Assembly: GCA_045597105.1 (NCBI GenBank)
Contig: JAZODQ010000127.1
Span: 19-64,018, forward strand
Length of the DNA: 64,000 nt
Source: Acetatifactor sp.
GTDB taxonomy: Bacteria; Bacillota; Clostridia; Lachnospirales; Lachnospiraceae
Reading direction: 5' to 3'
The notes under the pieces were generated by a model, which searched no databases, was not told where the DNA came from, and was given only the letters and a program-made list of their open reading frames with translations. Positions 1-64,000 of this stretch are shown in pieces (the first letter of the stretch is position 1; each line of letters begins with the position of its first letter). Both the position numbers and the translations under genes were made by a program.

Positions 1-626
1 TTGATGTCTGCCGGTGTATTAATCAGGTCTGTAACACCCTGTACTGACTGCTGGAGAACCTCATCTGCTTTTTTCAGAGCATCCGGAATGGTCGTTCTGC
101 GGTCAATAATCTGCAATAATTTATCATTGGGAATCACAATCAAAGTGTCCACATTCTCTTTAATACGCTCAATGCCGCTAAGCGCATTTACCATACGTGC
201 CTTTGCTTCAAAACGGAAAGGTTTGGTCACTACACCAACGGTAAGGATACCCATATCCTTAGCAATCTTAGCTACAACAGGTGCTGCACCGGTACCGGTA
301 CCGCCACCCATACCACAGGTTACAAATACCATATCCGCACCACTCAGTGCAGAAGAAATCTCTTCAATACTTTCCTCCGCTGCCTTTTCACCGATTTCAG
401 GCTTAGCGCCTGCACCAAGTCCCTTGGTCAGTTTCTCACCAATCTGAAGCAACTTAGGTGCCTTACAGAGTTGCAAAGCCTGCTTATCTGTATTCACACC
501 AATAAAGTCAACACCACAAATTTTCTCATCAATCATTCTATTTACAGCATTATTACCTGCACCGCCAACACCGACAACGATGATCTTTGCTGCAGATTCA
601 GCATCATTACTTCTAATTTCCAGCAA
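1..626 (-). CDS. ftsZ: Cell division protein FtsZ (5' part, runs off window edge)
   Basis: Manual translation from TTG at 626 after SD AGGAGG: [31 protein letters not shown]...GMGGGTGTG tubulin signature. Not in ORF track because it is truncated. Confidence 0.97.
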
Positions 627-708
627 GGTTTTATCCTCCTTCTCCTTCTGTCATATCCGTGTAACTCAGAAAAACGCACAAATTCCACGAATAAACTCCA
701 CATACACT

Positions 709-737
709 ATCATATAATTATTTGATAAATTAATCAA
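709..737 (-). promoter_or_regulatory. SigA-type promoter for ftsZ
   Basis: TTGATT-N17-TATGAT on minus strand upstream of ftsZ. Confidence 0.6.
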
Positions 738-785
738 CCTATTTTTTACAATTTTAAATAATAAAATTGATATTTTCCTTATGCC

Positions 786-1520
786 CTAATCAGGTTTAAA
801 AGTATATCTGCCCTTTTCGGAATTATTCGCATGCATTTGCAACGTTCCGCTCTTTCCCTCAAGGTCTTTCAGGAACCCGGGAAGCAGCATAAAATGGTCT
901 TCCAGATTCATACTTTCATTATCCAGCGCCACTTTGATATCTCCGAAATAAACAGTGATTTCCCCATCGGAATGAAAGAAAATCTTATCCGTTACCAATT
1001 CATATTTATTAATCAGCTTTGTGAGATTCAAAATACGTTCAAAGATATGCGGATCCTCCACCGGAAGAGGTTGTCCCAAAACTGCACTGTCAAAACTGAT
1101 GCCTGTTATCTGGGGAATGCCCTCGGTTTTTACGCTGGAACACTCCACCACATAGCCGTCCTTGTCAAAATACATATACGTATCCATGTACTTTACATAA
1201 CCGGCCAGTGCCTTCTCATATACAGTGATCCTTATGGTATCAGGTGATACACTGCTTACATCCAGCACGTCTACGAAGGGAATGTTCTCCACTGTTTTGT
1301 TCTTATATTTCATACTTAAATACAAGGAATTGACACCTAACGGACCGTCCATAACCATAGCCCTTATTTCTTCCTCGGTGTAGTGATAATTACCTTCCAC
1401 ATATACAGTCTGCACCTTATAGGTATCCCAAAACCATTTCACACCAAACAGTCCCAGAAGCACCAGGAGCAATACTATGCCCAACAATATAAAAATAGTT
1501 TTTCCTCTGTTTTTAAACAC
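786..1520 (-). CDS. ftsQ: Cell division protein FtsQ/DivIB
   Basis: N-terminal TM helix, POTRA-like VxVEGNxxYTEEEI and ITVYEK; position upstream of ftsZ. Confidence 0.85.
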   Translation of the reverse strand: MFKNRGKTIFILLGIVLLLVLLGLFGVKWFWDTYKVQTVYVEGNYHYTEEEIRAMVMDGPLGVNSLYLSMKYKNKTVENIPFVDVLDVSSVSPDTIRITVYEKALAGYVKYMDTYMYFDKDGYVVECSSVKTEGIPQITGISFDSAVLGQPLPVEDPHIFERILNLTKLINKYELVTDKIFFHSDGEITVYFGDIKVALDNESMNLEDHFMLLPGFLKDLEGKSGTLQMHANNSEKGRYTFKPD

Positions 1521-2766
1521 TGACGATTCTCGCTCCTAACTCTTGCAAATCCCGACAGATATTTTCATATCCCCGGTATATATATCGGGTACCATAAATT
1601 TCAGTAGTGCCTTCTGCAATCAGGGATGCCACCACCAGTGCAGCGCCGCCTCTCAGTTCCTCCGCTTCCACGCAGGCTCCATGCAGTCCGCTACGTCCGT
1701 GCACCAGTGCCCTATGGTCGTCCGGCAAGCAAATATCCGCTCCCATTCTGCATAAGGACTGTACTACCCGAAATCGATTTTCAAATATATTTTCTTCCAC
1801 AACGCATATGCCGTTATTCCGGCTCAATACAGCAAGTGCCACCGATTGTAAATCTGTAGGGAATCCCGGATATACGGCCGTTGTAAGTCCGGGAAGGCAT
1901 GGTCTCTTGCCCAGACTCTGCACGAACAGTCCTTCTTCAGACAGGTCGCAAAATGCTCCCATCTGCTCTGCAACATGTATCACCGCAGACATCTGGGATA
2001 CCGGTGCTTTTTCCAAAAAGCAGGCGCCGCCTGCACCTACACAGGCAAACAGATAGGTTCCCGCTACGATTCTGTCACCATCCACCCGGAAGTTAGTGCC
2101 ATGTAGTCTGCCTCCTCCCTGTATCAACACTTTTGACGTACCGGCGCCTGTTATACGTGCACCACACTGTATCAGATAATTACAAAGTGCTACTATTTCC
2201 GGCTCTCTGGCGGCACCGCTTATCACAGTATCACCCTGAGCCGTCACCGCAGCCATAATAATATTTTCCGTCACTCCCACACTGGGAAAAGACAAATCTA
2301 TCAACGCCCCATGCAAATTCTTTGCAGTGGCATGCAACATAGTTCCTTTTTGACTAAAGCAGACCCCCATCCGGCGTAATGCATCCAGATGCATATCTAT
2401 GGGACGTTCTCCAATCACACAGCCTCCCGGATAGTCCAGCGTAATTTCCCGGCACCGGCCGATTAGCGCTCCTAACAAAAATACCGAGGACCGCATCTGC
2501 TGTACCGCTTCTTTCGGCAAGCTATTTAGACGGACACAGGCGGAATCTACTCTGAGGCCGTCATTTTCCCAATTCACTCTGCAACCCAGACATCTGAGCA
2601 GTCTCTCCATATGATATACATCCGTTATCTTCGGACAATATCCTATATAGGATTCGTCTCCTGTCAATAATGTTGCTGCAAGAATGGGTAATGCCCCATT
2701 CTTCGACCCTTGTATACGCACTTTTCCCCGAAGCGGTACGCCGCCCTGCACCTGTATACACTTCAT
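1513..2766 (-). CDS. murA: UDP-N-acetylglucosamine 1-carboxyvinyltransferase
   Basis: GSKNGALPILAA, PGGCVIGERPIDMH (Cys loop), YPGFPTDLQ; start moved to MKCIQVQGG behind a GGAG SD. Confidence 0.93.
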   Translation of the reverse strand: MKCIQVQGGVPLRGKVRIQGSKNGALPILAATLLTGDESYIGYCPKITDVYHMERLLRCLGCRVNWENDGLRVDSACVRLNSLPKEAVQQMRSSVFLLGALIGRCREITLDYPGGCVIGERPIDMHLDALRRMGVCFSQKGTMLHATAKNLHGALIDLSFPSVGVTENIIMAAVTAQGDTVISGAAREPEIVALCNYLIQCGARITGAGTSKVLIQGGGRLHGTNFRVDGDRIVAGTYLFACVGAGGACFLEKAPVSQMSAVIHVAEQMGAFCDLSEEGLFVQSLGKRPCLPGLTTAVYPGFPTDLQSVALAVLSRNNGICVVEENIFENRFRVVQSLCRMGADICLPDDHRALVHGRSGLHGACVEAEELRGGAALVVASLIAEGTTEIYGTRYIYRGYENICRDLQELGARIVSV

Positions 2767-2796
2767 CTGCTTCTCCGGAAAACATTTACTCGTGTT

Positions 2797-2824
2797 TATT
2801 CTATGAAAATAAATACTTTCCGTG
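2797..2824 (-). promoter_or_regulatory. Putative SigK-type promoter for murA
   Basis: cAC-N16-CATAgaaTA. Confidence 0.4.
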
Positions 2825-2855
2825 CCTGGCACCGCAGGGATTTATGGATTCTGAT

Positions 2856-4022
2856 TTATATCATTTCCTTTTTCAAAATCTTGCCGGATACACCGAACAC
2901 AATACCCATCTCTGCAAGAAGGAATACCACGGAAGATCCACCGTAACTGATAAAGGGTAGTGAAACACCCGTATTGGGGATGGTATTGGTAACAACCGCA
3001 ATATTTAATATTGCCTGCACTGCAATATGGGCCATTACACCCGTAACCAGCAAAGCACTGAAATTATCCCTTGCATTGGTGGCAATACGCATCATTCTCC
3101 ACAGTAACATGATAAACAGTATCATCACTGCTCCGCCGCCAAAAAGTCCCAGCTCCTCACAGATAATGGAGAAAATCATATCATTCTGCGCCTCAGGTAC
3201 AAAATCCATTTTCTGGATACTTTCACCCAGACCTTTTCCCCAAACACCGCCACTACCGATGGCATAAAGTCCCTGAACAGTCTGAAAACCCGTTCCCTGG
3301 GAATCTGCCTCCGGATTCAGCCAGGCTACAATACGGCCAAATCGGAAATTACCCTCTCCACCGGAATTGACTGCCAGGGCAATAACCAGTGCTGCAGCGC
3401 CCGCGGCAGATGCCGCCATTACCACATATCGCATAAAGGTAGGACTGGATATAAAAATCATAACCCATGCGATGGCTACCACAATAATCGCTGAGCTCAG
3501 ATTTCTGGTTACAAAAAAGATTTCTGCGGCAAGAGGCAGGGGCACTGCCATCATAAAAAACCAAGGCCCCCATTTTTTTACATTGCCTTTCATATTACTG
3601 AGTAATAGTGCACACACTAAAATGACACTGATTTTGGCTACTTCTGCAGGCTGCAAATTAAACCCGATTCCCGGAATGGCAATCCAACGCCTTGCTCCAT
3701 GAGACTCTACTCCCAGCGGAGTCAATACCAGCAAAATCAGAACCGCTGATACTACATAGCTGCCATATGCCACATAGCGTAAAAGCACCTGGGGAATCTT
3801 TCCGGCAATCACCATACCAACCAGTCCCACACCCACTGCAACCAACTGCTTTTTAAAATAAAAAGCCGCGTCGCCAAACTCCTGAAAGGCTTCATACGAA
3901 CTGGCCGAATAGATCATAACCATGCCGAAAACCAGTAAAAATAACAGCAAAAACAAAAGACTATAATCAAAAAAATATTCATTTTTTTCTTTTCTTCGGT
4001 TTCTTACATTCTGTGTTGCCAT
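2856..4022 (-). CDS. ftsW: SEDS family protein FtsW/SpoVE
   Basis: Multi-TM; GARRWI, QPAEVAK, PEAQNDMIFSIICEELG, LPFISYGGSS motifs. Confidence 0.92.
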   Translation of the reverse strand: MATQNVRNRRKEKNEYFFDYSLLFLLLFLLVFGMVMIYSASSYEAFQEFGDAAFYFKKQLVAVGVGLVGMVIAGKIPQVLLRYVAYGSYVVSAVLILLVLTPLGVESHGARRWIAIPGIGFNLQPAEVAKISVILVCALLLSNMKGNVKKWGPWFFMMAVPLPLAAEIFFVTRNLSSAIIVVAIAWVMIFISSPTFMRYVVMAASAAGAAALVIALAVNSGGEGNFRFGRIVAWLNPEADSQGTGFQTVQGLYAIGSGGVWGKGLGESIQKMDFVPEAQNDMIFSIICEELGLFGGGAVMILFIMLLWRMMRIATNARDNFSALLVTGVMAHIAVQAILNIAVVTNTIPNTGVSLPFISYGGSSVVFLLAEMGIVFGVSGKILKKEMI

Positions 4023-4041
4023 AAACACTCCTCCAAAGTCT

Positions 4042-5775
4042 TTATTGATTATACTCCTTTATACCCAAATACGGAAGAATATTTTCGAAAAGCTGCCTGA
4101 CAATGGGCGCTGCCACCTGTCCTCCGTAATATACTCCCTGCGGATTATTCACGATTGCAATCGCCATTACCTGCGGGTCATCCGCCGGTGCAAATCCCAG
4201 AAAAGAAGCAATATATCTGCCACTTCCTCGGGGAAGTGTCTGACTGGTTGCAGTTTTGCCGCCTACCAGATAGCCTTCCACTTTACCGTTTTTACCGGTC
4301 CCTTCGCTGACCACCTGCTCCAATATACCACGCAGCGTTTCTGAGGTCTCCTCCGACAAAATGCGTTCGCCCTGCTTTGCATTTAACTGTAAGGTACCGG
4401 TCTCTTCATTTACCACCTTTACACCGATATGAGGAGTGACGCGTACACCGCCATTAACCAGGGAGGCCGCTGTAGCCAGCATCTGCACCGGTGTTATCTG
4501 GAAAGACTGGCCAAAGGCAACTGTAGCCAATTCCACATTACCCATGTTTTCCTTGGCATGCATAATCGTACCGGCTTCTCCCGGCAAATCAATTCCGGTC
4601 TTGTTCATTAACCCGAACTGTTTAAAATATTCATAATATCTGTCCACACCCAAAGACAATCCCACGTTAATAAACACAGGGTTACAGGAATTCATGGTTC
4701 CCAATACAAAATCTTCGGAACCGTGTCCCTGGGTCTTGTGACATCGTATTTTTCTGTCATCAACAACAATGTAACCCGGGCAATAGAACTGAGAATCACA
4801 GGTAACCACACCTGTCTCCAATCCGGCTGCTGCAGTAATAATCTTAAACACAGACCCTGGCTCATAAGTATCGTTGATGCAGCTGTTACGCCAAATACCA
4901 TTCAATATATTCTGCTGCTCCGCCGAAGTCAATGCAGTTGCATCCATCCCTTCCGGCAGTGCGTATGGCTTGTTCAAATCATATTCCGGTACATCTGCCA
5001 TGGCCATAATCTCACCGTTTTGCGGATTCATCACAATGATGGACACGCTGTCTGCCTGCTTGCTTTCCATTACCTGATAGGCAAGCTGGGTAGCGTAAGA
5101 CTGGATATTGATGTCCAGACTGGTGCATAGGTTACTGCCACTGACAGGTTCAACCCTACGCTCACTAATGCCCTCTATTTCCAGACCTTTCGCATCCGTT
5201 ACAGTCAAAATCGTTCCCGGCTCTCCCTGCAGATAGTCGTCATACTTGACTTCAAGTCCCAGAATTCCCTGATTATCACTTCCGGTAAATCCGAGCACCT
5301 TACTGGCAAGACTTCCATAGGGGTAATATCTTTTGTAATCCTCATCCACCTTTACACCATCCAGTTTGAGGGCTCGGATTTCATCCCCTATTTCGATGTC
5401 CACATTACTTTTAATTCGTTCCATGGAAGAATATTTCTCCACCCGCTTACGGACATATTCCTCCGACAGCTCCAACTGCTGACAGAGGGCCGCTATCACA
5501 CCCTCCGGGTCAGTTATCTGACTATGTACCACTGAAATAGTGCAAACGGACCGGTTACTGGCTAGTACTTTTCCGTTCCGGTCCAAAATTAATCCTCTGT
5601 CTGCTTTAATACTTCGCTCACGTTCATGTAAGTCTGTAGCCCTTTCACTGTAATATGCACTCTCCCAGACCATAATATAAGTCAGTCTTGCAAAGAGCAC
5701 TACAAAGGCTGTAAAACAAAACAGAAAAAAGGTTAACAGATTGCGACGATGATATACTTTATTTTGAAACAGCAT
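4042..5775 (-). CDS. spoVD: Class B penicillin-binding protein, SpoVD-like
   Basis: RGLILDRNG, YEPGSVFK, SCN, KTATSQ; second class B PBP of the dcw cluster. Confidence 0.8.
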   Translation of the reverse strand: MLFQNKVYHRRNLLTFFLFCFTAFVVLFARLTYIMVWESAYYSERATDLHERERSIKADRGLILDRNGKVLASNRSVCTISVVHSQITDPEGVIAALCQQLELSEEYVRKRVEKYSSMERIKSNVDIEIGDEIRALKLDGVKVDEDYKRYYPYGSLASKVLGFTGSDNQGILGLEVKYDDYLQGEPGTILTVTDAKGLEIEGISERRVEPVSGSNLCTSLDINIQSYATQLAYQVMESKQADSVSIIVMNPQNGEIMAMADVPEYDLNKPYALPEGMDATALTSAEQQNILNGIWRNSCINDTYEPGSVFKIITAAAGLETGVVTCDSQFYCPGYIVVDDRKIRCHKTQGHGSEDFVLGTMNSCNPVFINVGLSLGVDRYYEYFKQFGLMNKTGIDLPGEAGTIMHAKENMGNVELATVAFGQSFQITPVQMLATAASLVNGGVRVTPHIGVKVVNEETGTLQLNAKQGERILSEETSETLRGILEQVVSEGTGKNGKVEGYLVGGKTATSQTLPRGSGRYIASFLGFAPADDPQVMAIAIVNNPQGVYYGGQVAAPIVRQLFENILPYLGIKEYNQ

Positions 5776-5803
5776 AACATTCCCCATCAATTACTCTTGT
5801 TAT

Positions 5804-5832
5804 ACTGTATTCCTTCTTTGGTTTTCTTATTC
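5804..5832 (-). promoter_or_regulatory. Putative SigE-type promoter for spoVD
   Basis: gaATA-N16-AATAcagT immediately upstream of the spoVD-like gene. Confidence 0.3.
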
Positions 5833-8049
5833 ACTGATAGGGTCGATACGGCCTGAAATAGGGTCCCCTGTTTCTGCGTCAATCAATTCACCCGTATCAG
5901 GATCTTTTCTGTGTCCGGTAGCAGGATCAATGGGGAAGGTCATCCACACAGGCACTGTATTCACAGCCGCTTCGGTATCTTCCTCTTTCTCCTCCTCTTC
6001 GATTTGTTCCAATTCCTCTTCTTCCGGCTTTACATTATACTTATTGGTATTTTCAAGCTGCAATGCTTCTAATTCCTGTATCTCCTTCTCTGATAATTCT
6101 TCCGTCATGTAGATATTCAGATAAGGTAATACTTCCGTTAAAATACTGCGCACAATACGGGTTGCAAACTTTGCATCATCCTGCTTTGCTGCATTGGCGC
6201 GATCCACCACTACATAAATAGCTATTTCAGGATCATCTGCCGGAGCATGACCGATAAAGGAAACCACATACTCACCATTCCCTCTGGGGATGGTCTGTGC
6301 CGTTCCTGTCTTGCCACCGATGGCATATCCTGCGGGACGTGCTGTCTTACCGGTAATACGACTGTCATTCTCCTTCATAACTACTGCATTACAATAGGAA
6401 CGGATCAAATCAGAGGTCTCCTGGGAAATCACTTGTTTTAACAGTCTGGGTTCAATATTTTGAACTGTAGCACCCTCTGCATTACTGATTCTGTCCACCA
6501 TATGAGGCTCATAATAATAACCGCCGTTAACCAGCGCACAATAACCTGTAATCACCTGTACCATAGTGGTATTGAAATTCTGGCCGAAGGTATTGGTGGC
6601 CAGATCCGCAGACTTCATTTCCTCCGCCTTATATATCAGTGTGTCCGTTCTGGCCTCTCCTGCCAAATCTACATTAGTCTTTAAGCCAAAATTAAACAAT
6701 TCCTGAAAATCACTAAAGGTTTCCGCTCCAAGAGCCTGTCCCATCTTCATAAGTGCCACGTTACAGGACCAGGCAATGGCATCACGTACTGTTACATCAC
6801 CGTCACCGTAAACATTATGACACTTGATGGTATGCCCACCGATTTCCAGATTTCCGTTACATACGAATACCGTATTATTATTAATCACTCCGCTTTCCAG
6901 AGCCGCAGCTGCCGTAAAAGGCTTCGCGGTGGATCCGGGCTCATAAGTCTGTGTAATACAGAAATTCTTCCATAAGGCATGTAAATTGGTATAGAGCTGT
7001 TCCTCTGTCAAACTTGCAAGTACAGTCTCATCAATGATGGTATCTGTTTTATGTACCTCTATATAGCCTGCCGCATTCACAACCTCTTCTACCAGATTGG
7101 AACCAATCAGACTATTACCGTTTCTGGAATCATTCAGGTCAAAGGTAGGATAACTGCCCATACCCAGTATTCTGCCCGTATCCACCTCCATGATGACACA
7201 ACCCACATTTTCCGCACCGTTCCCTTTACGGTGACTGTCTTTGTAAGTTTCATTAAATGCCTTCAGGTGCTTTTCGATGATACTCTGAATATTTACATCG
7301 ATGGTGCTGTGAATGGTATTTCCGTTCACGGCTTCCTTAATGGTTCTTTGCAGGGTTTCATCCTCACTTAAGTAACCGTAAGAACGACCGTCTATACCGT
7401 TTAACTGCTCATTATAATACTCTTCCAGTCCGTAGCTGCCTACATTCTGTGTATTGGAAAATCCGATTACATCCGCAGCCAATGAACCATTGGGGTATAC
7501 GCGTTTATATTCCTCTTCAAACCACACACCCTTAATTTTACTGTTCTCTTCTCTTTCCAGTTCAAAGCCCAGCTTGTCCTCATAGCTTAGTCTTCGCAAA
7601 GCGATGTAGTAAGAAGAATTGGGATTGCTGATCACATGCTCCCTGATTTTCTGAATATCAATATCAAAATGCTTATCCAGTGCACTTAAAGTAGGTTCCA
7701 AATAATCCTCTTTATCCAGCATAATCTTGGCATCAATAATCAGATTATATACCTTTTCACTGACAGCCAGTGTCACACCATTGGAATCTACGATAGCACC
7801 TCGCTTATAGGGAATGGTAGTGGAATCATATCTCTGCTGGGAATAAACCTGCTTCTGGTACTCCGCTCCGTTTTCCCTGGTAATATATAACATCCTGACC
7901 ATTAACCCGGCAAAAGCCAGTAGTATTATTACAAAAAATACCACCAGCTTTTTACGTATCGCACTTCTTACTTTTGTCTTTTTTCTTTTCTTCTTGTTCG
8001 TACCATTGTTCTGAATGGATTCGTTATCATTTCGTCTCACCAAAATCAC
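5827..8049 (-). CDS. ftsI: Class B penicillin-binding protein (FtsI/PBP2b)
   Basis: KRGAIVDSNG, YEPGSTAK, SCN, KTGTAQ; follows ftsL. Confidence 0.8.
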   Translation of the reverse strand: MILVRRNDNESIQNNGTNKKKRKKTKVRSAIRKKLVVFFVIILLAFAGLMVRMLYITRENGAEYQKQVYSQQRYDSTTIPYKRGAIVDSNGVTLAVSEKVYNLIIDAKIMLDKEDYLEPTLSALDKHFDIDIQKIREHVISNPNSSYYIALRRLSYEDKLGFELEREENSKIKGVWFEEEYKRVYPNGSLAADVIGFSNTQNVGSYGLEEYYNEQLNGIDGRSYGYLSEDETLQRTIKEAVNGNTIHSTIDVNIQSIIEKHLKAFNETYKDSHRKGNGAENVGCVIMEVDTGRILGMGSYPTFDLNDSRNGNSLIGSNLVEEVVNAAGYIEVHKTDTIIDETVLASLTEEQLYTNLHALWKNFCITQTYEPGSTAKPFTAAAALESGVINNNTVFVCNGNLEIGGHTIKCHNVYGDGDVTVRDAIAWSCNVALMKMGQALGAETFSDFQELFNFGLKTNVDLAGEARTDTLIYKAEEMKSADLATNTFGQNFNTTMVQVITGYCALVNGGYYYEPHMVDRISNAEGATVQNIEPRLLKQVISQETSDLIRSYCNAVVMKENDSRITGKTARPAGYAIGGKTGTAQTIPRGNGEYVVSFIGHAPADDPEIAIYVVVDRANAAKQDDAKFATRIVRSILTEVLPYLNIYMTEELSEKEIQELEALQLENTNKYNVKPEEEELEQIEEEEKEEDTEAAVNTVPVWMTFPIDPATGHRKDPDTGELIDAETGDPISGRIDPISE

Positions 8050-8080
8050 CGTGCCTTCCTACCTGCTCTCAGTTCAGATA

Positions 8081-8569
8081 CTACTCCGCTCCCCGCATGT
8101 AGTCCTGTTCCACTCCGGAATAGGTGATAATCTGTCCCTCCTGTGCATAGATCATGCCAAGTTCACCTATTGCTATGCGCTTGATTTCCTCCAGATCTAT
8201 ACTATTCTGAATTCTGCTGTAGGTATCATTATTCATACTTCTTAAATTGCTGATTTCTGCTTCCAGACTTGCCACTGTCTCAATGGTATTGGTCAATTCT
8301 GAACGCAGCTGTATGTAGTTTACCAGAATCAGTGCACATATTGCAAGCGCTGCAAGCATAACCATAGTATGGAACACACTCATGGTAGCATGCGCCTTTG
8401 CCGGCCGCTGTTTGGGTTTGCTCTCCACCTTTCTGCGGGGCGCTTCATAAGGCTGTGCTTCATTTAACTTACGTATTGTATTACCATATACATAAGCATT
8501 ACGGGATGCCTGTACACTGTTTCCTCTGTTTCTGTTGTTATTTACCTGATTTGTTCGATTTACTGCCAT
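8081..8569 (-). CDS. ftsL: Cell division protein FtsL-like
   Basis: Single TM plus coiled coil, IKRIAIGELGM; between rsmH and PBP. Confidence 0.75.
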   Translation of the reverse strand: MAVNRTNQVNNNRNRGNSVQASRNAYVYGNTIRKLNEAQPYEAPRRKVESKPKQRPAKAHATMSVFHTMVMLAALAICALILVNYIQLRSELTNTIETVASLEAEISNLRSMNNDTYSRIQNSIDLEEIKRIAIGELGMIYAQEGQIITYSGVEQDYMRGAE

Positions 8570-8629
8570 GTGAACACCTCATGCCTTTCTTACTAAACAC
8601 CCGTAAATTTTACTTTCTTTCGGGTGGAC

Positions 8630-9559
8630 TTACACTTTTTCAAATACTCGCAGTTTCGCGCTTTTGGATCTGCTGTTTATCTCCAGTTCCTCGCTACCCG
8701 GCAAAATCGGTTTTCTGCCAATGACCTTACCCTTGGACTGCTGACCGCATACACACACCGGAAATTCAGGCGGGCATGTACAAGGGTTTTCATTTTTCTT
8801 AAATGCATTTTTTACAATTCTGTCTTCCAACGAATGAAAGGTTATGATACAAAATCTTCCGCCGGGATTCAGCATATCTATGAAGCTGTCCAGGGAATTA
8901 CGTAAAACCTCTAATTCACTATTGCACTCTATCCGAATAGCCTGAAAGGTCTGCTTGGAAGGATGACCGTTCTGACGCATCTTGGCAGGAATAGCCGCCT
9001 TGATAATCTCATTGAGCTCAAAGGTAGTCTCAATAGGTTTTTCCTCCCTTGCCCTGACTATATGCTTCGCAATGTTTTTTGCAAATTTATCCTCACCATA
9101 ATCTCTGATAATCCGAAACAATTCCTGCTCTGAATATCCGTTTACAATATCACGGGCTGTGAGTCCCTGACGTCTGTCCATTCTCATATCCAGAGGTGCG
9201 TCGAAACGATAGGAAAAACCTCTGTCTTCCGTATCCAGCTGGTAGGAGGAGACACCCAGATCCAGCACAATGCCATCCACACCGTTCACGCCCTGCTGGG
9301 CAAGTGCACCTTTCGCATTGCAATAATTATTTCTGATAATCGTAACCTTGTCCTCATGCTCTTTCAGCCGCTCTCCCGCTGCCGCGATCGCTGCATCATC
9401 CTGATCAAAACCATATAAATGGCCAGATGTAAGTCTCTTTACAATCTCCAAAGAATGGCCTCCGCCGCCCAGGGTACCGTCTACATAGATGCCATCGGGT
9501 TTAATATTCAGTTCGGTAATTGTTTCATTCAGCAATACTGAATAGTGATTAAATTCCAC
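8630..9559 (-). CDS. rsmH: 16S rRNA m4C1402 methyltransferase RsmH
   Basis: [45 protein letters not shown]. Confidence 0.97.
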
Positions 9560-9610
9560 CGTGGCATCCTTTCTGCATGCAGTACTAACTCTATGTTGTA
9601 TCCTTCATGC

Positions 9611-10045
9611 TTATATGCTTAAGCCTAATTTCTCCAATGTGAGAGCAATCTCATCCAGGTCTTCACCCATGCTGACAGCTTCCCATTTGTCCTTACTCCA
9701 GATTTCCACGCGGTTACCCACGCCCACCAGAACTACGTCCTTATCTAGCGCTGCCGCCTCTCTAAGCTTTACCGGCAGTAAGATTCTGCCCTGCTTATCC
9801 AGCTCCACCACTGCCGCACCGGACAGAAAGTAACGGGAGAAAAATCTGGATTCCTTACTGGTTAATTGCGGAAGATCAATGAGTTTCTTTTCAAACAGTG
9901 CCCACTCATCCTGTGAGTACACAAATAAGCAGCCATCCATACCCTTCGCAACAACGAATTCCTCACCAAGTGCTTCCCGGAATTTTGCGGGTATGATCAA
10001 CCTGCCTTTCGCATCCACCGTATGATTGTATTCACCCATGAACAT
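9611..10045 (-). CDS. mraZ: Transcriptional regulator MraZ
   Basis: MFMGEYNHTVDAKGRLIIPAKFR, DKQGRILLP. Confidence 0.97.
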   Translation of the reverse strand: MFMGEYNHTVDAKGRLIIPAKFREALGEEFVVAKGMDGCLFVYSQDEWALFEKKLIDLPQLTSKESRFFSRYFLSGAAVVELDKQGRILLPVKLREAAALDKDVVLVGVGNRVEIWSKDKWEAVSMGEDLDEIALTLEKLGLSI

Positions 10046-10098
10046 CACAATCACCACCAATCGAGTGGTCAAAAAAGAAAGGCATTTTGATGTATTTT

Positions 10099-10140
10099 TG
10101 CCCCACTTTGTGACACCTTGTCACCACTTTCTCCCACTTT
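10099..10140 (-). promoter_or_regulatory. MraZ-binding direct repeats
   Basis: aaaGTGGGAG aaaGTGGTGA caaGGTGTCA caaaGTGGGG at ~10-bp period between promoter and mraZ. Confidence 0.75.
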
Positions 10141-10147
10141 TGAACTC

Positions 10148-10176
10148 ATTTTAATACAATTTTGGGATTTTGACAA
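10148..10176 (-). promoter_or_regulatory. SigA-type promoter of the dcw operon
   Basis: TTGTCA-N17-TAAAAT. Confidence 0.65.
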
Positions 10177-10211
10177 GTGCCCATCATCGTTGCAAAAGCC
10201 CGGCAAAACAC

Positions 10212-10242
10212 AAAAAAAGACCCTGCAGTTGCCTGCAGGGCC
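10212..10242 (-). terminator. Intrinsic terminator downstream of lgt
   Basis: GGCCCTGCAG-GCAA-CTGCAGGGTC followed by T7. Confidence 0.8.
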
Positions 10243-10354
10243 ATCCAAACCACAATATATTGTATATAGTACCATATTCCTATACATCTTATGTGATTGC
10301 GCGATATTTGTAATTTTTTAAAAAATTTTTAATTTTTTTTTATTTTTTTGGGTA

Positions 10355-11296
10355 TTAGGAGGGATTTTGGATGTTTTCCTCCACTTTTTCTTCCTTTTTC
10401 GCTGCTTTCGCGAAAGGACCGGTGTAAATAAATGCTTCCATTCGACCTTTTTTAATGCGTGTGCGAGCTATCACTTCTCCCACAACTGCTATCAAAACAC
10501 ATACAATTGCTACCACCTGTGACACAGCAATCCCTGTCCCGGGCAAATGCAACTGATCTGTACGCAGGGATTCAATCCAGAACCTGCCCAGACCATATCC
10601 GCCAAGGTAAAGCAGACAGATTTCTCCTTCAAACTTCTTATGGGTTCTGTACAGAAGCAGCAAAATCAATAGTAGTGCATTCCACATACTCTCATATAAA
10701 AAGGTAGGATGTACCTGAATGTAATTCGTACCTTCTACAATATGAGCTGCTATTTCTTCCGTAATTTCGTGGCTACGCACTGCTTCTATGGGCAGTCTCA
10801 TAGCAAAGAGACCATCCGTATAACCGCCAAATGCCTCACGATTCATAAAATTGCCCCAGCGTCCGATTGCCTGTCCTAAAATCAGGCCCAAAACTCCCGT
10901 ATCTGCCAACCGGAAGAAATTCACCTTTTTCAGTTTACAGAACACCAAACCGGTAATGAACGCGGCAATGACTGCTCCGTATATAGCCATACCACCATTT
11001 CTGGTATTAAAGATATTCAGCAAATTATCCTTATAAAGATCCCAGGAAAAGGCTACATAATACAGTCTTGCTCCAATAATGCTGAAAATCACGGCATAAA
11101 TAGCAAAATCCCAGACAATCTCCGGATCATAACCCATTTTTTTCGCATCACGGGCCGCCAGATTAATCCCCAGTATTACACCGATACCGATAATCAGACC
11201 ATAGAACGCAGCCTGGATTCCGAATAAGTTAAAAAATCTGGGAACATCTTCCAGATAAATCCCCAGATTAGGGAATGCAATATCCATTGTGTTCAT
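10355..11296 (-). CDS. lgt: Prolipoprotein diacylglyceryl transferase
   Basis: IIGARLYYV, GGMAIYG, GQAIGRWGNFMNREAFG, HPTFLYES. Confidence 0.96.
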   Translation of the reverse strand: MNTMDIAFPNLGIYLEDVPRFFNLFGIQAAFYGLIIGIGVILGINLAARDAKKMGYDPEIVWDFAIYAVIFSIIGARLYYVAFSWDLYKDNLLNIFNTRNGGMAIYGAVIAAFITGLVFCKLKKVNFFRLADTGVLGLILGQAIGRWGNFMNREAFGGYTDGLFAMRLPIEAVRSHEITEEIAAHIVEGTNYIQVHPTFLYESMWNALLLILLLLYRTHKKFEGEICLLYLGGYGLGRFWIESLRTDQLHLPGTGIAVSQVVAIVCVLIAVVGEVIARTRIKKGRMEAFIYTGPFAKAAKKEEKVEENIQNPS

Positions 11297-11311
11297 GTTG
11301 TCAACCTCTCG

Positions 11312-12409
11312 TTATACATTAAAGCGGAACAGGATCACATCTCCGTCCTGTACCACATATTCCTTACCTTCCATACCTACCAGACCTTTTTCTCTGGCCG
11401 CTGCCAGGGAACCATGCTCCAGCAGATCCTTGTAATTCACTACCTCTGCCTTGATAAAGCCTCTTTCAAAATCAGAGTGAATCTTGCCCGCTGCCTGAGG
11501 AGCCTTGGTACCCTTTTTAATGGTCCATGCTCTTGTCTCATCCTCACCGGCAGTCAAATAGGACATAAGGCCAAGCAGGGAATAACTTGCTGCAATCAGC
11601 TTCTCAAGGCCGGACTGGGCAATTCCAAGATCCTCCAAGAACATTGCCTTCTCATCATCATCCAGCTCTGCAATCTCCTGCTCTATCTGGGCACAGATCA
11701 CGAACACCTCACTGCCTTCACCTGCCGCAAATTCACGAACCTTGCCTACCATCTCATTGCTCTGTCCGTCATCTGCCAAATCATCCTCAGCCACATTTGC
11801 CGCATAAATTACAGGCTTGTAAGTAAGCAGATTATAGCCGCGCAGGATAGCCAGTTCGTCCTCATCATCCACTTCCAGACTCTTCGCCATCTTGCCTGCT
11901 TCCAGATGCTCCTTGATACGAGCCAGAAGTGCCTCCTCCTTCGCAAGTGTCTTGTCCATTCTGGCAGCTTTCACAACCTTTGCATTTCTACGCTCCAGAA
12001 TTTCCAGATCGGAGAAAATCAGTTCCAGATTAATGGTCTCAATATCACGCAAGGGATTTACATTACCATCCACATGGATTACATTGGTATCCTCAAAGCA
12101 ACGTACTACATGCACGATCGCATCCACCTCACGGATGTTGCTCAGGAACTGGTTGCCCAGACCTTCACCCTTGGATGCACCTTTTACAAGACCTGCAATA
12201 TCCACAAACTCAATCACTGCAGGAGTCACCTTCTTGGACTGATACATATCGCCCAGAAGCTTCAGTCTCTCATCCGGCACAGCCACGATACCTACATTAG
12301 GATCAATGGTACAGAAGGGATAGTTTGCAGACTCCGCTCCTGCTTTGGTTAATGAATTAAATAATGTACTTTTTCCTACGTTGGGAAGCCCCACGATACC
12401 TAGTTTCAT
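11312..12409 (-). CDS. ychF: Redox-regulated ATPase YchF
   Basis: [47 protein letters not shown]-terminal FRFNV. Confidence 0.98.
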
Positions 12410-12444
12410 TTCTATATCTCCTTTAGATTTTCTTATTTCACTAT

Positions 12445-12500
12445 AAAAAAAGAGCCTAATATAACTGATATATCATATCACAATCAGGCTCTTCATTCAA
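12445..12500 (-). terminator. Terminator hairpin overlapping the ychF promoter
   Basis: AAGAGCCTGAT...ATTAGGCTCTT plus T-run; TTGAAT-N17-TATGAT overlaps the hairpin. Confidence 0.6.
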
Positions 12501-12540
12501 TCTTTTTCAGTTTTTTGTAGAATTCCAATGCTTTGTCCGT

Positions 12541-13356
12541 TTACACAAGCAGGTAGGATGCAATATATTCCGTATCAGACTCTGTATTAAGCATTGGAGC
12601 ATTCTGTGAGAATACTACATTTAAACCAACCTCTTTAGCCGCAAGGACAAAGTGGCAAAGTGCAATTCCCATATCTACCATCTGCATATCATGGTTTGGG
12701 TCATGTCCAAACCCTTTACTACGTTTCAGATAAAAATGAACGGCATTGTCTGCTACAACCACGCGCCAGGGTTGCTTATTCACTGCAGAAGGTGATAACC
12801 GCACCATCTCCAGCGGTTGTGCCAGAGCACCTGCACTTTCTTTGCTCAAAGCCTTATCAAATGTACCGTCAAAAAATAATTCCTCAAAAGGCAATCGTTC
12901 ATCGGCTTTGATTGCTTTGCGCATCATGCTTTCACGCAAGGACATCTTCCCGGCAGGGTAGCCAAGTGGGCTTGCGCATGGCATTATTTCGTCCGTGTCA
13001 AGCTCCATCGCCTGCTCGAATGCCGAACGATTCATGGTACCGCCAAGCCAGACAGTGCCAATCCCCAGAGACTGAGCGTATAGCACCAGCATTTCAAAAG
13101 AATATCCGAAAGCAACATTGGAATTTGGAACCAACTTGATTTTGCCGCCTATGTATACATTCGTACCGCTGACAACGGGACAGGTTAAGCCATCCTCTTT
13201 TGCATTCAGAAATTTAAAGCTTACGGGAATCTCATAAGGATTTCTTATTTCCTCCATAAAGGAACGAAGTTTTTCTCTATCTTCTTCCGTTAACTCCCTG
13301 CCGTCATAGGTCCGCACACTTCTTCTTTGATGGATATATTCTTCAATATGCTTCAT
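12541..13356 (-). CDS. Nitroreductase family protein
   Basis: RRSVRTY, SLGIGTVWLGG, RLSPSAVNKQPW, DMGIALCHF. Confidence 0.85.
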   Translation of the reverse strand: MKHIEEYIHQRRSVRTYDGRELTEEDREKLRSFMEEIRNPYEIPVSFKFLNAKEDGLTCPVVSGTNVYIGGKIKLVPNSNVAFGYSFEMLVLYAQSLGIGTVWLGGTMNRSAFEQAMELDTDEIMPCASPLGYPAGKMSLRESMMRKAIKADERLPFEELFFDGTFDKALSKESAGALAQPLEMVRLSPSAVNKQPWRVVVADNAVHFYLKRSKGFGHDPNHDMQMVDMGIALCHFVLAAKEVGLNVVFSQNAPMLNTESDTEYIASYLLV

Positions 13357-13415
13357 AGTTGGTCTCCTTTTATTTTGCCCGGCCTCTTGTACTATATCTA
13401 AATTATCACCACGAT

Positions 13416-13811
13416 TTAAAATTCAATACAGCGGGATGCCTCAGTAAAGGAACAAATCTGTGCCACAGCATTTTGGAGATAATATACCGCAGTATTACCG
13501 TCACCTGCTTTATACATGGCCTTTAAGTTAGGATATGCCTCCAGCATATGCTCCTGGGCTTTGATATCATCGTCAAGAACAGCCTCCGCTGCAATGCGAA
13601 TCCATCTGCCATCCTGCGCCATAGCACTGATTTCAACCTTAGGGTTAGCAATCATTTGCTGTGCAACAGCCTTCACTTTACCGGTCTGAATATACAGCTT
13701 ATTTTCAAATAAATCAATGGTGCCAAAGGGACGTACTCTGGGCTGGTCCCCTTCTACTGTAGCCAAATAATATACACCACATTCCTTCAGAAACTCATAT
13801 ACTTCGTTCAT
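13416..13811 (-). CDS. Pyridoxamine 5'-phosphate oxidase-like FMN-binding protein
   Basis: YYLATVEGDQPRVRPFG, NPKVEI. Confidence 0.85.
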   Translation of the reverse strand: MNEVYEFLKECGVYYLATVEGDQPRVRPFGTIDLFENKLYIQTGKVKAVAQQMIANPKVEISAMAQDGRWIRIAAEAVLDDDIKAQEHMLEAYPNLKAMYKAGDGNTAVYYLQNAVAQICSFTEASRCIEF

Positions 13812-13849
13812 CGTTTTTCTCCTTTTTAAAAAATTTTACTTTCATATTG

Positions 13850-14776
13850 TCATTTATAATTTCTGGTTGTTTTCTCTGCAGAACTATCCTTGCCCTTATA
13901 CTTCACTTTCTTGTTCTTCAGCTCTTCATATAGCAAGCAATAGTTGTCATACCGCATCTGTGAAATCGTCCCTTCAGCCACAGCATCCCTGACACCGCAC
14001 ACGGGCTCCTGAATATGGGCACAACCTGCAAAACGGCAGTACTGCTCTTCACGGATGAATTCCGGGAAGAAGCCTGCCAGCTCTTCCTTTTCCATGTCAA
14101 AAAGAGACAGGGAGCTAAAGCCCGGCGTATCCAGTATATAGGTATCCTCAGATATGGCTATCAGCTCCGAATGTCTGGTGGTATGCTTACCGCGCTCTAT
14201 CTTGGTACTGATGCTGCCGGTTTCCATGACAATACCGGATTGTAATTCGTTTACCAAAGAGGACTTACCCACGCCGCTGGGACCTGCTACTGTAGTGGTT
14301 TTGCCCTTTAACAGTTCCTGTAAGTGCTCCAGTCCTTCTTTGCTATGTGCACTGACCTGTAAGGTGGTATATCCACAGTCACTGTAAATCTTTTCATAAG
14401 CTTCACCCTGTCCATCCGCATCTATATCCAGCTTGTTGAAGCAGATAATGCAGGGGATGTCCTGCTGTTCCATCATGATGAGAAACCTGTCCAACAGATT
14501 AAAATTAGGCTGTGGCTTCACGATGGAGAATATGACCAGTGCCTGGTCCACATTGGCTACCGCAGGTCTTATAAGACTACTGCGGCGCTCCAATATTTTT
14601 TGTATATTACCCAGTCTTTTATCCTCATCCAGTATTTCCAATTCTACGTCATCACCTACCAGAGGTTTCTGACCATCCTTACGAAATACACCCTTGGCCT
14701 TGCATTCATAGACAGTGCCGCCGGTGGTATGCACATAATAAAAACCGGCTATTCCCTTAACAATTTTTCCTTGCAT
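13850..14776 (-). CDS. rsgA: Ribosome small subunit-dependent GTPase A
   Basis: NKLD, GPSGVGKSS, RGKHTTRH, DTPGFS, C-terminal CxFxxCxHxxEPxC. Confidence 0.97.
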   Translation of the reverse strand: MQGKIVKGIAGFYYVHTTGGTVYECKAKGVFRKDGQKPLVGDDVELEILDEDKRLGNIQKILERRSSLIRPAVANVDQALVIFSIVKPQPNFNLLDRFLIMMEQQDIPCIICFNKLDIDADGQGEAYEKIYSDCGYTTLQVSAHSKEGLEHLQELLKGKTTTVAGPSGVGKSSLVNELQSGIVMETGSISTKIERGKHTTRHSELIAISEDTYILDTPGFSSLSLFDMEKEELAGFFPEFIREEQYCRFAGCAHIQEPVCGVRDAVAEGTISQMRYDNYCLLYEELKNKKVKYKGKDSSAEKTTRNYK

Positions 14777-14779
14777 ATG

Positions 14780-16912
14780 CTACTCTCGCACAAATTCAAT
14801 TTTACGACTGAAAGTCTTGGTCTCCTTTTCCGTTGAACCTGCCGTTTCTCCGTCTTCAGGATCAGGCTTGGTTTTATTTTCCACGGTATAGGTAAAGGTT
14901 AAGGTACCTGTGGGAGACTTTAATCCATAATAATTCACCACATGGGGGAACGTAGTAATCACTGTCTCCTCCATCAATACCTGACCATCATCTGCCACTA
15001 ATTTAACAGAAACTTCCATACCCGCCACGTAATCAGGCGCTTCCTGGGCAGTAGGCGCCTCAATGCTGCCGTTATACTTGTATGTCACGGGTTCTGCGCC
15101 CTGACTGATTGTAATATCGATTACCGTATCCTGGTCCACATAGGTATCTGCAGAATAGCTCTGGTAACAAATCAGACCTGCTGCCACGTCTGCACTGAAA
15201 ATATAGGACACTTCACCCACCTTCAAATTACTGGACTGAATCAGTGCCATACCATCCGCACCTGTTAAACCGATCAGCTTCGGTACCTTTACCTTTTCCT
15301 TACCTAAGCTTACCGTCAGCGTAATCACACTGCCTGCCGGAACCTTACTGTTGCTCACGGGATTCTGAGAAATGACATTTCCCTTTTCCACTGTGGAAGA
15401 ATAGTTATCGGCTCTGTTTACTACAAAACCTAACTCTGTCAACTTGCTGTATGCAGCCTCATAGCTCGAATTGTATACATCCGGTACAGCTATGCCCTTT
15501 GTACCCGCACTTACTACCAGTGTCACATCGGTGCCTTCCGGAATACTTGCTCCCACCCCGATATCTGTACTGATAACAATATCTTTTTCCACTACGTCAG
15601 ACTCCTGATATTCCAGTATGGGATTCAGCTTCAAGGCTTTCAGCTGCTTACGGGCCTCATTTACGTCCATACCTACTACCTTCGGCATGGAAACTTTTAC
15701 TTCTTCTGAACCACTTTCTGATGTCTCTATATCTTCTCCTATGATTACGCCCGAAGAATCCGTAGGATTATCCGGCATTTCATCATTCCCGGAACCTGCA
15801 AATACCTTCAGTGCCAGAATCAATATAATAATGCAAAGAGCTATTCCGCCGATAATGGGAAGCCAGGTAACCAGACGGTCTATCTTGGAATCTCTCGCAT
15901 AGCCTTGCGTCTCTTCCGGATAATCATAGTTACCGTTATATTCCTCCTGACGAAGTCGCATATTACCGGTCACATCATGTACCGAACCATCCATATGTGC
16001 AGACTTGCGCTTAATCTGTGCAAGATCCCCTTCCGACACTGCACGGGTACCGCCTTCTGCGTCCGGGTCCACAAATACCACGAAATTGCCTTCCGGTTGC
16101 TGAAGTGCCTGCTTCAAATCTGCTATCAGTTCCTTCATGTTGTGATAACGTCTGTCAGGAGATTTCTCACAGCACTTAAAGATAATATCTTCCACACCTG
16201 CAGGTATTTCCGATACAAATTCTGAAGGTGCCGGCAACTCCTCCTGTATATGTTTGATTGCAATTGCAACCGTAGTTTCTCCATTAAAGGGCACTCTGCC
16301 CGTAAGCATTTCAAATAAAGTAATACCCATGGAATAGATATCACTCTTTTCATCACTGTAACCGCCTCTGGCCTGTTCCGGTGATGTATAATGTACAGAC
16401 CCCATAACATTGGAGGTAATTGTATTACTGGTAGCTGCCTTGGCAATACCAAAGTCCGTCACCTTTACCTTACCGTCCTTGGAAATAATAATATTCTGGG
16501 GCTTGATATCTCTGTGTATAATATGATTATTATGGGCCGCCTCAATACCCATGCTTACCTGTATAGCGATACTGACAGCCTCTTTATAAGATAATCTTGC
16601 TTTCTTTTCAATATATTTTTTCAGAGTGATACCCTCTACCAGCTCCATTACGATATAGTAGATTTCACCCTCTTCTCCAACATCATATACATTTACGATA
16701 TTAGAATGCATCAGCCCTGCTGCCGCCTGGGCTTCTATACGGAATTTGGATACAAAGTTGGCATTTTCACTGAACTCCTGTTTCAGCACTTTTACTGCAA
16801 CATGACGATTCAATTTATGACACTTCGCCTTATATACATCCGACATGCCACCCGTTCCGATTTTTTCTAAAATCTCATAACGGTCGCCTATCATCATTCC
16901 TATTTTGACCAT
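14780..16912 (-). CDS. pknB: PASTA-domain Ser/Thr protein kinase (PknB/PrkC/Stk1)
   Basis: IGTGGMSDVY, HRDIKPQN, DFGIA, TM segment, three PASTA-like repeats; start approximate. Confidence 0.95.
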   Translation of the reverse strand: MVKIGMMIGDRYEILEKIGTGGMSDVYKAKCHKLNRHVAVKVLKQEFSENANFVSKFRIEAQAAAGLMHSNIVNVYDVGEEGEIYYIVMELVEGITLKKYIEKKARLSYKEAVSIAIQVSMGIEAAHNNHIIHRDIKPQNIIISKDGKVKVTDFGIAKAATSNTITSNVMGSVHYTSPEQARGGYSDEKSDIYSMGITLFEMLTGRVPFNGETTVAIAIKHIQEELPAPSEFVSEIPAGVEDIIFKCCEKSPDRRYHNMKELIADLKQALQQPEGNFVVFVDPDAEGGTRAVSEGDLAQIKRKSAHMDGSVHDVTGNMRLRQEEYNGNYDYPEETQGYARDSKIDRLVTWLPIIGGIALCIIILILALKVFAGSGNDEMPDNPTDSSGVIIGEDIETSESGSEEVKVSMPKVVGMDVNEARKQLKALKLNPILEYQESDVVEKDIVISTDIGVGASIPEGTDVTLVVSAGTKGIAVPDVYNSSYEAAYSKLTELGFVVNRADNYSSTVEKGNVISQNPVSNSKVPAGSVITLTVSLGKEKVKVPKLIGLTGADGMALIQSSNLKVGEVSYIFSADVAAGLICYQSYSADTYVDQDTVIDITISQGAEPVTYKYNGSIEAPTAQEAPDYVAGMEVSVKLVADDGQVLMEETVITTFPHVVNYYGLKSPTGTLTFTYTVENKTKPDPEDGETAGSTEKETKTFSRKIEFVRE

Positions 16913-16941
16913 TGTTTCAACCATGCCTTTCCTATACAATA

Positions 16942-17667
16942 CTACCTGGTTACCAATATTACGGAAATATTATCCTTGCCTCCGTTTTCATTGGCTCTAT
17001 CCACCAATGTCTGTGCCTTGACGTGAAGCTCACCTTCACCTCTTAGTATGCCTTGAATTTCTTTATCTTCCAGCATATTTGTCAGACCATCAGAGCACAT
17101 TAGTATCATATCCTCATCCTGCAGCCCCACCGTAAAGCAATCTACTTCCACGGTATTTTTGCCACCGACAGCCCTGGTAATAATATTTTTATCCGGATGA
17201 TTACGTGCATCATCCCTTGCAATTCCTCCCATACGAATCATTTCTTCTACCAAAGAATGATCCCGGGTAATTTGTTGTATCTCATTCTTCCCGCTGATGT
17301 AAAGACGACTGTCTCCTACATTTGCCACATACAGCGTATCTCCGATACAGGTAGCCGCAACTACTGTCGTCCCCATACCCGCCAGATCCGTAGCACAGGA
17401 TGCCACCTTTAAAACCACATCATTGGAAGCTTCAATTGCCTTACAAAGCAATTGCTTCGGATCCGCATTATCATCATTTGCAATTTCGTTTAAAATCGTT
17501 TCCACCGTAATCTTTGAAGCAAAGTCACCTGCATTGTGCCCTCCCATACCATCTGCCACAATAAACAGATTGGGAAGCTTGCCTACAGGCGTCTCTGTTG
17601 TATAAACATAATCCTGATTCAGTTTTCGCTTTTTACCGACGTCGGATATTCCAACTGCTTTCAGCAC
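16942..17667 (-). CDS. stp: PP2C Ser/Thr phosphatase Stp1/PrpC
   Basis: VADGMGGH, NVGDSRLY, CSDGLTNM, GGKDNIS; GTG start after AGGAGG. Confidence 0.93.
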   Translation of the reverse strand: MLKAVGISDVGKKRKLNQDYVYTTETPVGKLPNLFIVADGMGGHNAGDFASKITVETILNEIANDDNADPKQLLCKAIEASNDVVLKVASCATDLAGMGTTVVAATCIGDTLYVANVGDSRLYISGKNEIQQITRDHSLVEEMIRMGGIARDDARNHPDKNIITRAVGGKNTVEVDCFTVGLQDEDMILMCSDGLTNMLEDKEIQGILRGEGELHVKAQTLVDRANENGGKDNISVILVTR

Positions 17668-18710
17668 TGCTTTTCCTCCTTGATATGTCTGCGACGCAGC
17701 TGTCCGCATGCGCCGTCTATATCTCTGCCCATTTCCCTTCTTATAGTAACATTAATTTTGTTTTTTTCAAGTTTATTTTTGAAGGCTTGTATGCGTCCCG
17801 TCTCTGATTGCACATAATCTCTTTCCTTAATGGGATTTACCGGTATCAGATTAATATGACAACACAAAGGGCCGGCCAGCCGAGTAAGCTCCGCCGCATC
17901 CTCGTCCGTATCATTCACGCCGCCCACCAGACTGTACTCAAAGGTGATACGCCTGCCGGTCTGCTCAAAATAATATGCACATGCCTCCATAAGTTCCCTG
18001 ATAGAGTACTTATTTGCGATTGGCATCAGTTGCTTACGCTTTTCATCCGTTGTAGCATGCAATGACAATGCCAGGGTAATCTGTAGCTTTTCCTCTGCCA
18101 GCTGACGCATGCGCGGTACGATACCACAGGTGGATACCGTGATATTTCTCTGACTGATGTTCAATCCCTTTTCATCCGTAAGAAGCCTTAAAAAGGTCAG
18201 CAGATTGTCATAATTGTCCATGGGTTCTCCCGTGCCCATAACTACCACATTGGACACTCTTTCCCCTGTCAGTCTGGTAATGGCATATATTTGCTCCAGC
18301 ATCTCAGAGGGCAATAAATTCCTCTCCAGACCATCCAATGTGGATGCACAAAATCTGCACCCCATGCGGCATCCCACCTGTGAAGAAATGCACACACTGT
18401 TACCGTGCTTATATTTCATCCAGACACTTTCCACCACATTGCCGTCCGCCAATTCAAATAAATATTTTCTGGTACCGTCAATCTTTGACTCCTGTACCTG
18501 AATGGCATGAAGATGGGTATAAGTATAGCGCTCTGCGCACTTTTCGCGAAGTGCCTTGGGCAGATTGGTCATCTCCTCAAAGCTCCCGGCCAGTTTCACG
18601 TGCATCCATTCATATATCTGAGCCGCACGGAAGGCCTTTTCTCCCAGCTGCTCCATCTCTTCTTTTAACTCTTGCAGACTGAATGATTTAATATCTGCTT
18701 TCTCTAACAT
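17661..18710 (-). CDS. rlmN: Dual-specificity RNA methyltransferase RlmN
   Basis: SSQVGCRMGCRFC, MGTGEP, DIDGACGQL. Confidence 0.96.
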   Translation of the reverse strand: MLEKADIKSFSLQELKEEMEQLGEKAFRAAQIYEWMHVKLAGSFEEMTNLPKALREKCAERYTYTHLHAIQVQESKIDGTRKYLFELADGNVVESVWMKYKHGNSVCISSQVGCRMGCRFCASTLDGLERNLLPSEMLEQIYAITRLTGERVSNVVVMGTGEPMDNYDNLLTFLRLLTDEKGLNISQRNITVSTCGIVPRMRQLAEEKLQITLALSLHATTDEKRKQLMPIANKYSIRELMEACAYYFEQTGRRITFEYSLVGGVNDTDEDAAELTRLAGPLCCHINLIPVNPIKERDYVQSETGRIQAFKNKLEKNKINVTIRREMGRDIDGACGQLRRRHIKEEKQC

Positions 18711-18729
18711 GTGCTTAACCATGCCTTTC

Positions 18730-20112
18730 TCATTTTCTTCTTAATACTGCAAAGAAAAATCCGTCCGTTTCCATAATGCCCGGAAATAACTGCACACAGC
18801 TGTCTGCAAGGACTGTATCCGAAGCCGCTATCAGATCCGCCGCCTTATCCCGCTCTTTAGCAAGCTTCTCAGGGATGCGTTCCCTTATATCCACTGCCTC
18901 AAAAGGGAAATGCTCTGTAATCCACTGTACCATCTCCTGATTTTCCGCAGGGTTCACGGTACAGGTACTATATAGCAGTATACCGCCCTTTTTCACGTAT
19001 TCCCAGCTGTTTGTAACAATACTCTTTTGCAATGCATTCAAACTCTCCAGGCTTTCAAGGGTAACATTGTATTTAATGTCCCTCTTTTTGCCGATGATAC
19101 CAAGACCCGAACAGGGCACATCCATAATCACCACATCCGCCTGCTCTTTTAGCGTGTCATCCTTACAACCGGCATCATATACCTGGGTCTCCACATTTGT
19201 AAGTCCCATGCGCTGTATATTTTCTCGGATGTAGTCCAGCTTTTCTTCCGAAACATCCCGGGATAGTACCCTGCCTGCCTTTTCTGCAGCCAACATGGTC
19301 TTGCCTCCGGGCGCTGCACAAATGTCCACGACAAAATCTCCCACCTGAATACCTGCTGCCTCCACAGCCAATGCAGAACTTACATCCTGTATAACAAACT
19401 TACCTTCCGTAAACCCCGGAAGCTTTCTGATATCCTCGGTATTCTTTGCTGTATATACATAGGGCAGATACGCACTTTGGGTAAGTACCACACCCTTTTC
19501 TTCCATCTGTTTTACATACTGCGTTATTTCCTCACAAGTCAAACCCGTACTGAAACGTATGGATACGGGATGAATCTCCAGCAAACTCTCCAGCATCCCT
19601 TTCGTAATTTCACCGCCGTATTCCGTCAGCCATTTTTCCACAATCCACCGGGGCATGGAATATTTTACTGTCAGATAAGCAGTCAAATCTGCTGCCGGGT
19701 CCGGTGTGGGCAATGCGTCTTTCTGCTTGGCAATGTTTCGCAACACACCGTTGATAAAACCCTTCAGGCCGGCAAATTTTCTCTTCTGTGCCAGCTTCAC
19801 AGCCTCGTTACATACTGCACTATCCGGTATGGCGTCCATAAATACCAGCTGATATACGCTCATACGAAGCAGACAACGTATCAGAGGCTTCATTTTTCTC
19901 ACCGGAACAGAGGAAAAACTGTCAAGATAATAATCCAGCTCTATTTTCCGCTCCAGGGTTCCTTCCAACACTCTCTTGATAAACGATTTATCCTGGGATG
20001 GCAGGTAACCGTACTTATCCAGTACCGCCTTTATCAGTCTGCCGTCATATTCCTTGTTTCTTTCCATCTCAAGGAGGGTATCCAATATAATTTCTCTGCT
20101 ATTTTCAGCCAT
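18730..20112 (-). CDS. rsmB: 16S rRNA m5C967 methyltransferase RsmB/Sun
   Basis: NusB-like N-terminus, CAAPGGK, DVPCSGLG, YSTCT, DGFF. Confidence 0.95.
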   Translation of the reverse strand: MAENSREIILDTLLEMERNKEYDGRLIKAVLDKYGYLPSQDKSFIKRVLEGTLERKIELDYYLDSFSSVPVRKMKPLIRCLLRMSVYQLVFMDAIPDSAVCNEAVKLAQKRKFAGLKGFINGVLRNIAKQKDALPTPDPAADLTAYLTVKYSMPRWIVEKWLTEYGGEITKGMLESLLEIHPVSIRFSTGLTCEEITQYVKQMEEKGVVLTQSAYLPYVYTAKNTEDIRKLPGFTEGKFVIQDVSSALAVEAAGIQVGDFVVDICAAPGGKTMLAAEKAGRVLSRDVSEEKLDYIRENIQRMGLTNVETQVYDAGCKDDTLKEQADVVIMDVPCSGLGIIGKKRDIKYNVTLESLESLNALQKSIVTNSWEYVKKGGILLYSTCTVNPAENQEMVQWITEHFPFEAVDIRERIPEKLAKERDKAADLIAASDTVLADSCVQLFPGIMETDGFFFAVLRRK

Positions 20113-20117
20113 TATCC

Positions 20118-20831
20118 TCAGTTACTCCTTCTACGATTTCCTCCAAAGAGCAAAATAAGTCTCAGCAGCTGCAACATGGAGGATGCTGCTGCTGCCACAT
20201 AGGTCAGTGCCGCTGCCTGAAGTACCTTTTTACCACCCTTTATCTCCTCCTGGGTGAGCATGCCCCGCTGTCCTATAATTGCCAACGCTCTGGAGGAAGC
20301 ATTAAACTCTACCGGCAATGTCACTAACTGGAAAAGTACTGCCAGCGAAAAAGCTATGATACCGATTTGTATCAGGGTCTGATTCCAGCTAAGCAAGACA
20401 CCGATTAAAATAATGGGCATTCCCAGATTACTGCCGATATTGGCTACCGGTACCAGACTGCTTCTAAACTTCAAAGGTGCATAACCTTTGGCATGCTGAA
20501 TGGCATGACCACATTCATGGGCTGCCACCGCTATAGCAGTTACCGTTGCCCCATGATAATTTCCGGAAGACAGCCTCACCGCCTGTGCAGAAGGGTCATA
20601 ATGATCTCCTGCAGATATTGCTTCCACACTTACATGGGAAAGCCCTTCCGCATCCAGAATTCTGCGTGCTGCCTGCGCGCCGCTCATACCATACATGTTA
20701 CGAACCTTACTATATTTGTTCATGGTGGCATTCACCAGTGCACTGGCTCCCAGGCACAAAACCATACCGATAATCACCAGTAAGTAGGTGATATCCAACC
20801 CAAAACCATAATATCCTCCAAATAAAAACAT
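20118..20831 (-). CDS. YugP-family neutral zinc metallopeptidase
   Basis: DHYDP, AAHECGHAIQH, TLPVEFNAS, AAALTYVA. Confidence 0.9.
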   Translation of the reverse strand: MFLFGGYYGFGLDITYLLVIIGMVLCLGASALVNATMNKYSKVRNMYGMSGAQAARRILDAEGLSHVSVEAISAGDHYDPSAQAVRLSSGNYHGATVTAIAVAAHECGHAIQHAKGYAPLKFRSSLVPVANIGSNLGMPIILIGVLLSWNQTLIQIGIIAFSLAVLFQLVTLPVEFNASSRALAIIGQRGMLTQEEIKGGKKVLQAAALTYVAAAASSMLQLLRLILLFGGNRRRSN

Positions 20832-20882
20832 ATATTCCCCTTTCTGAAATTGTGTTTCTACTACAATCCCAAGCCTGTCAAA

Positions 20883-21821
20883 CTAGTCCCCCAGACATTC
20901 TCCTGCCGCAATCTTTACTCCCAATAAAAAGTCATGGGCAGACATTCTCTTTTTACCTTCCAACTGAAGCTCCAATATACGAAGTGCTCCATCACCGGTG
21001 CATACGTCAAAGCCTTCCTTATCCACGGAAAGCACCGTGCCGGGTGCATCCGCTGCGTTCTCTGCCTTAACTGTAGGTACCGCCTTCCAGACTTTCATCT
21101 GCTTGCCTTTGTAAGAGGTAAATGCACTGGGCCAGGGATTCATGCCCCGAATCAGCCTGTCTATCTCTCCGGTTGTCTTACTAAAATCTATTTTACCCAT
21201 TTCTTTGCGAATTAAGGATGCGTAGCAGCTTTTTTCATCCTCCTGCTTCTCAGGAGTAAGTTTCCCCTGCTCTAACAGTACAAGTGCTTCGGTAATGGCC
21301 TGGCCACCCAGCACCATCAACTTATCATGCAAGGTTTCAAAAGTATCTGTACTGTCAATATCCAGTTCCTTTTTATACAACATATCGCCGGTATCCAGTC
21401 CTGCATCCATTTGCATGATGGTTACACCTGTTTTGTTCTCACCATCAATGATAACATGCTGAATAGGAGATGCACCTCTGTACTTAGGCAGCAGGGATGC
21501 GTGAATATTCACACAACCATACTTAGGCATATCCAGAATTTCCTGTGACAATATCTGTCCAAATGCGGCTACTACATAAATGTCTGCAGGATATTCTTTC
21601 AACTGCGCAATTGCCTCCTCTGTCTTGATGCGAACCGGCTGAAATACAGGTATATTATGACGAAGTGCACATTCCTTTACCGGTGGAAACTGCAACTGTC
21701 CGCTACGTCCCTTCGCCTTGTCCGGCTGTGTCACTACTGCAGTAATCTCATGTCCTGCCTCTATTAATGCTTCCAATGCACCCACGGCGAAATCCGGGGT
21801 ACCCATAAATACGATTTTCAT
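20883..21821 (-). CDS. fmt: Methionyl-tRNA formyltransferase
   Basis: FMGTPDFA, NIHASLLPKYRGASPI, MDAGLDTGD. Confidence 0.98.
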   Translation of the reverse strand: MKIVFMGTPDFAVGALEALIEAGHEITAVVTQPDKAKGRSGQLQFPPVKECALRHNIPVFQPVRIKTEEAIAQLKEYPADIYVVAAFGQILSQEILDMPKYGCVNIHASLLPKYRGASPIQHVIIDGENKTGVTIMQMDAGLDTGDMLYKKELDIDSTDTFETLHDKLMVLGGQAITEALVLLEQGKLTPEKQEDEKSCYASLIRKEMGKIDFSKTTGEIDRLIRGMNPWPSAFTSYKGKQMKVWKAVPTVKAENAADAPGTVLSVDKEGFDVCTGDGALRILELQLEGKKRMSAHDFLLGVKIAAGECLGD

Positions 21822-21844
21822 GCTACTGCCATGCTCCCTTCGTA

Positions 21845-22333
21845 CTAGTCTTCGATTTCTTCCATCTCGCCCATAACTACATCCTGCAGTTCACCCTCTA
21901 CCTTTTCCACATAAAGGTGACCGTCCAGATGATCCAGTTCATGGCAGATGGCACGTGCCAACAGCTCCGTACCTTCCAGTTCAAAGGGCTTCATATCTGC
22001 ATCCAGAGCCACACATTTCACATAGGCAGGTCTGGTCACGGTACCGGACTTACCGGGCACACTTAAACATCCCTCACCACCGGTCTGCTCGCCGCTGGTC
22101 TCCACAATGCGGGGATTAATCAGTACATAGGGTTCCTCCCCGGTACAGTCAATTACCACAATACGCTTGAGTATACCCACCTGGGGTGCTGCCAGACCTA
22201 CACCGTTTGCCTCATACATGGTTTCCAGCATATCACCGATCAAGTCCCTGATACGGGGAGTCATCTCTGTAACTTCCTTACAGGTTTTATTTAAAACTTC
22301 ATCTCCGATTTCACGAATATTACGAATTGCCAT
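21845..22333 (-). CDS. def: Peptide deformylase
   Basis: GVGLAAPQVG, EGCLSVPG, HELDHLDG. Confidence 0.98.
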   Translation of the reverse strand: MAIRNIREIGDEVLNKTCKEVTEMTPRIRDLIGDMLETMYEANGVGLAAPQVGILKRIVVIDCTGEEPYVLINPRIVETSGEQTGGEGCLSVPGKSGTVTRPAYVKCVALDADMKPFELEGTELLARAICHELDHLDGHLYVEKVEGELQDVVMGEMEEIED

Positions 22334-22374
22334 GATTATCTTACGCCTCTCTTTTCTTATTATTTTATTGCCCT

Positions 22375-24624
22375 TTACATGATATTCATCGGATCAAAAT
22401 CAAACTGTACCGACTCATATCTTGGCTGTAATTTTTGTATTTCACTTTCCAGTAAATCCTTTACCTGTACAAGTTTATCATACTTTTCGTATTTCACATA
22501 GAAAACAAATCTAAAAACATCATTTATTTTTCCTATGGTGGCCGGTGCCGGACCGATTACACGAAGTCTTTTGGCAATAGGCTCTGTTTCATCCGCCTGC
22601 GTTTTCACCAGTGCAGCCAGATGCTCTGCAAGTCCCTGTACCCCCTCAGCAGTTCTGCCATAAAGCTGCACTGCCAGCATATGTGCTGCAGGAGGATATC
22701 CTGATAATTCCCTGTACAGAATTTCTTCCTCATAAAAACTTTCATAATCCTGTCCTGCCGCATGCACCACTGCATAGTGCTCCGGCTGATAAGTCTGTAA
22801 CACCACTTCGCCGGGCAGCTCTCCTCTGCCTGCTCTGCCTGCGGCCTGGGTCAGCAACTGGAAGGTACGCTCTCCGGAACGGAAATCATTTGCCCCCAGA
22901 GACAAATCTGCAGCCAACACTCCTACCAAAGTCACATTGGGAAAATCATGCCCTTTTACAATCATCTGGGTGCCGATAAGCACATCTGCCTCTCCATTGG
23001 CAAAGGCAGTGAGTATCTGCTCATAACTGTCCTTGGTTTTGGTGGTGTCACCATCCATACGTAGGGTACGTATCCCCGGATAAAGCTCCTGCAGCTTTTG
23101 CTCAATCTGCTCCGTACCCGCTTTAAAACCCATAATATATTTAGATCCGCACTTGGGACAGAGATTGGGTTTGGGTACTGTATAGCCGCAATAGTGACAC
23201 ACCAGTGTGCCGTTTTTATGTTCCGACAGGGACACATCACAGTGCACACATTTCATTACCTCACCGCAGGCCCTGCAGGATACAAACCCTGCATAGCCCC
23301 TTCTGTTCAAAAACAGCATACTCTGCTGTCCTTTTTCCAATCTGTCATTTAAAAGCTCCTGCAGCTTTCTGCTAAAAATGGAACGGTTCCCTTCCCGTAA
23401 TTCTTCCCGCAAATCTACAGTATAAACAGTGGGAAGATTCCCTCCGGTCAAACGTTCCGTCAGCTTAAATAGCGTGCACCCACCGTTCTGCGCCATATGA
23501 TATGCTTCCAGAGAAGGGGTAGCTGAACCCAGCACCACACTCGCCCCATGCATCCGGGCAATCTCCATCGCCACCTCTCTGGCATGATATTTGGGACTGC
23601 TTTCGCTCTTATAACTGCCCTCATGCTCCTCATCCATAATAATCAGACCAATATCCGGAAAAGGGGTAAAAAGGGCGGACCTGGGACCGATAATCACATC
23701 GATATCCCCGTTTTTTGCCCTTTGGCACTGATCATACTTTTCACCCGGTGATAAAGTAGAATTCATCACACTTACCCGGTCTCCAAAACGTCTGTAAAAC
23801 CGCAGCAGGGTCTGATAAGTTAACGCAATCTCCGGAATCAGTACAATGGCTTGCTTTCCTCTGCTCACCATTTCCTCCACAAGCTGGAGATACACTTCCG
23901 TCTTACCGCTTCCGGTGATACCGTGGACCAGATAAGTACCCATACGGCCTCCGTCATATTCCTCCATTACGCGGCTTACAATTTCCCGCTGTTTCACACT
24001 TAGGGCATTTCTATGAAACTGTGCATCCTGAAGTCTGACCGGATTACGAAAGCTCTTTTCACTGACAATCTGTATGGCTCCGGCATTTTCCAGACTACGT
24101 ACTGTTTGCGCAGATACGCCCAGCTTTTGAGTAATCCATTCATAAGGAATGGAATCCTGCTCCGAAAGCTCCCTCAAAAGCCTTTCCTTTGCCTTCTGTC
24201 CCTTACGATTGCTTTCTCCCAGCAGAGATATGATTTCCTCTCGGCTCATCTTGCGCACCACTGTACGATGCTCCAGCATTTTTACACTCTTTTTGGCCGG
24301 CAATACAGTCTTTAGTGCCTGTATCATGGTGCCACCATAATTTTTACGCAAGAATGCTGCCAGTTCTATCATACGTTCCTCAGCAGATACGCCCTTGGCG
24401 GTGATACCGCTGATTTCCTTTATGCGGGCAGGGTCAAATTTACACTCCCGGGTAACATCCAACACATAGCCCTTAATTTGCTTATTTCCTTTTCCGAAGG
24501 GCACCACTACGCACATACCGGTTTCGATACGCCCCTGCAAATGTGCAGGAATTTTGTACTGAAATGCCTTATCTACTTTTTCATGGGATATGTCCACTAT
24601 AATGTCTGCGTAAATATCCGGCAC
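22375..24624 (-). CDS. priA: Primosomal protein N'
   Basis: GITGSGKTEVY, DEEH, four CxxC pairs, GTQMIVKGHDF, QAAGRAGR; GTG start after AGGAGG. Confidence 0.96.
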   Translation of the reverse strand: MPDIYADIIVDISHEKVDKAFQYKIPAHLQGRIETGMCVVVPFGKGNKQIKGYVLDVTRECKFDPARIKEISGITAKGVSAEERMIELAAFLRKNYGGTMIQALKTVLPAKKSVKMLEHRTVVRKMSREEIISLLGESNRKGQKAKERLLRELSEQDSIPYEWITQKLGVSAQTVRSLENAGAIQIVSEKSFRNPVRLQDAQFHRNALSVKQREIVSRVMEEYDGGRMGTYLVHGITGSGKTEVYLQLVEEMVSRGKQAIVLIPEIALTYQTLLRFYRRFGDRVSVMNSTLSPGEKYDQCQRAKNGDIDVIIGPRSALFTPFPDIGLIIMDEEHEGSYKSESSPKYHAREVAMEIARMHGASVVLGSATPSLEAYHMAQNGGCTLFKLTERLTGGNLPTVYTVDLREELREGNRSIFSRKLQELLNDRLEKGQQSMLFLNRRGYAGFVSCRACGEVMKCVHCDVSLSEHKNGTLVCHYCGYTVPKPNLCPKCGSKYIMGFKAGTEQIEQKLQELYPGIRTLRMDGDTTKTKDSYEQILTAFANGEADVLIGTQMIVKGHDFPNVTLVGVLAADLSLGANDFRSGERTFQLLTQAAGRAGRGELPGEVVLQTYQPEHYAVVHAAGQDYESFYEEEILYRELSGYPPAAHMLAVQLYGRTAEGVQGLAEHLAALVKTQADETEPIAKRLRVIGPAPATIGKINDVFRFVFYVKYEKYDKLVQVKDLLESEIQKLQPRYESVQFDFDPMNIM

Positions 24625-24691
24625 GTGTTGCCCTCCTTTCTGATTTCTTGGACCAGGCCTTCTCTTGCAGGCCTGAACTCCTCTTTCTATT

Positions 24692-26197
24692 TTACAGTCC
24701 CTCTTCCAGAATCTCCTGTATGAGTACCCTTTCATCCATGGGGTATTTCACACCTTTTATTTCCTGATAATCCTCATGGCCCTTGCCTGCAAGTACAATG
24801 ATATCCCCCGGTCTGCCATTTGCCATGGCATAGCGGATAGCCTCCTTGCGGTCCGGAATCTCCACGTAAGCACCTGCAGTTCTGCTGATACCGGTTTTAA
24901 TATCTGCAATAATATCCATCGGTTCCTCATAGCGAGGATTATCCGAAGTAATAATGGTCAGATCTGCCAGCTTACCACTAATCTCACCCATCTCGAAGCG
25001 ACGGTCCTTTGACCGGTTGCCACCACAGCCAAAGAGACATACCAGTCTGCCCGGTTCATATTCTTTTAAGGTAGTGAGCAGACTCTCCAGTGACATGGCA
25101 TTATGGGCATAATCAATCAGCAGGGTATACGCATCCGAAACAGGCACCATCTCGATTCGGCCTTTTACCTTTGCCGCCATAAGCGCCTTATTAATATCCT
25201 GTTCTTTTATATTAAAATGTCTGCAAATGGCAATGGCTGTCAATGCGTTGTACACACTAAAACGTCCCGGTGTACGGATTTGGGCCTGAAATTCCATCAA
25301 GCCGCTAACCTTAAATGCCACGCCAAGCTGTCCCGGCTGATGTACCAGCTGCAGTTCCTCTGCCCGCAAATCGTTTCCTTCCAGCAAACCGTAAGTCTCC
25401 ACTTCACAGGTATGTCCTGCCAGTATCTGTTCCAAATGACTGTCATCACCGTTTACGATCCCCACCTTGCACTGCTTGAAAAGCAGACCCTTGCAAGCCA
25501 TATATTCTTCCATACTCTCATGTTCACCCGGTGCAATATGGTCCTTTTCCAGATTGGTAAAAATACCGTAATCAAAGAAAAAGCCCTGGGTTCTGTGCAT
25601 TTTCAGTGCCTGGGAGGATACCTCCATCACCACGCAGTCCATACCCTTTTCCACCATTTGTGCAAAATATTGCTGCAGCAGGTAAGACTCCGGTGTGGTA
25701 TTGGATGCAGGAATATGGGTATCTCCGATGATGGTTTCTATAGTTCCGATGAGTCCTACCTTGTAACCTGCATTTTCCAGAATGGACTTCACCAGATACG
25801 TAGTGGTAGTCTTACCCTTGGTACCGGTGATACCGATAATCTTCATCTTGGAGGCCGGATTTCCGAACCATGCCGCAGACATATATGCCAGCGCATACCT
25901 GGTATCCTCCACTTTGACAATGACCACATCGAGTTCTGACGGCACTTCCACATTCTTAGAAACAATCAGTGCTTTTGCCCCCTTTGCCGCCACATCTGCA
26001 GCAAAGGTATGACCGTCGAACACGGCTCCTACCATGCAGACAAATGCCTGCCCCGTCGCATCTTTTCTGGAATCATATGTAATTCCCTCTATCTGTACCT
26101 CTACATCTCCACGGATGCATTCATATTGTAAACCAACCAGTAAATCTCTTAATTTCATGATCTTTCCCACACGGACTACATCAAATAGACCATGCAT
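24692..26197 (-). CDS. murE: UDP-MurNAc-tripeptide synthetase MurE (mDAP type)
   Basis: GITGTKGKTTT, MEVSS, DYAHN, SDNPR, AGKGHEDYQ. Confidence 0.95.
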   Translation of the reverse strand: MHGLFDVVRVGKIMKLRDLLVGLQYECIRGDVEVQIEGITYDSRKDATGQAFVCMVGAVFDGHTFAADVAAKGAKALIVSKNVEVPSELDVVIVKVEDTRYALAYMSAAWFGNPASKMKIIGITGTKGKTTTTYLVKSILENAGYKVGLIGTIETIIGDTHIPASNTTPESYLLQQYFAQMVEKGMDCVVMEVSSQALKMHRTQGFFFDYGIFTNLEKDHIAPGEHESMEEYMACKGLLFKQCKVGIVNGDDSHLEQILAGHTCEVETYGLLEGNDLRAEELQLVHQPGQLGVAFKVSGLMEFQAQIRTPGRFSVYNALTAIAICRHFNIKEQDINKALMAAKVKGRIEMVPVSDAYTLLIDYAHNAMSLESLLTTLKEYEPGRLVCLFGCGGNRSKDRRFEMGEISGKLADLTIITSDNPRYEEPMDIIADIKTGISRTAGAYVEIPDRKEAIRYAMANGRPGDIIVLAGKGHEDYQEIKGVKYPMDERVLIQEILEEGL

Positions 26198-26314
26198 TTC
26201 CTTTCCTCCCTGAAACAGGTCGATTTTAAAACATACTCTTTTTATTTTACTCTATTTTTCACTTTTCTACTACCCCGAATCCGAAGGAATATAAAAACGA
26301 ATCCTCTTCTATCA

Positions 26315-26419
26315 TTACATACATCTTTGCATTTGCCCTATACGTCTGATTTCATCACGCACTTCCATCAAAGCAATCCATGGCGGCAGTAATATTTTTA
26401 TATTTTTAACATTTTACAT
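26315..26419 (-). pseudogene. Internally deleted remnant of a NADAR (YbiA-like) family gene
   Basis: After SD AAAGGA the frame reads M*NVKNIKILLPPWIALMEVRDEIRRIGQMQRCM*; ALMEVRDE resembles the NADAR C-terminal motif. Confidence 0.5.
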
Positions 26420-26429
26420 TTCTTCCTTT

Positions 26430-26990
26430 TTACTCACTACTTCCGGTCAATACTAAAAAAGCATATTTCCCACATTGAATAATATATCCCTCTATCAAAA
26501 TCCCCAAATAAACGGTAGCCAGACACTCTAAATCCTTTTTGGTAAGTTTATATTTTACCCCACAATTCAGTCCGATTTTTTCCTGAAGCTTCGTTGCAAC
26601 AATCCTTATATTTTCTTGATGTTGTTTTAGAGTACCTGTCCATCTTTCTGATATATGTACCATATGAAAGGCATCCCGTAAAACATCCTCTATCTTACCT
26701 GCACCCCCATCTTCCAAATCAAAAGGAGGGTCATACATCTCCTGCACCTTCTTCTTTTCATCTTCTTTCAAATATGCACAGTAGTACTGTTGAATAAACT
26801 TTGGAATTGTACTTTCTGGCTTTTGATTGTCACAAAAAAACACATCCACACACATAGTCCATGGATATAATCCATTGCCCTCATGCATATAATCAAGTAT
26901 AATATCAAACAAATTCGTCAAATCATCGATTTCCGCACACTCATTTTCATCATATGCAGCTTTGTGTTCTTCTTCCAAATCCCAGTACAT
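26430..26990 (-). CDS. Hypothetical acidic protein (AT-rich islet)
   Basis: Long ORF; ATG MYWDLEE preceded by AAGGGGAAGG SD; no recognised motif. Confidence 0.7.
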   Translation of the reverse strand: MYWDLEEEHKAAYDENECAEIDDLTNLFDIILDYMHEGNGLYPWTMCVDVFFCDNQKPESTIPKFIQQYYCAYLKEDEKKKVQEMYDPPFDLEDGGAGKIEDVLRDAFHMVHISERWTGTLKQHQENIRIVATKLQEKIGLNCGVKYKLTKKDLECLATVYLGILIEGYIIQCGKYAFLVLTGSSE

Positions 26991-27010
26991 ACTAGCCTTT
27001 CCCTTTTCTT

Positions 27011-27586
27011 CTAATCGAAATTCCAACGTTTCTCAATATTGGAGGTCTCCCAGTAATGAAGTATCTGCTTATTTCGCTTTAACCTGGCATATCTTATTAC
27101 ACCCCTATTCTTTAATTCCTCAAAGATTTCATAGTATTTTTCTACAAACGAATTGTAGTCATCAAATCCCGGAATATCAAAATCCAAATTAACATCAGGC
27201 CATATATATCCATGATGCTTACTCCACTGCGGCTTATCGTCCTCCCATTCCGCATATAATGTGCCTTGCCATTTCTCACCTTTTGCCGAACGCAGTAATT
27301 TTACAGGAACTTCTCTTACGGGTTTGAATGCATGTAAAATTGTTCTTTCTCCGCTAATAAAAATACATCCGCATTTCGGACACTGATACATTGCATTACT
27401 GATATCCAATGTATCTCTCCAAAATTCGTTTATTATTTTTTCCTTATCCGTCTCGTCTGATTTGATTGCTGCTTCTATTCTGTCATAAAAATCAAACCAA
27501 TCCTGATCCGCTATGATACGCGCTTTGTATGAAATATAATCCGTTATATCAGTAACTCTATAACCGCACTCACAAAAAAAATGCAT
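27011..27586 (-). CDS. Hypothetical protein with CxC...CxxC zinc-ribbon motifs
   Basis: MHFFCECG...YQCPKCG; AAGGA SD. Confidence 0.75.
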   Translation of the reverse strand: MHFFCECGYRVTDITDYISYKARIIADQDWFDFYDRIEAAIKSDETDKEKIINEFWRDTLDISNAMYQCPKCGCIFISGERTILHAFKPVREVPVKLLRSAKGEKWQGTLYAEWEDDKPQWSKHHGYIWPDVNLDFDIPGFDDYNSFVEKYYEIFEELKNRGVIRYARLKRNKQILHYWETSNIEKRWNFD

Positions 27587-27729
27587 TTTCCTTCTCTTTC
27601 CTCTCTGACACCGTTTTCACCATTAGCCATGTATGACTTTTCATACCACAAAATCGTCCACATTCCTGCTAATATAATACCACCAAATGCGGTGCATGTA
27701 TATTTATTTCATGCCCTCCCCCCCAACGT

Positions 27730-27801
27730 AAAAAAGCTCCGGCAATGCCGAAGCTTTTTCACTTTCTTATGAGGGGGGGAAATGGTGTTTTCACACCATC
27801 T
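27730..27801 (-). ncRNA. Candidate small regulatory RNA (C-rich, csRNA/RsaE-like architecture)
   Basis: AGAUGGUGU-GAAA-ACACCAUUU hairpin, unpaired CCCCCCCUCAUAAG, terminator GCUUCGGC-AUU-GCCGGAGC-U6; own promoter. Confidence 0.65.
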
Positions 27802-27807
27802 GAATAT

Positions 27808-27881
27808 ATCATAATACTAAAATGTGTCTAAAGTGTGTTTAAATGATAAGGAAAATATAAACTCTCTTAAAACTCCTTAAA
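27808..27881 (-). promoter_or_regulatory. Response-regulator direct-repeat promoter for the candidate sRNA
   Basis: TTTAAG/TTTAAG/TTTATA at 10-bp period, then TTTAAACACA/TTTAGACACA at 11-bp period; 10 nt from the TTTAGA hexamer to TATTAT (overlapping TATGAT). Confidence 0.6.
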
Positions 27882-28784
27882 TTAAAGTAGGTCCAGGTAA
27901 ATGTCCATGGATATTTCACCGCTTCCTGCACCGGCCGCATTGGCTGCCGCAAGTGCTACCGCTTTTTTCAGCGCCACGTCGGAAGTATCTCCTGCCATCT
28001 CACTCATACAAAAGGATGCCACAGCCGTATCCCCGCAGCCCACGGTATTCATCACCTGTACAGACTTAGCCGGTGCAAAGAGACTCTGTTCTCCATCCAC
28101 ATACAGCATCCCCTCACTACCCAAGGACACCACTACTTTGCTGATACCGCCCGCTATTATTCTCCGGGCTTCTGTTATCATCTCATCACGTGTTAATACC
28201 TGTTTGCCTGCCAGATATGCCAATTCATGATGATTGGGTTTGATCATATAGGGTTTGGCCTTTATACCTATGCGCAGCGCTTCCCCGGAAGTATCCAACA
28301 GGGTCTTTACACCATAAAGCCGGGCACGTTCTATCAGCACTGCATAGATATCCATTGGAATCCCTTGGGGCAGGCTGCCGGACAATACCACCATCCCGCA
28401 CTGCTCCAATGCCCCTTCGTAGCACCGCAGAAAATGCTGTAACTCTTTCTCTGTAATAATAGGACCAGGCTCCAATATCTCCGTCACCATACCGTCACGG
28501 CTGAGAATATTGGTATTTACACGTGTCTCTCCCGAAACATTTGTGAAAAAGCATTCTGCTCCCAGCTTTTCCACCGCTTCTTCGATGAACCTGCCGTTAT
28601 TGCCACCCAGAAAACCAAGAGCCATTACCGGCATATGAAACTGTCTGAGCACCCTTGTCACATTGATTCCTTTGCCTCCGGCCTGGCTTATGCTGCTTTC
28701 CAGGCGGTTCACTTCACCCATTCGCAAACTCTTTATTTTGCAGGTTTTATCCACTGCCGGATTTAATGTTACTGTTGCTATCAT
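27882..28784 (-). CDS. pfkB: 1-phosphofructokinase/LacC family hexose kinase
   Basis: TVTLNPAVD, GGKGINV, KPNHHEL, NTVGCGDT. Confidence 0.9.
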   Translation of the reverse strand: MIATVTLNPAVDKTCKIKSLRMGEVNRLESSISQAGGKGINVTRVLRQFHMPVMALGFLGGNNGRFIEEAVEKLGAECFFTNVSGETRVNTNILSRDGMVTEILEPGPIITEKELQHFLRCYEGALEQCGMVVLSGSLPQGIPMDIYAVLIERARLYGVKTLLDTSGEALRIGIKAKPYMIKPNHHELAYLAGKQVLTRDEMITEARRIIAGGISKVVVSLGSEGMLYVDGEQSLFAPAKSVQVMNTVGCGDTAVASFCMSEMAGDTSDVALKKAVALAAANAAGAGSGEISMDIYLDLL

Positions 28785-28794
28785 ATCATTTCTC

Positions 28795-30615
28795 CTAGCA
28801 ATAATTCTGCATAATCAGCTGCAATTCCTTGCGTCCGTTATAGCTGTTTATTCCTATCTGATAAGCTACGGACAGCATCACATCTCCATTTCCGTCCCAC
28901 AATTGTTGCATTGCTTCCGCACCATATTTTTCTATTACATAATTTTCAAATTTAGCAATATCTCCAAAATATATAAGCTGATATTTCGTAACTGTCCTAT
29001 TGCCCTTCGGATAATTGGCACTTAAACCGCTGTTATCTCCTGCACTCACCGTACATCGCATCACATTCTTATTTTTACCGAATACCGCTACCCGGTGAAA
29101 ACGTACATTTTTCTCCGCAAAAAGAGGCTTAGGATTACCTACACCAAAGGGTTCCAAAAGCTCCTGCTGGTTCGCCAGCGCCTCACTCGCATAAGCAATG
29201 GGCATAGGCACATCGATGACCACTTTTGCGTAAAAATCCTCTTCACCCAGTCCGCACTCTGCATTCAATGCCTGCCTGAGGGGTTCTATCATTTCTTCTT
29301 CCATGGAAAGCCCTGCAGCCAATTTATGTCCGCCGAACTTGGTGAAATACTCTTTATTGCGCACCATAGCTTCATACATATGATAACTGTCTATGGAACG
29401 ACCGGATCCTTTTACCCCTTCCTCACCTTTCGTCAGTACAAATACAGGATGATTGTATTTCTCACGGACACGTCCCGCAATAATTCCTGCCAGACTCTCA
29501 TGGACATCCGGCAGATATATCAAATAGACACTATCTCCGATGATGCCCTGCTCCTCAATATATTTTTCTGCGTCTTCTACTCCCTGCAGGGTCAGATTCT
29601 TACGACTGTCATTTAACTCCTTCAGTTCCCTGGCTGCGGTCACTGCTTCCACCCGGCTCTTGCTTTGTAACAGCTCAAGTGCTCTTTTCGCCGTATCCAG
29701 GCGTCCCGTGGCATTCAGACAGGGACCGATGACAAAGCCCAGATGATACGCAGACAATTTGTCTGTGTCCAGCCGGTTGACCTCCATCAGCGCCTGTAAC
29801 CCCAGGTTCCTACTATGGCGCATTCTCTGCAAACCTTCCTTAACGATGATATGATTCTCATCCAATAGCTCCATCACATCGCATACCGTTGCCAGTGCGG
29901 CAAATTCCAGCAATGCATCCATTTCCCGCTGCAATGCTTCACTGCCGCTTCGCTCTGCAAGTGCCTGTATCAGCTTATAGGCTACCACCCCACCGCAAAT
30001 GTTTTTATAAGGATATGCACACTCCTGCCTCTTAGGATCCACTACTGCCAAGGCAGGAGGTAATATTTCTCTTCTAACCGGCGCACCATCTACCCCTATG
30101 CCTTCTTCAAAAGGCACCTCGTGGTGGTCTGTTACAATTACCTGCATCCCCAAATCAGCAGCCTGCTGAATCTGAGGAGCCGCCGCTATACCATTATCGC
30201 AGGTCACTATCAGGCCGATACCATCCTTATGCGCTTCCTCAATCAGATTTTCATTCAGACCATACCCGTCATGGATACGGTGTGGAATCATGGTATCCAC
30301 CTTTGCCCCCAACAATTCCAGCCCTTTGGTCAATATGTACGCAGAACAGATCCCGTCCACATCATAATCACCTATTACACGAATCGTCATCCCCTGCTCC
30401 AGTGCATCCAGAATCCCCTGTACCGCCTTATCCAAGTCCTTTAATAACCAGGGACTGTGACAATCCTCCAGTGTGCCAAAAAGGAACTTACGCATGGTAA
30501 GTTCCTCTTTTAACTCTCTGTTTCGCAAAATCCGTGCAAGTACGGGACTAATATGGAATTCTTCGGCCCATTTATCAAATTCGCCGCTTTTCGCAGTTAC
30601 AAACCACTTCTCCAT
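28795..30615 (-). CDS. recJ: ssDNA-specific exonuclease RecJ
   Basis: GDYDVDG, TCDNG, TDHH, GSGRS, FGGHKLAAG, LEPFGVGNPKP. Confidence 0.96.
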   Translation of the reverse strand: MEKWFVTAKSGEFDKWAEEFHISPVLARILRNRELKEELTMRKFLFGTLEDCHSPWLLKDLDKAVQGILDALEQGMTIRVIGDYDVDGICSAYILTKGLELLGAKVDTMIPHRIHDGYGLNENLIEEAHKDGIGLIVTCDNGIAAAPQIQQAADLGMQVIVTDHHEVPFEEGIGVDGAPVRREILPPALAVVDPKRQECAYPYKNICGGVVAYKLIQALAERSGSEALQREMDALLEFAALATVCDVMELLDENHIIVKEGLQRMRHSRNLGLQALMEVNRLDTDKLSAYHLGFVIGPCLNATGRLDTAKRALELLQSKSRVEAVTAARELKELNDSRKNLTLQGVEDAEKYIEEQGIIGDSVYLIYLPDVHESLAGIIAGRVREKYNHPVFVLTKGEEGVKGSGRSIDSYHMYEAMVRNKEYFTKFGGHKLAAGLSMEEEMIEPLRQALNAECGLGEEDFYAKVVIDVPMPIAYASEALANQQELLEPFGVGNPKPLFAEKNVRFHRVAVFGKNKNVMRCTVSAGDNSGLSANYPKGNRTVTKYQLIYFGDIAKFENYVIEKYGAEAMQQLWDGNGDVMLSVAYQIGINSYNGRKELQLIMQNYC

Positions 30616-30711
30616 AGTTACTCATACCTTTCACTATTCTATAATCTTTGCGTAGCTACGCAAAATAGCCTGCGCAAAAATTATTTTGCATCTCATAATT
30701 TATTTTGTACT

Positions 30712-32970
30712 TTAGTCCTGCAGATTCGCCTTAGGGGGAAACTTCTTACGAAGCACATACCACAAAGCACCTGCAAGACATACAGAAGAATATGCACCAC
30801 ATATGATACCTACCATCAGAGGCAATGCAAAATCACGAATACTTGTTACACCCAGAATATACAGAGCTGCTACCATTACGAAGGTAGTCAGTGAAGTAAA
30901 GATACTTCTGGAAAGGGTCTGTGTAATACTGGTATTGACCACTTCCTTCAAGTAATCTTCCTTACTCATAATGGATTTGTTCATAACTGCCATATTCTCA
31001 CGTACACGGTCAAAGATTACGATAGTGGCATTAATGGAATAACCTACAATCGTCAGCATACATGCCACGAAAGTATTACCTACGGATACTCTTGCAACTG
31101 CATAGAAGGTAAGTACTACCAGCACATCATGCATAAGTGCCACAACGGAACTAAAGCCAAAACGGATATCGCTAAATCTGATTCTGATATATATTAACAT
31201 ACAGATAATTGCAACCACTACTGCAATAATGGTGTCAGACTTCATCTCATCACTGATTACAGAACTAATAGTCTCAGAAGTAATCATATCTTCTGCTACA
31301 CCAAATTCTTCAGCAAGCACGGTATTGAGTGCCTCTCTCTGATCAATATTCAGATTATTGGTTTTAAAGATAACCTCATTGGAATCCTGTACGGTTTGAA
31401 TTTGAACTGCACTTCCGGTTGCGCTCTCAATATGAGGCACTACCTTATCATTAATCTCTTCCAGACTCATACTCTCTGCAAATTCAACAGTAGTTGCAGT
31501 ACCGCCCTTAAATTCCAGGCTGAAATTCAACATATCGTTGCCATTTGTCTTCTGAACACCCATCACTACGAAACCTGCAATAATCACAGCCAGTGACACT
31601 CCAAAGAAAATGCCCTTCTTGGACAAGAAGTTAATCGGCTTACGCTGCTTACCGATACCATACCACTTGGCATCCTTGATACCCAGGGCATAGAATGCCT
31701 GCATAATATATTTGGTCACTACAAGTGCTGTAAACATGGACAGTACGATACCAAGCGCCAAAGTCTGTGCAAAACCCTTGACGGTACCGGGACCCAGCAA
31801 TAACAACACACCTGCCGCAATCAATGTAGTAATATTACCATCTATGATAGCAGACAGCGCCTTATCATAACCGATTTTCATTGCGCTCTTTACAGTCTTA
31901 CCTGTAGCCAGTTCTTCTCTGATACGTGCAAAAATAATTACGTTTGCATCAACTGCCATACCGATGGACAGGATGATACCTGCGATACCGGACAGGGTCA
32001 GAGTCATGTCGAAACCATTGAGCAGCAGAACAATCAATACAACATATAAACTAAGTGCAATTGCAGATGCCACACCTGCAATATAATAAATTACTATCAT
32101 CAATACAATAACGATAACCAGACCGATAGCACCTGCCATTAAGCTGGTCTCGATTGCTTCAACACCCAGCTGCGCACCTACTACCTTAGAATGCAGTTCT
32201 TCCAGTTCCAGTTTCAGACCACCGATACGAATGGTGGAAGCCAGATTTTCAGCCTCTTCAAAAGAAGACATGGGGGATATCTGTGCCTGTCCGTCAGTAA
32301 ATACACCGCTTACGGTAGGTACACTGACAAAAGCTCCGTCATAATAAATACCCAGTCTTTCACCCTTCTGATATGCGTTTCTGGTAGCATCCTCAAACTT
32401 CTTGGTACCTTCTTCGGTCATCAACAGACTTACTGCAAAAGTACTGTTACCCATGCTGTCCTGAATGGAGCCTGCGGTAGCATCCTTTACATCCGTTCCC
32501 TCTAATTTAATGGAACCGTCCGCCTTTAAATCTTCAATTGTTTTAGCAAGCTGGGGTACACCGTTCATATCAAAGGTATAGTTCACATTACCTGTGCTGT
32601 CTGTTTCCGCAATAAAATACAGCTGACCGGGTTTACCCAAATCTTTCAGAATCTCATTAGCATCACTGACACCCGGAATTTCAATATTAATTCTGTCAGC
32701 ACCTTCCTGATAAACAATTGCTTCTGTACTGTAGTTTTCTACACGCTTCTGCAACTTTGCAATTGTATCATTCATATCGGTAATACTGGGTTCCTCATCC
32801 CCCACTACCTGATAGGTAATGCTGACACCACCTGCCAGATCCAGACCTAAATTGATATCCTTCGCGCTTCCCTTGCCAACTGCATCCACACCAAAAATAT
32901 CCACATAAGCTACACCTAAAAGCACGATGATTGCACACAGTAAAACAGCTATGGCATTACTTCTCTTCAT
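30712..32970 (-). CDS. secDF: Protein translocase SecDF fusion
   Basis: LGLDLAGG, GMAVDANVIIFARIREE, FKGGT, GYSINATIVIFDRVREN. Confidence 0.96.
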   Translation of the reverse strand: MKRSNAIAVLLCAIIVLLGVAYVDIFGVDAVGKGSAKDINLGLDLAGGVSITYQVVGDEEPSITDMNDTIAKLQKRVENYSTEAIVYQEGADRINIEIPGVSDANEILKDLGKPGQLYFIAETDSTGNVNYTFDMNGVPQLAKTIEDLKADGSIKLEGTDVKDATAGSIQDSMGNSTFAVSLLMTEEGTKKFEDATRNAYQKGERLGIYYDGAFVSVPTVSGVFTDGQAQISPMSSFEEAENLASTIRIGGLKLELEELHSKVVGAQLGVEAIETSLMAGAIGLVIVIVLMIVIYYIAGVASAIALSLYVVLIVLLLNGFDMTLTLSGIAGIILSIGMAVDANVIIFARIREELATGKTVKSAMKIGYDKALSAIIDGNITTLIAAGVLLLLGPGTVKGFAQTLALGIVLSMFTALVVTKYIMQAFYALGIKDAKWYGIGKQRKPINFLSKKGIFFGVSLAVIIAGFVVMGVQKTNGNDMLNFSLEFKGGTATTVEFAESMSLEEINDKVVPHIESATGSAVQIQTVQDSNEVIFKTNNLNIDQREALNTVLAEEFGVAEDMITSETISSVISDEMKSDTIIAVVVAIICMLIYIRIRFSDIRFGFSSVVALMHDVLVVLTFYAVARVSVGNTFVACMLTIVGYSINATIVIFDRVRENMAVMNKSIMSKEDYLKEVVNTSITQTLSRSIFTSLTTFVMVAALYILGVTSIRDFALPLMVGIICGAYSSVCLAGALWYVLRKKFPPKANLQD

Positions 32971-33007
32971 CTCTTTACACCCTTCCTTCTATCCAAAATG
33001 TATTTGC

Positions 33008-34393
33008 TTATTCTTCCGCCATGGCAGCCTTCATCATGATGGCACATTCCACGCGTTTTCTCTGAAGTTCACATCCCACATCATAAGCATCATTTATATT
33101 ACCGTGGAAATTATACGAATTCGCTGCACAGCCTCCGCTACAGTAGAACTTTGCAAAGCACTTTCTACACTTTTCCTTGGCATATACATTACAGCATTTA
33201 AACTCAGACCTGATATCGTCTCTTACAATACCCTCGTCCACATTCCCCATCAGGAATTCCTCATTACCTACAAACTGATGGCAGGGATACAAATCCCCCC
33301 AGGGTGTTACAGCCAGATACTCCGTACCTGAACCGCAACCGGACAAACGCTTAGCTACACAGGGTCCGCCTTCCAAATCAATCATAAAGTGGAAGAAATT
33401 AAATGCACGTCCTTCTTTTCTGCGTTTAAGCATCTCTACCGCCAGCTTGTCATATTCCTCCATCAGCGTAGGAATATCCTCTTCTTTGATTGCATAATAA
33501 TCACTGGGCTGTGCCACAACAGGTTCTACAGATATCTGTTTAAAGCCCAGGTCTGCCAGATGCAGTACATCCTTGGAAAAATCCAGGTTTTCATGTGTGA
33601 AGGTGCCTCTCACATAATAATTCATCTGATCACGACTTTCCGCCACCTTTTGGAACTTGGGTACGATAATATCATAGCTACCCTGTCCGCCTCTGAAGGG
33701 ACGCATCTTATCGTTTATTTCCTTACGGCCGTCAATACTCAAAACGATATTACTCATTTCCTTATTGGCAAATTCCAAAATATCGTCGTCAAGTAAGATA
33801 CCATTGGTAGTCAATGTGAAACGGAACTTTTTATTATTGGCTTCCTCTAAGCTTCTTCCGTAAGCTACCAGATCCTTTACTACCTGCCAGTTCATCAAAG
33901 GCTCACCGCCGAAGAAGTCCACTTCCAGGTTAATTCTGTTGCCGGAATTAGCCACCAGAAAATCCAGTGCTTTCTTACCCACTTCAAAGCTCATTAAAGC
34001 TCTTCTGCCATGATACTCGCCTTCTTCTGCAAAGCAGTACTGACATGCCAGATTACAGTCATGGGCGATGTGCATACACAAGGCTTTTACTACGGTCTGC
34101 CTATTCTTAAAATCAAAAACATAATTTTCATAAATATCGGGTGCAAACAGCTGACCTGCCTTTTCCAGCTCCAGCACCTCATCAACTGCTTCCAAAACTT
34201 CCTCATCGGGATACGGAATATTAGCCAGATTCAAAACTGCTGCCTTTATAGTGTCTGCATCCTTGATTCCCTCATTAATCAGCGGCTCTACCAGGGGAAT
34301 CATATCATATACAATATCGTCCACTACGTGAATGGAACCACTGTTTACGTCCATTACGATATTGTAGCCGTTATTTTTATATTGGTGTATCAC
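33008..34393 (-). CDS. scfB: SCIFF ranthipeptide radical SAM/SPASM maturase
   Basis: N-terminal RRE-like region, CNLACQYC, FFGGEP, SPASM cysteines; adjacent to scfA. Confidence 0.95.
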   Translation of the reverse strand: MIHQYKNNGYNIVMDVNSGSIHVVDDIVYDMIPLVEPLINEGIKDADTIKAAVLNLANIPYPDEEVLEAVDEVLELEKAGQLFAPDIYENYVFDFKNRQTVVKALCMHIAHDCNLACQYCFAEEGEYHGRRALMSFEVGKKALDFLVANSGNRINLEVDFFGGEPLMNWQVVKDLVAYGRSLEEANNKKFRFTLTTNGILLDDDILEFANKEMSNIVLSIDGRKEINDKMRPFRGGQGSYDIIVPKFQKVAESRDQMNYYVRGTFTHENLDFSKDVLHLADLGFKQISVEPVVAQPSDYYAIKEEDIPTLMEEYDKLAVEMLKRRKEGRAFNFFHFMIDLEGGPCVAKRLSGCGSGTEYLAVTPWGDLYPCHQFVGNEEFLMGNVDEGIVRDDIRSEFKCCNVYAKEKCRKCFAKFYCSGGCAANSYNFHGNINDAYDVGCELQRKRVECAIMMKAAMAEE

Positions 34394-34429
34394 GAAAATG
34401 CTTCCTTTCCAAAACTCTTAAACGTATAA

Positions 34430-34455
34430 TAAGCAGCGACCTGAATCGCTGCTTA
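34430..34455 (-). terminator. Stem-loop between scfA and scfB
   Basis: TAAGCAGCGA-N6-TCGCTGCTTA perfect 10-bp stem. Confidence 0.6.
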
Positions 34456-34476
34456 CATTAATCTGGTCATGTTTGA

Positions 34477-34620
34477 TTATTTAATCTTTTCACAACTCTG
34501 ATTGCCTACTGTACAAGAGGTCTTGCAAGCAGACTGACAAGAGGTCTGGCACTCACCACAACCGCCCTTTTTAACGGATTCCTTCAAATCTCTGGTTGTC
34601 AAAGTCTTAATATGCTTCAT
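34477..34620 (-). CDS. scfA: Six-cysteine ranthipeptide SCIFF precursor (47 aa)
   Basis: Manual translation MKHIKTLTTRDLKESVKKGGCGECQTSCQSACKTSCTVGNQSCEKIK; AGGAGG SD; below ORF-track cutoff. Confidence 0.97.
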   Translation of the reverse strand: MKHIKTLTTRDLKESVKKGGCGECQTSCQSACKTSCTVGNQSCEKIK

Positions 34621-34760
34621 CGCTATATAGCCTCCTTTTGTTATAAAAAGTCAAAATGGACTCTCTGTAGTATACCATAAATTTCCCGTTTGTAAAATGG
34701 TTTTTTTGTAAAAACCGATAAATTGCCATATTTTCGTTTCCGAAAACGTTTTCTTCCGAT

Positions 34761-35132
34761 TTAGCTGATCATCCCCCCCAGCATTCCTCCTCCTGCACAC
34801 AACAAGAAGGTGGTAACTACATTAGAGCCAAAGTGAAATGCTTCCCCCGGAAAAAGCAGGGACATTACAAACAGCACTGCAAAATATAAACTGCCGGTGG
34901 CAAATCCCCACAAAAACCTTTTTTCCTTCATATGCCGACCTGCCAATATGCCGCCAAGTAAATTCACAGCCACATAAACCACAATAATCACACCTGAAAT
35001 AATGCTCTTTGCCGGCAAAAGCTTCAACATCACAAATGCCAGCACTGCTAAAATCAAAAAGGTAATTATGTAAGAAAGAAGCAGACATTTCAGCAGGTAA
35101 ATGATATTATTTTTCTGTTCACCCGTAATCAA
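34761..35132 (-). CDS. TIGR04086-family membrane protein
   Basis: Four TM helices ending GGMLGGMIS; usual position upstream of scfA. Confidence 0.8.
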   Translation of the reverse strand: MITGEQKNNIIYLLKCLLLSYIITFLILAVLAFVMLKLLPAKSIISGVIIVVYVAVNLLGGILAGRHMKEKRFLWGFATGSLYFAVLFVMSLLFPGEAFHFGSNVVTTFLLCAGGGMLGGMIS

Positions 35133-35257
35133 TTTTCATCTCCCAATTTCTAAATTTTATGTTAAATATATATTCTGCAGAGTCTGAAAACTTGACAATC
35201 CCACATATATTCATGTATATTTGTTTCCAAATATATAAAAAAAGGAGTGAACCTATT

Positions 35258-36562
35258 TTGGATACCGAAGGTGTCATACAACTGATTATTTTAGTTATTC
35301 TACTCATTATGTCCGGCTTTTTTTCCTCTGCCGAAACCGCTCTTTCCACAGTGAACAGAGTACGATTGAAAGCCTTGGAAGATGAAGGGAACAAAAAGGC
35401 AAAGCTTGCCAATAAAGTACTTGCTAACTACGGCAAGATGCTCAGCACCATACTGATTGGTAATAATATCGTAAACCTGTACGCTTCTGCCCTGGCCACT
35501 ACACTTGCCATGCGCATCAATCTGGCAGTAGGTATTGCTACCGGTATACTGACCGTGGTCGTATTGATTTGCGGTGAGATTCTTCCTAAAACCTGGGCAA
35601 GAATCTATGCCGAACAGCTGACGTTAGGATATAGTGCCATTATTTACGGTCTGATGGTAATTCTTACTCCCGTAATATTTATCGTCGACAAGGTGTCACT
35701 ATTCATTATGAAACTCTTACATATTGACCCTAACAAAAAAATCAATACCATGACAGAGAATGAACTGAAGACCTACGTGGATGTCAGCCACGAGGACGGT
35801 GTTATCGAATCCGAAGAACGTGAAATCATCTATAATGTATTTGACTTTTCCGATGCACTTGCCAAGGATATCATGATTCCCCGTATCAATATGGTGACCA
35901 TCAATGTAAACGCTGACTACGAAAAAGTTTTAACTGTATTCCGTGAGTCCATGTATACCAGACTTCCCGTATATGAGGAGGAAAAGGATAATATCATCGG
36001 ACTTATTAATATAAAGGATTTCATCCTCACCAAAGATCCTGCTGCTTTTCAGGTAAGCAACATCCTTCGTGAGGCACATTACACCTATGAATTTAAGAAA
36101 AGTGCTGATTTAATGTACGAAATGCGAGAAAAAACCACCAATGTGGCTTTTGTACTCAACGAGTACGGCGCTACCGTAGGTATGATTACATTGGAAGACT
36201 TACTGGAAGAAATCGTTGGCGAAATCCGTGATGAATACGATCAGGACGAAGCAGAACTGATTCAGGAACTGGCAGAGCGTACCTATCTGGTGGAAGGCAG
36301 CATGAAGCTGGATGATATCAATAATGCGCTTGGTACCGACTTAGAAAGCGAGGATTACGACTCCATCGGCGGTATCATCATCGAAAAGCTGGACCGCCTG
36401 CCCGAGGATAATGAAGAAGTTATCGTGGAAGATAATATCACCCTAAAGGTTCAGGGCATTGACCAGAACCGCATCGTCAAAGTACTTATGACCCTTCCCG
36501 AGCCTGTGGAAGAAACATCTGAAGACGAATCAGATAAGGATTCCGAAACAGAGTCTGAATAA
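35258..36562 (+). CDS. HlyC/CorC (CNNM) family CBS-domain membrane protein
   Basis: SGFFSSAETAL, LIGNNIVN, GEILPK, tandem CBS, TLEDLLEEIVGEIRDEYD; TTG start after AAGGAG. Confidence 0.92.
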   Translation: MDTEGVIQLIILVILLIMSGFFSSAETALSTVNRVRLKALEDEGNKKAKLANKVLANYGKMLSTILIGNNIVNLYASALATTLAMRINLAVGIATGILTVVVLICGEILPKTWARIYAEQLTLGYSAIIYGLMVILTPVIFIVDKVSLFIMKLLHIDPNKKINTMTENELKTYVDVSHEDGVIESEEREIIYNVFDFSDALAKDIMIPRINMVTINVNADYEKVLTVFRESMYTRLPVYEEEKDNIIGLINIKDFILTKDPAAFQVSNILREAHYTYEFKKSADLMYEMREKTTNVAFVLNEYGATVGMITLEDLLEEIVGEIRDEYDQDEAELIQELAERTYLVEGSMKLDDINNALGTDLESEDYDSIGGIIIEKLDRLPEDNEEVIVEDNITLKVQGIDQNRIVKVLMTLPEPVEETSEDESDKDSETESE

Positions 36563-36571
36563 TAAATAAAC

Positions 36572-36614
36572 AAAAGGTATCGATACTCCCCTGTGGGAAT
36601 GTCGATACCTTTTT
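36572..36614. terminator. Bidirectional terminator between convergent genes
   Basis: AAAAGGTATCGA...TCGATACCTTTT. Confidence 0.8.
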
Positions 36615-36646
36615 CATACCTTCGTTGCTACTGTCGTAGTTTTTAC

Positions 36647-38209
36647 TTACGCCTCATATCCCAGGCTCTTGAAGCAAACATAACTACCGTTATCTGTGCC
36701 GTTACCGGAAGCATAAATACCTGCGGTACAGCCTACGAAGCCTCCTGCTACTTCTGTAGACAGTGCGGATACACATGCTTTACCGATTTCTGCACCGTTT
36801 ACCAGTACCTTTGCATCCAGGCCTTCGATTACCATAGTCAGCTGTTGTTCGTTGCCGGATACAGCTACGCTGCCGATGACTTCATCCTGTCCGTTCTGGC
36901 ACAGAATCGCCTTTGCCTCACCTGCGCTTACTTCCAGTCGTAAGTTGTAATCATTATTCTGCATATATGCCAGACCTGCACTCTCTGCACCCTGTAGATT
37001 TGCTGCACATACTGTTGCAGTGACTGTAAAATTATGATGCTGCTGGCGGATTGCCACATAGGAAGAACTGATATTGTCCTTCATGGTAGGTGCTGCCAGT
37101 TTCAGGTTAATACCCTTCTCATCCAGCTTATACATATCTGCTACGGGATTTCTCAACATCAGGAATTCATGTCCCAGCTTTTCCATCTTGGTAAAATCAT
37201 ATACACGATTACTGCCGGGTACAGCAGTAAACTGTTTCGTTCTGTTGGTATAGGAATCCGGCTCCTTCACAGGATCCCACTCAGGCAGATTGATTTCCAC
37301 CTCATCGGTGAGCATACCTACACCGGGATTTACTACCGGCCAGCCATCCTCCCAGGTCACCTTTGCCAGGAAGGTCTCACGGCCCATGGTGGTATAGCAT
37401 TCCAAGGGACGAACTGCCAGCATTACCATGTACCACTCGCCGTTTACAGTCTCTACGATATCAGAATGACCTACATACTGGATGGGATAATCCTTACCCA
37501 GATGTCTGTGGGTCAGTATAGGGTTCTTTTTGAAATTTTCATAAGGGCCCCAGATGTCCTTACTTCTGCACACAGATACGGCATGGTCAGGACCTGTACC
37601 GCCTTCTGCGTGCATGATGTAATAGTATCCGTCCTTGTAATACAGATGAGGACCCTCAGGCCATATTACATTCTTCATGGCCCCGTTCCAAACATCTTTC
37701 TTGGGTCCTACCAGCTTCATAGTTTCCAAATCCAGCTGCTGGATCCAGATGTACCAGTCACCGTCATACTTACATCCATCGGGATTGGGATGGGTACCGA
37801 TATAGTAGCAGGTACCATCCTGGTCAAAGAACAGACTGGGATCAATACCATCCGCCCCCTCAATATAGTAGGGCTCAGACCAGGGACCTTCAGGACTGGT
37901 TGCCGTTACGATATAATTGCCGCCATAAGACACATTGGTACAAATCACATAAAAGGTACCGTCATAGTAGCGGATTGTAGGTGCAAACAGACCTCTGGAA
38001 TGTCCGGTATCCTTCAGGGGCAGCTGAGACTCTCTGTCCATTACATTGCCGATTTGCTCAAAATGAACCAAATCCTTGCTATGAAGTACCGGAAGACCGG
38101 GGAAGTATGCAAAAGTGGAATTCACCAGATAGAAGTCCTCTCCTACTGCACACATGGAAGGATCCGGAAAAAATCCGGGCATAATAGGGTTTTTTGAAAT
38201 AACGCTCAT
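36647..38209 (-). CDS. GH43 beta-xylosidase/arabinofuranosidase
   Basis: NPIMPGFFPDPS, GIDPSLFFD, WPEGPHLY, GRETFL, C-terminal GGFVG. Confidence 0.92.
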   Translation of the reverse strand: MSVISKNPIMPGFFPDPSMCAVGEDFYLVNSTFAYFPGLPVLHSKDLVHFEQIGNVMDRESQLPLKDTGHSRGLFAPTIRYYDGTFYVICTNVSYGGNYIVTATSPEGPWSEPYYIEGADGIDPSLFFDQDGTCYYIGTHPNPDGCKYDGDWYIWIQQLDLETMKLVGPKKDVWNGAMKNVIWPEGPHLYYKDGYYYIMHAEGGTGPDHAVSVCRSKDIWGPYENFKKNPILTHRHLGKDYPIQYVGHSDIVETVNGEWYMVMLAVRPLECYTTMGRETFLAKVTWEDGWPVVNPGVGMLTDEVEINLPEWDPVKEPDSYTNRTKQFTAVPGSNRVYDFTKMEKLGHEFLMLRNPVADMYKLDEKGINLKLAAPTMKDNISSSYVAIRQQHHNFTVTATVCAANLQGAESAGLAYMQNNDYNLRLEVSAGEAKAILCQNGQDEVIGSVAVSGNEQQLTMVIEGLDAKVLVNGAEIGKACVSALSTEVAGGFVGCTAGIYASGNGTDNGSYVCFKSLGYEA

Positions 38210-38235
38210 AGTTACCTCCTCATAATCTTACTGAT

Positions 38236-41121
38236 TTATTGCTGATAAAAGCTTTCAATAGGGCCCATATAGGACGCCTTTAATTTCTCGTTTGCAGGAT
38301 ATACCAGGATTCTCTCCAGCATCACACCGCTGTCCAGTGCTCCGATGGTCAGAGTCTGCAGGCCCTGAGCAAAATCAAGTGTAGTAGCAGTCACGCGAAT
38401 GTGATCCAGTACGCCCTGACACCATGCAACTTCTGCATTATCGCCACCGCGGAACTTAGGACTGAGTATCTGCAGTTTCTTGGACGCTTCCTCATTTGCT
38501 CTGATTTCTACGGCAACTTCTTTGCCATGTACCAGAGAGTTGGAAGGAGAAGTCCATACTTCCACATTGTATGTTCCCGCTTCTTTGATATAGAAACCAT
38601 AGGTAATCTCCGGCTTATCTGCCCCTTGTGTATAACTTGCTGTAGCAGGCAGCACCTTCATACCGTTACCGCTTCTGCCACAGTCAGGAATCAGGGTATA
38701 TGCTGCATCAGGCATATCCTTCTTGGTCAAGAAATGATTTGCCTCCATTACAATCACACCATTATCATCGGTGAAGTAGCCTGTAGGCAGCTTCGCTGTT
38801 TCTGCACACTGCTGACCTCTTATCTGCACTGCTACAGTGGCATCTCCATCATTAATCAGTAATCTGACGGTCTCCATTTCAACAGGCAGGACCTGACGTT
38901 CACACAAGATGGTCACACGCTCTAAATCTTCTACGGTACCCTCCATGGGACATACCTTAAGCCATGCCGGTAATTCACCGTTTTCTACGGTAATATGGTA
39001 ATTCACACTACCTACACCATCATTGCTGATTTCTACTGCGGTCTGTGTCACTCCTTCAGAAAGGAAATCATCTACAATGATACACATGGGTGTACCGTAA
39101 TTCTTCACTGCCAATATATTATCATCCGCTCTGGATACACTGATGCGTGCCTTGGTTACAGGCTCCACATGCATCTTCAACGGATATCTCCAACCATCAT
39201 CATTCCATTTGGTAAAGCCGATATGCTGCTCCAGCTCCATACCTCTCCACTTACCGTCACGGAAGTCACCAAACTGTGCTACCAGCTGCTTATCCAATGC
39301 AATGCACTCGTCCACCAGCTGCGCATACTTATTGGCAACCTTACGGCCCTGCAGCGCATAATGTTTGTTCTTTGCTGCATACAGGTTCATACGAAGCAGG
39401 TTCATGCTTGCCTTGGCAGGGAAATACATCATACTCCAGTATGCAATCTTTGCATTACCGGTAAGCTGTGCATATACAGCCTCATTCAGCTCATCTACAC
39501 GTGCTGCTCTTTCCAGCATTCTGTCTGCTTCACTGTAATTGCAGGGATGATAAATATCTGCATTCTGTGCTTCGGGACGACGCTTTGCATTCAGTTCCAC
39601 GTAACTGCTGTAGACTGTTGCAATCTGCTCCTGCAGCTCCTCAGATACTGCAGGAAATACCTGCTTCACCCACTGCTTCATATAGCAGTTGTAACTGCCG
39701 GGTGCACTGCTGCCCCACTTTTCATAATCATAGGCCAGATTCAGGAAGTAATTCAGTGCCACTTCATTTCCCTTTAAATCGCCTACATTTACAATCCAAA
39801 CATCGCGAATACCGAAATCATATGCCTGGGTCATCTGCTCCCAGGTCTTGCCAAAGGTAGTGGAAGGCATCCACTCATAGGAAATGGGACCACCATGATA
39901 ATCAAAATGGTAGTACATACCAAATCCGCCCTTGTGCTTTCTCATCTCCTCTGTAGGAAGGGTTCTCATATAACCGAAATTATCTTCACACAGCATGAAG
40001 ATTACATTTTCCAGCTCATCCCAGTTCTTTAATCCTTCCGTCTGCTCATCACCATAGAAATAAGCTTCTACTTCCTTGTACAGAGCCAGCAGCTGGGGAA
40101 CACTGTCCACATCTGCATTTACATGTTTGCCAATCAGCTCACGCTGTTTCTTAATAATATCCTTTAATAAATCAATATTGTCCTTAAGAGTTGCATCGGG
40201 ACCTAACATGGAGCTGTCGCGCTCACCTCTCATACCAATGGTAATCAGGTGCTCGTACTTACCGCTTCTTGCAAGTCCGTCTTCCCAATATTTCGCCAGA
40301 CCTTCCGCATTGGTATAATAATTCCACTCATTACCGTATACGGTATCCACTCCTCTGACCTTATCCCACTCCTCGCTGGCACGCAGACAGGGCTCATGGT
40401 GGGAGAAACCGATAACCACACCGTAAATGTCAGCCAGTTCTTCATTTAAACATCCGGGACCATCCAGAGGGAAGGACGAACTCCACATTGCAGGCCATAA
40501 ATAGTTACCCTTCATACGAAGTAAAAATTCAAATACATAATCATACATTTCAGCAGTGAAACCGTTAAAATGTGAAAAGGTCCAGTTACCGAAGCAGGGC
40601 CACTCATCATTGATAAAGAAGCCCCTGAACTTCACGCTGGGTTCTTTGGACACCATCTCGATATCCTCTGCAAGCACCAACTTATCCTGCTTCTCAGGCT
40701 CAGCATCACCCCAGTAGCACATAGGGCTTACACCAATATATTCAGACAGACGGAACATACCGTAAATGGTACCACGCTTGTCACTACCGACGATCACCAG
40801 TGCCTTCTTTACACCGGGAAAAGGAGCTTCTACCAGCTGAAGGGAAAATACCTCCCATTTTCCTTCCACTGCACTTTTGTCAATCTTACCTGCCGCATCA
40901 AGCTCATCCAGCAATGCACTGTTGCCAACAGTGGCTGCAAATACGATTTCTTCTGCCTGAATATCCTTCGCATTTACAACTTCCGATACCTGCGGAAGCA
41001 CTCCGCTTACCTTTTCCACATCCTTTGCAACCTTGCCGAAAATGCGTTTCACGCCTTCATATGCGGACTGCTCCACAACAAAGGGAATTGCTTTATTCTG
41101 TCCTGCCAATAAAATATTCAT
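38236..41121 (-). CDS. GH115 xylan alpha-1,2-glucuronidase
   Basis: GSDKRGTIYG, PSVKFRGFFINDEWP, NYLWPAMW, SHHEP, WIVNVGDLK. Confidence 0.92.
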   Translation of the reverse strand: MNILLAGQNKAIPFVVEQSAYEGVKRIFGKVAKDVEKVSGVLPQVSEVVNAKDIQAEEIVFAATVGNSALLDELDAAGKIDKSAVEGKWEVFSLQLVEAPFPGVKKALVIVGSDKRGTIYGMFRLSEYIGVSPMCYWGDAEPEKQDKLVLAEDIEMVSKEPSVKFRGFFINDEWPCFGNWTFSHFNGFTAEMYDYVFEFLLRMKGNYLWPAMWSSSFPLDGPGCLNEELADIYGVVIGFSHHEPCLRASEEWDKVRGVDTVYGNEWNYYTNAEGLAKYWEDGLARSGKYEHLITIGMRGERDSSMLGPDATLKDNIDLLKDIIKKQRELIGKHVNADVDSVPQLLALYKEVEAYFYGDEQTEGLKNWDELENVIFMLCEDNFGYMRTLPTEEMRKHKGGFGMYYHFDYHGGPISYEWMPSTTFGKTWEQMTQAYDFGIRDVWIVNVGDLKGNEVALNYFLNLAYDYEKWGSSAPGSYNCYMKQWVKQVFPAVSEELQEQIATVYSSYVELNAKRRPEAQNADIYHPCNYSEADRMLERAARVDELNEAVYAQLTGNAKIAYWSMMYFPAKASMNLLRMNLYAAKNKHYALQGRKVANKYAQLVDECIALDKQLVAQFGDFRDGKWRGMELEQHIGFTKWNDDGWRYPLKMHVEPVTKARISVSRADDNILAVKNYGTPMCIIVDDFLSEGVTQTAVEISNDGVGSVNYHITVENGELPAWLKVCPMEGTVEDLERVTILCERQVLPVEMETVRLLINDGDATVAVQIRGQQCAETAKLPTGYFTDDNGVIVMEANHFLTKKDMPDAAYTLIPDCGRSGNGMKVLPATASYTQGADKPEITYGFYIKEAGTYNVEVWTSPSNSLVHGKEVAVEIRANEEASKKLQILSPKFRGGDNAEVAWCQGVLDHIRVTATTLDFAQGLQTLTIGALDSGVMLERILVYPANEKLKASYMGPIESFYQQ

Positions 41122-41177
41122 GAATTCTATTATTCCTTTCCTGCCTTAATTTCAGTATTTCCCTTCTTCTCTCTGCA

Positions 41178-42347
41178 CTAGTACGCACGGTAATTACCGC
41201 TCAGTGCCAACAATGCAAAGATATACAGACAATTATCATAATATCTTCTGTCCCCCTTACGAAGAGGCTCATTCCAAAGACGCTCTACCCACTCTGCTGC
41301 CAGTGCCTTCACAGGGTCACTATCATTCAAAGAAATAGGTCCCGGGACTGCCAGAGCCCCCTGTGCCGTTGCCGCCATCATACCTACGGGATGTAAGGCC
41401 GGCTCTTCGATACGGGTACCGTCAACCTCATAAATCACATAAGGGTTTTCTTTATTAACCACGCCTAACGTATACTGTAAACGCTCTGCTGCCACTCTCT
41501 GTCCTACATCAAGTCCGCACCATTCATAGTCCAGACCGATATTGGCTGCTGTACGATATGCATCGGAATAGAACCAGTTATGGCGATCCTTGGACCACTT
41601 AAGGGGTCTGTTCATGGGAGAACCGTCAAACTCTGCATATTCGGAGTTCATACCGCTTACAGGATGGCAGGCTTTTGCCAGAAACTCTCGGCTGACCTTT
41701 GCAGCCTCTGCCCAGAAAGGTCTGTCTTCCTCGTATGCCCACTGTGCAAACAGCTCATAAAAGTGAGGCAGATGATAGGACGGGTCCGTATAATCCACGC
41801 CGGGCACGAAAAGAATCTGTTTATTCTCCAAATTCCACATAGGGGTACCAATTCTGTCTCCCTGACCTTTATGTAAACATGCTCTCAGAATTTCCTGCGC
41901 TTCATGAGAATAATTAAATACGCCTTCGCCGTCTCCCCATCTGTGGGATGCAAAGAAAAGAGCCATGGCAAAGAATTCCTCACCGTCCGGTGCAGGACCA
42001 TATGCATTCTTAGTTCCGTCCGTCTGACAGGACCATGCAAAATACCCCTCATGATACCCTTCCGTCATATACATATAGGTCTTTACCCATTTCCAGATAC
42101 GGTCAAATTCTTCCTTCATATCCATCTGTACACACATCATCATACCATAGGACATACCCTCTGTTCTGGCATCATGATTGCCTGTATCTTCCATATATCC
42201 CATATCTTCACCGGATGTAAAATATACACGGTCTTCACCATAGAAAAAATCATGTACCGCATTTTTCAGCTTTTCCTGAATCTCGGCCTCTGATTTACCG
42301 ATTTCAGCAAAAACATTCCGATAATTCCCCATCTTTACGTTACTCAT
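41178..42347 (-). CDS. GH8 reducing-end xylose-releasing exo-oligoxylanase (Rex)
   Basis: DARTEGMSYGM, PAPDGEE, TDPSYHLPHFY, SDAYR, ALHPVG, RYYDNCLY; no signal peptide. Confidence 0.88.
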   Translation of the reverse strand: MSNVKMGNYRNVFAEIGKSEAEIQEKLKNAVHDFFYGEDRVYFTSGEDMGYMEDTGNHDARTEGMSYGMMMCVQMDMKEEFDRIWKWVKTYMYMTEGYHEGYFAWSCQTDGTKNAYGPAPDGEEFFAMALFFASHRWGDGEGVFNYSHEAQEILRACLHKGQGDRIGTPMWNLENKQILFVPGVDYTDPSYHLPHFYELFAQWAYEEDRPFWAEAAKVSREFLAKACHPVSGMNSEYAEFDGSPMNRPLKWSKDRHNWFYSDAYRTAANIGLDYEWCGLDVGQRVAAERLQYTLGVVNKENPYVIYEVDGTRIEEPALHPVGMMAATAQGALAVPGPISLNDSDPVKALAAEWVERLWNEPLRKGDRRYYDNCLYIFALLALSGNYRAY

Positions 42348-42497
42348 TCCAATACCTCCTAAGCATACACTTCTCTCATTATAAAAACGAAAGACCTTGT
42401 ATTAACTATAAAATATACCATCTGAAAACTCTTCCTAAAATATGCTGATTTATACTCAATTATTGCCAAAAAACGAGGACAAAAAAAGCAAGCAGAA

Positions 42498-43868
42498 CTA
42501 ATTCACACTTGCTTTATCAGAAAACACAATACAATATTCCGTACCTTTACCGGGTTCACTGTGAAGCTCCATCCTTGCTTCATGTTTGGATATAATATGC
42601 TTTACAATTGCCAGTCCAAGTCCTGTGCCTCCGGTGGATTTTGACCGGCTCTTATCCACCCTGTAGAAGCGCTCAAAGATTCTCTCCTGATGCTCCTTGG
42701 GAATACCGATACCGGTATCTTTTACCCGCAGCACCACGCCTTCTTCGCTGTTTTTTACACTGACAAGTACACTGCCGTCCTCATTATTGTAACGGATTGC
42801 ATTATCACAAAGATTATACAGCACTTCTTCCAGCATTTGCCTGTTACCGTTTACATAAGCCTCTTCGCCTTCCAACATGATATGCACCTTGTGCTTTTCC
42901 GCATTCATGCCAAGCATATCCACACAGGTCTCTGCAAGGGCGTACAGATTGACACGCTCCGTTACCATCTGTTCTTCTCTGCCATCCAGCTCAGACAATC
43001 GTATAATATCATTAATGAGCGTAAGCAAACGATTGGAACTCTTACGAATACCATGGGCAAACCTGGTTACATCCGCTTCCGATGCCATGCCTGTCTCGAT
43101 CAGCTCCGCATAACCGGATATGGAAGTCAGTGGTGTTTTTAGCTCATGGGACACATTCGCCGTAAACTCCTGACGCATTTTAGCATTTTTCATAATATTT
43201 TCATGCTGGTCCCTGATTGTGTCAATAAAAGGCTGTAACTCCATGTAGCTCGAAACTTCTTCCGCATTATCCCAATTTTCTGCCAGCCTGTCTATGGGTG
43301 CAATCAGCTTAGCCGTCATAAAATGCACAATACTCATGCAAACTATAATCAGTATTACGATTACCAGCACCAGACTGGGAATGGCCGATACAAATATACT
43401 GAAAATGCTGCCGGCTTCCTTACTGATACGTAATACATTCCCGTCACTTAACAGCAGGGCATAATAGTAGGTATTCTCAGCCAAAGTCTCAGAATGACGA
43501 ACCGACCTACCCTCACCTTCTGCATATGCCTGAACGATCTCCGGCCTGAGTCCGTGATTGTCCATAGTAACACTGTCTGCATGACTGTCATAGAGCACCT
43601 TACCCAGGGTGTTTACAATCGTAACACGCAGTTCATCCGTTAAAATACGGTCAGAAAATTGCCCGGATTCTTCTGTAAATACAGCAGAATCCACCACATC
43701 CTCTATCTCTGTCTCAACATAATATTTAAGCAGGCGGGAAACTGTATGTAGTTCCTCCATAACCTGCTTTTCATACAAATCATGATATACAATTGTAATC
43801 AGTAATGTGGTAAATAGAATGGCGAGTACCGCTATAGATACCAGCATACGATTCAATCTTTTTTTCAT
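42498..43868 (-). CDS. phoR: PhoR-like sensor histidine kinase
   Basis: NVSHELKTPLTSI, NLCDNAIRYN, FERFYRVDKSRS, GGTGLGL; within pst locus. Confidence 0.88.
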   Translation of the reverse strand: MKKRLNRMLVSIAVLAILFTTLLITIVYHDLYEKQVMEELHTVSRLLKYYVETEIEDVVDSAVFTEESGQFSDRILTDELRVTIVNTLGKVLYDSHADSVTMDNHGLRPEIVQAYAEGEGRSVRHSETLAENTYYYALLLSDGNVLRISKEAGSIFSIFVSAIPSLVLVIVILIIVCMSIVHFMTAKLIAPIDRLAENWDNAEEVSSYMELQPFIDTIRDQHENIMKNAKMRQEFTANVSHELKTPLTSISGYAELIETGMASEADVTRFAHGIRKSSNRLLTLINDIIRLSELDGREEQMVTERVNLYALAETCVDMLGMNAEKHKVHIMLEGEEAYVNGNRQMLEEVLYNLCDNAIRYNNEDGSVLVSVKNSEEGVVLRVKDTGIGIPKEHQERIFERFYRVDKSRSKSTGGTGLGLAIVKHIISKHEARMELHSEPGKGTEYCIVFSDKASVN

Positions 43869-43923
43869 AACACTCTCCATTCCTGCGCCGAAAATGAGGT
43901 ACAGACACAAATTGGGAATCACA

Positions 43924-44607
43924 CTAACTATTCATGATATAGCCTACGTTTCGAACCGTTTTTATCAAACTGCCTTCTTCCTTTAACTTCTGTCGCAGGG
44001 TTTTGATATGCATATCCAGGGTCCTGGACTCGCCTTCAAAATCAGTTCCCCAGACCCGGTCCAGTATCACCTCTCTGGTAGTAACAATTCCCGCATTGGT
44101 CATCAGTAGCTTAAGCAACTGATATTCCTTATAGGTCAGCTCGCAGGGCTGTCCGTTCACAGTCACTGCGTGCTTCTCCGTATTTAATTCAATATTTCCC
44201 AGCCTGAAAATCTTATCCCTGTCCTCAGGTTTGACACTTCTGCGCAGCATGGCTTTTACTCTGGATATCAATTCCATAACACCAAAGGGCTTGGTCATGT
44301 AATCATCTGCACCGATATCCAATCCTTTCACCTTATCCATTTCTGTTGTTTTGGCTGTAACCATGATAATCGGCACAAGCACAGTATCCTTACGCAGCCT
44401 GAGCTTCTTAACAATGGCAAGTCCGTCTTCATCCGGCAGCATCACATCGAGAAGGACCAAATCAGGCACCTTGCGCTCCAGCTCTGCATAAAACTCTGCC
44501 GCAGTGGTAAACCCTTTTACCTCATAACCCACATTTGTGAGTGCGAAGGTCTCTATCTCCTGTATATTTTTATCATCCTCAACAACATAAATCAAAGACA
44601 TCTGCAT
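43924..44607 (-). CDS. phoP: PhoP/PhoB-like response regulator
   Basis: OmpR-family receiver plus winged helix (SRTLDMHIKTLRQKL, TVRNVGY). Confidence 0.88.
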   Translation of the reverse strand: MQMSLIYVVEDDKNIQEIETFALTNVGYEVKGFTTAAEFYAELERKVPDLVLLDVMLPDEDGLAIVKKLRLRKDTVLVPIIMVTAKTTEMDKVKGLDIGADDYMTKPFGVMELISRVKAMLRRSVKPEDRDKIFRLGNIELNTEKHAVTVNGQPCELTYKEYQLLKLLMTNAGIVTTREVILDRVWGTDFEGESRTLDMHIKTLRQKLKEEGSLIKTVRNVGYIMNS

Positions 44608-44684
44608 TTCCTTCTTTCAGCCCTATCAAACAGGGTGCTGCATTTACATAACTTTTCAGCCCCCAAAACAAAGCGCCCGGTTGC

Positions 44685-46451
44685 TTAGGGAAGCTGGTAA
44701 CGCTCCTTGTATGCCAGAACCTTACCCTTAAAGTCCAGATTATCCTCCTGCTTCAACTCACCTAAATAAGCATGGGGATCATATTCCTCTTCATTTGCCT
44801 GCAGCAGACATACTGCAATATTAGAGCAATGGTCGGATACTCTCTCCATATTGGTGGTAATGTCGGACAAAATAAATCCCAGCTCAATGGTACATTTGCC
44901 CTTGCGGAGTCTGTTTACATGCTTCTGCTTAATTTCCTGATTCAAAGTATCAATAACATCTTCCAAAGGTTCTACATTTGCAGCCAGTTTCAAATCCACC
45001 TCAGCAAAGCTGAGCATGGTCATCTTTAAAATATCGTGCACTGCTGCCTTTAACACTTCAAGCTCCTGCTGCGCCTTCTCAGAGAAAGTCAATTGCTTCT
45101 CAAACATCTCCTGTGCAGCCTCTTTTAAATTACGTGCATGATCGGAAATACGCTCGAAATCGCCTATACAATGTAAAATGGTATTCATGGTCTGGCTGTC
45201 ACGCTCGGACAAATCCTTGCTGCTGACCTTCATCAGATAATTACCCAGATGATCCTCAAAACGGTCTACTTCACTTTCCAGTTCCACTACGCGCTCAGCC
45301 TTCTCTTCTGTATATGCACTAAACAAATCCAGTGACAGATTCAAAGCCTCTTCTGCCTTTTGTGACATGGTCACTGCAACACTGCGACACTGCTCTACTG
45401 CCAGAGAGGGCATGTCCAGGAAACGTGCGTCCAAAAGATGTAACGCCTTGTCGTCTTCAAAAGTCTCTGCCTCAACCTCGTCCTTCACTGTCAAAGTTGC
45501 CAGTTTCACCAAACCTTTAGAGAAAGGTAACAAGCATAATGTAGCAACTACGTTAAAAATACTGTGAACCGCAGCAATTCCCCATGCATCTGCCGCTTCA
45601 TTCAAAAATGCAAAGGGTACAACTGCATTGATGGCATAAAATGCAACCATAAACAAAACGGTACCGATAATATTAAAATACAAATGCACCAAAGCTGCTC
45701 TCTTTGCATTCTTAGCCGCACCGATACCGGAAAGCATTGCGGTTACACAGGTACCGATATTCTGACCCATGATAATGGGAATCGCAGCACCAAAACTTAC
45801 TGCGCCGGTAGCACATAATGCCTGCAAAATACCTACGGATGCAGAGGAAGACTGAATTACCGCAGTCAGAATCACACCTGCCAGCATACCCAGAATAGGA
45901 TGGGAGAATTTGGTCAGAATGCTGGTAAATTCAGGTACATCACGCAGAGGCTTTACTGCATCACTCATGGTATCCATACCAAACATTAAAATAGCAAATC
46001 CTATTAAAATCATCGCCGCATTTTTCAGCTTTTCCTTCTTGGAAAACATCAAAAATGAAATACCGATAATCGCCAATATGGGTGAAAATGAGGAAGGTTT
46101 TAACAGTTTAACAAAGAAACTGGAACTGTCGATTCCCGACAAACCCAGAATCCAGGATGTAATTGTAGTACCTATGTTTGCACCCATGATGATGCCCACT
46201 GCCTGTTGCAGCTTCATAATACCGGAGTTAACAAAACCTACTACCATAACCGTTGTAGCAGATGAAGACTGAATTACTGCAGTCACTCCTGCACCAAGTA
46301 CAACCGCCTTTAGGGGGGTATTTGTCAATTTTTCCAATAACATCTCCAGACGTCCACCGGATGCCTTGGATAAACCATCGCCCATTAAATTCATACCATA
46401 AAGAAAAAGGGCCAATCCGCCTATCATGTTTAAAATACCAAAAAAGTCCAT
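44685..46451 (-). CDS. Na/Pi cotransporter with PhoU domains
   Basis: Two QSSSA repeats with GANIGT/GQNIGT; C-terminal ERISDH/ERVSDH. Confidence 0.92.
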   Translation of the reverse strand: MDFFGILNMIGGLALFLYGMNLMGDGLSKASGGRLEMLLEKLTNTPLKAVVLGAGVTAVIQSSSATTVMVVGFVNSGIMKLQQAVGIIMGANIGTTITSWILGLSGIDSSSFFVKLLKPSSFSPILAIIGISFLMFSKKEKLKNAAMILIGFAILMFGMDTMSDAVKPLRDVPEFTSILTKFSHPILGMLAGVILTAVIQSSSASVGILQALCATGAVSFGAAIPIIMGQNIGTCVTAMLSGIGAAKNAKRAALVHLYFNIIGTVLFMVAFYAINAVVPFAFLNEAADAWGIAAVHSIFNVVATLCLLPFSKGLVKLATLTVKDEVEAETFEDDKALHLLDARFLDMPSLAVEQCRSVAVTMSQKAEEALNLSLDLFSAYTEEKAERVVELESEVDRFEDHLGNYLMKVSSKDLSERDSQTMNTILHCIGDFERISDHARNLKEAAQEMFEKQLTFSEKAQQELEVLKAAVHDILKMTMLSFAEVDLKLAANVEPLEDVIDTLNQEIKQKHVNRLRKGKCTIELGFILSDITTNMERVSDHCSNIAVCLLQANEEEYDPHAYLGELKQEDNLDFKGKVLAYKERYQLP

Positions 46452-46501
46452 AATAACGCCTCTCTTTTCCACATTATTTTACTATTTCTTTTACATCATA
46501 A

Positions 46502-46548
46502 ATTATACATGTAAAATATAAAATCGCGCAATGTAAAATTTAAGTAAA
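46502..46548 (-). promoter_or_regulatory. Pho-box-like repeats and -10 upstream of the Na/Pi gene
   Basis: TTTACT, TTTACA, TTTACA in 11/22-bp phase followed by TATAAT. Confidence 0.55.
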
Positions 46549-46585
46549 ATCGAGAAATTGCGTGCACTCTCTTGCCATCTTTTCA

Positions 46586-47251
46586 TTAATACAGTCGAAA
46601 ACCCTGCATATCGCCGGTCTGTCTGAACTTGGTCCATTCTCCTATATTAACGGCATGATCTCCGATTTTCTCCAAATACTTAGCCAGCATCAGATAATCC
46701 ACAATATCATCCGCACCCAAATCCTGATTGCGGATAGCATCCATCATTGCATTCTTAATTTCGTTAAACAGATCATCGATTACATCATCCACGGCTATTA
46801 CCTGTTCAGCCACAGGGATATCACATTGCACAAAGGCCTTTATGGCGCTATGCAGCATTTTCCCGGTCTCTTCCAGCATCAACTGAAGCTTCTGCTCATA
46901 AACAGTTTCCGTGGAGCGCTTGCCCATACACAGAAAAAGCTCTGCCATATCTGCCACATGATCACCGATGCGCTCAATATCCGTTACCACCTTTAATGCC
47001 GCAGATATGGTACGCAAATCCCGGGCTACCGGCTGCTCCTTGGTCACCAGATACAGGCATTTTGCTTCAATACTTCTTTGCATATCTATAATCTGTCTGT
47101 CAACATCCAATAACTGCTTTAATATATGCTCTTCCTCTTTATTGGCAGCACTTACCAGCTTATTATAGCTGCCTTCCACACGCTGTCCCATTTCAGTCAA
47201 CTCAATCTTCAGGTCTTCCAGTTCCTGTTCGAAAATTATCCTTGGTGTCAT
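46586..47251 (-). CDS. phoU: Phosphate signalling protein PhoU
   Basis: QPVARDLR, DIERIGDH, YLEKIGDHAVNIGEW. Confidence 0.95.
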   Translation of the reverse strand: MTPRIIFEQELEDLKIELTEMGQRVEGSYNKLVSAANKEEEHILKQLLDVDRQIIDMQRSIEAKCLYLVTKEQPVARDLRTISAALKVVTDIERIGDHVADMAELFLCMGKRSTETVYEQKLQLMLEETGKMLHSAIKAFVQCDIPVAEQVIAVDDVIDDLFNEIKNAMMDAIRNQDLGADDIVDYLMLAKYLEKIGDHAVNIGEWTKFRQTGDMQGFRLY

Positions 47252-47274
47252 TTTCCCGTTCTTCCTTTCCTTCA

Positions 47275-48033
47275 TTAACCAAACCTGCCTGTGATATAGT
47301 CTTCCGTCCGCTTATCCTTTGGTCTGGAAAACAGCTCCTTGGTACTGCCGAATTCCACTGCCTCTCCCACCAAAAAGAAAGCTGTATCGTCGGAGACACG
47401 TGCCGCCTGCTGCATATTATGCGTCACGATGACTACTGTGTACTTCTGCTTCAGACTTTCCATCAATTCCTCTATCTTCAGTGTGGAAATAGGGTCAAGT
47501 GCACTTGTAGGCTCATCCATAAGGAGCACCTGGGGCTCCACTGCCAGTGCACGGGCAATACACAGTCTTTGCTGCTGTCCGCCGGATAACCCCAATGCTG
47601 ATTTCTTCAGTCTGTCCTTTACCTCATCAAAAATTGCTGCATCCCGCAGTGCATTTTCTACGATTTCATCCAGCTGTGTTTTATTTTTGATGCCATGGAT
47701 ACGGGGACCGTAGGCAATATTGTCGTAAATACTCATAGGAAAAGGATTGGGCTGCTGAAATACCATGCCCACCTTTTTTCTGAGCAAAGTGGTATCCACG
47801 CCCTTCGCATAGATATCTTCGCCGTCCAGATATATTTTTCCGTCTATTTTTACATTCTCCACCAAATCATTCATGCGATTCATACATTTCAAAAAGGTGG
47901 ATTTCCCACATCCGGAAGGACCGATAAAGGCTGTAATATTTTTTTCCTTTATCTCCATACTAATGTCCTTCAGGGCATGATTGGTGCCATAAAATAAATT
48001 TAAATGTTCTACCGAAATCTTACTTTCTACCAT
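47275..48033 (-). CDS. pstB: Phosphate ABC transporter ATPase
   Basis: [31 protein letters not shown]. Confidence 0.97.
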
Positions 48034-48073
48034 TCTCTTTTTTATCTTCCTTCCGCTTCCTCTGCCGCAGCTC

Positions 48074-48964
48074 CTATTTGATTCTGCGCAGTCTGTTTGC
48101 TATCACCTTGGTGAGCAGGTTCATAATCAGCACAATCAGCAGTAATACACATCCGATACCGAATGCAGTCTCATATTCTCCGTTCTGCATCTGCAAATAA
48201 AGTTCAATGGACAAGGTACCGCCGGGCTCTACTATCTTATCCCAGAGTTTGCCCAGGTTGTTCATGATATTGTTTCCGAAACGGGGCAGTAAATCTGCAC
48301 TTCCCGCCGTGAAAAGCAGTGCTGCTGATTCCCCTACGATTCTACCCATTGCCAGTATGACTCCGGTAACGATACCGGGCATTGCACTGGGCAATAAAAT
48401 CGTACGAATCATGTACCACTTATTTGCCCCCATTCCCAGCGCTCCATGACGATAGCTGTCAGGTACGGTACGCAGCGCTTCCTGGGTATTACGGGTTATC
48501 AGTGGCAGCACCATGATACTCATGGTCAGCGCACCTGTCAAAATCGAGTAGCCCAGTCCCAATGTTCCATTAAAGAATATCAAACCAAACAAACCAAATA
48601 TGATGGATGGAATACCGGACAGGGTTTCCGTGGTAAACTCAATCAGATTTACAAGCTTACCGGGTTTTGCATATTCATTGAGGTAAATAGCAGTTCCCAC
48701 GCCGATGGGGGTGGCGATTAACAAAGTAATCACTATCATATACAATGTATTTACAATATTTCCGGCAATACCCACTGTCTGTTTGCGGGCACTGCTGACT
48801 GTAGTCAGAAAAGTCCAGTTCACCTGGCGGATACCCTTTACAAATACGAATCCTATCATACCAAGCAAAATCACTACAGCCAGAAAGGCAGCCAGATATA
48901 TCAAATATAACAGCAGCATATCGCTTACTCTGCTCTTACGTTTCATAACGGAGTCTTTATTCAT
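48074..48964 (-). CDS. pstA: Phosphate ABC transporter permease PstA
   Basis: [29 protein letters not shown]. Confidence 0.95.
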
Positions 48965-49895
48965 TACTAGCTGCTCCCTTCTTTAATATCCTGTTTAGGC
49001 CGATATTAATTACCATAATAAATACAAAGAGAACCAGTCCGATTGTAAACAGCACCTGTCTGTGCAGGCCTTCTGCATAGCCCATTTCACTGACAATTGC
49101 CGTAGTCAGGAATCGCACGGAATTGAAAGGCAGAGGCAGATTTACACTGCTTCCCGATACCAGTGTGATAGCCATGGCTTCACCTATGGCACGACCTACA
49201 CCCAGCACCACCGCCGTCACTATGCCTGATTTTGCCGCAGGCAATATGGTTTTGAATATTGTTTGTATATGGGAAGCTCCCAGTGCCAGTGATGCGGATT
49301 TTATTCCCGGATGTACCGCTCTGATAGCAGTTTCCGATATATTAATGACTGTGGGCAGTATCATCACCGCCAACACAATAACTGCTGACAATAAGTTAGA
49401 GCCCCCGGTGAACTGGTGCGTCTCTGAATCCTGAAAAATCCACATTTCCAGCTTAAACATAATGGGATTTAATATGTATATACCCAAAAGTCCGTAAATA
49501 ACGGAGGGAATGCCCGCAAGCAATTCTACTGCAGGCTTTACAACTGCAGCCAAAGGTTTGGGTGCTACTTCTGCCATAAACACGGCTGTCAAGACCCCTA
49601 TGGGAACTCCCAGCAGGATTGCCAGCAAAGTTCCTACAATGGATGTAAGTACCACGTACAAAATACCAAACTGCGGCTCTGTGGCCGTGGGTTTCCAGGT
49701 GGTACTGAAAAGCACTTCCTTCAGTCCCACTTCAAAAATCGCAGGCGTACCACTGATAATCATATACAAAGTGATGGATGCCACCACAATCACTGCAAAC
49801 AGTGCACAGACTGTAAATATAGTCTGTGCAACTGCTTCCACTGCCTCTTTCCTTCCGGTGTCTTTCATCACGGACGAAACTGTTTCTTTTTTCAT
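48957..49895 (-). CDS. pstC: Phosphate ABC transporter permease PstC
   Basis: ELLAGIPSVIYGL, GRAIGEAMA. Confidence 0.95.
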   Translation of the reverse strand: MKKETVSSVMKDTGRKEAVEAVAQTIFTVCALFAVIVVASITLYMIISGTPAIFEVGLKEVLFSTTWKPTATEPQFGILYVVLTSIVGTLLAILLGVPIGVLTAVFMAEVAPKPLAAVVKPAVELLAGIPSVIYGLLGIYILNPIMFKLEMWIFQDSETHQFTGGSNLLSAVIVLAVMILPTVINISETAIRAVHPGIKSASLALGASHIQTIFKTILPAAKSGIVTAVVLGVGRAIGEAMAITLVSGSSVNLPLPFNSVRFLTTAIVSEMGYAEGLHRQVLFTIGLVLFVFIMVINIGLNRILKKGAASNE

Positions 49896-49940
49896 TATCG
49901 CCTATTCCTATTTTCCTATTTAATGATTTTCACACTTTCC

Positions 49941-50837
49941 TTATTCTACAGTTATCAATCCTACAGATGCTGCAATATCCTGTCCTTCATCACCCAAAAC
50001 ATACGCAAACCATTCCTGTACCAGTGCATTCTGCTCGGAAATCTCGCCCTTAGTAGCCATTACAAAAGGTCTGCTAAGGAAATAATTTCCTGCCTTTACA
50101 TTATCGGTAGTTGCGGCTACGCCTTCCAAAGCAAGTGCCTTAATGCTGTCATCTACGGAATCCATGGAAATATAACCGATTGCACCGGGAGTAGAACCAA
50201 CCTTTGCCTTTACAGCTCCCGTACTATCCAGCTCATTTACATATGCACAAACATCTTCTACACCCAGAATTTCTTCAAAGGCGCCTCTGGTACCGGAACC
50301 TGCCTCACGACCGATTACTATGATAGGCGCATCCTGGCCCCCCACCTGGCTCCAATTGATTATTTCACCGGTATAAATCTTTGTTAACTGCTCTTTAGTC
50401 AAACCGTCAACTGTGTTATTGTTATCAACACATACCGCAATACCATCAATGGCCACGATATTTTCTACAGCGCCGTCAGCCTTTTCCTGCTCCTTTAAGT
50501 TTCTGGAGGAATTGCCGATATCAGAGGTTCCGCCAAGTACAGCCTCGATTCCTGCAGAAGAACCTACATACTCTACGGATACGGTAATATCAGGATATTT
50601 CTCCATAAAGCCTTCTGCCAATGCAGAGGAAAGCTTCTCCATAGAGGTACTTCCCACCAGCTGAATCTTACCGGACAGCTCTACATTTGTTTCCACAGAA
50701 CCACTGTTTGCAGAATTATTATATACAGAACCGTTATCTGCATGATTACTGCTCTGCGCGCCGCATCCGGTCATCATTCCCATTGCTAATACACATGCAC
50801 CTAAAATTGTCATCAGTTTCATACTTTTCTTTTTCAT
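49941..50837 (-). CDS. pstS: Phosphate-binding lipoprotein PstS
   Basis: Lipobox MTGC, GSTS, DIGNSSR, REAGSGTRGAF. Confidence 0.95.
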   Translation of the reverse strand: MKKKSMKLMTILGACVLAMGMMTGCGAQSSNHADNGSVYNNSANSGSVETNVELSGKIQLVGSTSMEKLSSALAEGFMEKYPDITVSVEYVGSSAGIEAVLGGTSDIGNSSRNLKEQEKADGAVENIVAIDGIAVCVDNNNTVDGLTKEQLTKIYTGEIINWSQVGGQDAPIIVIGREAGSGTRGAFEEILGVEDVCAYVNELDSTGAVKAKVGSTPGAIGYISMDSVDDSIKALALEGVAATTDNVKAGNYFLSRPFVMATKGEISEQNALVQEWFAYVLGDEGQDIAASVGLITVE

Positions 50838-50889
50838 TTTTTCTCCTCCGAAAATACATCATTTTTCTATTTCGTTTCCTTACGCATTT

Positions 50890-50966
50890 ATCCTATCAGT
50901 CCAATGTAAAATCTAATATCTCATATAAGTGATTTTTGAGATAAGATTAGGTAATTTTTATGTAAA
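50890..50966 (-). promoter_or_regulatory. Pho-box-like repeats/promoter of pstS overlapping a hairpin
   Basis: TTTACA-N5-ATTACC; TTTACA-N9-TAGGAT; inverted repeat AATCTTATCTCA...TGAGATATTAGATT. Confidence 0.4.
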
Positions 50967-50967
50967 A

Positions 50968-51495
50968 TTACCCTATCGTCTCCAGGATGCCATCTGCGAT
51001 AGCCTGTGCCGTTGCATTGAAATTCGCATCCAAAAAATCATTATCCCTGTCTGTATTAATAAATCCGATTTCCAGCAAAACTGCAGGCATATTGGTACTA
51101 TTAAGCACCACCAGATTGGTCCGTTCATTCACGCCCAGATTGGTCCAGCCCACCTGCTGCAGCTGCTCATTGATATTCTCTGCCAGTCTTCCCGCTTCAC
51201 TATTTTCATTGTAAACCAGGGTTTCGATACCTGAATACTGATTCGGATAAGGACTGGAATTGCGATGAATGGAAACAAAATAGTCCGCTCCCGTAGCATT
51301 TGCCTCCATGGCCTTCTGGTAAGGAGACTCATAGATATCCGAAACACGGGTAAAATATACCTCCACCCCTCTTCCCTGCAGAATTCCTCCCACATCAAAT
51401 ACCAAATTCAAAACATCATCCTTTTCCTGCCGTCCCTGATACACGGCCCCGGGATTAATACCTCCATGACCTGCATCTAATACAACTAAAGCCAT
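50968..51495 (-). CDS. N-acetylmuramoyl-L-alanine amidase (Amidase_3, catalytic domain only)
   Basis: LDAGHGG, EKD, FVSIHRN, PAVLLEIGFI; no signal peptide. Confidence 0.92.
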   Translation of the reverse strand: MALVVLDAGHGGINPGAVYQGRQEKDDVLNLVFDVGGILQGRGVEVYFTRVSDIYESPYQKAMEANATGADYFVSIHRNSSPYPNQYSGIETLVYNENSEAGRLAENINEQLQQVGWTNLGVNERTNLVVLNSTNMPAVLLEIGFINTDRDNDFLDANFNATAQAIADGILETIG

Positions 51496-51501
51496 AAAAA
51501 T

Positions 51502-51548
51502 ACCCCAACGCATTTTTTATATGATATGCGTTGGGGTGTAAAATGTGT
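51502..51548 (-). promoter_or_regulatory. SigK-type promoter overlapping a 12-bp inverted repeat
   Basis: AC-N16-CATAtcaTA; ACCCCAACGCAT...ATGCGTTGGGGT. Confidence 0.5.
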
Positions 51549-51570
51549 TACTATTCTGTTTTTCTTGGTT

Positions 51571-53328
51571 TTATATTGCAAACTGGCTATTATACAGGTT
51601 GGCATAGAACCCGCCTGCTGCCAGCAAGGTTTCATGGTTACCCTGTTCAATAATATTACCATCCTTCATTACTAAGATGATATCTGCCTCTCTGATGGTA
51701 GAAAGTCTGTGGGCTACAATGAAGCTGGTACGCCCTTCCATCATAGCATTAAAAGCCTGCTGTATCCTGATTTCCGTTCTGGTATCGATAGAGGATGTGG
51801 CCTCATCCAGTATCAGCATAGGAGGCAGGCACAGCATCACACGGGCAATACATAGGAGCTGTTTCTGACCTTGGGATAAGCTGCCGCCGGACTCACCGAT
51901 GACAGTATCATAGCCCTTGGGCAGACGCTTGATGAAACTGTGTGCATGGGCTGCCTTTGCCGCTGCAATCACTTCCTCCATGGTAGCATCCGGCTTGCCC
52001 ATGGCGATATTATCACGGATGGTTCCTGCACGCATCCATGTCTCCTGAAGCACCATACCATAGGAAGTACGCAGGGAACCTCTGGTTATATTTCTGATAT
52101 CTGTACCATCTACTGCAATAGAACCTTCGTTTACATCGTAAAAGCGCATAAGCAAATTGATTACCGTAGTCTTACCACAACCGGTAGGTCCTACGATAGC
52201 CACTCTCTGGCCCGGTTCTACCTTCAGATTGAGGTTCTGAATCAGCTTCTTCTCGGGTACATAGGAGAAGGATACCTTTTCAATGTCCACATGTCCTTTG
52301 GCCTCTTCCAGCTCTACCGCATCCTCTGCATCGGGAATCTGGGGTTGCTCTTCGATTAACTCAAAAATTCTGCCTGCACATACCAAAGCATTCTGCAGTT
52401 CCGTTACCACACCGGATATCTCATTAAAGGGCTTGGTGTACTGGTTGGCATAGCTTAAAAAGCAGGATAAACGTCCCACACTGATACCGCCCTTAATAGC
52501 CAGGAAAGCACCAAAAATGCCTACACCCGCATATACCAGGCTGTTTACGAATCTGGTACAGGGATTGGTCAGGGAAGAAAAGAAAATTGCCTTCAGCGAA
52601 CACTTTTCCAATCTGCCGTTAATCTCAGCAAACTGCTCCTTCACTTTATCTTCCATGGCAAAGGACTTTACCACCTTTTGGTTCCCTACCATTTCTTCTA
52701 TCAATGCAGTCTGTTCGCCACGGGTCACTGTCTGCTCCCTGAACATGGCAAAGGTCCGGCTGGCAATAAATTTTGCCACCAGAAAGGAAACAGGTGTAAT
52801 GCACACTACCACCAGTGCAATAGGTACATTGGTAGCCAACATAAACAGTAAGGTACCACCAATGGTCAGCACTCCTGTAAAAAGCTGGGTAAAGCCCATG
52901 AGCAAACCATCTGCAAAGGTGTCCACATCTGCAATAACGCGGCTTACGATATCACCATAGGACTTGGTGTCCAGATACTTAAGAGGCAGTATCTCCAGCT
53001 TATGAAAGGCCTCTGTACGAATGTCCTTTATCACATGGTAGGTGATGTAATTGTTACAGGTATTTAAAAGCCACTGAGACAAGGCTGTTACCAGCATAAT
53101 AATGCCTATTGCCATCAATATGCGTAGTATTCCCTGCATATCCACCCGGCCCTTATCCAGTATCAAATCCACCGCATCACCTGTCAGAATAGGAACATAT
53201 AGAGTAGTCACAACGGTAACTGCTGCCAAAAGAATGGATGCAATCACAGCCAAACGATATTTTTTGATATATTTTAAAACCTTCAGTAAGGTTTCTTTTT
53301 GTCCTGTTTTATTCATACTTATCTCCAT
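51571..53328 (-). CDS. Heterodimeric ABC exporter, consensus subunit
   Basis: TMD plus GPTGCGKTT, LSQGQKQ, LDEATSS. Confidence 0.92.
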   Translation of the reverse strand: MEISMNKTGQKETLLKVLKYIKKYRLAVIASILLAAVTVVTTLYVPILTGDAVDLILDKGRVDMQGILRILMAIGIIMLVTALSQWLLNTCNNYITYHVIKDIRTEAFHKLEILPLKYLDTKSYGDIVSRVIADVDTFADGLLMGFTQLFTGVLTIGGTLLFMLATNVPIALVVVCITPVSFLVAKFIASRTFAMFREQTVTRGEQTALIEEMVGNQKVVKSFAMEDKVKEQFAEINGRLEKCSLKAIFFSSLTNPCTRFVNSLVYAGVGIFGAFLAIKGGISVGRLSCFLSYANQYTKPFNEISGVVTELQNALVCAGRIFELIEEQPQIPDAEDAVELEEAKGHVDIEKVSFSYVPEKKLIQNLNLKVEPGQRVAIVGPTGCGKTTVINLLMRFYDVNEGSIAVDGTDIRNITRGSLRTSYGMVLQETWMRAGTIRDNIAMGKPDATMEEVIAAAKAAHAHSFIKRLPKGYDTVIGESGGSLSQGQKQLLCIARVMLCLPPMLILDEATSSIDTRTEIRIQQAFNAMMEGRTSFIVAHRLSTIREADIILVMKDGNIIEQGNHETLLAAGGFYANLYNSQFAI

Positions 53329-53367
53329 TCTTACACCCTCTAAGAAACTTGGGGCATAAGTATATAT

Positions 53368-55131
53368 TTATGGTCTCTGGTCAGGATACTGGGAATAATA
53401 AATTTCCTGATACACTTCACATCCGGCTAACAATTCGTCGTGAGTACCCACTGCTGCCATTTCTCCGTCATCCAGCACCACGATACGGTCTGCATGTCGG
53501 ATGGAGGATGCTCGCTGAGATACGATAAAGGTGGTCAGTTCTCTGCCCAGTCCCCGAATGGACTGACGGAGCTTTGCATCTGTTGCGTAGTCAAGGGCAG
53601 AAGCACTGTCATCCAGTATCAGTATCTCAGGATTACGCACTAAAGCACGGGCAATAGTAAGTCTCTGTCTCTGGCCGCCGGAGAAGTTTTTGCCGTTTTG
53701 CTCCACCACTGCATCCAGCTGACCATCCTTCCCCTGTACCACTTCCGCAGCCTGAGCTCTTTCTAAGGCCTGCCACATCTCCTCTTCGGTAGCATCTTCC
53801 TTACCCCACTGCAGATTACTGCGGATGGTTCCCTTGAAAAGCACTGCTTTCTGAGGCACAATGCCGATACGTTCCCGAAGCTCCTGCTCCGGAATATTCA
53901 CTATATTTTCACCCTCCAGATAAATACCGCCTTCTGTCACAGGATAGAACTTAGGTATCAGATTAATCAGAGAGCTCTTACCACTACCTGTACCACCGAT
54001 GATACCGATGGTATCACCTTTATTTACAATAAAATCAATCTTCTCTAGGGACTTGTCACCTGCCCCCTCGTATGTCAATGACACATTATGGAACAGCATA
54101 TAGGGCTGCTTTGCAGTATCGGCGATTGTCGCCTTTGCCTTAACTGTTTCCTGCCCGGAAAACAGTTCCTCTGCAGGAACTACTCCCCCATTTCGTATCT
54201 CCAGCACTGCTGCCACACGGTCTGCACTGGCAAGTGCCTTAGTCACGGTAATAATCAGATTGGCCAGCTTAATCAGCTCCACCAGAATCTGAGACATATA
54301 GTTAATAATGGCGATAACCTCACCCTGGGTCAGATTCCCCACATTTACCTGTACTGCACCTGTATAAATCAATGCAATCAATGCTGCATTCACCACCACA
54401 TAGGTCACCGGATTCATACAGGCACTGATTTTACCTACATGCATCTGCAAATCAGCTAATGCCTCATTTTCCTCCGCAAAGCGTTCTTCTTCCTCTGATT
54501 CCTGATGAAATGCACGAATCACACGAACACCGGTCAGATTCTCACGGGTGATACCCAGCACCTTTTCCAGCTTGGTCTGCACCTTCTTGTACAAAGGAAG
54601 TGATACCAGTAAAATGCCGAATACAATCACCGCAAGCACAGGAATCGCTACCACAAATATCAGCGCACTTTTTACATCAATGGTAAATGCCATAATCATG
54701 GCGCCGAATACGATAATCGGGGAACGCAGGAACAGACGCAGTACCATATTTACACCAGACTGTACCTGATTGATATCACTGGTCATACGGGTAATGAGCA
54801 CCTCAGTACCAGCCTTATCGATATTGGTAAAGTTCAGCCCCTGAATATGATCAAATAATGCCTGACGAAGCTTGGTGGCAAACCCAACTGCCGCCTTTGC
54901 AGCAAAAAATTGGGCTGTCACGGCAGATATCAGTCCTACAATACCAAGCGCCAGCAAAACAGCACCCATTTTCCAGATAAAGGGCGTGTCCGGTCCGGAG
55001 ATACCCCTGTCAATAATTGCAGCCATTACCAGCGGCACCATCAACTCGAAGAATGCCTCCAGCAACTTAAATAAAGGTGCCAGCACCGTCTCCTTTTTAT
55101 ATTCCTTTAGAAAAACCAATAATTTTTTCAT
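53368..55131 (-). CDS. Heterodimeric ABC exporter, degenerate subunit
   Basis: TMD plus GGTGSGKS, FSGGQRQR, LDDSASALD (non-canonical Walker B). Confidence 0.92.
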   Translation of the reverse strand: MKKLLVFLKEYKKETVLAPLFKLLEAFFELMVPLVMAAIIDRGISGPDTPFIWKMGAVLLALGIVGLISAVTAQFFAAKAAVGFATKLRQALFDHIQGLNFTNIDKAGTEVLITRMTSDINQVQSGVNMVLRLFLRSPIIVFGAMIMAFTIDVKSALIFVVAIPVLAVIVFGILLVSLPLYKKVQTKLEKVLGITRENLTGVRVIRAFHQESEEEERFAEENEALADLQMHVGKISACMNPVTYVVVNAALIALIYTGAVQVNVGNLTQGEVIAIINYMSQILVELIKLANLIITVTKALASADRVAAVLEIRNGGVVPAEELFSGQETVKAKATIADTAKQPYMLFHNVSLTYEGAGDKSLEKIDFIVNKGDTIGIIGGTGSGKSSLINLIPKFYPVTEGGIYLEGENIVNIPEQELRERIGIVPQKAVLFKGTIRSNLQWGKEDATEEEMWQALERAQAAEVVQGKDGQLDAVVEQNGKNFSGGQRQRLTIARALVRNPEILILDDSASALDYATDAKLRQSIRGLGRELTTFIVSQRASSIRHADRIVVLDDGEMAAVGTHDELLAGCEVYQEIYYSQYPDQRP

Positions 55132-55171
55132 AAATGATTCACTGCTTTCTTTTTATTTTCACTCAGTCAGA

Positions 55172-55579
55172 TTATTTCCCTACTAATTCGGTCAAAGTCT
55201 CATAAAATGCGGGATTCATTTTTTTCAGGTTGATAATCCTGCCCTCTTCATTCAGGAAACAATGCTCTGAATGCCCCTCACAAACCACTACATCTCCGCG
55301 TTTCATTTCGTAACCTAACTTCAGCTTCACACCCTTAAATTCTTCCACATGTACGGAAATCATAATGATATCCTCAAACATGGTGCTCACTTTATATTTA
55401 CAATCCACTGCCGTTACAGGAGAAATTACACCGCTTTCCTCCAGTTTTCTATAATTCCATCCAATCTGACTCAAAAAATCAGTTCTTGCCTCTTCCATCC
55501 ATCTGACGTAATTGGAATGATGCACGATACCCATCTTGTCTGTTTCGTAATACTGCACCTTATGCTGATATATTGTCAT
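55172..55579 (-). CDS. YbgC/FadM-family acyl-CoA thioesterase
   Basis: YYETDKMGIVHHSNYVRWMEEAR. Confidence 0.92.
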   Translation of the reverse strand: MTIYQHKVQYYETDKMGIVHHSNYVRWMEEARTDFLSQIGWNYRKLEESGVISPVTAVDCKYKVSTMFEDIIMISVHVEEFKGVKLKLGYEMKRGDVVVCEGHSEHCFLNEEGRIINLKKMNPAFYETLTELVGK

Positions 55580-55605
55580 CTGCTACTTCCTCCAAAACCA
55601 ATTCC

Positions 55606-56361
55606 CTAATTATCTATTTTACTGTACTGACATACGGAAATACAATACCCGGGAAGCAAAAAATCGCTCACTACACAAATATCCCGTGCATACGGTTTAG
55701 ATGCCGCCAGTTCATCCAGAATTCCCTCTCCGGTCAGCTTCCCCCGTGCTTCTTTTTCAGTCCATTTCCGGTAAAAATAGTCCTGTGCCTGTTCTGCATC
55801 AGCTGCTAATTTATTCCATTCTTCCAGTTCTGCCCCATGCAACACTCTTTTTGCCAGACTTTCTTTCACGCCGGCCTTGCACTCCTGAATGTCTGCACCA
55901 ATTTCTTCATCTGCCACTGCACACAGTACATAATCACCGGAATGGGACAAGCTAAAGTGAAGATTACTATTTTCAAAATAAGGTTTCCCTTTAGGTCCAT
56001 GTGCAATCGGCAACTCCTCCACAGGATAACCTCTTAACCTGTCCAATATCTCTCCTATTGTGACAGTGACCGGATGCACAGAAGCCTCACTTGATTGTGT
56101 TCTCGGCGCTCCTTCTGCCTCCATATGCCGGATATACTGCAAAAGAAGTCCTGCTCCCAGGCTATGGGCCTGTCCTTTCAGTGTCCTGTTTCGCAGCACC
56201 TTCTCTGCCCGCTCCCTGCAAAGGAGCCCAAGTGCCTGCTTGACAGAATCCTCCGCAAGGAACAGACCGACATCTTCTTCATTCCCGGCATTCACATTAT
56301 TCACTTTCTCTTCTGCCTGCAGCCACTGCGCAATATTTAACAAATACACTATGTATGCCAT
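55606..56361 (-). CDS. Sfp-type 4'-phosphopantetheinyl transferase
   Basis: GKPY, FSLSHSG, IGADIQ, WTEKEARGKLTGEG. Confidence 0.88.
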   Translation of the reverse strand: MAYIVYLLNIAQWLQAEEKVNNVNAGNEEDVGLFLAEDSVKQALGLLCRERAEKVLRNRTLKGQAHSLGAGLLLQYIRHMEAEGAPRTQSSEASVHPVTVTIGEILDRLRGYPVEELPIAHGPKGKPYFENSNLHFSLSHSGDYVLCAVADEEIGADIQECKAGVKESLAKRVLHGAELEEWNKLAADAEQAQDYFYRKWTEKEARGKLTGEGILDELAASKPYARDICVVSDFLLPGYCISVCQYSKIDN

Positions 56362-56428
56362 GCACTCTATCCTCAAACAAATTATCAATACACTATATCA
56401 ATTGTGTTTAGTCCATACCTATTCAGTA

Positions 56429-56596
56429 GGCAACTTCCTGTTTATGTCCTACAAAGGACCCTTGAAAAACGTTGGTGCTTGACGAGGTCTGCGTGTAGAG
56501 AAGCCTTTGCTTCTCTGCACAGCACGAGTCTAGCATCCACTACGCTTTTTCACGGAGTGAGAACGTGTCCGTGGAGAACATAAATAGGAAGTTGCC
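56429..56596 (+). ncRNA. Long rod-like structured element (6S-like RNA or palindromic repeat)
   Basis: 19-bp closing stem GGCAACTTCCTGTTTATGT/ACATAAATAGGAAGTTGCC, central bubble, inner stems, apical GTGTAGAGAAGC/GCTTCTCTGCAC; G-U pairs favour + strand. Confidence 0.4.
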
Positions 56597-56633
56597 GGAA
56601 CTATAAACACTCCTGTTTAGCGTATTTGAATGT

Positions 56634-56669
56634 AAAAAGCTGTCATGGCAGCCCTGCCACCATAACAGC
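56634..56669 (-). terminator. Intrinsic terminator of hisS-aspS
   Basis: GCTGTTATGGTGGC-AGG-GCTGCCATGACAGC followed by TTTTT. Confidence 0.75.
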
Positions 56670-56679
56670 CTCCTGATTT

Positions 56680-58482
56680 TTATTCTTCTGCCATCTCTTC
56701 CATAGGTGTCAGCTCCAGATATAATTCCTGCAGCTGCGCATCCGCTACTGTACCGGGCGCCTCTGTCATCAGACAGGAAGCATCCTTTACCTTAGGGAAT
56801 GCAATAACTTCACGGATATTATCTGCCTTTACAAGTAACATAACGAAACGGTCCAGACCGATTGCCAATCCTGCATGAGGAGGTACACCGTACTTAAATG
56901 CATTTAACAGGAAACCGAACTGCTCGTATGCCTGCTCCTTGGTAAATCCAAGTACTTCAAACATCTTTTCCTGTACATCATTCTGGAAAATACGCACACT
57001 ACCGCCGCCCAGCTCTACACCGTTGAGTACGATATCGTAAGCCTTTGCACGTACTCTGCCGGGGTCGCCGTCCAGATACTGTAAATCCTCATCCATAGGC
57101 ATGGTGAAAGGATGGTGCATCGCTACGAAACGATTGTCATCCTCGCTCCACTCAAGCAAGGGGAACTCCGTTACCCACAGGAAATTAAACTTGCTATTGT
57201 CAATCATATCCAGCTGCTTAGCCACTTCGATACGAAGTGCGCCCAGGGAAGCCCAAACCACGCTGTTTTTATCTGCTGCAAAGAACATTAAGTCTCCTGC
57301 CTCAGCACCCATTGCCTCAGATAAAGCCTTTAATTCTTCTTCTGTCATAAACTTCGCAAAGGAAGACTTATAGCTGCCGTCCGGCTGAATGGAAAGATAT
57401 GCCAGACCCTTTGCACCGTAATCCTTTACAAAAGCAGTCAACGCGTCAATCTTTTTACGAGGCATTTCTGCCTGTCCCTTTACGGTAATACCTCTTACGG
57501 AACCACCGTTTTCAATGGCACCGGTAAATACACCGAAGCCGCACCCCTTCACTACTTCAGAAACATCGGTAAGCTCCATACCGAAACGGGTATCGGGCTT
57601 GTCAGAACCGAAACGGTCCATTGCATCCTGCCAGGTCATACGCTGAATAGGCAACTGTACCTCCAGACCGATTGCTTCCTTACAAACTCTCTGTACCATT
57701 CTTTCGGTAGCATCGATTACATCATCCACATCTACAAAAGACATTTCCATGTCAATCTGTGTAAATTCCGGCTGTCTGTCTGCACGAAGGTCCTCATCAC
57801 GGAAACACTTTGCCAGCTGGAAATAACGGTCATAGCCGGAGCACATCAGCAGCTGCTTGAAAATCTGGGGAGACTGGGGCAGTGCATAAAAATGTCCGGG
57901 ATGCACACGGCTGGGAACCAGGTAGTCTCTGGCACCTTCCGGTGTGGACTTGCAAAGCATGGGAGTCTCTATCTCAAGGAATCCTTCCTCTGCCAGAAAT
58001 GCTCTGGTAGTAGTTGCAATCTTACTTCTCAAAATCAAATTATTCTGAATATCCGGTCTGCGAAGGTCCAGATAACGATATTTCAGACGCAGTTCTTCCT
58101 TAGTCTTGGAGTCTGCTTCAATAGGGAACGGCGGTGTATCGGACTCAGACAACACGCGAAGCTGTGTAGCACGGATTTCAATCTCTCCGGTAGCCAGATT
58201 TTCGTTTACTGCGCCCTCTCTCTTACAAACCTTACCTACTACAGCGATTACAAACTCACTGCGCAAATGATATGCCTTATCAAAATTCTCTGCGCCGCAA
58301 TCACTTTCTTCAAAAATAACCTGTAACAGACCTGCTCTGTCACGCATATCCACAAAAATAATACCGCCCTTGTTACGCTGTTTCTGCACCCAGCCCATTA
58401 CGGTTACTTCTTCGCCGATATTAGCTGCAGATAACTCGCCGCAGCGATGTGTTCTTTTTAAGCCTTTCATTGACTCTGCCAT
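56680..58482 (-). CDS. aspS: Aspartate--tRNA ligase
   Basis: RTHRCGEL, RLKYRYLDLRR, TPEGARDY, FRDEDLRADRQPEF, PPHAGLAIGLDR. Confidence 0.98.
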   Translation of the reverse strand: MAESMKGLKRTHRCGELSAANIGEEVTVMGWVQKQRNKGGIIFVDMRDRAGLLQVIFEESDCGAENFDKAYHLRSEFVIAVVGKVCKREGAVNENLATGEIEIRATQLRVLSESDTPPFPIEADSKTKEELRLKYRYLDLRRPDIQNNLILRSKIATTTRAFLAEEGFLEIETPMLCKSTPEGARDYLVPSRVHPGHFYALPQSPQIFKQLLMCSGYDRYFQLAKCFRDEDLRADRQPEFTQIDMEMSFVDVDDVIDATERMVQRVCKEAIGLEVQLPIQRMTWQDAMDRFGSDKPDTRFGMELTDVSEVVKGCGFGVFTGAIENGGSVRGITVKGQAEMPRKKIDALTAFVKDYGAKGLAYLSIQPDGSYKSSFAKFMTEEELKALSEAMGAEAGDLMFFAADKNSVVWASLGALRIEVAKQLDMIDNSKFNFLWVTEFPLLEWSEDDNRFVAMHHPFTMPMDEDLQYLDGDPGRVRAKAYDIVLNGVELGGGSVRIFQNDVQEKMFEVLGFTKEQAYEQFGFLLNAFKYGVPPHAGLAIGLDRFVMLLVKADNIREVIAFPKVKDASCLMTEAPGTVADAQLQELYLELTPMEEMAEE

Positions 58483-58579
58483 GAATCCTAACCTCGTCTT
58501 TCTCTCTGCTTGTGGACTCCTCATAAACAGCTTTCCTAAAGGAACTTCCACAAATCTATATTCTTCATTTATTACACCC

Positions 58580-59842
58580 TTAATTCTTTAAAGGATCCTT
58601 ATAAAACTCCACGAATTCTTCATAGCCTTCGCTTGTCAGCTGTTCTTTCTGGAATTTCTTATTCTTATTCATACGCGCTACCAGTACCTGAGTACCGTCC
58701 TGTCGCGCAGCCTGTGCCTGTGCAATCACGTCACAAAGTGCCTGTCCGCCTACGCCCTTTTCAATCAAATATGCTACCTTCTTAGGACTGGTAGGTACCT
58801 TAAAGCCACTTTCCAGCAAAAGCAGTACAATACGTTCAAAACCAATGGAAAATCCGCAAGCCGGAACATCCTTGCCGGTAAACTTGCCCACCATCTTGTC
58901 ATAACGACCGCCACCACCGCAGCTGCCGCCGAATTCCGGAATTGCAATTTCAAAAATAGTACCGGTATAGTAGGACATACCTCTTACCAGTGTAGCATCA
59001 AACACCATATCAAACTGTGCTGCCTTGGTAGCACTTACACTGTCAATAATCTCCTGTAAGCCCTCTGCCACCTCAGCATCCAGATATCCTGCCAAAGTTT
59101 CTGCCAGATAAGCCACACCGTTCTCAGTGCTCTCCAGCCCCTTGAACAGCTCCAGATATTTATCCACGCTCTCCTTAGCAAAACCATTTGCAAGAAGCTC
59201 TTCTTCCACACCGGAAAGTCCAATCTTATCCATCTTATCCAGGGTAATAAATACACTGTCATAGGACTCTTCGGAAAAACCACTGTATGCAGCCATTGCT
59301 TTCAGAATCTGACGATCGTTGATACGAATCTGGAAATTCTTGAAGCCCAACTTACCCAGTGTGGTAGTGGTAGCCAGAATCAGTTCGATCTCTGCCAGAT
59401 TGGAAGGCTCGCCCAGGATATCAATATCACACTGCATGAACTGGCGATAACGACCTCTCTGAGGGCGGTCCGCTCTCCATACATTACCCATCTGTAAGGA
59501 TTTAAAGGGTGCCGGCAATACTGCCGCATTATTGGAGTAGTAACGTACCAGAGGCACAGTCAGATCATAACGAAGTCCACCGTCCACTACTTCCTCTTCC
59601 GTGGTTGCAGCTTCCACATTCAGCTTCTCACCACGTTTTAAAATCTTAAAAATCAACTTCTCATTGTCGCCGCCCTGCTTATTGGTCAGGTTCGCAATAT
59701 TCTCCACACAGGGAGTTTCTATGGAAGTGAAACCAAACTTACCGTAGGTCTCTTTGATAACGCCGATTACATAATCACGAATCTGCATCTCTTCCGGTAA
59801 AATATCTTTCATGCCTGTAACAGGCTTCTTACTCAGTGCCAT
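58580..59842 (-). CDS. hisS: Histidine--tRNA ligase
   Basis: GMKDILP, LRYDLTVP, RADRPQRGRYRQFMQCD, RGMSYYTG, GGGRYD. Confidence 0.97.
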   Translation of the reverse strand: MALSKKPVTGMKDILPEEMQIRDYVIGVIKETYGKFGFTSIETPCVENIANLTNKQGGDNEKLIFKILKRGEKLNVEAATTEEEVVDGGLRYDLTVPLVRYYSNNAAVLPAPFKSLQMGNVWRADRPQRGRYRQFMQCDIDILGEPSNLAEIELILATTTTLGKLGFKNFQIRINDRQILKAMAAYSGFSEESYDSVFITLDKMDKIGLSGVEEELLANGFAKESVDKYLELFKGLESTENGVAYLAETLAGYLDAEVAEGLQEIIDSVSATKAAQFDMVFDATLVRGMSYYTGTIFEIAIPEFGGSCGGGGRYDKMVGKFTGKDVPACGFSIGFERIVLLLLESGFKVPTSPKKVAYLIEKGVGGQALCDVIAQAQAARQDGTQVLVARMNKNKKFQKEQLTSEGYEEFVEFYKDPLKN

Positions 59843-59923
59843 AATCTCCTCACTTTCTGTCCACATGGGACAGTGATTCTGTTTTCTTTACACACATGTA
59901 TTCTTTCTACACATCATCCTTAA

Positions 59924-59952
59924 ATAATATATTTTTTCTCTGCAACTGTCAA
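59924..59952 (-). promoter_or_regulatory. SigA promoter of hisS-aspS
   Basis: TTGACA-N17-TATTAT. Confidence 0.75.
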
Positions 59953-59969
59953 TATATCAGATGGAATTT

Positions 59970-60004
59970 AAAGAGGGCGCGGTATCCTTTCCGGACACCA
60001 CGCC
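59970..60004 (-). terminator. Probable terminator of the BspA-like gene
   Basis: GGCGTGGTGTCC-loop-GGATACCGCGCC followed by CTCTTT. Confidence 0.55.
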
Positions 60005-60027
60005 ACTTGTTCTATCATACGCCTACT

Positions 60028-61443
60028 TTAGTTAATTGATATAAAAAACTGGATGTTCAGTGTCGCCGGACTACTGGTTATCTTTTTACCGTTTCCGTCT
60101 GTGATGACACAACGGTACTGATAACCGTTTCTGCTCTTTATTCCCTGTACCGCAATACAGTTCGTTCCTGCGCCTTCTATGTCTGCATCTTTCCATTCAT
60201 TGTCTATGGGAGACTTAACCTGCCATTGGTAGCTTAAATTGATTCCCTTAGCTTCTACCGTAAATACCGCCGGAAATCCTTCCAATACTGTCCGGCTCAT
60301 CGGTTGACTAATAATCACCAGCTTAGGAACTACTGTCAAGGTTGCTGCATTACTGGTCACTTTTTTGCCGGTTCCGTCTGTGATAACGCAGCGGTACTGA
60401 TAGCCGTTTCTGGCTGTGGTTCCTTGCACAGTAATACTGCTTGTCTTAGCTCCCGTCATACCGGAGTTGGTCCATGCACCTGTAGCTGATTTGCTAAACT
60501 GCCACTGATAGCTTAACTTGTTTCCTGTTGCGGTTACTTTGAATACTGCACTATCTCCTTCTGTCACGCTCTGATTTGCAGGCTGGCCTGTGATTGCTAA
60601 TTTAGGGGTTACGGTCAGGGTCGCTCCATTACTGGTCACCTTACTACCGCTGATCTCTGTAATCACGCAGCGGTACTGATAACCGTTTCTGGCATTGGTT
60701 CCCTGTACTGTGATGCTGTTTGTTTTCGCTCCTGTCATGCCGGAGTTGGTCCATTCACCTGTAGCTGATTTTCTAAACTGCCACTGATAGCTTAGTTTGC
60801 TTCCTGTTGCAGTTACTTTGAATACTGCACTATCTCCCTCTGTCACACTCTGGCTTTTAGGCTGGCTTGTGATTGCCAACTTGGAAATTACCGTCAGGGT
60901 CGCTCCATTACTGATCACCTGCTTACCGGTTCCGTCTGTAACGATGCAGCGGTACTGATAACCGTTTCTGGCACTGGTTCCCTGTACCGTAATGCTACCG
61001 GTCTTAGCTCCCGTCATGCCGGAGTTCTTCCATGTACCTGAAGCTGAGGTTCTGAACTGCCACTGGTAGCTTATCTTGCTACCTGTTGCGGTTACTTTGA
61101 ATACTGCACTATCTCCTTCAGTCACACTCTGGCTTTTAGGCTGACCTGTGATGACTAACTTTGGTATTACCGTCAGGGCCACTCCGTTACTGGTCACCTT
61201 GTTGACACCTCTGTCTGTAATCACGCAGCGGTACTGATAACCGTTTCTGGCTGTAGTTCCCTGTACCGTAATGCTATTAGTATTAGCTCCCGTCATACCG
61301 GAATTGGTCCATGCACCTGCTGATGAGGTTCTAACCTGCCACTGGTAGCTTAACCCGCTTCCTGTTGCCTGTACCGAAAAGACTGCATTTTCTCCTACTG
61401 TTACCGTCTGACTGGTGGGTTGTTTTGCGATACTCACTTTCGG
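60028..61443 (-). repeat. Five tandem 279-bp Ig-like coding repeats
   Basis: GCGGTACTGATA recurs at 279-bp period. Confidence 0.9.
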
Positions 61444-63312
61444 CACTACTGTTATGGTCAACTTCCCTGCCACTGCACCATAATCCTTTACAGATACGGT
61501 AATAGTGGTGGTTCCGGCACCTACTGCCTTTAACACGCCTTTCTCAGACACGGTAGCCACACTCTTTGATGAGGAAGTCCAATTGTACTTAGCATTGTCA
61601 GTTACTGCCAGTTCGTTATCATTCTGCTTCACAGTCAATTGCAGACTTTCTCCTACCACTACTTCTGTTGTCTTTGCTCCAATTCCTAAAATATACTTAT
61701 ACAGTGTCTTATTGCAAAGTGCAGGTGTGATTTGTTTCACTGCATTCCCACCGGTATCCTTTAGTGTCAGAGGCAGATCAATTACCTGACCTGTTGCCAT
61801 GGTCCTGGGTGTATGTATCTCCTCCAAAGCATTACAATATGACAGTATGGATTCCATGTCTGTAACTTTCGAGATGTCAAAACTGCTCATATCCAAATAA
61901 CGCAGACTGCTACCACGGCAAAACATGTACTTCATATCCTTCACGTTAGAAGTGTCAAAATTACTCACATCCAAATAACACAGACTACTACTATGGTAAA
62001 ACATAGACCCCATATCTGTGACATTAGAAGTATTAAAATTACTCACATCCAGACTTACTAACTTATTAAGCCCACTAAACAGGGAACCCATATCTGTTAC
62101 CTTAGAAGTGTTAAAACCACTAACGTCAAGACTTTCCAGACTTTCGCAGTTCATAAACATGGAGCTCATATTTGTCACGTTACTCGTATCAAGCCCACTT
62201 ATATTTAAGCTGGTCAGACTCCTGCAATCCTGAAACATATTCTCCATATTCTTTACATTCCTGGTATCAAAATCGGAAAGGTCCAGATTTATCAAACCGC
62301 TACAATTGGAAAACATGTATCTCATAACCTTCACATTCTTGGTATCAAAACTACTGACATCCAAACCGGTTAAACCACGGCAGCCACCAAACATGAAACT
62401 CATATCTACTACGTTACCGGTATCAAAACTACTTACATCCAGACTCCTTAAACTGGTGCAAGCCTGAAACATACCTTCCATACTGGTCACATTTGATGTA
62501 TCAAAATCACTCAAATCCAGATCTGTTAAACCTATACATCCATCAAACATATACGTCATATTTTTTACTTTAGCAGTCTCAAAACTACTAACATTCAGAT
62601 TTGTCAGACCTTCACACCTACTAAACATGGAATTCATATCTACCACGTTACCGGTATCAAAACCGCTCACATCCAGATTTGTCAGACTATAACACCATTC
62701 AAACATGGAATTCATATATACTACGTTACTGGTATCAAAACCGCTCACATCCAAATTTGTTAGCTTATAACAATTTCTAAACATGTAACTCATACTCGTT
62801 ACGTTTGAGGTATCAAAACCACTCACATCCAGACCGGTCAACCTTCCACATCCATAAAAGATGAAGCTCATACTTGTTACGTTTGAGGTATCAAAACCGC
62901 TCACATCCAAACCGGTCAGACTGCTACAGTCACGAAACATGGAGTTCATACTCGTTATGTTTGTGGTATTAAAATTTTTCATTTCAATGGTTTTTAGTTT
63001 ACTAAGCCCCGCAAATAGCTTATACACACTTCCAATGGGCTTAAAGTCTTTCAGAATAATCCTTTCCACATCTGAACTTATCTCATAAATCAATCCATAA
63101 TCCTTTGACGTTTGGGTTTGTTCCAGCCCACTATCCTCACCGGTTATAGTCATCGTCCTGGTGCTCTCGTCATAGCTCCACTGCACCCCATTGTTAGTGC
63201 CCAGTGTACCTGTGCGTACCGTTCCCTCAGCAGACACATCCATCGCCGGAATGCAAAACAGCACTGCCAACACCATGATACATAATGCCAGATACTTTGT
63301 ACCCTTCTTCAT
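60028..63312 (-). CDS. BspA/DUF285-type LRR surface protein with Big_2 and five Ig-like repeats
   Basis: Sec signal peptide (VSA|E); 15 repeats of 26 aa LDVSxFDTSNVxxMxxMFxxC; WTSSSKSVATVS Big_2; five 93-aa YQWQ...YQYRCVI repeats. Confidence 0.9.
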   Translation of the reverse strand: MKKGTKYLALCIMVLAVLFCIPAMDVSAEGTVRTGTLGTNNGVQWSYDESTRTMTITGEDSGLEQTQTSKDYGLIYEISSDVERIILKDFKPIGSVYKLFAGLSKLKTIEMKNFNTTNITSMNSMFRDCSSLTGLDVSGFDTSNVTSMSFIFYGCGRLTGLDVSGFDTSNVTSMSYMFRNCYKLTNLDVSGFDTSNVVYMNSMFEWCYSLTNLDVSGFDTGNVVDMNSMFSRCEGLTNLNVSSFETAKVKNMTYMFDGCIGLTDLDLSDFDTSNVTSMEGMFQACTSLRSLDVSSFDTGNVVDMSFMFGGCRGLTGLDVSSFDTKNVKVMRYMFSNCSGLINLDLSDFDTRNVKNMENMFQDCRSLTSLNISGLDTSNVTNMSSMFMNCESLESLDVSGFNTSKVTDMGSLFSGLNKLVSLDVSNFNTSNVTDMGSMFYHSSSLCYLDVSNFDTSNVKDMKYMFCRGSSLRYLDMSSFDISKVTDMESILSYCNALEEIHTPRTMATGQVIDLPLTLKDTGGNAVKQITPALCNKTLYKYILGIGAKTTEVVVGESLQLTVKQNDNELAVTDNAKYNWTSSSKSVATVSEKGVLKAVGAGTTTITVSVKDYGAVAGKLTITVVPKVSIAKQPTSQTVTVGENAVFSVQATGSGLSYQWQVRTSSAGAWTNSGMTGANTNSITVQGTTARNGYQYRCVITDRGVNKVTSNGVALTVIPKLVITGQPKSQSVTEGDSAVFKVTATGSKISYQWQFRTSASGTWKNSGMTGAKTGSITVQGTSARNGYQYRCIVTDGTGKQVISNGATLTVISKLAITSQPKSQSVTEGDSAVFKVTATGSKLSYQWQFRKSATGEWTNSGMTGAKTNSITVQGTNARNGYQYRCVITEISGSKVTSNGATLTVTPKLAITGQPANQSVTEGDSAVFKVTATGNKLSYQWQFSKSATGAWTNSGMTGAKTSSITVQGTTARNGYQYRCVITDGTGKKVTSNAATLTVVPKLVIISQPMSRTVLEGFPAVFTVEAKGINLSYQWQVKSPIDNEWKDADIEGAGTNCIAVQGIKSRNGYQYRCVITDGNGKKITSSPATLNIQFFISIN
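61835..63005 (-). repeat. About 15 tandem 78-bp LRR coding repeats
   Basis: GGTATCAAAA recurs at 78-bp period; boundaries approximate. Confidence 0.88.
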
Positions 63313-63403
63313 AGATTGCTTCCTCCTTTGCGCTATCGCCGTTTATTTCAGCATTTGCCTGTAGATGCATTCTACGGCAATTTTCCCTTTACGACACCTC
63401 TTC

Positions 63404-63475
63404 ATTCTAACAAATATTCATTCGAAAAACAATTTAGAAACTATAACTATTCCACTTCTTACACAATTGTAAGAA
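63404..63475 (-). promoter_or_regulatory. Promoter of the BspA-like gene with upstream palindromic operator
   Basis: TTGTTT-N17-TAGAAT with TG extension; TTCTTACA-N4-TGTAAGAA at 63456-63475. Confidence 0.5.
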
Positions 63476-63514
63476 AAATCTCAATTCTCTTTAATCTTCC
63501 CTCTAATACAAGTT

Positions 63515-63550
63515 ATGGCGTGAGACTTTTTACAGTCTCACGCCATTTTT
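63515..63550. terminator. Strong hairpin downstream of the edge-truncated surface protein gene
   Basis: ATGGCGTGAGACT...AGTCTCACGCCAT 13-bp perfect stem. Confidence 0.65.
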
Positions 63551-63565
63551 ATATCTCCGCCTAAA

Positions 63566-64000
63566 TTATTGAACTGTCAGGGTCGCTCCATTACTGGTGA
63601 CCATGTTACCACTTCCGTCTGTGATCACACAGCGGTACTGATAACCGTTTCGGGCTGCTGTTCCCTGCACTGTAATGCTGTCAGTGGTTGCTCCTGTCAT
63701 ACCGGAGTTCTTCCATGTACCTGAAGCTGAGGTTCTGAACTGCCACTGGTAGCTTAACTTGCTTCCTGTTGCAGTTACCTTGAATACCGCGTTCGCTCCT
63801 TTTGTCACGTTCTGGCTTGCAGGCTGACTTATAATCTTTAACGCGGATGCTACTGTCAGAGTTGCGCCATTACTGGTGACTTTATTACCGTTTCCGTCTG
63901 TAATCACACAGCGGTACTGATAGCCGTTTCGGGCTGCTGTTCCCTGTACTGTGATGCTGTCAGTGGTTGCTCCTGCCATGCCGGAGTTCTTCCATGTACC
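63566..64000 (-). CDS. 3' end of a surface protein with the same Ig-like repeats (truncated by edge)
   Basis: Frame open to 64000; GTWKNSGM...RNGYQYRCVITDG repeats closely match 60028-61443. Confidence 0.88.
   Translation of the reverse strand, partial: GTWKNSGMAGATTDSITVQGTAARNGYQYRCVITDGNGNKVTSNGATLTVASALKIISQPASQNVTKGANAVFKVTATGSKLSYQWQFRTSASGTWKNSGMTGATTDSITVQGTAARNGYQYRCVITDGSGNMVTSNGATLTVQ

Follow-up and report, generated by a model that had tools for sequence, protein, structure and literature searches.

A conserved C-rich small RNA gene of Lachnospiraceae that shares a promoter box with htrA and a two-component regulator gene: a probable RNA arm of the envelope-stress response

Introduction

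The RsaE/RoxS RNAs of the Bacillales (RF01820) use unpaired C-rich motifs to target G-rich Shine-Dalgarno (SD) regions, are controlled by ResD/SrrA and Rex and act on central metabolism, with no known link to htrA. The LhrC RNAs carry several short UCCC motifs, and their C-rich single-stranded motifs pair with ribosome-binding sites. In Listeria monocytogenes these multicopy envelope-stress sRNAs, LhrC1-5, depend on LisRK, which also induces htrA (PMC6305404). The csRNAs of Streptococcus (ccnA-E), which are under the control of CiaRH, block ribosome-binding sites by pairing (Marx et al. 2010; PMC3091779). CiaR has the recognition helix VVEVYVSK[VI]RKKL and its repeat, NTTAAG-N5-TTTAAG, lies 10 bp upstream of the -10 (PMC3091779). 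A direct repeat is also bound by PhoP of M. tuberculosis, in this case TCACAGC-N4-TCACAGC, with 7-bp repeats and a 4-bp spacer (PMC4832192).

A literature search of incomplete coverage found no prior description of the Lachnospiraceae sRNA presented here, nor any paper on regulatory RNAs or stress circuits of Lachnospiraceae. Members of this family are among the most abundant gut bacteria of humans and animals. The sRNA gene was followed up in a 64-kb stretch of DNA from Acetatifactor sp. (the whole of the analysed stretch, 64,000 nt, is called the window below), in the genome to which it belongs and in relatives throughout the family.

Results

A pfkB-family kinase gene (Pfam PfkB) occupies positions 27882-28784 of the window on the minus strand, ending with the stop codon TAA at 27884-27882, and lies upstream of the sRNA. 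The stretch from 27730 to 27801 on the same strand is very likely a real sRNA gene of about 72 nt, with the following parts:

27730..27801, minus strand: sRNA gene of about 72 nt, matched by covariance model R1 (72.3 bits, E 5e-14)
27801, minus strand: predicted 5' end, at A27801; the predicted 3' end falls within the U-tract
27801-27780, minus strand: 5' hairpin AGAUGGUGU-GAAA-ACACCAUUU, with a 9-bp stem and a GAAA loop, in the minimum-energy and centroid folds
27779-27763, minus strand: seed CCCCCCCUCAUAAGAAA, a putative anti-SD tract that stays unpaired in all members folded
27762-27728, minus strand: intrinsic terminator by folding, with a 16-bp stem, a 3-nt loop and U6 (U-tract at 27735-27730)

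An earlier note on this DNA had described the hairpin, the C-tract, the terminator, upstream repeats and a TATTAT hexamer, all of which are present in their places on the minus strand. It had further proposed an independent, unannotated C-rich sRNA gene, and this proposal is upheld, as conservation and covariation extend over the RNA with its unpaired C-run and terminator, and Rfam has no match to it.

The 5' end was placed from the conserved AGAUAG start, 7-8 nt past the -10, with an accuracy of a few bases; the start is uncertain to that extent because TATTAT and TATATT both overlap the -10 hexamer TATGAT. Folding of 82 nt yielded -34.5 kcal/mol compared with -13.7 +/- 2.9 for shuffled sequences (z = -7.26), and none of 200 shuffles folded as well. 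The terminator is potentially bidirectional, judging from its A-run/U-run symmetry. There is no ORF of at least 20 aa on the sense strand within the unit. A search of the genome with R1 identified a single copy of the sRNA, and no second copy was found there.

With Rfam 15 at gathering thresholds, the families for RsaE, LhrC and streptococcal sRNAs included, there was no match in the entire 64-kb window. Under permissive settings (E <= 10) positions 27400-28000 gave only sub-threshold matches aligned to the terminator, the best having 30 bits against a cut-off of 60. STnc380, rli61 and SpF25 were rejected as terminator-driven matches of this kind.

On comparative grounds the putative sRNA is a member of an uncatalogued RNA family that is widespread in Lachnospiraceae. 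BLAST with a 166-nt region detected homologues together with their promoters in about 21 of the 24 genomes from the same genus, and sRNA and promoter are conserved together in about 140 genomes, well beyond what chance would give. Matches to R1 were found in 137 of the 151 genus genomes (74 of the 76 of high quality) and in 49 of 151 genera of Lachnospiraceae, while the 137 genomes surveyed from other families of the order gave three weak matches only. Within the genus the gene is often in tandem, with 2-3 copies 180-260 bp apart.

The sRNA was aligned with 21 genus sequences, in all of which (21/21) CCCCCUCAUAAG is invariant, and in a second alignment with 46 homologues. In the 46 aligned members 97.6% of the cells are paired and 15 of the 19 pairs change on both sides, and none of the controls (shuffles and slid registers) comes near the observed pairing. 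Compensatory changes affect all 12 modelled pairs of the terminator (12/12), and in the 5' hairpin, where 98.7% of the cells are paired across the family, both sides have changed in three of seven pairs. The hairpin of most species is nearly letter-identical (AGAUAGU...ACUAUCU). In the window and its nearest relative it is altered by compensatory substitutions to AGAUGGU...ACCAUUU, and this divergent hairpin variant is what the window contributes to the sRNA family. Members from different genera all fold into hairpin, free C-rich tract and terminator, and in all members folded the two stem-loops flank the unpaired tract. The seed CUCCCCCCUCAUAAG is nearly invariant across the family, and the C-run varies from 5 to 8 among relatives.

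The suggestion that the segment is complementary to an SD followed by an AUG, in the correct order, does not hold for the family. A CAU 5' of the C-run occurs only in the sub-clade of the window, where it lies inside the 5' stem, and nearly all relatives have CUAUCU instead.

Could the conserved unit encode a tiny peptide? In most relatives an AUG in the hairpin loop would open an eight-codon frame, MNSLSPPS, which ends at the UAA of UCAUAAG, and by direct reading of the sequences AUG and UAA are in frame in the six-C copies. A C-run of 5 to 8 breaks this frame, however, and the copy in the window has a GAAA loop without an AUG. Moreover, there is no SD, and the AUG is about 9 nt from the predicted 5' end, in or beside the hairpin stem. 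The peptide was rejected because the length of the C-run varies, and is regarded as extremely unlikely; the covariation of the stem fits the preferred reading, an RNA.

The genomic slot of the sRNA is conserved as well, being bounded by murE and, at the opposite end, by recJ, secDF or pfkB. The neighbour is murE in 31 of 61 loci; within the genus it has the same orientation as the sRNA, and in many genus genomes it lies 42-130 nt downstream on the same strand. Such synteny would suit a cis-acting leader or attenuator of murE, or a mere 3' UTR and terminator of whichever gene precedes the unit. Against this, other genera have the sRNA in reverse orientation between the same two genes (recJ and murE), a separate murE promoter (TGGTAG/C-N17-TAAAAT) is retained past the sRNA terminator, and in the window two other ORFs separate the sRNA from murE. 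Additional copies are found in tandem and also unlinked, the sRNA promoter is kept whichever gene lies upstream, and no alternative antiterminator fold was seen among the folds examined. The inversion, the separate murE promoter and the intervening ORFs therefore disfavour a leader or 3' UTR, which is considered very unlikely. The sRNA is, on the sequence evidence, a putative unit with its own promoter and terminator, independent of the neighbouring genes.

Some further features of this neighbourhood may be recorded. The two ORFs between the sRNA and murE (27011-27586 and 26430-27026, minus strand; 191 and 198 aa) match nothing in Pfam or NCBIfam and look like a lineage-specific insertion. In the murE upstream regions of relatives, and at about 26200-26290 in the window, the promoter block (A/G)GGGTGGTAGAAA-N9-10-ATAGAGTAAAATA is strongly conserved; its conservation exceeds the two hexamers and the block may hold a regulatory site of its own. 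The G-rich motif that follows many sRNA terminators is the -35 region of murE.

The region between pfkB and the predicted start of the sRNA contains the following promoter features:

27881-27876, 27871-27866 and 27861-27856, minus strand: TTTAAG, TTTAAG and TTTATA, with a 10-bp period
27861-27844, minus strand: A/T-rich upstream element TTTATA...TTATCA, in register in most genus promoters
27841-27834 and 27830-27823, minus strand: putative activator box, the direct repeat TAAACACA-N3-TAGACACA, which has an 11-bp period and stops 9 nt short of the -10
27813-27808, minus strand: -10 hexamer TATGAT, assigned from the family register (TAnnAT, whose spacing to the box and to the AGAUAG start is constant)
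27816-27811 and 27808-27803, minus strand: overlapping alternative -10s, TATTAT and TATATT

A consensus scan favours TATATT, which has a TG upstream, as the -10. About 70 homologous upstream regions, anchored on the conserved AGAUAG start, have in common the sequence (G/A)(G/A)ACACA-nTTT-(G/A)(G/A)ACACA-TTT on the 3' side of the A/T-rich element, then six variable bases, TAnnAT and 7-8 nt to the start, regardless of the upstream gene. The direct repeats of the earlier note stand in part: the 11-bp ACACA repeat is the conserved promoter element, but the TTTAAG repeats are specific to the window and have no visible role. The latter had been likened to a CiaR-type box, a comparison that fails on their 10-bp period, their position about 65-80 nt upstream of the start and their absence from the homologous promoters. 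The A/T-rich element reads TTT(T/A)AGA-N5/6-TTAGAA in relatives and could be an UP element or additional weak sites for the regulator.

The two RACACA half-sites are 11 bp apart, with 9 nt between the second one and the -10. By direct reading neither half-site stands at 17 +/- 1 nt from the -10, and there is no TTGACA-like hexamer at that distance. Taken as -35 elements the half-sites would have spacers of about 11 and 22 nt to the -10, which leaves the promoter without a usable -35. The sequence has instead the class II layout of PhoB/OmpR-type promoters, in which repeats with a 10-11-bp period take the place of the -35, about 10 bp from the -10.

A position weight matrix (PWM) was built from 59 sRNA promoter boxes and scanned on the genome from which the window derives. 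The sRNA promoter itself was the top site, at 34.4 bits, followed at 17.1 bits by a site 82 nt upstream of the gene for a 450-aa Trypsin_2+PDZ protein, i.e. HtrA. In 29 of 30 genus genomes the top PWM match of the entire htrA locus, on both strands, is at this same upstream place. The htrA box of the genus has the form (A/T)(A/T)CACA-N6-nnCACA-AWT-N6-TATACT, and 26 of 29 other genera have the simple pattern CAYA-N7-CAYA-N8-11-TAnnnT ahead of htrA. This pattern occurs at 38 sites in the window's own genome, and the intergenic ones include the promoters of the sRNA, of htrA and of one response regulator gene, encoding the protein designated P0001. The spacing from box to -10 is identical at the sRNA, htrA and regulator promoters.

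P0001 is a 227-aa Response_reg+Trans_reg_C protein encoded on another contig than the window (C12:16056-16736; L126). It is very widely distributed, being single-copy in 36 of 40 genus genomes at 73-83% identity and in 144 of 150 genera at 61-79%. Upstream of its orthologues the sequence TTCACA-N5/6-nACATA-N9-TAnnnT was found at 23/30 loci within the genus and at 23/29 in other genera, the chance expectation being about 0.004 per 400 nt; 7/30 and 6/29 loci, respectively, have no box directly upstream of the regulator gene. In most loci across the genus the regulator gene is immediately preceded, in the same orientation, by a conserved ORF of about 190-215 aa without a family match (e.g. L126:825-1412:+), and where the regulator gene has no box of its own the promoter may be in front of this ORF. 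Among the 12 OmpR-type regulator genes in the 86%-complete assembly, only that of P0001 has the box.

Most relatives encode a kinase of about 490 aa (HAMP-HisKA-HATPase_c) directly after the P0001 orthologue. In the present genome the orthologous kinase gene (C12:24345-25853; L159) is 7.6 kb downstream of P0001, behind inserted sugar-utilisation genes; the genes between the two are of the HTH_3-TPR, AraC-type, MFS_2 and GH2 kinds. P0001 scores under every equivalog cut-off of NCBIfam. Among solved structures it is closest to RegX3, M. tuberculosis PhoP and MtrA, and its recognition helix is TIDTHVKKLRSKL.

The earlier idea of a circuit from response regulator to sRNA gains support from the occurrence of the same box at htrA and at a single conserved OmpR-family regulator gene. 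Control of the sRNA by a two-component regulator that binds the box is likely on this sequence evidence. P0001 is most likely that regulator; its binding to the box is predicted solely because autoregulation is common among regulators. The earlier note had pointed to a nearby PhoP, which is taken to be the separate OmpR-type regulator and histidine kinase pair at about 42591-44154 on the minus strand of the window. This pair (~42.6-44.2 kb) was rejected as the regulator of the sRNA, there being no RACACA box upstream of it.

The CACA-N7-CACA repeat might be read by an alternative sigma factor or an unrelated DNA-binding protein instead of P0001, and about one fifth of the regulator loci have no recognisable box. 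Tandem repeats of 11-bp period placed 9 nt from a normal TAnnnT -10 nevertheless fit winged-helix regulators, a -35 role would be a misfit with spacers of about 11 or 22 nt, and only one OmpR-type regulator gene, that of P0001, carries the box. In addition, solved relatives of P0001 bind TCACA-type direct repeats (PMC4832192). A reader other than P0001 is accordingly judged unlikely, and P0001 is retained as the candidate.

The box also marks other promoters of this genome. The sequence TTATCACAAATTTATCACA-N9-TATACT at C6:84667 (L125:1267-3009:+) is 69 nt upstream of the gene for a 580-aa Cthe_2159 carbohydrate-binding-domain protein, and a weaker box at C120:42281 (L127:3080-3715:-) lies upstream of that for a 211-aa protein without a family match. 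These two genes are possible extra members of the predicted regulon. An intergenic direct repeat at C49:10933 (L128), GTTCATAATTTGTTCATATT, also has an 11-bp period and precedes TATACT. It looks like the box of a different response regulator and resembles HssR-type repeats.

Discussion

The sRNA gene, its structure, its conservation and the promoter box that it shares are computed results. The presence of this box at the sRNA, at htrA and at one conserved two-component regulator makes it probable that the sRNA serves an envelope-stress response as its RNA arm. In the model that follows we infer which protein recognises the box, what signal induces the system, how the sRNA pairs and with which targets.

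According to this model, the sRNA would be a regulatory RNA of about 72 nt that is transcribed on its own and acts in trans. Its -35-less promoter would be driven by a response regulator occupying the two RACACA half-sites, spaced by 11 bp, in the class II geometry of PhoB/OmpR. The regulator would most likely be the family-wide OmpR-type P0001, working with its HAMP-HisKA kinase; the box also lies at the promoter of the regulator gene itself and at that of the HtrA serine protease gene. The sRNA would then be made while this system, which probably responds to envelope or secretion stress, is active. Between the 5' hairpin and the terminator the invariant C-rich tract would be kept single-stranded, and this tract could pair with the G-rich Shine-Dalgarno regions of target mRNAs and thereby lower their translation. 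The proposal as a whole, a P0001-driven, stress-induced, anti-SD sRNA acting in trans, is considered reasonably probable.

The anti-SD action taken by itself is plausible, with the balance tipping slightly in its favour. Target prediction, another check proposed in the earlier note, produced no signal above shuffled seeds in the genome concerned. Over 2294 crude translation-start regions of this genome there was no pairing excess, with 43 regions pairing with the seed at -18 kcal/mol or better compared with 28-62 for the shuffles, and a scan for G-run sites in the same genome likewise revealed no enrichment over shuffled seeds. The top individual candidates were gpr, the best of them, an M56 BlaR1-like protein, a YARHG lipoprotein and an ABC ATPase. 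As a conserved target gpr was rejected, having an 8-G SD here and no G-run in any of the relatives checked (29/29). The start region of murE gave only ordinary pairing energies with the seed.

The best non-self partner of the seed genome-wide, at -27.8 kcal/mol, is GGGGGGGAGGG, located at 27714-27726 on the minus strand, 5 bases past the sRNA terminator, with the mini-frame ATG-AAA-TAA behind it. A G-run also stands close behind the terminator in the nearest relative (L009), but not in the family overall. This sequence may be there by chance, or it may serve as a cis anti-seed when transcription reads through.

A different mode of action under the same regulator would be the binding or titration of a protein (Hfq-, KH- or CsrA-like) at the C-run or the AAGAAA tract. 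Conservation extends far beyond what a 6-7-nt anti-SD seed needs, since UCAUAAGAAA and the rest of the 18-nt tract are kept, as is the hairpin loop UGAUGAACUC, and predicted target sites are not in excess relative to shuffled seeds, both of which would agree with protein binding. On the other hand, a hairpin, a single-stranded C-rich tract and a terminator form the classic layout of pairing sRNAs in Firmicutes, and the gene neighbourhood points to no protein partner. Protein binding is thus considered rather unlikely, and pairing with mRNAs remains the preferred mechanism.

At the level of the family, it is tentatively suggested, with somewhat less than an even chance of being right, that nearly all Lachnospiraceae share an ancient two-component system for envelope or secretion stress. 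Its core regulon would consist of htrA, its own operon and one or more C-rich sRNAs, the murE-anchored RNA being the post-transcriptional arm, and it would have arisen independently of CiaRH-csRNA and LisRK-LhrC. If this is true, the combination of stress kinase, HtrA and anti-SD sRNA would be a recurrent design of envelope homeostasis in Gram-positive bacteria, and an independent case would be added to the 'two-component system + HtrA + anti-SD sRNA' design of streptococci and Listeria. Three linked parts are now available, namely an sRNA family missing from Rfam, a defined promoter box and a candidate regulator/kinase pair that is also tied to HtrA. These make the envelope-stress response of Lachnospiraceae directly approachable in cultured members, and the covariance model and box motif can be used to annotate hundreds of genomes.

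Among the systems described, RsaE/RoxS resembles the Lachnospiraceae sRNA in its unpaired C-rich tract, but the sRNA has no match to its Rfam model. The likeness to M. tuberculosis PhoP is confined to the promoter: the period is 11 bp, the core is TCACA-like and PhoP is among the closest solved relatives of P0001, whose binding here is predicted, whereas the regulon (htrA, the sRNA and the regulator's own gene) differs.

The LisRK-LhrC system is similar in that a two-component system is linked to both the sRNA and htrA, here through the shared box. The sequences of the RNAs are unrelated, the regulator box differs, and LhrC has several short UCCC motifs compared with one long C-run followed by UCAUAAGAAA in the Lachnospiraceae sRNA.

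The closest parallel in design is with the csRNAs. Both combine a stem-loop at the 5' end with a terminator and an unpaired C/U-rich tract, whose anti-SD role is putative in the present sRNA, and sibling copies are often several. Both have -35-less promoters with the direct repeat of an OmpR-family regulator about 10 bp from the -10, although binding of the regulator is a prediction here. Co-control of htrA and of the regulator's own operon, indicated in Lachnospiraceae by the shared box, completes a likeness that is one of design and not of homology. The present sRNA comes from a different class, Clostridia, and has no homology in sequence or structure with the csRNAs, nor any Rfam match even at E <= 10. 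Its box is RACACA-N4/5-RACACA in place of NTTAAG-N5-TTTAAG, the recognition helix of P0001 is TIDTHVKKLRSKL and that of CiaR VVEVYVSKVRKKL, and the anti-AUG (CAU 5' of the anti-SD) is not conserved. Membership of the CiaR-dependent csRNAs was rejected on the differences in promoter repeat and regulator helix. By design, then, the system is a counterpart of the CiaRH-csRNA and LisRK-LhrC-htrA circuits, while by membership it is neither of them, because box, regulator helix and RNA sequence all differ.
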